Assembly (NCBI GenBank): GCA_048213135.1
Contig: PS015021.1
Span: 85,618-141,127 of the forward strand
DNA length: 55,510 nt
Direction: 5' to 3'
From: Reclinomonas americana ATCC 50394
Lineage: Eukaryota
Shown here: in pieces, positions 1 to 55,510 of the stretch
Layout: every line of letters starts with the position of its first letter
How positions within the stretch are numbered: the first letter of the stretch is position 1
Program-made: the position numbers and the translations under genes
Notes under the pieces: generated by a model
Databases searched by the model: none
Seen by the model: the letters and a program-made list of their open reading frames with translations, nothing else
Told to the model about the DNA's origin: nothing

Positions 1-320
1 ATTTTTGCACGTTCCGTTGCCCGAGCACGTCGTGCCGGCCACACAGTTCACATTGCACGATGCGCCATAAAAGTTGTTGTTGCACTGGCACGTACCGTCA
101 GTCTTGCACGTTCCGTTGCCAGAGCACGTGATGCTGGGACTGCAGTTGCAGCTGGCATTGGTGTAGTCGCCCGTGCACTGGCATGTACCGTCAGCCTTGC
201 ACGTTCCATTGCCAGAGCACGTGACGGTGGGACTGCAGTTGCAGCTGGCATTGGTGTAGTCGCCAGTGCACAGACAAGTGCCGTCAGTCTTGCATGTACC
301 GTGGCCAGAGCACGTGGTGG
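1..320 (-). repeat. Coding tandem repeat of about 90 bp (30 aa), about 3.5 copies, encoding EGF-like units
   Basis: The unit 'TCSGNGTCKxDGTCxCTGDYTNASCNC' recurs with near-identical DNA. Confidence 0.85.
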
Positions 321-2295
321 TCGGGTTACACGCAGGCACACACAGGCCAGAATCGCCGCAGCTACCAGAGCAGCAGTCTCCCCCACTGGAACATCCAGCA
401 CCAATCGCCGAACACCCGCACCGCGCCACGCCATACGCTTCAAAGCACTCACTACCCTCGGCACACTGGGCAATGATCTGGGTGGTGCCATAGGCACAGG
501 TCAGCACCGCACGTCGGTTCAGTGAGCACGTCGTGGTACCGTCGGGCAGCGAGCACACGCCGCAGTAGGAGCCGCTGTAGCCGGCAGGGCATGAGATCGG
601 TGCGCCTTGCGCCGCACGACCAATCGCCACCCACGTCACGTATTCAACGTCAGACGCGTCGGCCCCACTGGCACTGTACGCGATCGCCGTCACGTTGTCT
701 TCGTTGCCGAGGCGCTTGGTGGTGAACTGCAGCGACTGCAGATCGATGCGGTTCTGCACAACGACTGCCGTCGACTTCCACCCACGCAGGAACAGCTGCA
801 CGCTGATGGTGGCACGCAGTAGGCCATTCGGTGTCGACGCTGTCACCAGGCTGACTGTCTGAGTCGTCGTGCTGCTGGTGTGTGTTGTCTCTGCACCACG
901 CGCAACAGTCAGACAAAAGAGCGAACATCAAGGAAAAGGATGTGAACGCACCTCCCGACAGCATGACAAATCCGCTGTTGTTGGTGTTGTCGGGCCGCGT
1001 CGGTGCCACAGCAAAGCGTGCAGACACCGCATCCATGCGCGAGTCGCCGCTCACCGTGCCCTTCAGCGCGAAGCTGGAGCGCGAGGCTGAGCTGCTCGTC
1101 ACCGAAAAATTGTCGCCGCGCACGCGCCCATCGCTCCCCGTAGCCGACTGGCGCATCGACAACACACCGATGACGGCCACTGGAACGGCAGGCACCGACG
1201 CAAACTGATACGCAGACGAAACGCTTACCAACTGTGCTCAAGTGGAAGACAGAAAGTAAGTTTTTTTGAGGGGCAGGCGAAAGAGGCGAGGGCTCAAACA
1301 AAAACCACGCAACAGCAGAGCTGTTCTTGTTCACCGCATCCGACGACCACGCCTTGTTTGCCAACGTGCGCTGACCGTCCATCGACAGAGCATTCGTTTG
1401 ATGCACATAGTACGCCAGGTAGCCTGCATGCGGAGGGAAGACGATTAGCCACGCTTCTTTCCCATCGCACAGCTCCGGCGAACGCAACTCAGCGTGATGG
1501 TGGGCCCCTGCTGGCCGTCCGCCGACACGCCATAGCATCGAGTCGACAGCTGCGCCACGGTCACCACCGGCGCCGCACAGAATGCAAACGTGCCATCAGT
1601 CGGCTCGTTGGCCATAGTGGAAATGCTTTCGTTGGGCTGGCTGCCGACGCTGGTGAAGCCGAGCAACACGCGCGGGCGGCGGTAGAACTCGCGAGCGAAT
1701 GTGAACTGGATCGTGGTTGCCGTCACCGCCAGCGTCGACATGCTTGGCTTTGTGGTGGTATCGCCAGTGGTCAACGGAGTTGATGTGGGCGTCGGGTCAC
1801 TCGCACTGAGGCCACCGGCTGTCATGAACCCGGAGGTGAACGACTCCTCCGCCGACGCGTACGGTCCGTTGTTGGCCGCCACACACAGCTTGTAGGCACC
1901 GCCGCCACTCGACCCATTCGGTGTGATGGTCGCCCTGAAAAGGCGACAGCCAGTTGCCGACTCACACGATTCGGCGCCACTGCGCACAAACACCGCACCC
2001 ACACTGCCCGTCAGCGTCGAGTAGTCCGACAGTGTGGCGCAATCGACGCCTGCTGGCACCAGCTTGAAACTCGTGCAGTCGGTGAGGTTGTAGGCCGAGG
2101 AAGCAATCACAATCGAGTTGGCGCTGCCGTACTTGAGCACGGGCGGATTGGCAGAGGAAACCACCGGCGTCGACGAGGCGGCGGTGACGACGAGCGGGAC
2201 TTGCTGCAGGCGGTACACGGTGGTGCCGCCGGCCTGGAACCTGATGGTGCGGAAGGGTGAGCGAAGGCGAGGGGGAGGGAAAGGGAGAAATGCGA

Positions 2296-2326
<31 letters not shown>

Positions 2327-3054
2327 GTCGCGCTACGACGACGAGTAGTAGTAGTACGAACCGACGACCAACTACGTTCGGCCGGTCCCGGTCCGAACGA
2401 AAACGAAACGACGACCGTACGGTACGAACGAGGTAGGTACGAAACNNNNNNNNNNNNNNNNNNNNNNNNNNNNNNNNNNNNNNNNNNNNNNNNNNNNNNN
2501 NNNNNNNNNNNNNNNNNNNNNNNNNNNNNNNNNNNNNNNNNNNNNNNNNNNNNNNNNNNNNNNNNNNNNNNNNNNNNNNNNNNNNNNNNNNNNNNNNNNN
2601 NNNNNNNNNNNNNNNNNNNNNNNNNNNNNNNNNNNNNNNNNNNNNNNNNNNNNNNNNNNNNNNNNNNNNNNNNNNNNNNNNNNNNNNNNNNNNNNNNNNN
2701 NNNNNNNNNNNNNNNNNNNNNNNNNNNNNNNNNNNNNNNNNNNNNNNNNNNNNNNNNNNNNNNNNNNNNNNNNNNNNNNNNNNNNNNNNNNNNNNNNNNN
2801 NNNNNNNNNNNNNNNNNNNNNNNNNNNNNNNNNNNNNNNNNNNNNNNNNNNNNNNNNNNNNNNNNNNNNNNNNNNNNNNNNNNNNNNNNNNNNNNNNNNN
2901 NNNNNNNNNNNNNNNNNNNNNNNNNNNNNNNNNNNNNNNNNNNNNNNACGTCGTCGACGGCGGACGACGGTACGGTCGGCCGGCCGGCCGACGGACGTAC
3001 GAGTGGTGGGGAGGGTAGGAGGAGGAGGACGGAGGGAGGGAAGGAAGAAGAGAG

Positions 3055-3092
<38 letters not shown>

Positions 3093-3897
3093 CAGCAGAT
3101 GATGACCAGCACACTTGCGCCGTCCGCAAGAAACAGCACGTGACAGAGGTGACAAGCATGCAGAGGCTTCCACAACACAGAACGCAATCTGTACCGTCCC
3201 TTTCGTTCTCTCTCCCGCACATCAACGCAACTTGCCACACAGATAGTACACGCCCGGCGTGACCAACGAGCACGAGCCGGCGGCCGTCACACCCAGAGCG
3301 CCCTGCGCGAACGATGCGCCAGTGGCCACCGAGAACACAGTGTAGAGACCAGATGGATCACTGGTCTGCAGAGTGACGCTCGAATTTGGTGCCGCCGACC
3401 CGCTGCAATCGGCGGCCGCGTACAGGCCAAACACGCCACCGGCACCCAGCTGGCGATTTGCAAAGTGCTGGCCAGCCACCGTCAGGCGAAAGTCGGCGAG
3501 ACCATTCACCAACAGTGGCATCTTGCTCAATCCAATGGCGTCTTTGAGGTGGGCAGGGACGATCAGGAGGGGGTGATGAAGACTGCGGGCGAGGGAGGAT
3601 GCACGCAACAGACAAAGACAGTGGCCGCAAACTCGTTGTGTGCGGCCGTACCAGCACCGTCCACGTCGATGCACAGATAGCGCTCACCACCATCGGCGTC
3701 TCCAGATGCGTTGAAGGTGAGCGAGGCAGCGGAGTTGGAGTTGACGACAGTGGTCGGCGACACGCCAGTGCACGAGCGGTCGAGGAAGAGAGTGGCGGTG
3801 GAGGCAGTCGACCAGACAATCGACGAGTTTGTGACATTGATGTCGACGATCTGGCCAGCGGTGCCGGCCTTGATGGCAAAGTTGCTCGGAGAGATGG
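1..3897 (-). CDS. Large extracellular protein with about three H-type-lectin-like domains followed by Cys-rich EGF (tenascin-type) repeats; spliced, partial at both ends
   Basis: Inferred exons are about 3897-3610, 3542-3232, 2240-1489, 1423-1314, 1231-952 and 890-<1; they join in frame at GT-AG introns. Segments such as 'FTFAREFYRRPRVLLGFTSV' and '...YVTWVAIG' resemble H-type lectin. The terminal CSGNGTCKxDGTCxC repeats are EGF-like. Confidence 0.75.
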
Positions 3898-3932
3898 CTG
3901 AAAAGAGGAAACAAAATTTGCGCGGAAATAAT

Positions 3933-3987
<55 letters not shown>

Positions 3988-4031
3988 GAGGGAGGGAGGG
4001 AGGGAGGTAGGNNNNNNNNNNNNNNNNNNNN

Positions 4032-4094
<63 letters not shown>

Positions 4095-4095
4095 G

Positions 4096-4130
<35 letters not shown>

Positions 4131-4753
4131 CTCCTCTCTCTCTCTCTCTCTCTCTCTCTCCCCTCTCAGTGAGTTGTTCCTTTTACTCATTGTATCAGTG
4201 AGTGATGCACTGACGTCTCTCTCTGCCTCCCCCCTCCCTTCCCTTTCTCTGTGTGTCTCTTCTCTGTGTGTTTGTGCCTTTTCCGTGCACGAATCATGCA
4301 TATCAGTATGTTTTTTCATCGTTTTTTCCATTGGCTTGCATGTCATGTGAAGAGTCAAAGTAACACTTAGTGTGTGACGAAAAGCCTTCCTTTTTGTGAC
4401 TTGCGCTCGTCTTTTGTACGCTTTTCTGCTGGCAATCCTTTGTATGAGTGAGAAACTCGCTCACTTTCTGCATCCTGTATGTGAGACCTGCGAAAGTCGT
4501 TCCTCTGTGCTCAGCTTGCTCTTCTTCAAGCCCTTTGCACTCCTGGTTTTCTTGTGAGAGACTCTTTGGGCCTTCTCCACGTGGGTTGTCAGAATGCGCA
4601 CGTGTCTCTGCAGAGTTGTTCCTTCGCGATTCCACCTCTTGTCTCTCACCATCTTTGCCATTTCCGTGACCTTGGTATCCCACGTGCTTGTTGAGAGTCA
4701 AAAACACACATCCTTTCGCTCTATTTGCTCATTCGCGTGATTCGCGTACACAG

Positions 4754-7700
4754 AGAGCGTGGAGAATTCGCTGAGTCGACCGGAGCTCGGCTTGCGGGTG
4801 ACGACAATGAATAATGCGACAGGGCGGCAAATGCTGCAGGCGGTCGACAACTTTTTGCGTGGTGTGGTCGACGGAGAGTTGGTGGTGTTTTACTATGCCG
4901 GGCATGCCTGCGTTGTTGCGTAATGTGTGGAGATATCAAGAACGAAACCTTTCTTCTCTTATCTTCTCACTCCCCCTCCTTTCTCTTCGCAGATCCGCCG
5001 CAACATTTTCCTGGTCCCCATCGATGCCGAAGTTGCGTGCACGCAAGCATTCTCATCCACCCCAGTCTGCATCCCTCTCATCCCCCACCATATGCAGGCC
5101 GGCACCGAGATTGCCATTCGCTCGGCGTGTGTGAGACTTGAGACCATCATGGACAAGATGTCTCAGGCGGCACCCAACAGCCCTGTCCTCATTTTCCTGG
5201 ACGCCTGCTACCCGAAGCCATTTACTTTCTTGCCAAAGAGGTTTGTTGGTTTCTCGCTCTCTTCCGTCTTTCCCCTCTGTTTTTCCCCCTTTCGCTCNNN
5301 NNNNNNNNNNNNNNNNNNNNNNNNNNNNNNNNNNNNNNNNNNNNNNNNNNNNNNNNNNNNNNNNNNNNNNNNNNNNNNNNNNNNNNNNNNNNNNNNNNNN
5401 NNNNNNNNNNNNNNNNNNNNNNNNNNNNNNNNNNNNNNNNNNNNNNNNNNNNNNNNNNNNNNNNNNNNNNNNNNNNNNNNNNNNNNNNNNNNNNNNNNNN
5501 NNNNNNNNNNNNNNNNNNNNNNNNNNNNNNNNNNNNNNNNNNNNNNNNNNNNNNNNNNNNNNNNNNNNNNNNNNNNNNNNNNNNNNNNNNNNNNNNNNNN
5601 NNNNNNNNNNNNNNNNNNNNNNNNNNNNNNNNNNNNNNNNNNNNNNNNNNNNNNNNNNNNNNNNNNNNNNNNNNNNNNNNNNNNNNNNNNNNNNNNNNNN
5701 NNNNNNNNNNNNNNNNNNNNNNNNNNNNNNNNNNNNNNNNNNNNNNNNNNNNNNNNNNNNNNNNNNNNNNNNNNNNNNNNNNNNNNNNNNNNNNNNNNNN
5801 NNNNNNNNNNNNNNNNNNNNNNNNNNNNNNNNNNNNNNNNNNNNNNNNNNNNNNNNNNNNNNNNNNNNNNNNNNNNNNNNNNNNNNNNNNNNNNNNNNNN
5901 NNNNNNNNNNNNNNNNNNNNNNNNNNNNNNNNNNNNNNNNNNNNNNNNNNNNNNNNNNCCGTCCTTCGCCTTCCTCCTTTTTCCTCTCCCCTTTCGCCTC
6001 CCCCCTTTCCTCTTCCCCCTTTACCCCCTTTCGCTTCCCCCTTACTCCTCTTCCCCCCCCCCTCCGCTTCTCCCCCCTCTCCCCCTCCCCCCTCTCCCCC
6101 TCACCTCACTCTTCCCCCTTTGCGCAGCGGCCTGGTCGCCGTGCGCTGCCCGCGCAACTACATGATCTCGTACGCGGCCGCTCCCGGCGACGAGATCCAC
6201 CGCATGGATCCCGCCGACCCGAGCATCTATTCCATGGCGCTCGCACGTCACTCTCTCGTGTCGTGCGAGCTGCCGGTCGACCGCATGATGCGCAACGTGG
6301 TCGACAACGTAATGGAGGAGTCGGACGGGCAGCAGATTCCGGTTCGTGCGATTCTTTCTTTCTCCGCATTGACAGGTTTCTTTCGCGCTCACCCTCGTCA
6401 CAGTGGGTGGTCTGCAACATTGCCGAGGATGTCAAGTTGAGATACGACGGCGTGCCGCTGCACACACAACGTGAGTCTTTTCTGTGCACAGCTTCTCTCC
6501 AGTCTTTGTTCCTCACTCTCCCCCCTTCTCGATCACAGCGGCACCACCACGCGAGCTGGAGCCGTGGGAGAAGCTGTACCGGTCGGCGGAGAAAATGTTT
6601 GACCGTGGCAGATATGACAAGGCCGCCGGCCTGTACACTGCCGTGCTCGAAATCCGCCCGCAACACGTGCCCTCGTTGGCACAACGCGCACAGATTCGCA
6701 ACTGGGAGACGTCATTTTCCGATGCGCTGAAGGTGCGGCACCCACTGTACCGAGCTTGCCTTATCGCCTTTCCTGTTCTCATGTCTTCGACAGGACTCGG
6801 AGTCCGCCATTGAGCTCGACGGCGACTGCTCCCTGGCGTGGGTGGCCAAGGGCACGGCACTGCGTGGCCTGGGACGACCCGAGTTACGCCGCGCCCTCAC
6901 ATTCATTCATTCGCCCTTTGTTGTCTGTCTCCCACTCACTCCCTTCCTCCGCCACCACCACCACCAGAGAATCGCTCTCGGCTTTTGATCGCGCACTCCT
7001 GCTCAATCCACGCCACGTCCTCGGTCTCAACTCGCGCGGCATGCTGCTGGCCGAGATGGGCCGGCCCGACGAAGCGCTGCAAGACTTTACGCGCGCCATC
7101 CAGACCGACGCCAAGTTTGTGGACTCGTTCAACAACCGCGCCGTGCTGCACCGCATCATGGGCAACACGGATCTGGCGCTGCAGGATTTCACTACGGCCA
7201 TCAATCTCGACCCGAAGCAGCCGATGCCTCACATTAATCGCGGTATGCTGCACCGTCAGCTCGGCAGGGACGACGAGGCCATGGAGGACTTCGACGCGGC
7301 GGTGGAGGCCGACCCGAAGTGTGCCGATGCCTACAATTGCCGCGGCACGCTGTTTGAGGCGCAGGGCATGCATCAGGAGGCGCTGGCCGATTTCTCCAAC
7401 TGCATCACCCTCAACCCGCGTCACGCTCACGCCTACAACAATCGCGGCAACGTGCACGACAACATGGGCTCACTCGACATGGCGCTGCTCGACTACACGC
7501 GGGCCATTGATCTGGACGGAACGTGCCCGGCGTTCTACAGAAATCGCGGCGATTTGCGTGTGCGAATGGGCGAGAAGCGCAAGGCGGCGCGTGATTTCAA
7601 GGTGTGTGGCGAGAGAGAAGGAGAGAATGATTGGAAGAGGGTTGCTCACATTTTTCTGCACCACACAGCGCGCGGAGATTTTGGAGCGCTCGGACGACCC

Positions 7701-8445
7701 CGATGCCACCTCGCAAGACGAAGACGTGGTGCACGAGAGCGACGTGACGGTCGACGTGAGCAACTCGAGCAACACGAGTGCCAGCTCGATGCTGACGGCA
7801 CCGCGCGGCTCGAGCAGCAGCGGCAGTCGGGGAAGCGTGTCACCACGCCGACCACGCGTGCTCGAGACGAGTGTGCTGATTGAGAACAAGCGCGCACCTT
7901 CGAACGGCAGCGGTGATCGCACGCCACGGCGACGCGCCGAGCACAGTCCGCGACGCGCGTACGGCTCCGATGACGAGTCGCAGAGCGAGGAGAGCTCGGC
8001 ACCGCGACAGCGCTCCCTGCCGACGCTGCACTCGCCGAACGGCAAGAGCAGCAGCTCCCCGAAGAGTGCTCCGTCGCCGGCCAACAACGTGGCCGCTCGC
8101 ATCGAGGCCGCACGTCTCGAAGAGGAGCGCCAGAATCGCGCACGGCAGCAACAGCAGCAGCAGCAGCAGCAAGCACGTCCGCGAACGGCAGACGGGCCAC
8201 CGATGCCGTTTAATCTCGGTAGCCGCCAAGGCTCGCGCGCGACCTCCCCGATGGGACCCGTTGCGGCGGCCTTCTCCGCCAGCAACTCGCGCATGTCGTC
8301 GCCTCTGCCGGCGCAGGGCTCGTTCAAGACGAGCAGCAGCATGAATGGTGGTGGCATGCCGCGTCCGGCCAGTGGGCCAGTGGGCAGCAGCGCACAGCCG
8401 ACGCCCACAGCATCGGCCAGCAACACTCCTCGGCGGCACCGATAG
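4754..8445 (+). CDS. Caspase-like (peptidase C14) domain plus about 9-10 TPR repeats and a Ser/Gln-rich disordered tail; 5' end not resolved
   Basis: The spliced frame gives VVFYYAGHA (His, about 4891-4908), IFLVPIDA, LIFLDACY (Cys, about 5200-5210) and MISYAAAPG...QQIPW, then TPRs with repeated 'NNRG/A...ALxDF..AI.L.P' (6540-7600). Stop TAG ends at 8445. Confidence 0.85.
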
Positions 8446-8666
8446 CCGCTGGGAATAGTAGTAGTTAAAGAAAAATGAGAGAGACTGAGAGAAAAAGTAG
8501 ACGCGGAATAACAAACATTTTTGGTTTATATTTCTTGTGATTCACGTGTTGACGTGCAGTTATTGATTGAACAGGGGAGAGGGGGGCATGTGGAGAAGGA
8601 GAAGGCAAGTTACTCTTACACAAAACAAGAGGGAATTATACATGGAGAGACAAACGTGCGCGCGGC

Positions 8667-11450
8667 TCACTCGCTCACGAGCATGTCTCCATCGCCCATG
8701 GACAAGTGGCGCACACGCGTCTCGTACTCGCGCGTCTGCATGGCTAGCTGCATGCGGTACTCCTCGAGGCTGCGATTTTGTTGTTCCACCTGTAAGAGGG
8801 GGAGGGGGGTTAGAAAGGAGAAGGGGAGAAGGAGAAGGGGGAAGGGAGAGGGAAAAGGGGAGGAAGAAGGGGAGGGGGAAGTGAAGGGGAAGGAACAGGG
8901 GGAGGAGGAGGGGAAAAAACAGGGGGAAGACGAAGAGGAAAGACGAAGGGGGGAACGCAAAGGTAGGGAAGACGTAGGGGAGAAGGAGAGGGGGGAAGGC
9001 GAAGGAAGGCGAAGGGGGAAAGCAAAGGGGGGAAGACGAAGAGGAAAGACGAAGGGGGGAAAGACGAAGGGGGAAGACGAAGGGGAGAAGGAGAGGGGGG
9101 AAGGGACAGGGGGGAGGAGAAGGGGGATGAGAAGGGGGAAAGGTGAGGGAACGAGAAACGTAGAAGAAATGGGGGGGAACAGAGTAACATAATGACGAAC
9201 AAGCACGAGAAACAAGAGGCGACGCCAAGATAATGAACAAGAAGAAGATTGACGACGAGGGCGACAATGTCGAAAGTCGGAAAGGATAAACGGGAGGAAG
9301 AACAGAGGAAGACAAGGACGGAGGAATTATGACGACGCTGAAGAAGTGACAATGAAAGAGAACAGAAGAGGACAAGATAAAGAAGTAAACGAGTGGAACC
9401 GTCAACAAATCGAAAGCAGCTCTTCCAGCTTCTCTTCTCACTTCTCCTCTCCTCTCCATACGACGCAACAGCCAAGCGCAGTTGTTGTGACGGCGGAACA
9501 TACTGGCGACCCGAGAGCATGGTGATGAGCTGCATGAGATGCGACTCCTCGAGAACGGCGTAGTGCTCGACAAAGTCGCTGTATTCGCCGTCACCCATCT
9601 CCACGAAAATCTGAACACGAGGGGAGATGAGCACACAGATGAATGTGATGCGAGTCGAATACAAACACAAACGCACCTGCAAGCAGCCCAGCAGGACTTC
9701 GGGCAGTGGCTGCGGACATCTTAGGAGGTCCTCGATCACCGTGCACATAGCTTCGACGACCATGGGTTTCACCGGGTAGTAGACCAGGTCGCGGAAGGCG
9801 ACGGCGTCTGCGAGGGTCGGTTGGAGATGAGTGAACGTCGAGAGAGGAACGGGAGCGATAAAGAAGACCGCAGAAGCAAGAGAACAACGGGAGAAAAGGG
9901 AAACAAATCGCAGAGAGTACGCACACTCATGCTGTAATTGATCGACGCCGGGCCAGCCGATCTCCTGCACAACAACGATGCAAGATCAGTGTCCACACGG
10001 GCGGCGGCGGATAGCATGCACGCACACGCGCCACCACTCACCGCTGCCGCCGGTCGCATGCACTCACAGGCGAACATTGCCTGCCGAGTGAAAATGCCAA
10101 ACCAATCGACAAACTGCTGCATGGCCAGCGAGAACGAATCTCGGCGCAGGCTGTCCGGCGGCGACATGGATGACCACTTGTCGCGCGTAAGGGCCAGGCA
10201 GCGATCGGCCAGTGTGTCGAACATGTGCACCTGGCCGTCGGCGCCGCACTGCTCGCCAATGAGGGCGGCTGTCGAGTTGACCAGGCTGGAGAACAGGGAC
10301 GTGAGTCGGCATGCACTCAACACCATAGAGCGACACGGAATGGTAAAACGCAACGACACCACTTCCTCAATCTCCGCCTGCAGCGTTGCCGCCTCCGCTG
10401 CCGCAAAGATGCCCCAGTGCGGCGGCACCACCGACAGCACACGCTGGAACCGCATCCACACCCACTCCACATGCTCGGCCGGTCCCATGGGTCGCGGCGG
10501 CTCCACCACTCGCGGTGGCGTCAGCATGCGCTTCCCGCTGCTCCCGCTACTTCTTCTCCTGTGGTGGCCACTGCTGCCGGAGCCGCTGCCGCCGCTGCTG
10601 TTGCTGCCGCCAGTCGAGCGATGATGACGGTGGTGACCGGAGGACGAGCCCGGCACCTCGTACGCATGCGTCGGCGTCTCCTCCACCACCTCGTCGATGA
10701 ACGACGGCTGGAAGAAGAGATTGCCGGCACTGGGGCGCTTGGTGAACACCGGGTCGCCGTTGGCGTAGCGCTCGCCGGGGGTGGGGGCCTGGGGGATGGA
10801 AGAGGGGAAAGGGACACAAAGGAGTGAGAAGAAGAACAAAAGAGGAGACTGGAGAGGATACAGTATGGGAACAGTGAGCAGAGAAGCAGGAGAAAGACAA
10901 GAATGACAGTGGAGGAGGGGACGAGGCGGAAGAAGCCCATGAAAGCAGAACAAGCAGACCGCACGGAAATGAGAGAGGAGAGAAGAAGAAAAACAGCATG
11001 AGAAGAGTGAGCAGACAAGCAGGAGAAAGACAAGAACGACAGTGGAAGAGAGAGCAGAAGAACAGCGGAAGAAGCCCATGAAAGCGGAACAAGTAGCCCG
11101 CATAGAAATGAGCACAAGACCAACAGCAGAAGAGCAGGCGAAGAAAAGAGCAAGAAAACAGCATGAAACCGTGAGCAAACAGCAGACAAACAGACCGCAT
11201 GGAAATGAGAGAGGAGAGAAGAAGAAAAACAGCATGAAACCGTGAGCAAACAAGCAGACAAGCAGACCGCACGGAAATCAGCACAAGAACAGGAGCAACA
11301 GAAGAGCAGGCCAAGAAAAGCGCATGAAAACAGCATGAAAACAGCACAAGAACGGCAGCGGAAGAAAAGACGGAAAAGTCATGACATAAAGATGAGGAAA
11401 ACGGCAACCACGTCACACTCCGAGAAGAATCCACGCACACAGAGAACAAG

Positions 11451-11503
<53 letters not shown>

Positions 11504-12087
11504 CACACGCACACACAGAGAGAAGAGTCAGAGACATTGTGTGTGCGTGCCTCAGTGTGCACAAGAGAGAGAGAGAGAGAGAGAGAGCAAGACAGACAGT
11601 CAACAGAGTGCACAAGAAAGAGACAGTGAAAGAGAGAGCGTTGTTGCCAGACACCAATACACGCCCAATGAAAACCGAATCATGACTGCCTCCACACACA
11701 CACACACTCTCTCTCTCTCTCTTGCCTCACCTCCACTTCAACATAGAACCTCTTCTGTGCGGCCTTTGCTGCGGCCGCCACCGCCGCCGACGAAGCCAGC
11801 AACGAAGAAGAGACCAGTGACTTGTGCGATGACACGTGCGTGGTCTCTGAGGAGGCCAATGGAGCAAGCATGTGCGCTGCTCGCTCGTGCAAACGCGCGG
11901 CAATGTGTGTGGGCGCGAGAGGAGTCATGCCTCCTCCAGTGGCGGAAGAGGAGGAGGAGGAGGAAGTGTGAGTGGACCCCGAGGCCAGTGAGGAGAAGAC
12001 GTCGCCGGGACTGCTGAAGGGCGCGTTGGGCGAGGAGGGCGTCCCGGGGGAGTCCACCTCCAGCGTGAGCATGTGCTGGCGGAACAT
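8667..12087 (-). CDS. Protein with a disordered N-terminus and a degenerate cullin N-terminal-repeat-like region; no cullin C-terminal domain
   Basis: Seven exons join in frame. 'AFRDLVYYPVKPMVVEAMCTVIE...LLGCLQIFVEMGDGEY' resembles the CUL1 segment 'CFRDLVY...V..AVI.L...LLKNVLDIFVEIGMG', recalled from memory rather than aligned. Confidence 0.65.
10870..11345. repeat. Degenerate intronic minisatellite (units of roughly 80-140 bp)
   Basis: Recurrent blocks 'aaaacagcatgaaaccgtgagcaaac', 'cagaccgcacggaaatgagagaggagagaagaag' and 'ggaagaagcccatgaaagc'. Confidence 0.75.
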
Positions 12088-12317
12088 GATGATGTGAGTG
12101 TCGTGCGAATGTGAGGTGCCGAAGAGACAATTGATGAGTCAGTCGTGCGATGAGGTCCGCGAACGAGGCACATGCTGTGTCGTTGGTGGATGTACAAGAG
12201 GTGGATCGGAGCTGCGCCATATCCAGGTGCTACCGACGCAGATCGTTTGATGGATGCTCGTCGAGATTTCGATATCGATATCGGACATGTACATGTACAC
12301 TTGCAATTCATGATCAT

Positions 12318-12560
12318 GCTGCACGTGCTTCTTGCTTGTGCAAATGTGCGGCTATGCATGTAGGCGCGCGAGAGGAGTCGTGCCTCCTCCTCAGGTGGCG
12401 GAAGAGGAGAGGAAGAGGACGAGTGGGTGCTGGCGAGTGAGGAGAAGAGATCGCCGGGACTGCTGAAGGGTGCGATGGGCGAGGATGGCGTCCCGGGCGC
12501 TCGGGTCCACCTCCAGCGTGAGCATGTGCTGGTGGAAACATGTCGTGTGAATGTGAGGTG
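12318..12560 (-). pseudogene. Decayed partial duplicate of exon 1 and 5' flank of the cullin-like gene
   Basis: Matches about 11875-12120 (for example 'gtccacctccagcgtgagcatgtgctgg' and 'cgccgggactgctgaaggg') with substitutions and frameshifting indels. Confidence 0.8.
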
Positions 12561-13227
12561 CATGGAGACAATTTGCGCATGCAGTGCTGGTCAAGCGTAC
12601 TGCGTTGCGTCTGACGTTCAAAAATGGGTCGGAGCGCAAGTAGGAGGCGAAGTTGCTGTTGTTGTAGCTTGGGGCTTATTTGACTCTTGCACTCGCTGCC
12701 CTGCGACATTCTTCTTGATTTTCCGCGGTGTGAAATCTTGCAGCCACTACTGCTCACTCTCCCCACCCCCCCTCTCTCTCTCCTTCGCATCACCTGTCAC
12801 CTCCGAGCAGACATATATTCCGTTGTCGTCGCGCACCAAAGAGAATCGTCCGACGATCCCGCTCCCCCCACTTCCACGATATCTTCGCACACGACCTGTA
12901 CATGTATATATATCGGATATTGTGCGTGACCATCGCTCCTCCCGTGCCCCGGAAGCCATGGGCACCATTTCCCTCCGCTCTTCGATAGCCTGGTGCAAGT
13001 GCAGCGGCAGGCGGCCACGCTTCGTCGAGGCGGAACTATTGCAGCATAGTGCCTGCAACATTACAGCTACTAATGCATTCGCTTCAATTCGATGTTGCGC
13101 ATATCCGTTTCGCTCTCACCCCGCGCAGGAGTTCGGAACAACCTCCAGTGCGCATATAAACCCGATGTGCCTGATCTGTGTTCATTCATTCATCTCGTCT
13201 TTCGAGTCAAGGAAAACACCCTCTCCC

Positions 13228-14309
13228 ATGAAGTTTGCTTCTGCTCTTCTCTTTGCCGCACTGCTGTGCGTGCTCGCTGTCGCTGCTCGTGCCGACGTGC
13301 TGCGTGCGGCTGGCGGCTACTACCCGCCCACTTCAGTTGACGTTGTCTGCTACGGCGGCAGCTTCATCAAGGTCGTCTCGGCCACCATCCGCGGATGCTC
13401 GCAGGGTGAGTGTGCTCCGCCGGATCCACTCACACAACTCTCTCTCCACTCTCTGTTTCTGACGTGCTGGTGCCTCTCTCTGCACGCTGTGCGCACATGT
13501 GAATGCTCTTGTCACTGCCGATCGTAACTCCCTCTCTCCCTCTCATCGATATCGCGCGCAGCTGACGGCTGCAAGTCCATCGCCACGGACGAATGCAACA
13601 ACGTGAACGACGTCACTCACTACCCGCTGGTGCAAAAGCTGAACGGTGAGACGACTGGCTGGCTGCGCGTGGAGGACTTTGAGGTGCGATTGCTCTTTGC
13701 GTGAATGCTGACAGCGATATCGAACTCATGCAATGTTCCGAACATACGCACCAGTATGCCAGCAAGTGGCTGCAGTCGCGTGTGCTGTACTTTGAGTACC
13801 AGTGCGTGAAGAAGATCGACTACCCGCCGAAGCCGATCCCCAAGCCGGGCCCGATCAAGGTCTACAAGGCGTGCGGTGGCTGGGCTGTTGATCTCGATTG
13901 CCGCTCTGGTGGCAACATCTTCATCGTGTCGGCTGTCGTGCGCGGCGCTGAGACCACCGATGGCTGCTACGGAAACACTGCGTCCAAGGGCCCGTGCGCC
14001 ACCATCAAGAACTACACGGTTGAGTCCCATCTCCACCGCAGCTCTCTCTCTCCTCTCATCCCTTACTTCATTCCGATCTCTTGCGCGCAGCACGAGGTCG
14101 GCTACTCTTGCAACGGCAAGAACCAGTGCTGGAGCCGCGTGGAGGACCTGGAAGGCTCGCCGTTCTCTGGCTACTTTGCCAAGTGCTGGAACCACCAGAC
14201 CAGCTCGGGTGCGCTCGGCAACGGCACCGGCAATGTCGGCTTCCGTGTGCTGGAGATTACCTACAAGTGCATCGACTTCAAGTACTACCACGACGACGTC
14301 GTCTACTAA
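13228..14309 (+). CDS. Secreted protein with two SUEL (Gal/rhamnose-binding) lectin-like domains, copy 1
   Basis: Signal peptide MKFASALLFAALLCVLAVAARA and four exons. The pattern 'ACGGWAVDLDC...IFIVSAVVRG...CNGKNQC...LEITYKC' follows SUEL cysteine spacing. Confidence 0.75.
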
Positions 14310-14595
14310 GGAGCCGACTTCCTGTCGAAAATGTCACGGCGCGAGTCTGCAGAGGTGTGCGCCCACACCGGTGCACACAATGATGTGGTGATGATTGCGT
14401 GTCAGTGAAAGCTGCTTTGAAAAGGCACATGAAACTGTCACACCACTTCGGCCAGCTGATTAGCAGTGTGGACGGCAGGCTGACCGCTGCCGTGTGCTGA
14501 CCGTGGTACTTCCCTATAATAATAGAAACTTCACTGATCCATACACAACAATGAGCATCTACCAGTGATCGCCAACAAGTCCAGATTACCATGGC

Positions 14596-14885
14596 AGGGC
14601 CAAATTCTGGACGCGGGAGCGGCCGCATCGCTCCGGCCGCCGTCCACAGACATGCCATGGACGGACGGTATTACCGTCGATTGCCAATGGACAGCGGCCG
14701 AGGTAGTGCCTTGGACGGTGGCAGTGCCGTCAGGTTGCCAATGGACGGCGACCAAGGCAGTGCCCTGGACGGTGGTAGTGCCGTCTGACTTCCTCCCCCA
14801 TCTAGGTCGGGCAATTTGATGGTAATTTGGCGGTAATGCCTGGCATTACCATTCTTTTGCCAATGGACGGCTGGGACCGGTCCTG
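14596..14885. repeat. Structured repeat block: 54-bp tandem pair, TGGACGG motif array and palindromes; possibly a non-autonomous transposon end
   Basis: 14681-14734 is nearly identical to 14735-14788. Palindromes GACGGTA-T-TACCGTC (14664-14678) and GGTAATGCC-T-GGCATTACC (14832-14850). Confidence 0.6.
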
Positions 14886-14890
14886 TCAGG

Positions 14891-15089
14891 GTGTGTTGAT
14901 GTTTTGGATATGGTTGGACTTGGTCATCAAGACAGCTGTGTTGCTTGTTTGTTGGTGAATGAAGTTGTTATTGTTGTTGGTTGGACTTGCTCATGAAGAC
15001 TTGTGTAGTTGGTGGGGTGCACGTGAATGTCGGCAAGGGATTTGTGGACATTTGTCGCATTATTGGAATGTGGTGAATGAAGTGTTTTT
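14891..15089 (+). repeat. Dispersed intergenic repeat, longest copy in the window
   Basis: Sub-segments recur inverted at about 29931-29998, 36986-37035 and 53943-53961, and directly at about 18458-18478, 19832-19853 and 22378-22389. Confidence 0.75.
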
Positions 15090-15237
15090 CTCTCTGTGGA
15101 AAATTCGAATAGTACTTTTTGTGTTTCCCTGCACCCGCAGCAATAGCAACGATGTTTGCCGCTCTCGCCAGCACCGGTGCGTCTCCATCTCACTCCCTCC
15201 CTTTTTCTTAGTTTTCTCCTCACTCTTTCTCGCGACG

Positions 15238-15456
15238 ATGTTGCTCATTCGAGGTCTTCTTCACCACACCACAGGTCGGCTTGCTGCTGTCGCTGCTGCT
15301 GGAGTGAGCACATGTGTTCGCCCTCTCACTGTGCTCTCGCCGCTTCTTGTCAACAAGAGGTGAGGGTGTGTCGGGGTGACAGAGAGAGAGAAACACTGCT
15401 GAGGCGCAAAACGTGCTCATGGATTGTGTAAAGAATGGTGGACGTGGTAGAAGTAC

Positions 15457-15501
<45 letters not shown>

Positions 15502-18106
15502 CATGAGAGAGAGAGAGAGAGCATGAAACTCTAAGGTGAGCAGTGACATGAAGGCGGTGATTCCAGGAGAGTGTGGGAGAGACAAGGAACAAGGAAGAAG
15601 AGAGCGAGCGCACGCATGTGGCATGAAGGGTGAGGGAGCAACGAGAATAGAGTTGCGCTAATGACAGTGACAGAGAGATCGGAGGAGAGTATGTAGAGAA
15701 TCAAATTCTGAAAAGAGAACAACTCATTCTCCCTCTCTCTCTCTCTGTCCTCTCACAGTCGCACGTTCGCCTCCTCCACAGCAGTGAGCGAGCCGCAAGT
15801 TGCTGGCATTATGTACGTTCGTGCTGGTGCGTCGTCATCGTGTTGGTGATGCAGTGCGCGATGCTGGTCTCCTCTCTCTCTCTCTCTCACACACTTTCAC
15901 TCTCTCCTCCTCAACCACCAGCTGTGGAGATGGAGGAGCACATCGCTGCCATGCGCCGTGCCGCTCTGTGGCACGTCGACCCGGCCACCTCCGCGCGTNN
16001 NNNNNNNNNNNNNNNNNNGGGCTCGTACAGGCCGGGCGTCGTGCCGTCCACCAGATACAGGTCGATGTGGCGACCCTCTAGTAAGTCCGCCTCGTCGGGG
16101 GACCGCCACACTCGATCGCCAACGATGAGGTGAGGCTCGTACTTGCCGACGTTGCCGTGACAGAGCAAGATCGTCTTCTCGGCCAGCAGGGCGCGGTAGA
16201 GCACATACATGCCGAACGCCGACTTGGAGCTGGTACAAGAAAGGAAAGAAGAGAGCAGTGAGAAGCGAGGACGAACCACGGCACGACGCAAGTCACAGCA
16301 ACTCAACATGCCAGGCGTGCCCGTGATGAAGAAACTGGAAAGCTTTCCACGGGACCGAGCAGGATCCAAGCCGCCGAGGCCGGCGGATGAGGAGTACAGG
16401 CGGTCGTAAAAGTCACGCACAAAGAGAATGGGCGACTTTGTGCCAGGCCACGTAAAGCCCTTCTCCAATTCGATGTAGGTGGCGTGTGTAATGTCGTTCG
16501 TCTTGGTNNNNNNNNNNNNNNNNNNNNNNNNNNNNNNNNNNNNNNNNNNNNNNNNNNNNNNNNNNNNNNNNNNNNNNNNNNNNNNNNNNNNNNNNNNNNN
16601 NNNNNNNNNNNNNNNNNNNNNNNNNNNNNNNNNNNNNNNNNNNNNNNNNNNNNNNNNNNNNNNNNNNNNNNNNNNNNNNNNNNNNNNNNNNNNNNNNNNN
16701 NNNNNNNNNNNNNNNNNNNNNNNNNNNNNNNNNNNNNNNNNNNNNNNNNNNNNNNNNNNNNNNNNNNNNNNNNNNNNNNNNNNNNNNNNNNNNNNNNNNN
16801 NNNNNNNNNNNNNNNNNNNNNNNNNNNNNNNNNNNNNNNNNNNNNNNNNNNNNNNNNNNNNNNNNNNNNNNNNNNNNNNNNNNNNNNNNNNNNNNNNNNN
16901 NNNNNNNNNNNNNNNNNNNNNNNNNNNNNNNNNNNNNNNNNNNNNNNNNNNNNNNNNNNNNNNNNNNNNNNNNNNNNNNNNNNNNNNNNNNNNNNNNNNN
17001 NNNNNAACAAGGTGACCATGTCACTGCTCATCACGTCGCCCAACCGACTGCTCTGGAAGGATTTCGAGAAATTCGGCGCGGAGAAGTTGTATTTTCCAAC
17101 GTATGAGTATGAGGAAATCGAGCTGCTGCAACAAGTGGCATTCCCCAGCCAGGACCGCAAGGAGGTGCGGCAGCGGTACCTCAAGTGGGGCGGATCGGCG
17201 CGCTTGGTGCTCGCCAACGTCGGCGCTGGCGCACAACTGGAGTTGCTGAGCGCGTTTTCCCGCTTCATGCCCGAGGACCTTATCCGAGCGGCGGGCACTC
17301 TCAACGACCGCGAGGACACCACCGCCGGTGGCATCTCACACCGCCTCGTGCACCTCGTTGTCAACCGCGATGACTTTAGGCTCACCTGCGTCGACTTTGC
17401 GTCACACTACGTGATGAAGGAGCTGTTCCGGCTCTGGCACGTCTCCGCCCGGCAGAACGCCAGGTTCCTGCTGTCGGGGCTGCGCGTGCTGGGTGCTGTC
17501 GGCTCGGTGCTCTACGGTCACATGTTTGAGGAGATGGCGCATGGCGTGTTGGCTGCCGGAGGCCAGTTTGCGTGCCGTGAGCTGCTCACCAGCGGCGGTG
17601 GTGTGGAGACGAAGGTGGAGATTCCGCGGTGCGCGATGCACGAGTTTGACGATGTGGCGCAGGTGGTGGCGGCGGCTGTGGCCGGTGGCGGACCCCACTA
17701 CTGGCGGCCGTTGGCCAAGAACTTTGCTGCCGTGGACTTTGTGATGTCGGTCAGCGACGGATCTGCCGCCTTCACCGTCGGTAACATGACCGTCAACGAA
17801 GACCACACCATCAAGGCAGTGACCAAGAGTGGCAGGAGCGGTTTGGTGGCGATGCTGCGAGCACTGGGCTGCAAGGAGGATGAGCCCGTGAGGTTTTATT
17901 GGGTGGTGCCTGCACACGTGTTCAAGGTGATGAACAGGCCAGCGGCTGTGACGCCGTCGGGAAAGAAGAAGAAGAAGGCAGAGGAGGAGAAGGAGGAGAA
18001 AGAAGAAGCGGCGGTGGCGGTGGCGCAGGAGCTGAGCAGACGATTGCGACAGTTTGCATTGTGTGTGGATGTTGATCCCGCTGATGAGCTCGAGAGGGCT
18101 AAGTGA
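15238..18106 (+). CDS. Crinkler/RHS-type P-loop NTPase plus restriction-endonuclease-fold protein with a presequence-like N-terminus; the middle contig (16019-16507) reads on the opposite strand
   Basis: Exons 15238-15359, 15759-15826 and 15922-gap. The inverted piece gives 'LFVRDFY...FITGTPGISKS...YLVDG'. 17006-18106 gives 'LITSP...KWGGSAR...SHRLVH...FASHYV...GHMFE...WRPLAKNFAAVD...MTVNEDH'. Confidence 0.8.
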
Positions 18107-18946
18107 AAACGCGGTCGACGGCGTTTTAGAGAAAGAGAGAGGGAGGGAGCGAGAGTGTCACAGCAGAGCAAGGAATTAATAGAACTTGCTGCAACTCGAA
18201 TCCATCTTGTGCAACTCTTCTTCTCGCATCCTCCTCTATTGCTTTTCCTTCTGCTGATGTGCGTGACAGCGATGCTGAAGCAGTTGCCAGTGGGTCGGCG
18301 ATGGACGGCCACGATGGCAGCAGAGAAATGTGTACATGTTGGCGTACAGTATTTATCGCGATGACTTCTACTATCGATTTTCTCCAACGCATGCATATGA
18401 TCACTGCATGTGCTTCGTGCCTCAAATCGATATTGGGGTTTGATATACAGTAGGTAGGTGTTGATGTTTTCGGATACGTATCATCTCCACTGTGCATCTG
18501 TGTTTGTACATGGTCGCCTGTCAATCACCTTCTTCCTCCCACTGCTAGCAGCCACCTGGTCAGTGGCTGCCACAGTGGTGATCACCTACCAACAACAACA
18601 ACAACCAACAACATTGCGCTGCGACTTTTGTCTCCTCTCGCCGCGATGCATGCCAACTTCACCAACTACATGACACGCTCGCTACACTCTACTGCTCAAC
18701 ATCACCAACTCAACTGCAACCACGGTACCATGGCCACCTCTGCAACGCTCCCGTCTTCCTTCCATTGCCGTTCGATCATGATCTGGACCCCCGCTTCTGC
18801 TGTGTTGCCTGGCTTGGCCTTCTCCCGAGATTGGTGTGGGACACCACCTGCTGCTGATATCGATATCGATGGCCGATGATGCATATGGGCTCGATGGCTG
18901 GCCATGGTGCACGTGATTGCCGCTGCTGCATGACCGATGGACCATG

Positions 18947-19075
18947 GAAGGGATCACTTGCCGTCACAACTTTGGGAGGGATCACTGGCCGTCACAACTT
19001 TGGGAGGGATCACTGGCCGTCACAACTTAGGAAGGGATCGTCGGCCGTCACAACTTGGGTACCCCACAACTTTGA
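18947..19075 (+). repeat. 28-bp tandem repeat, about 4.5 copies
   Basis: Unit GAGGGATCACTGGCCGTCACAACTTTGG, contiguous with no spacers. Confidence 0.9.
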
Positions 19076-19079
19076 GAGG

Positions 19080-19380
19080 TAGACTATTATTTTATTTTTT
19101 TCAAAAAAAAAAAAAAAAGAATGTACCGTGGTGGTGGTAATGCTTCATGATCAACTGCAGTAGTACGATGGGTGGTGGTGACTATACCTATAGTAGATGG
19201 TGGTGACCTATAGTTATTTTTTTTTTTAAAAAAAGGAAAGGGATCCGGAGGGTTTGGTTACCTTCGAGTGCTTTATACCTTTCATTGACTATCATTCACT
19301 ATCATGACTACCATGGTTAATGACTATACCTATACCTCCTATAGTTATTTTTTTTTAAAAAAAGGAAAAGGGGTTGGTTA
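19080..19380. repeat. AT-rich block with poly-T/poly-A palindromes and a direct repeat of about 35 bp
   Basis: 'cctatagttattttttttt(t)aaaaaaaggaaa' occurs at about 19207 and about 19338; a T8-C-A16 run lies at about 19094-19118. Confidence 0.7.
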
Positions 19381-19529
19381 TTTGAGTGCGATTGACTTTG
19401 GTTGCGATTGACTGTACGCGTATACTGCAGCTGATAATGACCGCATGCGACCGATCATCGAGCCATCATCACCAACGACAATCATCCAACGAGCCCGCCA
19501 AAGGCGATCAGCAGCAGGTGGTCTCTCGC

Positions 19530-20717
19530 ACCGAAGACTGGATGTAGTGCAGGCAGTGCACGACCGCAGATTACGCCGAAAATCAATGCAAGCGCGTTCA
19601 ATCCACAGCTGTTCAAGATCTCAACAACCGCTGTTATGTGATGATATCGATATCGATATCGCGATGCAGATTATCGATTGCAATTCTGGACTTGTTCTCG
19701 AGCTCGATCGCTGCGAAGCTCCAAGAGCGAACACACCGGTTCCCACCCCCTCCCCCCCTGCCGCATGCCCATTGCCCAAACACACCCACACACACGCGCG
19801 TTGTGACACTCACACACACGCCAAGACTGGAGTTGGACTTGGTTATCAAGACAACTCGTACTGGTGGTGCTACGCGTTGTTCGTTAGTGAATTCCAATGA
19901 ACTCTTTGGGTACGGTGTGCCTCTCCGTCATGATGGCACTTTCACTGGGCACACACAACAGATGGCATCCACCGGTGACTCCTGCGGTCTTCGAATTCAG
20001 TGCTGTTCGTATTGATCTCACCTCTTTCATTTGCGATCACACCGCTGTCCACATCAACAAGTCCGCCAATGTGATGACAGCGGTGCTCTCTGTGGTGCAT
20101 CGGGCTCGTCCGTCAAGGCAGCGGTTTAATAGCTGTGCACTGTCAGTACAGTATCTGCAAAGTTGCAATTCCCCCTTCCGCACAGAAACCACACACGATC
20201 GCGACCGGCAAGGAACAGACAACAACACTGCTTGCGCTTGCAAACAGATGTCCATGAACACGTGGGCATGTACATGGAAGCAGACAAACACCCGCTGCGA
20301 GTGTAGGAACTAACGCCACTGGTGCGATTGAGAGTGCATCTTGCCTCACCGGTGATGATCACAGCTGCAGTGACCAGTCGATTGCCGACACACACACACT
20401 CACTCGGCTGCAGCGACATCAAAGCGCAGTTTGTCTGTCCAGAGTGATCACTGACTGAACGCGATAATAGTCACCAAGGGCATGCACGCACCGTGTGGCG
20501 TGCTTCAGAACCCGCGCGCCATCGGGGAAGAACAGCGATATCCGTCATTCCGCAGATCTGATTCGTTTCGCTTATTCTCACTCCCCGGCTGGAGTTGTCT
20601 CGTGGTTTCGGAACAACCTCCACTGCGGATATATAAACTCGATGAGGTGTGCTCTCCTGTCATCAATCCCATCTCGTCTTGCGAGCCAAGGAAAACACTC
20701 ACTCTCACACTCCTCTC
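19530..20717 (+). repeat. Segmental duplication of the lectin upstream region, paired with 22129-23282
   Basis: Long near-identical stretches, for example 20040-20520 versus 22575-23060 and 20520-20717 versus 23087-23282. Confidence 0.95.
20628..20640 (+). promoter_or_regulatory. Candidate TATA box of the lectin genes (also at about 13153 and about 23193)
   Basis: (TA)TATAAAC is conserved about 70-90 bp upstream of the ATG in all three paralogues. Confidence 0.45.
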
Positions 20718-21797
20718 ATGAAGTTTGCTTCTGCTCTTCTCTTTGCCGCACTCTTGTGCGTGCTTGCTGTCGCTGCTCGTGCCGACGTGCTGCGTGCGGC
20801 TGGAGGCTACTACCCGCCCACTTCAGTTGACGTTGTCTGCTACGGCGGCAGCTTCATCAAGGTCGTCTCGGCCACCATCCGCGGATGCTCGCAGGGTGAG
20901 TGTGCTCCGCCGGATCCACTCACACAACTCTCCCTCCACTCTGCTTCTACCGCGCTTGCACCTCTCTGCACGCTGTGCGCACATGTGAATGCTCTTCTCA
21001 CTGCCGATCGTATCTCCCTCTCTCCCTCTCATCGCGCGCAGCTGACGGCTGCAAGTCCATCGCCACGGACGAATGCAACAACGTGAACGACGTCACTCAC
21101 TACCCGCTGGTGCAAAAGCTGAACGGTGAGACGACTGGCTGGCTGCGCGTGGAGGACTTTGAGGTGCGATTGCTCTTTGGTGAATGCGGACTGACAGCGA
21201 TGCAAATACCGAACTCATGCAATGTTCCGAACACACGCACCAGTATGCCAGCAAGTGGCTGCAGTCGCGTGTGCTGTACTTTGAGTACCAGTGCGTGAAG
21301 AAGATCGACTACCCGCCGAAGCCGATCCCCAAGCCGGGCCCGATCAAGGTCTACAAGGCGTGCGGTGGCTGGGCGGTCGATCTCGATTGCCGCTCTGGTG
21401 GCAACATCTTCATCGTGTCGGCTGTTGTGCGCGGCGCTGAGACCACCGACGGCTGCTACGGAAACACTGCGTCGAAGGGTCCGTGCGCCACCATCAAGAA
21501 CTACACGGTTGAGTCCCATCTCCACCGCTGCTCTCTCCCCTCATCCCTCACCTCATTCCGATCTCTTGCGCACAGCACGAGGTCGGCTACTCGTGCAACG
21601 GCAAGAACCAGTGCTGGAGCCGCGTGGAGGACCTGGAAGGCTCGCCGTTCTCTGGCTACTTTGCCAAGTGCTGGAACCACCAGACCAGCTCGGGTGCGCT
21701 CGGCAACGGCACCGGCAACGTCGGCTTCCGTGTGCTGGAGATCACCTACAAGTGCATCGACTTCAAGTACTACCACGACGACCGCGACGTTGACTAA
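20718..21797 (+). CDS. Secreted tandem SUEL-like lectin, copy 2
   Basis: Same four-exon structure; coding sequence and introns are nearly identical to copy 1. Confidence 0.8.
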
Positions 21798-23282
21798 GGA
21801 GCCGGCTACCTGTCGAAAATGTCACGGCGCGAGTCTGCAGAGGTGTGCACCCACACTGGTGCACACACGACGGTGTGGTGTTTGCGTGTCAGTGAAAGCT
21901 GCTTTGAAAAGGCACATGAAACCGTCACACCACTTCAGCCAGCTGATTAGCAGTGTGCATGTGGTCTTGATGAGTGTTGGACCTGTTGATTCACAGCCGC
22001 ACAACAGGCCTACAGCGCCGGCCTTCACCTGCGCCACCTTGCTTGCGTCACGGACCGATACCTGGCCCGGGCCCGCGCGCTGTGGCTAGCGCTTTGCGTT
22101 GTTTGCCTGACGTTGGCATTCTACGTATACCGAAGACTGCAGTCAGTGCACGACCGCAGATTACGCCGAGCGTCTATGCAAGCGCGTTCAATCCACAGCT
22201 GTTCAACAACCGCTGTTACGTGATATCGCGATGCTGATTGCAATTCCGCACTTGTTCTCGTGCGAAGCTCCAAGAGCGAACACACCGGTTCCCACCCCCC
22301 TCCCCCCTGCCGCATGCCCACTACCCAATCACACCCACACACACGCGCGTACATTTTTAGCGTTGTGACACTCCCAGTTATCAAGACAACTCGTACTGGT
22401 GGTGCTGTTCGTTGGTGAATTCGAATGAACTGTTACTTCGGGTATGGTGTGCCTCTCCGTCGTGATGGCACCTTCACTGGGCACACACAACAGATGGCAT
22501 CCACCGGTGACCGCCGACAAACTTCCTGCGGTCTTCAGCTGTTCGTATTGTTCTCACCTCTTTCGTTTGCAATCACACCGCTATCCACATCAACAAGTCC
22601 GCCAATGTGATGACAGCGGTGCTCTCTGTGGTGCATAGGGCTCGTCCGTCAAGGCAGCGGTTTAATAGCTGTGTGCTGTCAGTACAGTATCTGCAAAGTT
22701 GCAATTCCCCCTTCCGCACAGAAACCACACACGATCGCGACCGGCAAGGAACAGACAACAACACTGCTTGCGCTTGCAAACAGATGTCCATGAACACGTG
22801 GGCATGTACATGGAAGCAGACAAACACCCGCTGCGAGTGTAGGAACTACAACGCCACTGGTGCGATTGAGAGTGCATCCTGCCTCACCGGTGATGATCAC
22901 AGCTGCAGTGACCAGTCGATGCGATTGCCGACACACACACACTCACTCGGCTGCAGCGACATCAAAGCGCAGTTTGTCTGTCCAGAGTGATCACTGACTG
23001 AACGCGATAATAGTCACCAAGGGCATGCACGCACCGTGTGGCGTGCTTCAGAACCCGCGCGCGTTCATGCTGATATCAATGCGTCGTCGGGGAAGAACAG
23101 CAATATCCGTCATTCCGCAGATCTGATTCGTTTCGCTTATTCTCACTCCCCGGCTGGAGTTGTCTCGTGGTTTCGGAACAACCTCCACTGCGGATATATA
23201 AACTCGATGAGGTGTGCTCTCCTGTCATCAATCCCATCTCGTCTTGCGAGCCAAGGAAAACACTCACTCTCACACTCCTCTC

Positions 23283-24320
23283 ATGAAGTTTGCTTCTGCT
23301 CTTCTCTTTGCCGCACTCTTGTGCGTGCTTGCTGTCGCTGCTCGTGCCGACGTGCTGCGTGCGGCCGGTGGCTACTACCCACCCACCTCTGTCGATGTCG
23401 TCTGCTACGGCGGCACCACCATCAAGGTCGTCTCGGCCACCATCCGCGGTTGCACTCAGGGTGAGTCTCCTCCACTTGATGACACGCTCTCTGCCGTGCT
23501 GGTACCTCTTTTCTCTCTGGCACACATGCATCGCCACTCACTCTCTTTGTCTCCGCACGCAGCTGATGGCTGCAAGTCCATCGCCACGGACGGATGCACG
23601 AGCGTGAAAGACGTTACTCAAAATCCACTGGTCCAGAAGCTGAACGGCGACACGAAAGGCTGGCTGCGCGTTGAGGACTTTGAGGTGAGCAGGAGCATGT
23701 GATATGTGTGAAGTGCAACATCGGTTTCACTCACCTTCTATTCCGAACGTGACCAACGCCGGCGGAGCAGTATTCGAGCAAGTGCCTTCAGTCGCGTGTG
23801 CTGTACTTTGAGTACCAGTGCGTGAAGGACCACATCTACCCACCGAAGCCCATCCCCAAGCCGAGCCCGGTCAAGGTCTACAAGGCGTGCGGTGGCTGGG
23901 CGGTTGATCTCGACTGCCGCTCCGGTGGTGACATTTTCATCGTGTCGGCTGTCGTGCGCGGCGCCGAGACCACCGACGGCTGCTACGGAAACACTGCGTC
24001 GAAGGGCCCGTGCGCCACCATCAAGAACTACACGGTTGAGTCACATCCCCACTTTGCTGTCTTCCCTGCCATACCTCACCTCATTTTTCCCCATCTCTTG
24101 CGCGCAGCATGAGGTCGGCTACTCGTGCAACGGCAAGAATCAGTGCTGGAGCCGCGTGGAGGATCTGGAGGGCTCGCCGTTCTCTGGCTACTTTGCCAAG
24201 TGCTGGAACCACCAGACCAGCTCGGGTGCGCTCGGCAACGGCACCGGCAATGTCGGCTTCCGTGTGCTGGAGATCACCTACAAGTGCGTCGACCTCAAGT
24301 ACTACGACGACGACAACTAA
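23283..24320 (+). CDS. Secreted tandem SUEL-like lectin, copy 3 (more diverged)
   Basis: Same intron positions with diverged introns 1 and 2; the protein differs mainly in domain 1. Confidence 0.8.
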
Positions 24321-24578
24321 GGCCTGCGTGTGTGTGCGCGTTGAGTCTGTGGAGAGGAAAATGTTCACGGCTAGAGTCCACCGTGCCTCGTGATCTCTGC
24401 TGGTAGTGGTGGCGCACACGAGAGCTACAGAGAATCTTGTTAGTGAAAACCAAATGGCCCACAAGGAATTGCGTGTCCGTCTGCCAAACAGTAACGTACG
24501 GGGGTACACATTATAGTGGCACGAGGATTACGCTCCCTCGGCCTTGATTACAAACAAATAAGACTGGTTATCGCATGC

Positions 24579-29404
<4,826 letters not shown>

Positions 29405-30448
29405 TGGGATGCACTCTCACCAACTCTCTCTCTCTCTCTCACACTCTCTCTTCCTCTATCAGTGCACTCTGAGCGCGCGCGTGTGTATGTGTGCACACCC
29501 CACACACAGACTCAGACGCTCACACACTGTGCGTGTTCTGTTCTATCTGTAACGGCGAGCTGTTCGTTTGTGAACATACTGTGTGCGTCTCCCCACATGG
29601 AGCGAATGATGCCTTGTGTGGTTGTCCTCACTGTGTGTGTGACACTGAGTGAGAGACGCACTTTGTTGGTCGCCGCTCTCCTCCCCCTCCTCCATTCTTC
29701 AGTCAAAACGATGGGAGGCGTTGACGCTCTTGATGTGGCAGGTGTCACTTGTCAAAAATACTGGATAAAGCAAACTGCAGCTGCCTCGCCTGTCGCTGAG
29801 AAGCAATAAGTACGAATCCGTAATCCCCTACGATTCCTCTTACAACTTCTTCAAGATTTGGTGAAGGTTGCAATTGCAGAGAGGCACGAGAATACGAATT
29901 CGAATTCAAACAATAGCAACAAATCAACACGTTCACCACCAAACAAGCAACAGCTGTCTTGAGGACCAAGTCGAACCGTATCCCAAATATCAACACAAAT
30001 ACCAATCTTGAGGCAGCAGCAGGTTCCTTGCAATTGTGTGTTCGCTCTCATCGCATCAGTGAGAAATGGTCGAGACGTCTCCTGCGGGCGCTGCTGCAAG
30101 AAAAACCACGGCTCGTGACAAGCATGCTCGAATTTGACTGATTTATCGTGCCGTTTCTCTGATGTCTCAGTTTCTGGTGCTCTGTAGCTTGGATTGTGGA
30201 AGGCGTTCACGGGAAACGAATTCGAACAGTAACTGCCTGTACATCGGCGTCAATACTGTTTCACTCTTCCAGGCTCCGTTCGCCGCCATCCTGGGCTTTT
30301 TCTGGCAACCCGCTGCTGCCCAGAGCCACGCATACTCTCTTTATGCAGTTTCTCATTTGTGGTACAATTTACGACGGCCAATAATACCGTCCAAAAGCGA
30401 GCGGCAGTTGTTCGATCCGATTCACACACACACGCACGCTCTCCACAC

Positions 30449-31730
30449 ATGAGCGCACGAGAACGCGTCGCCCCCGACCCCTCCACCACTCACGCCTACG
30501 CCGAGCCACCGCTGCACACACAGATGGATGTGCATCCACACCGTGTGCATCCTGATCATGAAGATCCGCCTCCTCCAGATCCTCTTCGCTCGCGACCGGC
30601 CTTCTCTCCCGCTCACCAGCGACGTCGGGAGAGCGAGGACGAGGAGGAGGACGAGGCGGTGCAGAAGGGCGGAAGAAAGCGGAAAGTGGACTACTTTACG
30701 AAGCTGTTGCACTCGCTGGAGAGTCGCAATGTGAACATCACAGCGGAGGAGAAGGAGCTGCAGGATCGTGCAGAGCAGGTGGCCTTCCACCAGCTCATGA
30801 TCGAGATGCTGAGGGAGCGCAAGCAGCGAGTTGAGTGCGAGTGCGGGAGAGAGATAGAGAGAGAGAGACTCTCCTCGCTTGTAGACAACTACTCACACTG
30901 TTGTTGTGTGGTCAGGGCTGCTGGTCGCGCATGTTGGACTTTGCCAGTGGTTCGACTCTGTACACCACCATGGCTGTCAAGTTTTGTCACGTCGCCTACA
31001 GCAATGGCTGTTGTTCTTGCCTCTCATGACGCGCTTCGTGTGCAGCTCCCCGCCGGACGAGCTGTGGGATCGCCTCAACTCGCAGTGGACGACTGTGGGC
31101 GTGGTTGCCGCTCTCATGGCCTCGTTTGCCTACTCCACCATCTCCATCTCGCCAAAGGACATCGTGTCGCCGGCGGAGGGCGAGGAGATCAGCCAGTGGG
31201 TGCTGGTGCGTTCGTTGTTCCTTACTTTGGTCACCACGGCGTGCATTCCAACTGTTCCTCGTCTCACACACAGGCATACGCCCTCATCAACCTGTTCTCG
31301 TTCGTGTTGAACGCACTGGTCACGATCCTCGCCACGTGGTTCTTCATCTTGGCGTCGTCGGTGCCACGCGCCCACCTGAATGTGTGGGTCCTGACGCACG
31401 CTCGCTTCTTGCTGATTCCGATCATTCTCATGGTGGTGGCATCCACGCTGCTCGTTGCTGGTGCGCTGGCACTTTGCCGTTCTTCTCCTCACAGTCCTTT
31501 TCTTACACTTGCTTCCAGCGGTGGCCCTCGCCACGTCGTACGTGTACGGGCAGACGTCGGCCATTGTGACACTGACAGGCACTGGCGCCTTCCTGGCTCC
31601 CGTCTTCATCATCAACTTGTACCTGGCCATTCGCACCGCCAGGGCGCACGACAAGTGGGCCATTCGGTCGCGCAAGTCGCGCGGCAGTGTGCCAGTTGCT
31701 GCCAGCATGCCTGGCGCGACAGGCCTTTGA
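30449..31730 (+). CDS. Unknown membrane protein with about four TM helices
   Basis: Five exons join in frame (donors 30830, 30981, 31206, 31461) and contain hydrophobic helices such as 'VGVVAALMASFAYSTI' and 'LLIPIILMVVASTLLVA'. Confidence 0.7.
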
Positions 31731-31792
31731 CCACCCCCAAACGCGGTACCATAAAAAAAGGATTCATTTTTTCTTTTCGCTGCGTGCACGTG

Positions 31793-32476
31793 TCACCTCA
31801 CACGCGGTGGCAGTCCGCCACTTGCGTGGCGTTGTCGACCATTGTCGTCCACCTGCGTTCTCGATCCTTGCTTGCGTGGTGGTGGTGGTGGTGGCGGCGG
31901 CGGGCCAGCAAATCGTCGCAGGCGCAACATCTCCAACGCGCGAGCGAATCGAGACGAGGCCTCGACACGGTCTTGCTCGCTCTCCTGCAGCATTGCCGTC
32001 GAGCATTGCATGACGGCGGGGGCACTGACGAGGCTGACGCTGTCCGCGGCCGAGTTGTCGGCACGCTCGGTCACCCCGTTCGGCAACTGTTCACCCTCCA
32101 TGAATGCAATCGGCATCGGCATCGCGTACGCCTTGGAGCGATGACGATCGCCCATGCCAGGCGGGAGTGTCAGTGCCGGCAACTTGCGGGGTGGTCTGCG
32201 CTTGGGTTGTTCCGCGACGACGCCAGACGAGGTCGAGCGCGTCATGGCGGGCGCTCGCGACCGCGGCAAGGGAATGTCGCCTCGCGTTATGATCGTTGTG
32301 CTGGTGACCACGGCCATGGAGGCGAGACTCAGCCTCTTGTTGCTCGACACGGGCACAATGGCGGTGCTGTCGAGAGAGGCCACCAACGGCTTGCTCGACA
32401 GCGTCGTTGGCCGCGAGTGGCTCCAGCTGCTGGGCACACTGCCGGCCGTTCTGTGTTCACTTGCGCACACTCCCAT
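31793..32476 (-). CDS. Low-complexity protein with a putative N-myristoylation/palmitoylation start (MGVCAS)
   Basis: 227-aa single-exon ORF with an MGxCxS start and a poly-Pro run; no recognised domain. Confidence 0.55.
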   Translation of the reverse strand: MGVCASEHRTAGSVPSSWSHSRPTTLSSKPLVASLDSTAIVPVSSNKRLSLASMAVVTSTTIITRGDIPLPRSRAPAMTRSTSSGVVAEQPKRRPPRKLPALTLPPGMGDRHRSKAYAMPMPIAFMEGEQLPNGVTERADNSAADSVSLVSAPAVMQCSTAMLQESEQDRVEASSRFARALEMLRLRRFAGPPPPPPPPPRKQGSRTQVDDNGRQRHASGGLPPRVR

Positions 32477-32969
32477 GGAACAGTAGGTGTCGGTGACTTG
32501 TCTCCTCTCTCCCGAGATTGCAAAGAAATCGGTAGAGGTGGTTTACCTCCCCGGCTTGCGGCGGTTCAGAGGTTGCGTCGCAGCTTCGTGGCAACACTGC
32601 TCCCACATGGCATGCAGTTGGCAATTTGCGGGCCGGAAGAATCGGGTACACGCGGAAATTGTGTGTGGTTGTGTCACAGTGCGGCGGTGGCGAGATTGAA
32701 AGGGGAGGGTGTTGAGAGCAGGAGGATGAGGTGTGGAGAATGGAGGAGAGAGCGGGGGAGAAAAGTTGTCTGAAGAGTGAGAACTTTAGACAGTTCGTCG
32801 CTGTCACGACGCATGCGCGCAAATTGCGAGAAGGAGAGAGTGCGGTCGCGGCTTCCGAAAGAACTAGAAGCAGTGTTGCATGGCTGTGGTGTGCAAGCGC
32901 GAGGGATGGAGAGGGAAGAAAAGTCGTTCCGCACCTCACCCAATTTGGGAAAAACCGTCGTTTTTGCAT

Positions 32970-33687
32970 TCATTCGGCAATATCCACCGCACCGAGCGTG
33001 TCAAATTGCAGGCTGTCAACGTCACGCGCGGAACACGTGTATTGCAGCCGAATGTAGATGGAAGCACCTGTGAAGTTGAAGCGGGGCGGTGAGGTGGCAA
33101 GGGGAAAATGAAGTTGCTAGCAAGTGGGGCTCACCTTGGCAAGGCGACGGATTGAGGCCGAGATTGGGGAGCGACGATTGCACTCGCAGCTACGGGGGGA
33201 AAAGTGAGTGGAAAGGTGGAAAGTAGACGATAGAGACGAGGGCACGCAACTGAGCAAATGGCGGCCGAGTCGCACAGAGATGAAAAGTAGCCACCGGCGT
33301 CGGGAATCAGTGCGTCGCAGAACTTGCTGATATCCTGCGGTTGTCGTGCGTCGGTGCGACCCCATTTGGCGGACACGATGCGCACGTTGCGGCGCGGCGC
33401 GGGTGCCGGGTCGAACTGGCGGCATTCGAGTTGGAGGACGGAGTTTTCCAGCGCGACGGCCTCTGCGATAGGGCACAAAGGGATGAGGGAGAGGGAGAGG
33501 GTGAAGGAGAGGGGGCAGCATGGACAGAAACGAAGTGGCATGCAAGACGGAGAGAGAAAGGCGAAGTAAGTGAGTGAGAAAGAGACTGGAAAGGCGGGCG
33601 GTAAGGTCACAGGATGCAGCTTGGACGGAAACGAAGCAGAGGGTGGATCGAAGAGGGAAGTGGTGAAGTGAGAGAGAGTGAGAGAGG

Positions 33688-33729
<42 letters not shown>

Positions 33730-34310
33730 GGAGGGAGAAGNNNNNNNNNNNNNNNNNNNNNNNNNNNNNNNNNNNNNNNNNNNNNNNNNNNNNNNNNNNN
33801 NNNNNNNNNNNNNNNNNNNNNNNNNNNNNNNNNNNNNNNNNNNNNNNNNNNNNNNNNNNNNNNNNNNNNNNNNNNNNNNNNNNNNNNNNNNNNNNNNNNN
33901 NNNNNNNNNNNNNNNNNNNNNNNNNNNNNNNNNNNNNNNNNNNNNNNNNNNNNNNNNNNNNNNNNNNNNNNNNNNNNNNNNNNNNNNNNNNNNNNNNNNN
34001 NNNNNNNNNNNNNNNNNNNNNNNNNNNNAGAGAGAGAACGCAAGCCCACCAACTCACACCGAAGAGCGAGAAGGAGAGTGATAGGAGAGCACAAATGACA
34101 ACTGCTGCTCTCTCTCTCTCTCTCTCTGCGCGCACTCACCATACGTCAACACAGTCGTCCCAGTGCTGCACACACACATGGAGTGAGTCTCTTCCCCTCA
34201 GCCCTTCTCTCTCTTTCTCTCACACACCTCATCGCCGCCTGCGCTAGTGTCACCAGCAACAGCGAGAGCACAAGCAAGAAGAGCGCAGCGGCATGCGACC
34301 TCTCCACCAT
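32970..34310 (-). CDS. Secreted single-domain SUEL-like lectin
   Basis: Signal peptide, then spliced 'ENSVLQLEC...VRIVSAKWGR...CD...CSLRV...PSPCQGASIYIRLQYTC'. Confidence 0.7.
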
Positions 34311-34432
34311 CAGTGCAAATTCGGATTTTCGCGCCAAGAATGCGTTTTGCAGAGGCGACGACGCAGTTCAAAAGAAACAAGTGTACACTGCCTGTTGAGG
34401 TAACCAGGGAACCTACCAAGCTTGCTCATCGA

Positions 34433-34830
34433 TCAACTGCTGCTCATATCCCTAAATGTCAAATGATGTGGCGCCTTGTTGTGGTCCTTGTGGATCAACT
34501 GCACTGTCGTCAGGACCAGGTGCAGTGGCGGGAGCACAACACTGAACGCGATGGAGACGTAGTACGCTGCCGTGCTTGACGTGTGCAACTTGCTCAAGTC
34601 GTCGTTCCAGGTGGCAATAATTCCGGCAATCAGCAATATATATATGGCGTCGTTGATCAGCCAGATGCCTTTGCAGGTCACCATGAGGGCGTCAAAGTCG
34701 CGCACTTTCGAGTCCAGCGACAACCCGTCGCACTGTTTCATGCAGTGCCAGGCCAACACGATTTCGACAGTGATAATAAAGGGAACTTCCGCAATCAGAA
34801 CCCACTGCACGTACTGCGCACGGAGAGAGA

Positions 34831-34861
<31 letters not shown>

Positions 34862-35226
34862 CAGAAGTCAGGATCGTCGAGAAGGCGAGTGCGCCCAACC
34901 TCGTGCAAGAACAGACCTTGGCCAGCGCCGAATATGAGGCACCGAAGAAAGCTGCCCAGTGAAAGCAGTCGATGATGGCGTGGATGAGAGCGCGCACCGG
35001 CAGCCAGTTACGCTTCGATTGGATTGCACATTCAACGACAGCTGCGCCAGCACATATACAACGATGAGCAAACTCGTGGAGGTTGATAGTTTTTTGCACA
35101 GATATCCGGACACGCACTGAGAGCGTGAGTGGTCAAGTCGTCACAACCCAAGTGGTGGATGAATCTCGAGGCTGCCGCCTCCACGCTGTTGACCACGGAG
35201 TGCTCGGCCGGGGCGACGGGATACAT
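34433..35226 (-). CDS. Unknown multi-pass membrane protein
   Basis: Probably three exons; the last (34813-34433) has three hydrophobic segments. The 5' junctions are tentative. Confidence 0.55.
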
Positions 35227-35534
35227 GGGGAGATGGGTGAAGGCGACGATATCGGGAACTGCTCACTGCGCGCGGTTTGATATCGCGAACTTGAGACACA
35301 GTGATACGACACGGCACAGCATCGCGAAACCGAGAGACGCAACGATGTGTGACGACGATGCAAAAGTGGGACGCTAAGGAACTCACTCCTGCTCTCCTGC
35401 GCGACTCGAAAAAGTGTAGGAAAAACTCTATACATGCTTGTCCGCCTCTCCAATCAGTCATGGTCGTGTCTGGTATTCGAGAGCTGCTGGCTCGGTGACA
35501 CACCTAGGTGTGGGCAAGCAGCGTGTCTCACCTA

Positions 35535-36809
35535 TCACCACCGGCACCACGGCTCGCGCCACAACAGCGCACGAGCCTCCTCCAGCACACAACACCGCAG
35601 CACCACATCCACCAAGTACCATTCGCAATCGCCGTCACCACCACTGACTTCGGCCGTCGCCATTGCCTGCTGCACAGCGTCCACCGCACTCTCCGCACTC
35701 GCCACCTCTCGCTGCGCCAAGCCGCGCGGCGTGTACAACAGGCTGGCGTATCCGTCGACCCAGCCGCCGACGACATTTGCGTCGTCGGGAAGCAGTGCCA
35801 GACTCGAGCAGCGCACTTGGAAGCCACCCGCCGCCGGCGACGTGTGACTGTACAGGAGCGCGCCACTGGCCAGCGACCAGAAATGCACAAAGCCATCGTG
35901 GCCGGCGCTCACCACGCACCGCGAGTCGCCCGTCACCTCCACTCCGGTCACCGACTTGGACGGGCACACCGTCTCACACCACAGTTGCTCGCCAGTGCGC
36001 CACGACCACGCTCGCACCGAGCCATCGCTGCCGCCAGCGACAATGTACTCGCCGTCGGGCGACACGGCCAGCGACACGGCAGCCAATCGAGCAGCACCGG
36101 CATCGCCTGGCATGCTCAGTCGACGCACGCGCGCACCGTCATCTTCACCATCGACGCACGTGCACACAATGTGCACACGGTTGAACTCCTCCGCAGCCTC
36201 CCCGCCCGACACCACCACGCGACGGCCATCGGGAGCAACCGCAATGGCGAACACACACGTCAGCTGCGCATCGACGCACGCCACCAGCTCCCCACTCGCT
36301 GCACACCACACGCGCACATGACCATCACTGCAGCCGACCGCCACCCGCGAGCCACCTCCCGGCACCACCGCCACCGCGGCCAGCGAGTACATCTCATTCG
36401 GCGGCATGATCTCATGCAGCGGGTCAACACGCTGCGTGCCACTCTCCATCAGTCGCTGCATCGCCCACACGCGCAGCACATTCGAGTCGCTGTGCACGAC
36501 GCTCCACCCGCTCAGCATCACCACGAAGCGCCCATCCGACGTGAACACCGCCCGCTTTGCAAACCACACCGCATCGCCGTCAGCTGTGTGCGTCGGTGTC
36601 GGGTACAACACACGTGGCATCGACTCGTCACCGCGCAGCGACCACAGACGCACACCCCAGTCGGTCTCCCAGCCGCACGAGAGCAGGAAGAGACCATTTG
36701 GCGACACCGACACCGACGACACTGGCACGCCGTGGTGGAAGACGCGAGGTGGAGCGGCGGGCGCAGGCGTTGCGGGCTGTGCAGGTTGTTGACTGCTCTT
36801 TGCGCCCAT
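35535..36809 (-). CDS. WD40-repeat protein, possibly N-myristoylated (MGAKSS)
   Basis: 424-aa ORF with repeats 'SVSPNG...VRLWS', 'SDGHVRVW', 'SPDGEYIVAGGSDGSVRAW' and 'SAGHDGFVHFWS'. Confidence 0.9.
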   Translation of the reverse strand: MGAKSSQQPAQPATPAPAAPPRVFHHGVPVSSVSVSPNGLFLLSCGWETDWGVRLWSLRGDESMPRVLYPTPTHTADGDAVWFAKRAVFTSDGRFVVMLSGWSVVHSDSNVLRVWAMQRLMESGTQRVDPLHEIMPPNEMYSLAAVAVVPGGGSRVAVGCSDGHVRVWCAASGELVACVDAQLTCVFAIAVAPDGRRVVVSGGEAAEEFNRVHIVCTCVDGEDDGARVRRLSMPGDAGAARLAAVSLAVSPDGEYIVAGGSDGSVRAWSWRTGEQLWCETVCPSKSVTGVEVTGDSRCVVSAGHDGFVHFWSLASGALLYSHTSPAAGGFQVRCSSLALLPDDANVVGGWVDGYASLLYTPRGLAQREVASAESAVDAVQQAMATAEVSGGDGDCEWYLVDVVLRCCVLEEARALLWREPWCRW

Positions 36810-37525
36810 GAAAATGTGTTGCAGGCGGACAGCTGGTCCCGAGTTCGAGCATCAAAGACAAGGTGGAGGAGGAGAAGTGGGTACTAGGCTGGGCAGAGGT
36901 CGGTAGCTCTTCGACTGCGACACGCGGTAATACGCAGCGCGCGAACGCGTGATCTCGAGGATCCGAATCCGGATCCGGAAACAACAAAACACTTCATTCA
37001 CCACATTCCAATAATGCGACAAATGTCCACAAATCGTGAAGTTGGTCATGGACATGAAGCAAGACAACACCTTCAAGCTGTGGCCGCACACACGGTATAA
37101 GAGTAAGAGGCATTGGTGCGGACACTGCAGGAAGTGCTCTTCGACGCGGGTTGGTGATCACTTGCAAATGGCGCGAAGTGAAATCGATATCCGGATCCTG
37201 TTTTACACGAACGTAGACGACACCACACCGACAAGGTGGTGGCGGCATGCAAGACAGAGGAGAAGCGTGCAAGAGAGCAAGCACTGCAGGGTACGGCTCT
37301 TCGATGTACATGTGCAATTGCAATGGACTTGGAGCGATGTTCGGATCCTGTTTGCACTGGCTTAGATGATGCAGGCCAGCCGCTGTCACATGCAAGGTAG
37401 AGGACAAGTAGGCGCGACAGCGGGCCCTGCAGCGCGACACGTAATATGCAGCAGACACTTGGCGCGAAAACGTCGTCGGTCCTGTATGTTACACTCGCAA
37501 TCAAAATCAGTGTCGAGGAGGAGCA

Positions 37526-37968
37526 ATGCGCGCGTACTATCTGGATCTGGAGGACGAGGTTGCGGGATCTGGAGTTGCCTCGGGCACTGGCGCAGTGGGG
37601 GAGGTGACAGAGGAGGAGTTGAAGGAGCTGGGAGTGTTGTACTGGAGGTTGGACATGTCGGCGCGTGACCGCGAGGCTGCGGAGGGTGGTCCGTCGTATT
37701 CGGCGCAGCTGGAGGGCATTTGTGTGGAGCGCGAGTATAAGAATCGTGATGAGGTTGGAAGGGGGGAAGGGAAAGGGAAAGGGGAAGGGAGAGGGAGAAG
37801 AGGAGAGAGAAAGGGGAGGGAGAGGGAGATGGAGAAGAGAAGAGAGAAGAGAGAGAGAGAGAGAGAGATAGGAAGGAGAGAGAGAAGGAGAGAGAGAGAC
37901 TGAGAGACTTAGAGATGATTGTGATGATTGTGATGATTGTGATTGCAGCAGTCATGTCGTTGCAGATG

Positions 37969-38035
<67 letters not shown>

Positions 38036-39105
38036 GTAGGTACGTAGTAGTAGACGACGTACGTAGGTAGGTACGGTACGGTACGTACGTACGAACGAAC
38101 GAACGAAACGACGGAACGGAACGGGAAACGGNNNNNNNNNNNNNNNNNNNNNNNNNNNNNNNNNNNNNNNNNNNNNNNNNNNNNNNNNNNNNNNNNNNNN
38201 NNNNNNNNNNNNNNNNNNNNNNNNNNNNNNNNNNNNNNNNNNNNNNNNNNNNNNNNNNNNNNNNNNNNNNNNNNNNNNNNNNNNNNNNNNNNNNNNNNNN
38301 NNNNNNNNNNNNNNNNNNNNNNNNNNNNNNNNNNNNNNNNNNNNNNNNNNNNNNNNNNNNNNNNNNNNNNNNNNNNNNNNNNNNNNNNNNNNNNNNNNNN
38401 NNNNNNNNNNNNNNNNNNNNNNNNNNNNNNNNNNNNNNNNNNNNNNNNNNNNNNNNNNNNNNNNNNNNNNNNNNNNNNNNNNNNNNNNNNNNNNNNNNNN
38501 NNNNNNNNNNNNNNNNNNNNNNNNNNNNNNNNNNNNNNNNNNNNNNNNNNNNNNNNNNNNNNNNNNNNNNNNNNNNNNNNNNNNNNNNNNNNNNNNNNNN
38601 NNNNNNNNNNNNNNNNNNNNNNNNNNNNNNNNNNNNNNNNNNNNNNNNNNNNNNNNNNNNNNNNNNNNNNNNNNNNNNNNNNNNNNNNNNNNNNNNNNNN
38701 NNNNNNNNNNNNNNNNNNNNNNNNNNNNNNNNNNNNNNNNNNNNNNNNNNNNNNNNNNNNNNNNNNNNNNNNNNNNNNNNNNNNNNNNNNNNNNNNNNNN
38801 NNNNNNNNNNNNNNNNNNNNNNNNNNNNNNNNNNNNNNNNNNNNNNNNNNNNNNNNNNNNNNNNNNNNNNNNNNNNNNNNNNNNNNNNNNNNNNNNNNNN
38901 NNNNNNNNNNNNNNNNNNNNNNNNNNNNNNNNNNNNNNNNNNNNNNNNNNNNNNNNNNNNNNNNNNNNNNNNNNNNNNNNNNNNNNNNNNNNNNNNNNNN
39001 NNNNNNNNNNNNNNNNNNNNNNNNNNNCGTACGTACGTACGTACGTACGTACGTACGTACGTACGTACGTACGTACGTACGTACGTACGTACGTACGTAC
39101 GTACG

Positions 39106-39175
<70 letters not shown>

Positions 39176-39938
39176 GAGAGTGGTGAGAAGACGCTGTGGA
39201 CAACATGGGTGCGCTGGGAGAGAGGTTCAAAAGTGCAAGACTGAGAACAAGAAAGCGACAGCCACACATTCAGAGATATGGGGAAGCAGAGAGGAGATGA
39301 GAAGTGAACAAGTAAGAGGAGCAAACAAGAGCAGCGACTGGATGACAAAGATGAGCCAAGAGAAAAGAGAACAAAAGAAAAGAAAAGGGAGTGACGTTCA
39401 GAGCTCTCCGTGAGAGATCACAGTGGTGAGTGACAAACCGCTCACCCTTCCTCCCCTCATCACAGGTCGTGCTGTACCCTGAGCGCGAGGGTCTCGAGGC
39501 CATGCTGAAGAGGTTCTTTGTCGAGCACTGTTGCGTCTCCCTCTCCCACTCTCTCCCTCTTCAATCACCGTCGTCTCACCCTACATGCAGACCACGAGGA
39601 CGAGGAGATCCGCTTCATTCTCGACGGCACAGGCGCCTTTGACATTCGCGACACCGCCGACAAGTGGGTGCGCATCGAGGTGTCGGTGGGCGACATGATT
39701 GTGATTGTTGCGTGGCACACCGTGTCTTCTTCTTCTTCACCACCGTTACCACGGCAGCAGCTAACAGTGTTGTTGGTGTGCGCAGCCGGCTGGCGCCTTC
39801 CACCGCTTCACGCTGCTCGACAGCCGCAATGTGCACGCGATGCGTCTGTTCAAGGATGCGCCCAAGTGGGAGGCCATTCCGCGGCACCCTGGCTCGCCGC
39901 CACCACCTGCCTTTGTCGCCGATTGCAAGGCGAACTGA
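37526..39938 (+). CDS. ADI1: Acireductone dioxygenase (methionine salvage)
   Basis: Four visible exons give '[11 protein letters not shown]...REYKNRDE...[26 protein letters not shown]...[14 protein letters not shown]...AMRLF...PKW' with intact metal ligands. Confidence 0.95.
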
Positions 39939-40052
39939 CACAATGGGAGGGCGATGGCTTCGTGAATCTCTCGAATGAATGCGAGGAGAAGGTCTGGCGA
40001 GGAGCTGCTGTCGGATGTCTTCTTCACAGTTGTACATTTCGGGTGGTCTCGC

Positions 40053-41855
40053 TCACACCGCCGGATTCCTCGACTTGGGGAAGACACCCCGCAAGCGCAG
40101 CTTCTTCGCCAACAGCGGCAGCGCCTCGTCTAACCGCGCGTAGATGCGCACAGCACACTGATCGTCGTACTGTGTGCGTTGCAGGTTGATAATGACGAGG
40201 CCTTGTCCGACGCCGTCGGCGTGTCGTTCGGCGGGTGTTGTGGCGATGCGGTCTGCGTGCGTGCGTGTGCGAGGTGAGTGAAAGAAGGGGGAAAGGAAAA
40301 AAAGGGGGGGGACGTCTTGCTCACCAGCGCCCATGCCGCACAGTGACGTGCCGAGAGCCAGGCACATGTCGCACCGCTCCTCCCACTCGGACAGCCACTC
40401 GTGCAGATGCGGCTCCACGTCCTCGTCCATGAACTTGACGCGGTTCTTGCGGTCGAACCAGCTGCCGTGGATCTCGTTGAGCTTCTCCTGGGGGTAGCCG
40501 GCCTGCAGAAGGAGAAGGAGGTGAGCAAAAGGAGGGAATGTATGAGAAGGAGGGAAAAAGGAGAAAAGGAAGCAGCAGCAGCGGAGGGGAAGAAGCAGCA
40601 GGAGGAGGAGGAGCAGCAGCAGAAGTGGCAGACTGACGGAGGAGAGAGTGTGATTGAGAAATGTAGTGAGCAAAGTGGAAAAACAGCATGCCGGAAAGAA
40701 GGACAGAGTGATGGAAAATGAAGAGAGCCCGAAGAAGAACAGAAAAACTGCAGTGAAGAAGAGGAGGGGAGGAGGGACACGATAACAGAGTACGCTGCGA
40801 GGCTACCGGGAAAGAAAGCGGGAGAGAGAGAGAGAAAGAGAGAGGGAGAGAGAGACACAGAGAGTGGAAGAATTGGATGTGATGAAGAAGCAGTCTGACA
40901 GAGTTGGCTGAAAAGGCAGTTGTAAAGAAGAGGAAGAAAGGAGGAGGATGAGGCAGAAGAGGACATCCGAGCGATGATGTAGGCCGGTGGAGTGGGGTAA
41001 ACTGAGAGCAGGGAGGTGACGAAATAGAGGAAACGAGGAGGAGGATGCGGAGAACAACTGCAGAGCGATGACAGATGAGGAGAGTGAGTTGAACGACATG
41101 CACCTTTTGCGCCAGTCCGTCGTGGTTCTGCTGCACCCAGTGCTGTGACATTCGAGGGGTTTAGTCGCACAACCAACTAGCTTCTCGCAGATTACTGACC
41201 CCGCCGCACCTGCAGATACCCAGCGCGTTCCATCGCCGCCAGCACCTGCATTGACAAGTCAGTCTCCAAATCATCATCACCACCATCGCCGCCGCCTCAT
41301 CAATCGCAACATAGTGGGACTTGGTCGGCTGCGCCTTTAGTCGATTGACGCTGGTCTCGCGACCGGCCACCGATCCCTGCGACACGAGACGAAGTGAGCA
41401 CGTCTGGCACCGATCATTGCCACCGATCAATCGATATCGCACGCAACTGGGGCCACACTGGCGTAATCGCCCAAGCCCGCGGAGGTGGAGATGCCGGCTC
41501 CCGTGTACACCACCAGATTCTCCGACTGCGCGACAAGGGAGAGGTAAGTTGACACGAAAGGAGAGCGTTGCCGGATGAGTGACAACACCTTGCGGATCAT
41601 GTCGGCCACCAACTCCAGCTTCGCATCCAACACGTCATCCTCATCGGCGTACTCGGTGGCATCGCGCGAGTTGTATCCTGGTCTCGCCAAGCGATCCGTG
41701 GCAGCCACCACGCGAGGGGCACGCCATGCGTCCGGATCGATTTCTGGCACGTTCCGCCCGTGCATCTCCACCCATGTCGCGTCGAGTCGCCGTACTTGTC
41801 GAGGTGCGCGTCGTGCGGGTCCTCCAGCAGCAGCAGCAGCGGAGGAAGAAGCCAT
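40053..41855 (-). CDS. Sirtuin (Sir2 family, SIRT6/7-like motifs) lacking the zinc-binding module
   Basis: Seven exons give '[13 protein letters not shown]', 'PTKSH', 'QQNHDGL', 'EIHG', 'LGTSL' and 'IINLQRT'. Confidence 0.9.
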
Positions 41856-42239
41856 GATTGTCTATTCTCCGAGTTGTCGACCGAAATGCTATAAATAACC
41901 AGCGACGTCGCTTCGTTTTTCTCCCTGCCATTGGCGTGCGAAGGTATTTTTGTATTCGTCGGAAGAAGGGAGAGGACTCCGCTGACTGCTGAGTGTGCGC
42001 GACGGCATGCGGGATGCGAGAGAAGAGGCGACGTCGCTGCAGCCATTGCATGTATTTTGTTCCGAAGTCGACGTCGAGTTCTTTGCTCCAACGTCTCCAC
42101 CGTTGAGTAGGCGCATGCCAAGCATATACACAGCAAGCATGTGAGCTCTCAGCAACTCATCTCATTCCCTTCGCCTCGGCGACGTGTCCCGTGACGTCAC
42201 TCTCCCGCGCACACGCGACAACCCCCCTCTGTCTCTCTC

Positions 42240-42497
42240 ATGAGCGCTGACAAGCTGCTCGAGCTGCACCACAGCCTGCAGGACGCCGAGCACACCGAGA
42301 CGATCAAGATCCAGCAGGACGCGTGGAAGAAACAGCGCAAGTTGCGAGAGAGAGAACTCACACTGCGCGCGACTTTGGAGCATGCGCGACAACAATGCCT
42401 GCTGTGGAGACAGAGAAGTGACAGTGTGACTCGCCTGTGTGAGGAGCTGAAGAAGCTGTCACGCTCGTTGAAAAAGGCCAAAAAGGGACGAATGTAG
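42240..42497 (+). CDS. Small predicted coiled-coil protein
   Basis: 85-aa ORF rich in L/E/K/R/Q, divergent from the sirtuin gene; no family recognised. Confidence 0.45.
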   Translation: MSADKLLELHHSLQDAEHTETIKIQQDAWKKQRKLRERELTLRATLEHARQQCLLWRQRSDSVTRLCEELKKLSRSLKKAKKGRM

Positions 42498-42532
42498 TAA
42501 CACAGCTCTTTTGTTTGTTTATCTCTCTCTCT

Positions 42533-45197
42533 CTACACGTATCTAAGTGGACTCATGCTGCTGTCGCTTCCATCGGATCGGTACGAGGATCCTTGGCCTA
42601 GTCTGTCCATGGAGGAGGCGAGCAGCGCAGAGTCTTCGCCGAGCGCGGGAGTGGTGGTGTCGATCAGTTGCGGGGTTGACGCGGACTTGTGTCTGGAGGA
42701 GGGCAAGGGGCGCACGGGAGTTCCTTGGATGCTGGAGCTGGCGGAGATGGGGCGCAGGCCGGGGGGAGAGGTGGGTCGCCAGTGGAGGAGCACGAGGATC
42801 TCGGACTGCGGGGAGGGGGAGAAGGGGGAGTTGAGGGGAAGGGGAGGGAAGGGGGAAGAGAGATCAGAAGGAGAAAGAGAGAGAGAGAGAGATAAACGAG
42901 GCAAAGGGAGAAGGGGGAAGGGAGCGAAGGGAGGGCGAAATGGGAGGAAGGCGGGAGGAGGAACAGGGTAACAGGGATGATGAGCAGGGAGAAGGTCAGA
43001 GGAGGGAGGGCAGCGAATGAGAGGGGAAGGAGCAAGTGCGAGGAGGTGGGAAGAGGAGACTCGACATGGAACATTAGTCACAGAAAGATCGGGAGCATCT
43101 GAGAACGAGCATCAGGAAGACGGCTGTTTGAGGGTCGATGAGGGAACGCGAGACAGGCATCCATGCGAGAGCATGCGAGCGGAGTGGAGGAAGGACGAGT
43201 TAAAGTTTGATGAAGGTTGAGGAGAATGTGGGCGGAAAGACGAGCGATCGACACGGGAACACCGCCGCAGAGCGGGCAACTGACGTCACACATGCAGGTG
43301 TGGAGCAATCATTGATCGCAGTGGGGAAACAGAATGACGATGCACACGAGAGCCTTGTCAAGTGAGAAAGGGAGTGAGCAGAGCGGTGACACATACACAT
43401 ACGGAGACAGACAGACAAACAGGCAAACCGATAGACAGGCAGACAGACAAGCACAGAGAGAGAGAGAGAGAAACAGAGAGAGAAGCAAGTGATCCGTGAT
43501 ACAGTGCCGCTGCGCAACATGGAAAATGGCATTGATGGTCACAATGGCGATTTGCGTGGGGGTGCGGTCGAGCACATTGGCGGCGCCGACGAGATTCGCA
43601 ATGTGGCAGCCGGCGATGAGGCACATGGCGATGCCGACACTGACGTTAATGTTGAGCACCTGACCACTAAACACTGGGGTGTGTGGCGCGACGCAACGTG
43701 GTGCACACGATCGTGGTCTTGATCATGGCGGTGCGGAGGGCGCCACCGACTCGTATTTGATGGTGGGCGCGGCAGAGCTGCACGGAGAGCGCCAGCAGCG
43801 GGGCCATCAACGGCACCGCCAGCACAATGATGATAATGGACTGCGCCATGAGGGCGGTGTTGCACTGCGCGGAGAAGATGTGTGAGCTGAGTGAGCGACG
43901 AATCATCAACAACACACAGTCCGCGTTTGTCGCACCTGGTGCATCCACGTAATCGGCGTTGACACGGCTCTGCGACGAAGCATGTGAGCGGCACATCACC
44001 CGTGTGCAAAACACAGTGCGTACACAGCGCCGCACCTTATGCATGCACCGGCCACCAGCACAGCGGCCACCAACAGCGCAGCCACACAGACTCCTGCCGC
44101 AATCGGAAACAGGCGAGCCATGAACGTGTGCAGCGACGGCACCCATCGCGCCACGCCGGCAAATCGAGAGACCGGCTTTCCCGACAGACCGTCGTCGTCG
44201 ACATGCCTCGCCCGAGTGGCCGCCGCGGGAATGGAGGCATACAGCACGGACCTGGATGTGGCGACATGAGAGGCAAGAAGGGATCACGAAAGCAGGGCCA
44301 GCAGCAGTACCAGTAGACGCAGAGACCGAGCTGAATCAGCCCGTCAATCACGTTCACCGACGTCATGATTACCATATCCTGTGTGTGCGAGAGGCAGAGA
44401 TGAGCATCCGCTTGGATCGCCATGGAAGACAACAACAGCAACAGCTCGCGCACCACTTCGTATGAGTTGGCGATTAAAAAGTGTGCCGCGTGAGCTGCAA
44501 AGAAAGGCAAGAGGTGAGCTTGGTTGAACGTGGAGATCTTCTGCTGCTCCAGTCTAGTCTCACTGCTCAGTCGCTGCTGCTTGGTCGCTCTCACTGCTCA
44601 GTCTCGATACCTCTGTACAGTCTCGCTCCCTGTGCTCAGCCTCCCTCTGCTTATACTCTCTGCTCTGCTCAATCGCTCACTGCTCTGCTCAGTCGCTCAC
44701 TGCTCCTCTTCTCATCTTCTCTCTCTCTCTCTCACTCTCTTCCCTCCTTCCTTCTCCCTCTCTCTCCTCTCTCTTCACTCTCTCCCTCCCCACTCTCCCC
44801 CTCTGTCTCCCTCCTTCTCTCATCTCTCTCTCCCTTCCCCTCCTCTCTCTCTCTCTCTCTCATCCTCATCCTCACACCTCGCATTTGCCACACAACTCAC
44901 CCGCATATCTCAAAAAGATCAACAGCCGCACGCCCAACAACACAAAAAACATGGCCCTATCACACACACACATGTGAGGGAAGACACACAAACAAGCTCT
45001 TCTCCCTGTCTCTCTCTCTCTCACCTATGCTTCCTCCCCAACGCACTTGCCAACGCATTCGCCCCGCCTAATCCTCCCCGCCACGCACACCACCACACTC
45101 CCAAGTGATACGCAAGAGACACCAGTGCCGCCACGCCCACCAGTGCACTCCAGGTCAGAGTCACGGCGCAGGCGGCGACAAACTTGGAGCAAATCAT
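42533..45197 (-). CDS. Unknown multi-pass (possibly 7TM) membrane protein; 3' exon structure uncertain
   Basis: An ATG at 45197 begins a hydrophobic exon. Further hydrophobic exons lie at about 44494-44040 and 43855-43519, with a Ser-rich terminal exon at about 42805-42533. Confidence 0.5.
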
Positions 45198-46081
45198 TGC
45201 TCTCCCACTCTCACTCTCTCGAAAAGGTGAATTGAAGAATGAATGAAGTGTCCTGTACGCAGTTGTCTATCTTGTGCAGCTTGGGCTGCGTGTTGCTGAG
45301 CAGCAGGCCTGACTTCGTTATATTGATGATACATGCATGTACATGTTCGATTTTTGCCCCTTCATGCACCGTGTTCGCCGCACGTGAAGAGGACGTGATG
45401 CTTGAAGGACTCTCTCTCTCTCTCTCTCTCTCTTCCTTACCCAACAGGAAGAGTCTGGCTGTCCTCTACTGGCGTTCCCTCGAATTCGTCTTTCTCTCCA
45501 AGGCCCTTGCAACTGACCCTTGCCGGCAATGACGGTCAGTTACAAGCCTGCAGCTGCTCAATCTGGACAACTGCATGTGCGAATCGTCTTCTGGAATCCG
45601 TGCAGCAGTTGCATGCATGGTACTCACCAGCGAGTGAGCACTAGGAACGGAGACGTCACGAGCAGAAGTCGAAATGGCGACTGCTGGCGTTTCTTCAATT
45701 CATCTTGTACTCCAAGCCTCCGTATAACACCTCTGCCGACCCTCTTCCCTTGTCCATCGTTCCAACGCATCCCGAATCCGTATCTCTCTGTGGCCCTGCT
45801 TGCTCACCTTGAATAACTGCGTGTGCGACAACGTGTTCTCCATTGAGCTCTGCAGCAGCACGAACACCACCATCGAGACAGCGCAGGGGCTAGAGCAAAG
45901 TCGAAAGTGCTGTCGACAAAAGCCGTATCAAAGCCAATCTGCCCTCGTCACTCTCTCCTCACCACCCAGCCCTCTCTCTCTCCACAACTTTTGTCACACA
46001 ATCCTCTTCTGTGATAGCTTGATCGCTGAACTTCCATCTCAGTGCACTTAATTAATACTAATCCACTTACACACATATACT

Positions 46082-48428
46082 TCACTTCTTCTGCCTTCGA
46101 CTCCTCCTCATCGGCACTCCGCCGAGCAATGGCGGTGGCGGTGGCGGCGGTAGCGGCGGCGCCGGTGCCGCTGCACCCTTCTTCCCCTTCTTCCCTCCTC
46201 TGTTGTCGCCCATTGCCGCGGCCGCCACCACCGCCGCCGCACCGTGCATCATGGCGACAGCTGCAGCGGGTGCCGCCGGCGCCGCCGCAGGTGCAGCAGC
46301 CGGCCGGCCCGACGGACCCTCATTCTCGGCCGGCGATTCCACCGGATGCAGTGATCTGCACAGCGAGCATCCGAGCGGCACTGGCACACCACGCGAGCCG
46401 TTTGGTGGATGCGCTATCCGCAGCGGGCAGGTGGCCGGACCCTTGCACACGGGTATCTTCTTGCCCCAACCGGTAATGTCGGGCCGCCGCACGTGGCAAT
46501 CGTCACAATAGTGCGTGGTACCGAAGCAGAAAAACGTGGCCAGTTTGCAGCAAAAGTTGCACTTGAAGGCGCTGCCACCAATCCCAAATAAGAAACGCAA
46601 AGGAGAGCGACTTTCACCACCACCACCACGCAACACATGATCACGTCCGTGCACGGGGCAATTGTCGGAGTGTGACAAACAGTCGAGGCACACAAGAGGG
46701 ATCTTCTCCAACTCGTCCGCCGCCGCCGCATCCACGCACTCTCGCTCACCACCATAGTACGGGGTCTGTGTGACAACAACACACACACGCCGTGCAATGA
46801 GCACCTGCTCTCAATGTCCTTCCCTTCTCCGCAAACACCCCCACACACCTTGCACTTCTCACACATGTAGTAATTGTAGCGATAGGTGGCCATCCGGGCG
46901 AGATCGCCGCCGTACTTGGTTGCCAGATCCTCGCTCTGGTCCATCTTCTCCTCGCGTGCTCGCTTCACCGCCATGGCGAACACCTGGTCGCGCAGCTGCA
47001 TATGCGGTCGCATGACCTCCTCGAGGCTCGGGTGCGAGAGGAGGCGCTTGCACAGCGGACAGTTCATGTACGCAAACGTAATCTCGCGCGCCGGCCACCT
47101 CTTCTTGAGCATCTCGCGAATGCAGTGCATGTGGAAGTAGTGATTGCAGGCGAGCTTGATGACGGGGGCCTGTCCGAGTGGCTCCGTGAAGCAAATGTTG
47201 CAGAGGGAGTCGGCGGACTGCACACGTTGGTGAGCAGAGCAATGGTCAGGAACGTATATGTGCAGGGGAGCGCTACTCACCACCCCGTCGACATCCTCGT
47301 TCGCACAGTGCAGGCACTGAAGGCACGGAAACTCGCCGTCGACTCCACCACACGGATGCCCGCAGCGATGCATGCGTTTGCAGCTCTCCCGCGCACGCTG
47401 CGTGCAGCAGGAGTTGTGACACACGTTGCCGCGTAATGCCGGCGTGTTGACAAAGTCCTGGCACATGTGCACCACATCCGGCAACTCGTCTCCACAAAAG
47501 CGACACACGCCGTGCTCCGGCACAGCTGGAGGTGGCGGCGGCGGAGCCGGTGGCGTCTGTCGCTTCGATTTCGTCGGCTCAAAGTAATAATCGCTCGTCA
47601 AATCCACCACGGCGTCGTCCAGCGACGACACCGCGACTTGTGCCGCACGTGGTGGAGGCGGTGGTGGCGGCGGAGGGGAGCGCACCACGACGATTCCGTC
47701 GTCGTCCAGCACGATAATGTCGGGCGAGTCCCTGCGTGCCGGCCGCTGTCGTTTGACAGGCGGCGGTGCGACAACGTCGTCCAGCTCCAGCGTCAGGTCC
47801 ACAACGTCGGCGTCGGCCTGCGCAAGAAAGAAAGAGGGGAAGAGGGTGAGAATATATAAAGAGCACAGGACATACTTGCGAGTGGTGATCATCACCTTTT
47901 CCGCCTTTCCACGGCCCATCACACCATCGTCGTCCTCGAATGCTCTCTTGCGGCTCTCACGTTGCCGGCCATCCACTTCCATCACGCCTCCATTCGGGGG
48001 CGGCGGCGGAGGAGGAGCAGCGACGGCGCGCGAGGGAGGCAGAGGCGCTGGGCGGAATGCCGGTTGCGGTTTCTGCTGCTGCTGCTGTTGTTTTTGTTGC
48101 TTTTGTTGCTGCTCTTCCTCCTCGACCAGCTCGATGATGGCCAGTGGGTCGAGGCGGCGGGGGGCCACGGCGGCTGCGGGGGGAGTGCGCCAGAGAAGGG
48201 AAGAGTGGGGAAGAATGGGGAGAGAATAATTAGAGAAGCGTTTGCGAGGATTGCGAGAAGAGAGACGGGGGAGCGCGGGAGATAATGAGCGACGAAGGGG
48301 AGTTGAGAAGGAAGAGACAAGAGCAAGGAGAAAAGCACTCACACACAGAGAGTGACTCAAGTCACCGCATATGCTGTGTAAGAGCCACGCGGACTTCACA
48401 AGGCTCCAAACACGAGACAACACAGACA

Positions 48429-48474
<46 letters not shown>

Positions 48475-49175
48475 GAGAGTACAGTAAGAGAGGTCTCAAC
48501 ATGCGTGCGTGAGAGAGTGCGCGAATGTAAGAGGAATGCGCGCGGAAATAAGGAGGAACGCACACAATAGACGCGCGTTCTCTCTGACACACACACACAC
48601 ACACAACTCTCTCTCTCTCTCTCCTCGCTGTACTACACGTACGTACGTCTCTCTCTCTCTGCTCTCNNNNNNNNNNNNNNNNNNNNNNNNNNNNNNNNNN
48701 NNNNNNNNNNNNNNNNNNNNNNNNNNNNNNNNNNNNNNNNNNNNNNNNNNNNNNNNNNNNNNNNNNNNNNNNNNNNNNNNNNNNNNNNNNNNNNNNNNNN
48801 NNNNNNNNNNNNNNNNNNNNNNNNNNNNNNNNNNNNNNNNNNNNNNNNNNNNNNNNNNNNNNNNNNNNNNNNNNNNNNNNNNNNNNNNNNNNNNNNNNNN
48901 NNNNNNNNNNNNNNNNNNNNNNNNNNNNNNNNNNNNNNNNNNNNNNNNNNNNNNNNNNNNNNNNNNNNNNNNNNNNNNNNNNNNNNNNNNNNNNNNNNNN
49001 NNNNNNNNNNNNNNNNNNNNNNNNNNNNNNNNNNNNNNNNNNNNNNNNNNNNNNNNNNNGAGTCGTACACTACGTGCGTGGAGAGAGCGCGACGAGTAGA
49101 GAGAGAGCGCGGACGAAGTAAGGAACGACGACACACATACGACGCGTCGTCTCTCTACACACACACACACACACA

Positions 49176-49227
<52 letters not shown>

Positions 49228-49358
49228 CAGCACAAAGAGCACAGTCGGAACTCCGAAATCACCCGCCCAAACTCAGAAGCTCAGAGAGAGAGACACACAC
49301 ACAGAACTGTCTGTTAGTCTCTTTCTCACTCACTTTACACAAACTTACCTCTCGACAT
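46082..49358 (-). CDS. Short MYCBP2/PHR-like RING-Cys-relay E3 ubiquitin ligase with N-terminal SIM-like motifs
   Basis: 'CGHPCGGV...CLQCL', RING 'CNICFTEPLGQAPVIKLACNHYFHMHC...ITFAYMNCPLC' and 'YYMCEKCKTPYYGGEREC...CPVHG...KCNFCC...FFCFGTTHYCDDCH' match the MYCBP2 C-terminus. The inferred first exon is ATGTCGAGAG|GTAAGT at 49358. Confidence 0.85.
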
Positions 49359-49652
49359 TGTGCGCGCGTGTTCAAAGTGAGAGTGAGAGCAAACTGACTT
49401 TCGACCTCTCACACAAAGGGTGCCGCTGTTTTCCTCTTCTCCTCTCTGGCAGTCACTCTCTGTCACTGTGCGCGCACAATGACAGTCACGTTTTCCCCTG
49501 CTTCTCTCACAGAGACAACAAAGTCGACTTTTTTGCGCGAAAGTCGTCGCGGGACGATGGGATGCTGCAGGACCGCGAAGTCAAGCCATTTTCCGAACTT
49601 CCCTTCTCATGCCATTCACTCGTCACTCTATTTCCTTCCCCCACCCCACTCG

Positions 49653-52600
49653 TCACGGCGATCCTCGATTCGGCGCCACTCCCATGCGCTGCAACAAATC
49701 ACGCGCCGTCCTCGCCGACGTCTGCGTCACCGACGGGAGTGCCAGTACCTGTTTGCAGGCCACCGAAGCCGCCTCGATGTCGTTTTTGGCGTGCAGAATG
49801 CGAGCCCTGTGCGTATGCAGTAAATAAACAACTTTGCTCCATCGCTTCTTCGCACACGCAACTTGCACAACAATGCCCGATCGTCCGGCGCCGCCAACTC
49901 CGCCGCCGTGCGCAGCGACTCCAGCGCCTCATTCAGCGCGTCCGACTGCAACAGATGCTCGGCCTGGTTGATCAGCCACTCGGCGCGATTCACCTTTTGC
50001 AGCGCCTGGCTCAGAATCTCAAAATCGGCACGAATGCCATCGTGGTGCGGAGCCAGTTGCACGGCGCGCTCATAGTCGGCGAAGGCTGCGAGTGACCGGT
50101 GAGTACACGGGTGAGTGGACGATGGAATGACATCACGACGCTCACCTTCTCGAACCATGCCACGGGCGGCGTAGATGCTGCCGCGCCGCGCCAACGTGTG
50201 TAATCTCACGCTGGCAAACTGCGCGACGAGACGGGACTCACGGAGGCCATCGAGGCGCTCCAGTACCGAATTGCAGTCCTGCAGCGCATCTGCCGGCCGA
50301 TCAATGGCCATCCACGCAGCGGAGCGGTTCGACAGCAGTGTGATCCGATCCAGGTCTTCTGCGGCGTCACGCGCCGGTTTGTGCAACAGTGCCGAGTACA
50401 TGTCGATGGCACCGCGATAATCGCGCCGGTGGAACAACTGATTCGCTCGCTCCTTGGTCGGCGCCGCACCTGCGCACATTGCTCTTGAGTGAACGTGTGT
50501 TATTTTTCAAGAGCGGCATGTGCGTTGCACGTAACCTTCTTCTTCCTGCTCGCCAATCGCCTTCAACACCGCATCCAGATCCTTCCTCAGGTTCTCGTCG
50601 GGGTCGCCGAGGTGGCACGCGCGTTCCAGGTCGGCAGCGGCTGTGAGGTGGTGAAGGAAAAGGATGAATGCCATGTGCGAGAGAGAGAGGTACAAGAAAA
50701 CAGACTTACCCTCGCGCAACAGGCCAAGATGAATGCGCGCAGCACCACGCCGCGCATGCAGCTTCTGCAGACCGCGCTGCAGCAGACGACGAGCTTCAAT
50801 CGGATCCTCGTGAGCCTGGCGGGAAAGATAGGAAAAATGAGCAGAAAAACACAGACAAGCAATTGCGTATACGTCGTGCGCACCGGAGGCGCCTCGGCAA
50901 GAATGTCCAGTGCCTTCGTGCAGTCATCGATGCACTTGGCAAAGTCGCCCATCTTCAGGTAGCAGGCGGCGCGATTGCTGTATACGGAAGACCATTTCTC
51001 GCACTGCAGTGACGACGTGTAGGCTTGCACGGCGGACTCCATGTCACCACGAGCAAAGAACGAATCACCGCGGTTCTTGAGCCATTGCGCTGAAAGGAAT
51101 AAAATGTGAGAGACGGACATAACGGCGACAGGCGAGAGACTACCACGGCACACCGTTGGTTTCCTGCGACATGGCCTCCTTTCGCACGGCCTCGTCTTCA
51201 CTGAGGGGGCGGAGTACGGGATCTGCGCACGCAAGTCAGAAAGACAAGAAGCGCCAAGGAGCAGCAAGGAGGAGACGTAACTCTCGCGCCCTTCACGGGC
51301 AGGAATGACGGCAGCGTGCGGGGAAAACTTGATCTTGATGGTGTTGTGGGAGCGCGCAGGGGGGAGAGTGCGGTTGGCGGGGACGGCGGAGCGCGTTTCT
51401 TGCTTCTGTGGACGACAAGTAAGAAAAAGAGAAAAGCGGGCAGATAGGGGAAGGGGAGAAAGGGGGAGAAGGGGGAGAAAGGGGGAGAAAGGAGGAGAAA
51501 GGGGAGGAAGGGGAGGAAGGGGGAGAAGCTGGAGAGAGGGAATAGAGCGGAATGAGGATAAGAAAAGAAATGGGGAGAAAGGGGAGAAGGAAGAAATGAT
51601 GAAGACCAGGAACAACAGAATGATATTCACTGCACGCAAAATGCAGGCAACAGAAAGTGGACGCTCAGCGCCATCCAAAAAAACCATACTGCCGACAGAG
51701 GTGAGGCAGAAACCACCATGGAGAAGACACAAGAGCGCGAGAGAGAAGCAGGAGAGCGTCACAGCATATCGATAGCATTCTTCTGCACAACCGTTGCGAT
51801 GCACGAATCCGCCGTGCTCCCATCTCCTTCACATTCTCTCTCTCTCTCTCTCTTTCTTTCTCTCTCTTTCCCCCCAACTCACCGTCGGCGGCGCAGCTCC
51901 ACCCCAAATGTCCTTGTTGGCGAGACTCGCCTGCAGCACCGCCTTTGTGAACTCATCATCGTCGTCAGAATCGTCGCCATCATCGTTGCTGTCGGGTGCC
52001 GCATCGCGACGGCTTTGACTGTCGCCTGCATAATCACCCTCATCGCCCTCGTCAATGTCCTCGGCTGTGCGGCGCAGAATGAGAGATTGCTGAGAAAACA
52101 GGACTCCATTCTCCGCTTCGTACCCCACTCGGTGGCGCCGGCCGCTTGTCGCGGTTTGAACACGTCAGCCTGTTTCACGAGGTGAGAAACAGTGGGCAAT
52201 GTAATGCATGACTAGACGCCACCAACTCAACGAGTGCTCTCTGCTTCTCCTGCTCGCGCAACGACTCGGCCTCCGCCCGCTTGCGCTTCTCCAGATCCCA
52301 GTTCTTGTTGAACGCATCCTGCTCGGCCTTGGCCTTGAGCTCCAGTCGCAGCAGTCGTTTCTGAACAGAGAAGGGCGCTCAGCGTGCCATGTGCGCACAT
52401 AAACAAGAACATGATGTCATGCACCTGCTCCTCTCGCTGCACGACCTCTTGCATGGAGGCATCGCGAATGGCAATGAGCTCGTCCTTGCTGCCACGGACG
52501 GCAAACGCCTCAGCACCCCACATGCCCGGTTGTTCCTGAGAAGAAGAAGAAGAAGAAGAAGAAGAAGAAGAAGAAGAAGAAGAAGACGAGAGAGAGAGAT

Positions 52601-53707
52601 AGAGTACGANNNNNNNNNNNNNNNNNNNNNNNNNNNNNNNNNNNNNNNNNNNNNNNNNNNNNNNNNNNNNNNNNNNNNNNNNNNNNNNNNNNNNNNNNNN
52701 NNNNNNNNNNNNNNNNNNNNNNNNNNNNNNNNNNNNNNNNNNNNNNNNNNNNNNNNNNNNNNNNNNNNNNNNNNNNNNNNNNNNNNNNNNNNNNNNNNNN
52801 NNNNNNNNNNNNNNNNNNNNNNNNNNNNNNNNNNNNNNNNNNNNNNNNNNNNNNNNNNNNNNNNNNNNNNNNNNNNNNNNNNNNNNNNNNNNNNNNNNNN
52901 NNNNNNNNNNNNNNNNNNNNGAAGAAGAAGAAGAAGAGGACGGAGGAGGAGGAGGAGGAGGAGGAGGAGGAGGAGGAGGAGGAGAAGGAGCGCTGATGAG
53001 CAACACAGTGAGAGAAAGGAAGAGGGAAACGCCAATTACCTTCCTCAAGAAGAACTTTACGCCAGTGTCCTCGATCTCAGCAGTGCTGTTCTCGTCCTCG
53101 ATGCGATGTGCTAGGTGGATCTCGAAGAAGTGCGTGCGGCAGTTGATCTTGAGGTAACGCGGACTTGCTGTAAAAGGAGAAGAGGGTGAGAGAGAGAGAG
53201 AGGAGGGAGGGAGATAGGAGGGAAGGGGAAGAGGGAAGGGGAAGAGAAGAGGGAGAGAGAGAGGGAGTGAGGGAGTGAGTGAGTGAGAGAAGAGGGGAGG
53301 GAGGGAGAGAGGGAGACAGAGGGACGGGGGGAAGAGAAGAGGAGAGAGAGAGAGTGAGTGTGTGAGTGTGAGTGAATGAGTGAGTGAGTGCAGTGAATGA
53401 AGGAGTGAGTGAGGGAGTGAGTGAGAGAGTGAGTGAGTGAGTGAGTGAGAGTGCGTGAGAGAGCGCGAGTGTGAGTGAGTGAGACAACTGATGTGATCAC
53501 ACTGCGCTCACCTCCCTCCCTCTCTCCCTTCCTTCCTTCCTCCTCCTCCTTCTCTCTCTCTCTCTCTCTCTCTTGTGAGACCTCACCATAGATATCGAGA
53601 TCCTTTCGACTGAAACGCTGTCCGAGAGGCACTCGCAACACGGCCTCATTCTCGTTCTCTTCCCACTCACACTCGTCCACTCGCACAGTGCTTGCTCGAC
53701 CGGCCAT
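49653..53707 (-). CDS. DNAAF4: Dynein axonemal assembly factor 4 (DYX1C1/PF23): CS domain, coiled coil and TPRs
   Basis: N-terminal CS-like 'W..NENEAVLRVPL...DIY...YLKIN...FFEIHL', then 'PPARSHNTIKIKFSP...ARE' and 'WLKNRGDSFF...YSNRAACYLK...CIDDCTKALDIL'. Confidence 0.85.
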
Positions 53708-54591
53708 TGTTTCTCTCTCTCAAAACTGTTATGTTGTTTGCAGTTTGCAAGTCGATTGTCCTTGTTCGAAGTTCAGTTTTCTTTTTTCTTATTGAGATTG
53801 TCCACTCTTCCTTCTGTCCACCTCAACCACGCATTCATCAGTGCGTCGATCGTGCTTTCGACGTACACGTGAGATAATGGATCAGGATCGCACGAAGTCG
53901 AAGTTGCAATTGATCATGATCATGAGCAAAATGCATCATGGATCCACAAATCCCTTGCCGATAGTGACCTCGGCACACCAGCAACAGGTACACACAATTA
54001 CTCTACTCCATCAGTCACCTTCTCTACCAGGAGGCAAAGCCATCACACGTATACGCGTATGTTTGAACAACAACATGTACAACAACAACAACTTCTTTAC
54101 TAATTATAATCCAAACAGCAACACAGCTGCATGATGATCACCATCTTGAGTGAGCACCAGAAACCCTCAGTCGATCTGCAGCTTGCAATATTAATTGCAT
54201 GTTCGCGTGTAAGGAGATCGTACCTTGACTCCCGTGGTGTGCGTGTCTTGCCAAGGGCCTAGGTCAATGGATGCAAGCGGAAAGGGTCGAGGGCCAATGG
54301 CTGTCACTGTTAGCGATAGTGTCATTCAAAACGGACATCCGCTGCCAAACAGGGTCCACACTATGCCGTGTGACCGACCTCTCGGTGGATAAGTGAAGAA
54401 TGCAAAGTTATCTTCCCCGACGGTCATTCTTTCCTTGTACGAGGTATGCAGAGCCTGCATCAGTAGCAATTCTCATCGCAAGCATGTCAAGTTGATTTCA
54501 ATCGAGGAGGAACACAGTTTTTCACTGCAGGTGATGGTTCGCAACAATTCTTTCTTTCTCTCTCCCCCGCGTCTTCTCGCCACGCCCGCTC

Positions 54592-55510
54592 TCACGGCGG
54601 CGGCAACAAGCACTGCAGGCTCTTGAAAATGGTGCACTGGCCAGAAGAGGTGAGGCACGCCGCCACGATGCGCGAGTCGTCGCTGCTGTCGACAGTGTAC
54701 CACCTGGCGCTGTTGCCAGTTGCGTACCAGGTGACGCCACCGTCGGCGGAGACGTAGATATCTCTGGTCGAAGGCGCAAAGAAGCGCACATCGCTGTACA
54801 CCACAGTCCCAATGTTGGCGCTGTCCGGGTTGAATGAGCTCGGCGTCCACGTCACACCACTGTCGGTCGAGACGGTGATGGCGGCGTTGTTTGTGTAGTC
54901 CAACGCCAGCAGGCGACTGCCGTCAGCGCCACCGTCAAGCGACAGGATAACGTTGTTGGAGATCTTGGTCCACGTCGCCCCGGCATCGGTCGTCGTGTAG
55001 AAGCCACCGTCGGTGCCGGTCAAGATCTTCGTGCCATCGGCTGACACAAAAATGACTTCGGCGTACTGGGAATCCGGGCGATCGACAGTGGACCAAGTGG
55101 CGCCGCTGTCGGCACTCACGGTGATAGCACCGGTGCCGAAAAGCACACCAATCACCGATCCGTTACCGCTCACTGCGATCTGCCGCGGCGAGTCAGATCC
55201 TCCAGCGTTGTAGCTGGCCAGGGTCCATGTGGCACCACCGTCAGTGGAGATGTAGGTGCCGACGCTGGCTTGCTGCCCGCTAGCCACCAGCAGCATCGAC
55301 CCGTCGTTGCTGACAACTGGCGAATTGAAGGACACAGGAGCATTGACAACCGTCGAGGCCGTCCATGTGGCGCCGGCGTCGGCGCTGACATAAACATTGA
55401 CGTCGTCAGCGTACAGCATGGTCTGCCCGCTGCCGCTGACCGCGATGGTCGCACCTCCTCCAAATGCATTCGCTCCAGCCGGAGAGACGTTGGTCACGAG
55501 GCAAGTGGCC
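54592..55510 (-). CDS. Asp-box (BNR) repeat beta-propeller protein, 5' partial
   Basis: Six SxDxGxTW motifs (SADAGATW, STDGGATW, SADSGATW, TTDAGATW, STDSGVTW, SADGGVTW). Confidence 0.85.
   Translation of the reverse strand, partial: ATCLVTNVSPAGANAFGGGATIAVSGSGQTMLYADDVNVYVSADAGATWTASTVVNAPVSFNSPVVSNDGSMLLVASGQQASVGTYISTDGGATWTLASYNAGGSDSPRQIAVSGNGSVIGVLFGTGAITVSADSGATWSTVDRPDSQYAEVIFVSADGTKILTGTDGGFYTTTDAGATWTKISNNVILSLDGGADGSRLLALDYTNNAAITVSTDSGVTWTPSSFNPDSANIGTVVYSDVRFFAPSTRDIYVSADGGVTWYATGNSARWYTVDSSDDSRIVAACLTSSGQCTIFKSLQCLLPPP

Follow-up and report, generated by a model that had tools for sequence, protein, structure and literature searches.

The minus strand at 46082-48174 of the window, the whole 55,510-nucleotide stretch of Reclinomonas americana ATCC 50394 DNA analysed here, carries a eukaryotic gene whose several exons are separated, in the predicted model, by four short GT-AG introns. 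Its predicted product has at least 537-601 aa (537 aa if begun at the first in-frame ATG) and runs from a disordered N-terminus through a Cys-rich zinc region and a RING-H2 to a tandem-cysteine (TC) domain. The protein is almost certainly a member of the RING-Cys-relay (RCR) family. With slightly less than even confidence, we read it from its sequence as a compact RCR-family E3 in which an array of SIM-like motifs would dock on SUMO and from which ubiquitin would be relayed to a SUMOylated target or to SUMO. All motifs named in the original prediction (four SIM-like motifs, PPPVKRQR, GGEREC and FFCFGTTH) were found on the minus strand where it had placed them.

The gene is real and comprises at least five exons, with the following features:

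47896..48174, minus strand: visible part of exon A, disordered and Q/P/A-rich, holding the first in-frame ATG and, upstream of it, SIM-like motif 1
48112..48138, minus strand: SIM-like motif 1, IIELVEEEE, whose core IELV equals RNF4 SIM1
47980..47982, minus strand: first in-frame ATG (MEVDG...), the minimal start for 537 aa
47818..47895, minus strand: intron 1, 78 nt, in frame (GTGATG, pyrimidine tract, CAG), the frame being kept whether it is spliced or retained
47281..47817, minus strand: exon B, holding SIM-like motifs 2-4, the NLS-like stretch and the Cys-rich zinc region together
47776..47805, minus strand: SIM-like motif 2, VVDLTLELDD, whose core equals RNF4 SIM3
47743..47766, minus strand: NLS-like basic stretch PPPVKRQR, assigned from sequence alone
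47683..47718, minus strand: SIM-like motif 3, IIVLDDD (47698-47718), then IVVV (47683-47694)
47590..47610, minus strand: SIM-like motif 4, VVDLTSD, as read in the sequence
47305..47514, minus strand: Cys-rich zinc region (CRFC ... CGHPCGG ... CLQCLHC), common to the compact RCR family (A1 consensus)
47218..47280, minus strand: intron 2, 63 nt, in frame (GTGAGT...CAG)
46849..47217, minus strand: exon C, with the RING-H2 (about 47047-47202) and the RCR linker helices
46766..46848, minus strand: intron 3, 83 nt, frame-shifting (GTGTGT...CACAG)
46340..46765, minus strand: TC domain, exons D and E, from PDB sequence matches, a 99-sequence alignment and Foldseek
46688..46705, minus strand: KIPLVC, with Pro at the column of the catalytic-triad Glu
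46572..46634, minus strand: probable intron 4, 63 nt, in frame (GTTGCG...GGCAG)
46082..46339, minus strand: C-terminal tail, Ala/Pro-rich and disordered with a basic end (GGKKGKKG, RRSRRQKK)
46082-46084, minus strand: stop codon TGA, as read in the sequence

As intron 3 shifts the frame, splicing is required for the TC domain to be read. The junction it leaves (YYMCEKCK / TPYYGGEREC) is colinear with MYCBP2 at chain positions 133/136, so that without these 83 nt the RING adjoins the TC domain just as it does in MYCBP2. Over the stretch of intron 2 the spliced form leaves the alignment to the family profile gapped by just 2 residues. Intron 4, if retained, would insert a loop of 21 aa, which coincides with a 21-residue gap in the MYCBP2 alignment; its codon score is -0.29 per codon, and only 1 of the 98 other sequences in the TC alignment has an insertion at this site. 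Versions of intron 4 of 65, 73 or 75 nt were rejected, as they broke the frame or deleted the conserved FKC. The host genome is GC-rich and its introns are short.

The open frame runs from 48174 through the RING, and within it no in-frame ATG lies upstream of 47980-47982. A CAG acceptor (48174-48176) after a long pyrimidine tract places the visible 5' edge of exon A at about 48173-48174. Codon log-odds reached +18.1 bits in frame 0 over 47983-48174 (0.28 per codon), as against -0.06 per codon in the CT tract at 48175-48495. As motif 1 precedes the first in-frame ATG, its translation is uncertain and depends on a further 5' exon; inspection of 48175-48560 by eye revealed no convincing exon with an ATG. 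One candidate, an ATG at about 48502 followed by a GTGTGT donor, was in phase, but it needs an unsupported intron of about 300 nt and was set aside. A SIM-like array, a zinc region, a RING and a MYCBP2-type TC domain do lie in one gene: motifs 2-4 share exon B with the zinc region, and the frame is open from 48174 to the RING.

If the model were an artefact or the gene a pseudogene, the SIM region would be a 5' UTR or belong to another transcript, or a real frameshift between RING and TC would leave the TC domain untranslated. The missing start codon upstream of motif 1, the weak donor of intron 4 (GTTGCG) and the draft state of the assembly, with 11 N-gaps in the window, speak for this. Against these points, motifs 2-4 follow the first ATG and share an exon with the conserved zinc region, all four introns are GT-AG and 63-83 nt long, intron removal yields a single uninterrupted 370-bit match to the family profile, and none of the strongly conserved Cys and His columns has been lost, so that we regard an artefact or a pseudogene as very improbable.

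Further upstream, an assembly gap occupies 48667-49059. Intergenic DNA in the window is CT/GT/GA-rich, which hinted at a trypanosomatid origin; this idea was rejected, as reading of the TC domain requires the frameshifting intron of 83 nt. The matches of the neighbouring TPR ORF (23-40% identity) are all generic TPR proteins, most of them from bacteria or without a name, Pfam searches across 129 ORFs of the window returned only generic eukaryotic domains, and Rfam gave no match anywhere in the window.

The assignment to the RCR family is based on several lines of comparison. Aligned to the A1 profile, for which 33 compact relatives were used, the spliced model gave a single unbroken domain match (370 bits, HMM positions 246-573 of 589) that begins at the zinc region at HMM position 246. 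The RING was recognised by Pfam zf-RING_2 at 3.1e-07. In phmmer searches of the PDB, the exon with the RING and linker matched MYCBP2 5o6c at chain positions 5-133 (E 9e-28), the match ending at the exon boundary, and the TC exon matched 5o6c/6t7f at chain positions 136-261 (E 6e-14). An AF2 model of the TC domain, made from the unspliced translation and confident only for about residues 64-136 (the first 63 residues, including 21 encoded by the intron, had pLDDT <50), was used for Foldseek, and this partial model gave 6t7f (7.7e-05) and 5o6c (1.1e-04) as its only matches with E <0.001. Besides the RING families, no Pfam domain was above threshold in four exons, and no IBR was matched there at E up to 1; the RING1-IBR-RING2 (RBR) arrangement was accordingly not found.

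Both relay cysteines and the catalytic His are present. The upstream relay Cys lies in YYGGEREC (46736-46759), aligned to MYCBP2 chain position 143, the downstream Cys in FFCFGTTH (46511-46534) and the His in CDDCH (46493-46507). In a TC alignment of 99 sequences both relay Cys columns were Cys in 99/99 and the His column was His in 98/99, and the window protein has all three, as the original prediction of two retained relay-cysteine motifs had it. At all of the strongly conserved Cys/His columns of this alignment, which we take as the zinc ligands, it likewise carries Cys or His. The protein is likely to be a relay-competent enzyme.

The likeness to MYCBP2/PHR1/Highwire/RPM-1 (5o6c, 6t7f) extends over RING-H2, linker helices and TC domain, which are colinear over chain positions 5-261 of 263, and includes the relay cysteines, the catalytic His, the GG-containing motif of the mediator loop and the CFGTTH motif. 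The two proteins differ in size (about 0.6 kaa in the window and about 4.6 kaa for MYCBP2) and in what lies upstream, as the window protein has a disordered SIM-like array at its N-terminus and, possibly as a further difference, the zinc region common to protist relatives directly upstream of the RING. The layout of PHR proteins, which are giant and carry RCC1-like, PHR and Fbxo45-binding regions upstream, was not found: the product of 537-601 aa contains only RING Pfam families, with a disordered segment upstream of the zinc region.

Compactness is not what is new about the window protein. RCR was matched by 587 cluster representatives, with origins in algae, Cercozoa and ciliate-rich clusters, and among the matches listed many have a length of 500-800 aa; RCR modules are therefore not confined to giant proteins. 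Compact RCR proteins of protists and green algae are similar in size to the window protein and have the core of zinc region, RING and TC in common with it. They include KAK3269813.1 (Cymbomonas, hypothetical), CAI5999912.1 (Closterium, unnamed), MES1909680.1 (a Cercozoa MAG, hypothetical) and ciliate-rich Atlas clusters; the order in these compact proteins is an IBR, C2, UBL or PH module followed by zinc region, RING and TC. Close orthologues were absent from the collections searched: a word-indexed search gave 1 match with 34% identity, an exhaustive search gave no match below E 1e-30, and a search by profile brought in no more than 11 further relatives.

Within the family the N-terminus is a variable targeting region. 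A scan of the N-terminal modules of 28 relatives detected an IBR in 9, a C2 domain in 5, a ubiquitin-like module in 3, and a PH and a B-box module in 1 each. Several relatives thus carry an IBR, while the window protein has no match to A1 profile positions 1-245 and, instead of the IBR, C2, UBL or PH modules of its relatives, a disordered segment with four to five SIM-like motifs.

The window protein deviates from MYCBP2 around the second catalytic site, which bears on the ester-linked ubiquitin that had been proposed for it. In the numbering of MYCBP2 the upstream relay Cys is C4520 (mapped here from the chain index), the downstream Cys C4572, the His H4583 and the triad Glu E4534, and F4573, F4578 and F4586 form the Thr-methyl pocket. 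C4520 does occur as a residue name in the MYCBP2 literature. At the triad Glu column the 99 aligned sequences have E in 56, D in 20 (thus E/D in 76), Q in 6 and other residues in 17, and the window protein is the only one with Pro. A second strongly conserved Glu (83/99) is also Pro in the window protein. Its residues aligned to the pocket positions F4573/F4578/F4586 are F, Y and R, the last column being Q in 39, P in 15 and A in 11 of the 99 sequences. As the triad Glu is Pro and a pocket position is Arg, esterification of Thr/Ser is doubtful, and on these residues ester chemistry by the window protein would be unlikely.

Loss of the triad Glu also raises the question of a degenerated relay or esterification site, in which case the protein would act through its RING like any other RING E3, perhaps with SUMO targeting retained, or would transfer ubiquitin to Lys/Cys and not to hydroxyls. 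The two Pro residues at conserved Glu columns and the Arg and Tyr at two pocket phenylalanines of MYCBP2 fit such a loss, as does the description of the second site of RCR as a Cys-His-Glu triad with a hydrophobic pocket for the Thr methyl group in a review (PMC9527308). Both Cys, the His, the GG loop and the conserved Cys/His columns are, however, intact, which is not expected of a decaying domain. Moreover, the Glu column holds none of E, D and Q in the 17/99 family sequences mentioned above, and the residue at the F4586 column varies within the family, so that such residues may be refinements specific to MYCBP2. Degeneration of the site therefore appears rather improbable.

The N-terminus contains five SIM-like motifs (IIELV, VVDLT twice, IIVL and IVVV), assigned by their resemblance in sequence and defined by a hydrophobic core and at least 3 acidic residues in core and flanks. 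Short hydrophobic-acidic motifs are common in disordered regions. The 5 motifs within 194 aa compare with 0.43 +/- 0.62 in composition-preserving shuffles, 5 being reached in 0/10,000, and two copies of [VI][VI]D[VIL]T were reached in 0/100,000; since whole-protein shuffles ignore local composition, they overstate the significance of the clustering. The density of SIM-like motifs is 2.6 per 100 aa, as against 0.13 across 157 relatives. PMC4083429 gives IELV, IVDLT, VVDLT and VVIV as the experimentally mapped SIM1-4 of RNF4, and the cores of the array match these. The SIM-like nature of the motifs, as originally described, is thus upheld by cores equal to those of RNF4 and by the excess over shuffles. 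The VVDLT copies in motifs 2 and 4 differ at 3 synonymous codon positions, which argues against a recent duplication of DNA and for constraint on the peptide. On this evidence the motifs have a somewhat better than even chance of binding SUMO.

The clustered array of 4-5 motifs is found in the window protein alone among the relatives examined: none of the other 168 (150 of the 587 representatives and 18 others) has a SIM array, and at least 4 motifs in any 200-aa span occurred in 0/157 relatives and in none of 11 further relatives. The combination of SIM array and RCR was not found in the literature searched either, in agreement with the original view of it as an undescribed architecture. Single SIM-like motifs do occur in the disordered tails of P0013, P0110/P0157 (Closterium), P0010 (Cymbomonas), P0111 and P0126. 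The strict motif with an acidic/Ser flank was present 4 times in 167 relatives against 0.47 expected (4 were reached in 1/300 shuffles). The raw motif frequency was not higher in relatives (8 in 78,709 residues) than in a TPR control (17 in 114,512), in which the matches sit within TPR repeats.

These comparisons leave room for an RCR ligase whose motifs do not bind SUMO. They might serve as beta-strand 'stickers' that engage something other than SUMO, such as a substrate adaptor, a different UBL or one another (self-association and condensation), or be a trait of a fast-evolving disordered region. Consistent with this, no relative has the array, and its conservation therefore cannot be shown; the N-terminal modules of relatives are diverse, and their raw motif frequency does not exceed that of the TPR control. 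The identity of the cores to the experimentally mapped RNF4 SIMs (PMC4083429), the strong clustering relative to shuffles, the acidic flanks as expected of SIMs and the retention of two VVDLT copies despite their synonymous differences all argue the other way, and we consider it unlikely, though a serious alternative, that the motifs do not bind SUMO.

Docking on SUMO is the reading that brings the window protein close to STUbLs. Several SIM-like motifs in a disordered region of a ubiquitin E3, the feature that marks a STUbL, were found at the level of sequence. Like RNF4, the protein has a disordered N-terminal SIM-like array with the cores IELV, [IV]VDLT and a V/I run, together with a basic stretch and a RING-type catalytic part at the C-terminus. 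It differs from RNF4 in the spacing of the motifs, which is wider (8-29 aa and more), and in the catalytic part, an RCR module with predicted two-Cys transthiolation where RNF4 relies on direct activation of E2~Ub by a dimeric RING. The 6 PDB sequences matched by the RING with E up to 0.01 were MYCBP2 x2, RLIM x2, synoviolin and RNF38, without RNF4, and no homology of the RING specifically to that of RNF4 was found. From these features a STUbL-like RCR ligase is plausible.

In such an enzyme the SIM array would dock on SUMO or poly-SUMO conjugates and the RING would bind E2~Ub. Ubiquitin would then pass to the loop Cys of YYGGEREC, from there to the second Cys in FFCFGTTH, and finally to the SUMOylated target or to SUMO itself. 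A stronger version would be a true SUMO-targeted RCR ligase that reads poly-SUMO and writes non-lysine ubiquitin (ester or thioester-derived) on SUMO conjugates, with the single motifs of relatives marking an old and recurrent coupling of SUMO and RCR outside animals; we regard this as speculative and improbable.

In the literature searched, the RCR mechanism was not described beyond the giant neuronal protein MYCBP2, and the several hundred compact RCR proteins that make up the wider family, bearing IBR, C2, UBL, PH or B-box modules, appear undescribed there. For work on the relay mechanism, an RCR enzyme of small, soluble size that bears an obvious targeting module would be a tractable model. 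If its SIMs work, the window protein would be the first STUbL with a catalytic part other than a plain RING, and SUMO signalling would through it be coupled to ubiquitylation by transthiolation, possibly of the non-lysine kind.

The original prediction placed SUMO-interacting motifs (SIMs), a RING and a tandem-cysteine (TC) domain with both relay cysteines in one gene, and reading of the open frames together with PDB and profile matches confirmed this for the minus strand. There, an open frame of 693 codons (46414-48495) shares part of its span with a second one (46082-46810). The gene model, made by reading the DNA by eye and by scripted assembly, contains four short introns, all with GT-AG ends:

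47818-47895, minus strand, intron 1, 78 nt, in frame
47218-47280, minus strand, intron 2, 63 nt, in frame
46766-46848, minus strand, intron 3, 83 nt, frame-shifting
46572-46634, minus strand, intron 4, 63 nt, in frame

Starting at the CAG acceptor at 48174, the product measures 601 aa; starting at the first in-frame ATG (47980-47982), it measures 537 aa. The second frame, which encodes the TC domain, can be read only if intron 3 is spliced out; its removal joins YYMCEKCK to TPYYGGEREC, colinear with MYCBP2, and the RING/linker exon match stops at position 133 in the chain of 5o6c, a structure of the MYCBP2 RING-Cys-relay (RCR) module, while that of the next exon begins at 136, leaving two residues between. 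Intron 4 is the sole long gap (21 residues) in the TC alignment to MYCBP2, has a negative codon score (-0.29 per codon), and coincides with an insertion in one of 98 other aligned sequences. That insertion, in the relative P0002, is of similar length and could represent an intron, conserved in position (46572-46634 in the window), that was left unspliced in a metagenomic gene call. The model might be considered an artefact; against this, the spliced product matched a profile of 33 compact relatives (589 positions) as one unbroken domain (370 bits, profile 246-573, model residues 196-515). None of the six plus-strand ORFs overlapping the locus had a Pfam match. It is homology, not RNA, that shows the predicted gene structure. 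SIM-like motifs 2-4 share one exon with the family-conserved zinc region, and their physical tie to the ligase is thus independent of splicing.

SIM-like motif 1 sits 5' of the first in-frame ATG. Because the codon score of 47983-48174 in the ORF frame is that of coding sequence (+18.1 bits, or 0.28 per codon, compared with 0.33 for the SIM part of the exon carrying motifs 2-4 and -0.06 for the CT tract farther upstream, in a crude codon model with few training ORFs, some unverified), a further, unseen 5' exon is suggested. It may lie in the N-gap at 48667-49059, and its possible position is bounded by a TPR gene that extends down to ~49730. A long pyrimidine tract with (GA)n/(GT)n microsatellites occupies 48175-48500, immediately upstream of the acceptor at 48174, and other ORFs are flanked by similar tracts; the window as a whole is rich in (CT)n, (GA)n and (GT)n repeats. 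The window is draft eukaryotic DNA with a GC content of ~0.45-0.62 (2-kb windows without N-gaps) and 11 N-gaps of 20-896 bases each. Pfam matches to its other ORFs were as follows:

1-927, minus strand, Teneurin-type EGF repeats
6618-7880, plus strand, TPR-repeat gene
24897-27992, minus strand, ion-transport (1e-19) and cyclic-nucleotide-binding (1e-12) domains in several ORFs
35538-36851, minus strand, WD40 propeller
39509-40186, plus strand, acireductone dioxygenase (ARD) fragment
49730-51828, minus strand, TPR-repeat gene, the next one upstream of the RCR gene and co-oriented with it
54595-55509, minus strand, sortilin/Vps10 BNR-repeat fragment

The region 24897-27992 resembles a CNG/HCN-type channel gene broken up by a 20-N gap and introns. 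The EGF-repeat, WD40, ARD and sortilin/Vps10 genes are all generic eukaryotic.

Pfam identified a RING-H2 (zf-RING_2, 3.1e-07) and gave no match on the TC exon. Among PDB sequences, MYCBP2 matched the RING and linker (E 9e-28) and also the TC exon (E 6e-14). In a TC alignment of the model and 98 of 151 relatives (those in which the upstream motif is followed by 110 residues or more; n = 99), both relay cysteines were present in 99/99 sequences and the His in 98/99, and the model has Cys or His in every strongly conserved Cys/His column; these columns are taken to be zinc ligands. The TC region, modelled with AF2 from the unspliced translation (mean pLDDT 61.6, confident only at residues ~64-136), matched the MYCBP2 structures 6t7f (7.7e-05) and 5o6c (1.1e-04) in a Foldseek search of the PDB, the next matches having E > 6. 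Given the sequence matches, the conserved Cys/Cys/His and putative zinc-ligand columns and the Foldseek matches, the module is a true RCR module; family membership and the catalytic Cys/Cys/His are shown by alignment.

The active site departs from that of the family. The triad-Glu column (E in 56, D in 20 and Q in 6 of 99) holds a Pro in the model alone, so that the triad Glu is lost, and a second conserved Glu (83/99) is also replaced by Pro. At the positions aligned to MYCBP2 F4573, F4578 and F4586, which we take to be its pocket residues, the model has F, Y and R; the F4586 column is variable across the RCR family. According to the review PMC9527308, the second site of MYCBP2 works with a Cys-His-Glu triad and accommodates the methyl group of threonine in a hydrophobic pocket. 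Both cysteines and the His are kept, but the triad Glu is Pro and a pocket position is R; relay competence is therefore likely, while Thr/Ser esterification is not assured. The two Glu to Pro changes are a point for the less likely alternative that the esterification site has degenerated. Activity of the relay, like the nature of the last transfer step, is inferred.

Upstream of the zinc region lie 194 residues rich in P, Q, A, D and E, with five hydrophobic-acidic motifs: IIELVEEEE, VVDLTLELDD, IIVLDDD, IVVV (preceded by DDDG) and VVDLTSD. Composition-preserving shuffles yielded 0.43 +/- 0.62 motifs, five being reached in 0/10,000, and the two copies of [VI][VI]D[VIL]T recurred in 0/100,000; the SIM-like array is non-random by this measure. 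Three synonymous differences separate the two VVDLT copies, which are hence not a recent DNA repeat. The motif cores are the same words as the SIMs of RNF4 (SIM1 IELV, SIM2 IVDLT, SIM3 VVDLT, SIM4 VVIV), of which SIM2 and SIM3 dominate and whose acidic linker residues matter, according to PMC4083429. The array may accordingly be read as binding SUMO, or the motifs may serve another partner. Judged by sequence, the NLS-like stretch PPPVKRQR and the basic C-terminus would place the protein in the nucleus. After the TC domain, an Ala/Pro-rich tail (46085-46339, minus strand) resembles that of P0111, a relative whose tail has a SIM-like motif at its end where the window protein's has a basic run.

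A search for the SIM and RCR architecture found no such array among the 168 relatives scanned, though several have a single motif in a disordered tail. The strict five-residue motif occurred as a single copy in each of 6/151 relatives and in 0/11 further ones. The most loose motifs per 200 aa were 0 in 101, 1 in 39, 2 in 13 and 3 in 4 of 157 relatives, the last four in a Cys-rich or folded-looking context. Single SIM-like motifs with acidic/Ser flanks were seen in N- or C-terminal disordered tails of otherwise dissimilar relatives, two green algae included: an N-terminal VIDIT followed by LSDSEED (P0013), VIDLT followed by ADSDGSDG (P0110/P0157, Closterium), VLDLT (P0010, Cymbomonas), VIDLS (P0126) and, behind the Ala/Pro tail of P0111, a C-terminal VVVIDLLDDD. 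The flanked strict motif occurred 4 times in 167 relatives versus 0.47 +/- 0.69 in shuffles (4 reached in 1/300), and twice in 101 TPR control proteins versus 0.8 expected (2 reached in 58/300). This excess is only a hint, since one of the four has surroundings that look folded, local composition is not taken into account by the shuffles, and relatives do not exceed the TPR-biased control in frequency of the raw motif.

An exhaustive search with the TC exon returned 587 cluster representatives at E <=0.001, 117 at <=1e-10 and none at <=1e-30, many of the 587 being 500-800 aa long. Named relatives came from Cymbomonas, Closterium and a cercozoan MAG; the Atlas clusters closest to the domain were ciliate-rich and without a name, with "MYCBP2-like" animal clusters next. 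Pfam on 28 longer relatives found IBR (9), C2 (5), ubiquitin-like (3), PH (1), B-box (1) or nothing (5). In six relatives (P0009, P0027, P0047, P0259, P0263, P0266), a ubiquitin-like domain, then C2 and sometimes PH precede the zinc region-RING-TC, a layout that would direct the RCR module to membranes or lipids. Hundreds of representatives with varied N-terminal domains indicate that the RCR cassette is a widespread portable module outside animals. RCR reviews, PMC9527308 among them, name MYCBP2 alone in the portions available, and our literature search found no description of compact RCR proteins or a SIM-RCR fusion, although evolutionary remarks in primary RCR papers or supplements could be missed.

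The original interpretation as a SIM-RCR ligase thus holds in part, for the architecture, the non-random motifs and the RCR module; the small size is already known from databases and is not novel, given the 587 representatives, and ester chemistry is uncertain after the Glu to Pro change. The best-supported reading is a compact RCR E3 with an RNF4-like SIM array as its targeting module, in which the array would direct a transthiolating catalytic part, making it a candidate SUMO-targeted ubiquitin ligase. Resting wholly on sequence, this finding matters moderately to highly for ubiquitin and SUMO specialists.
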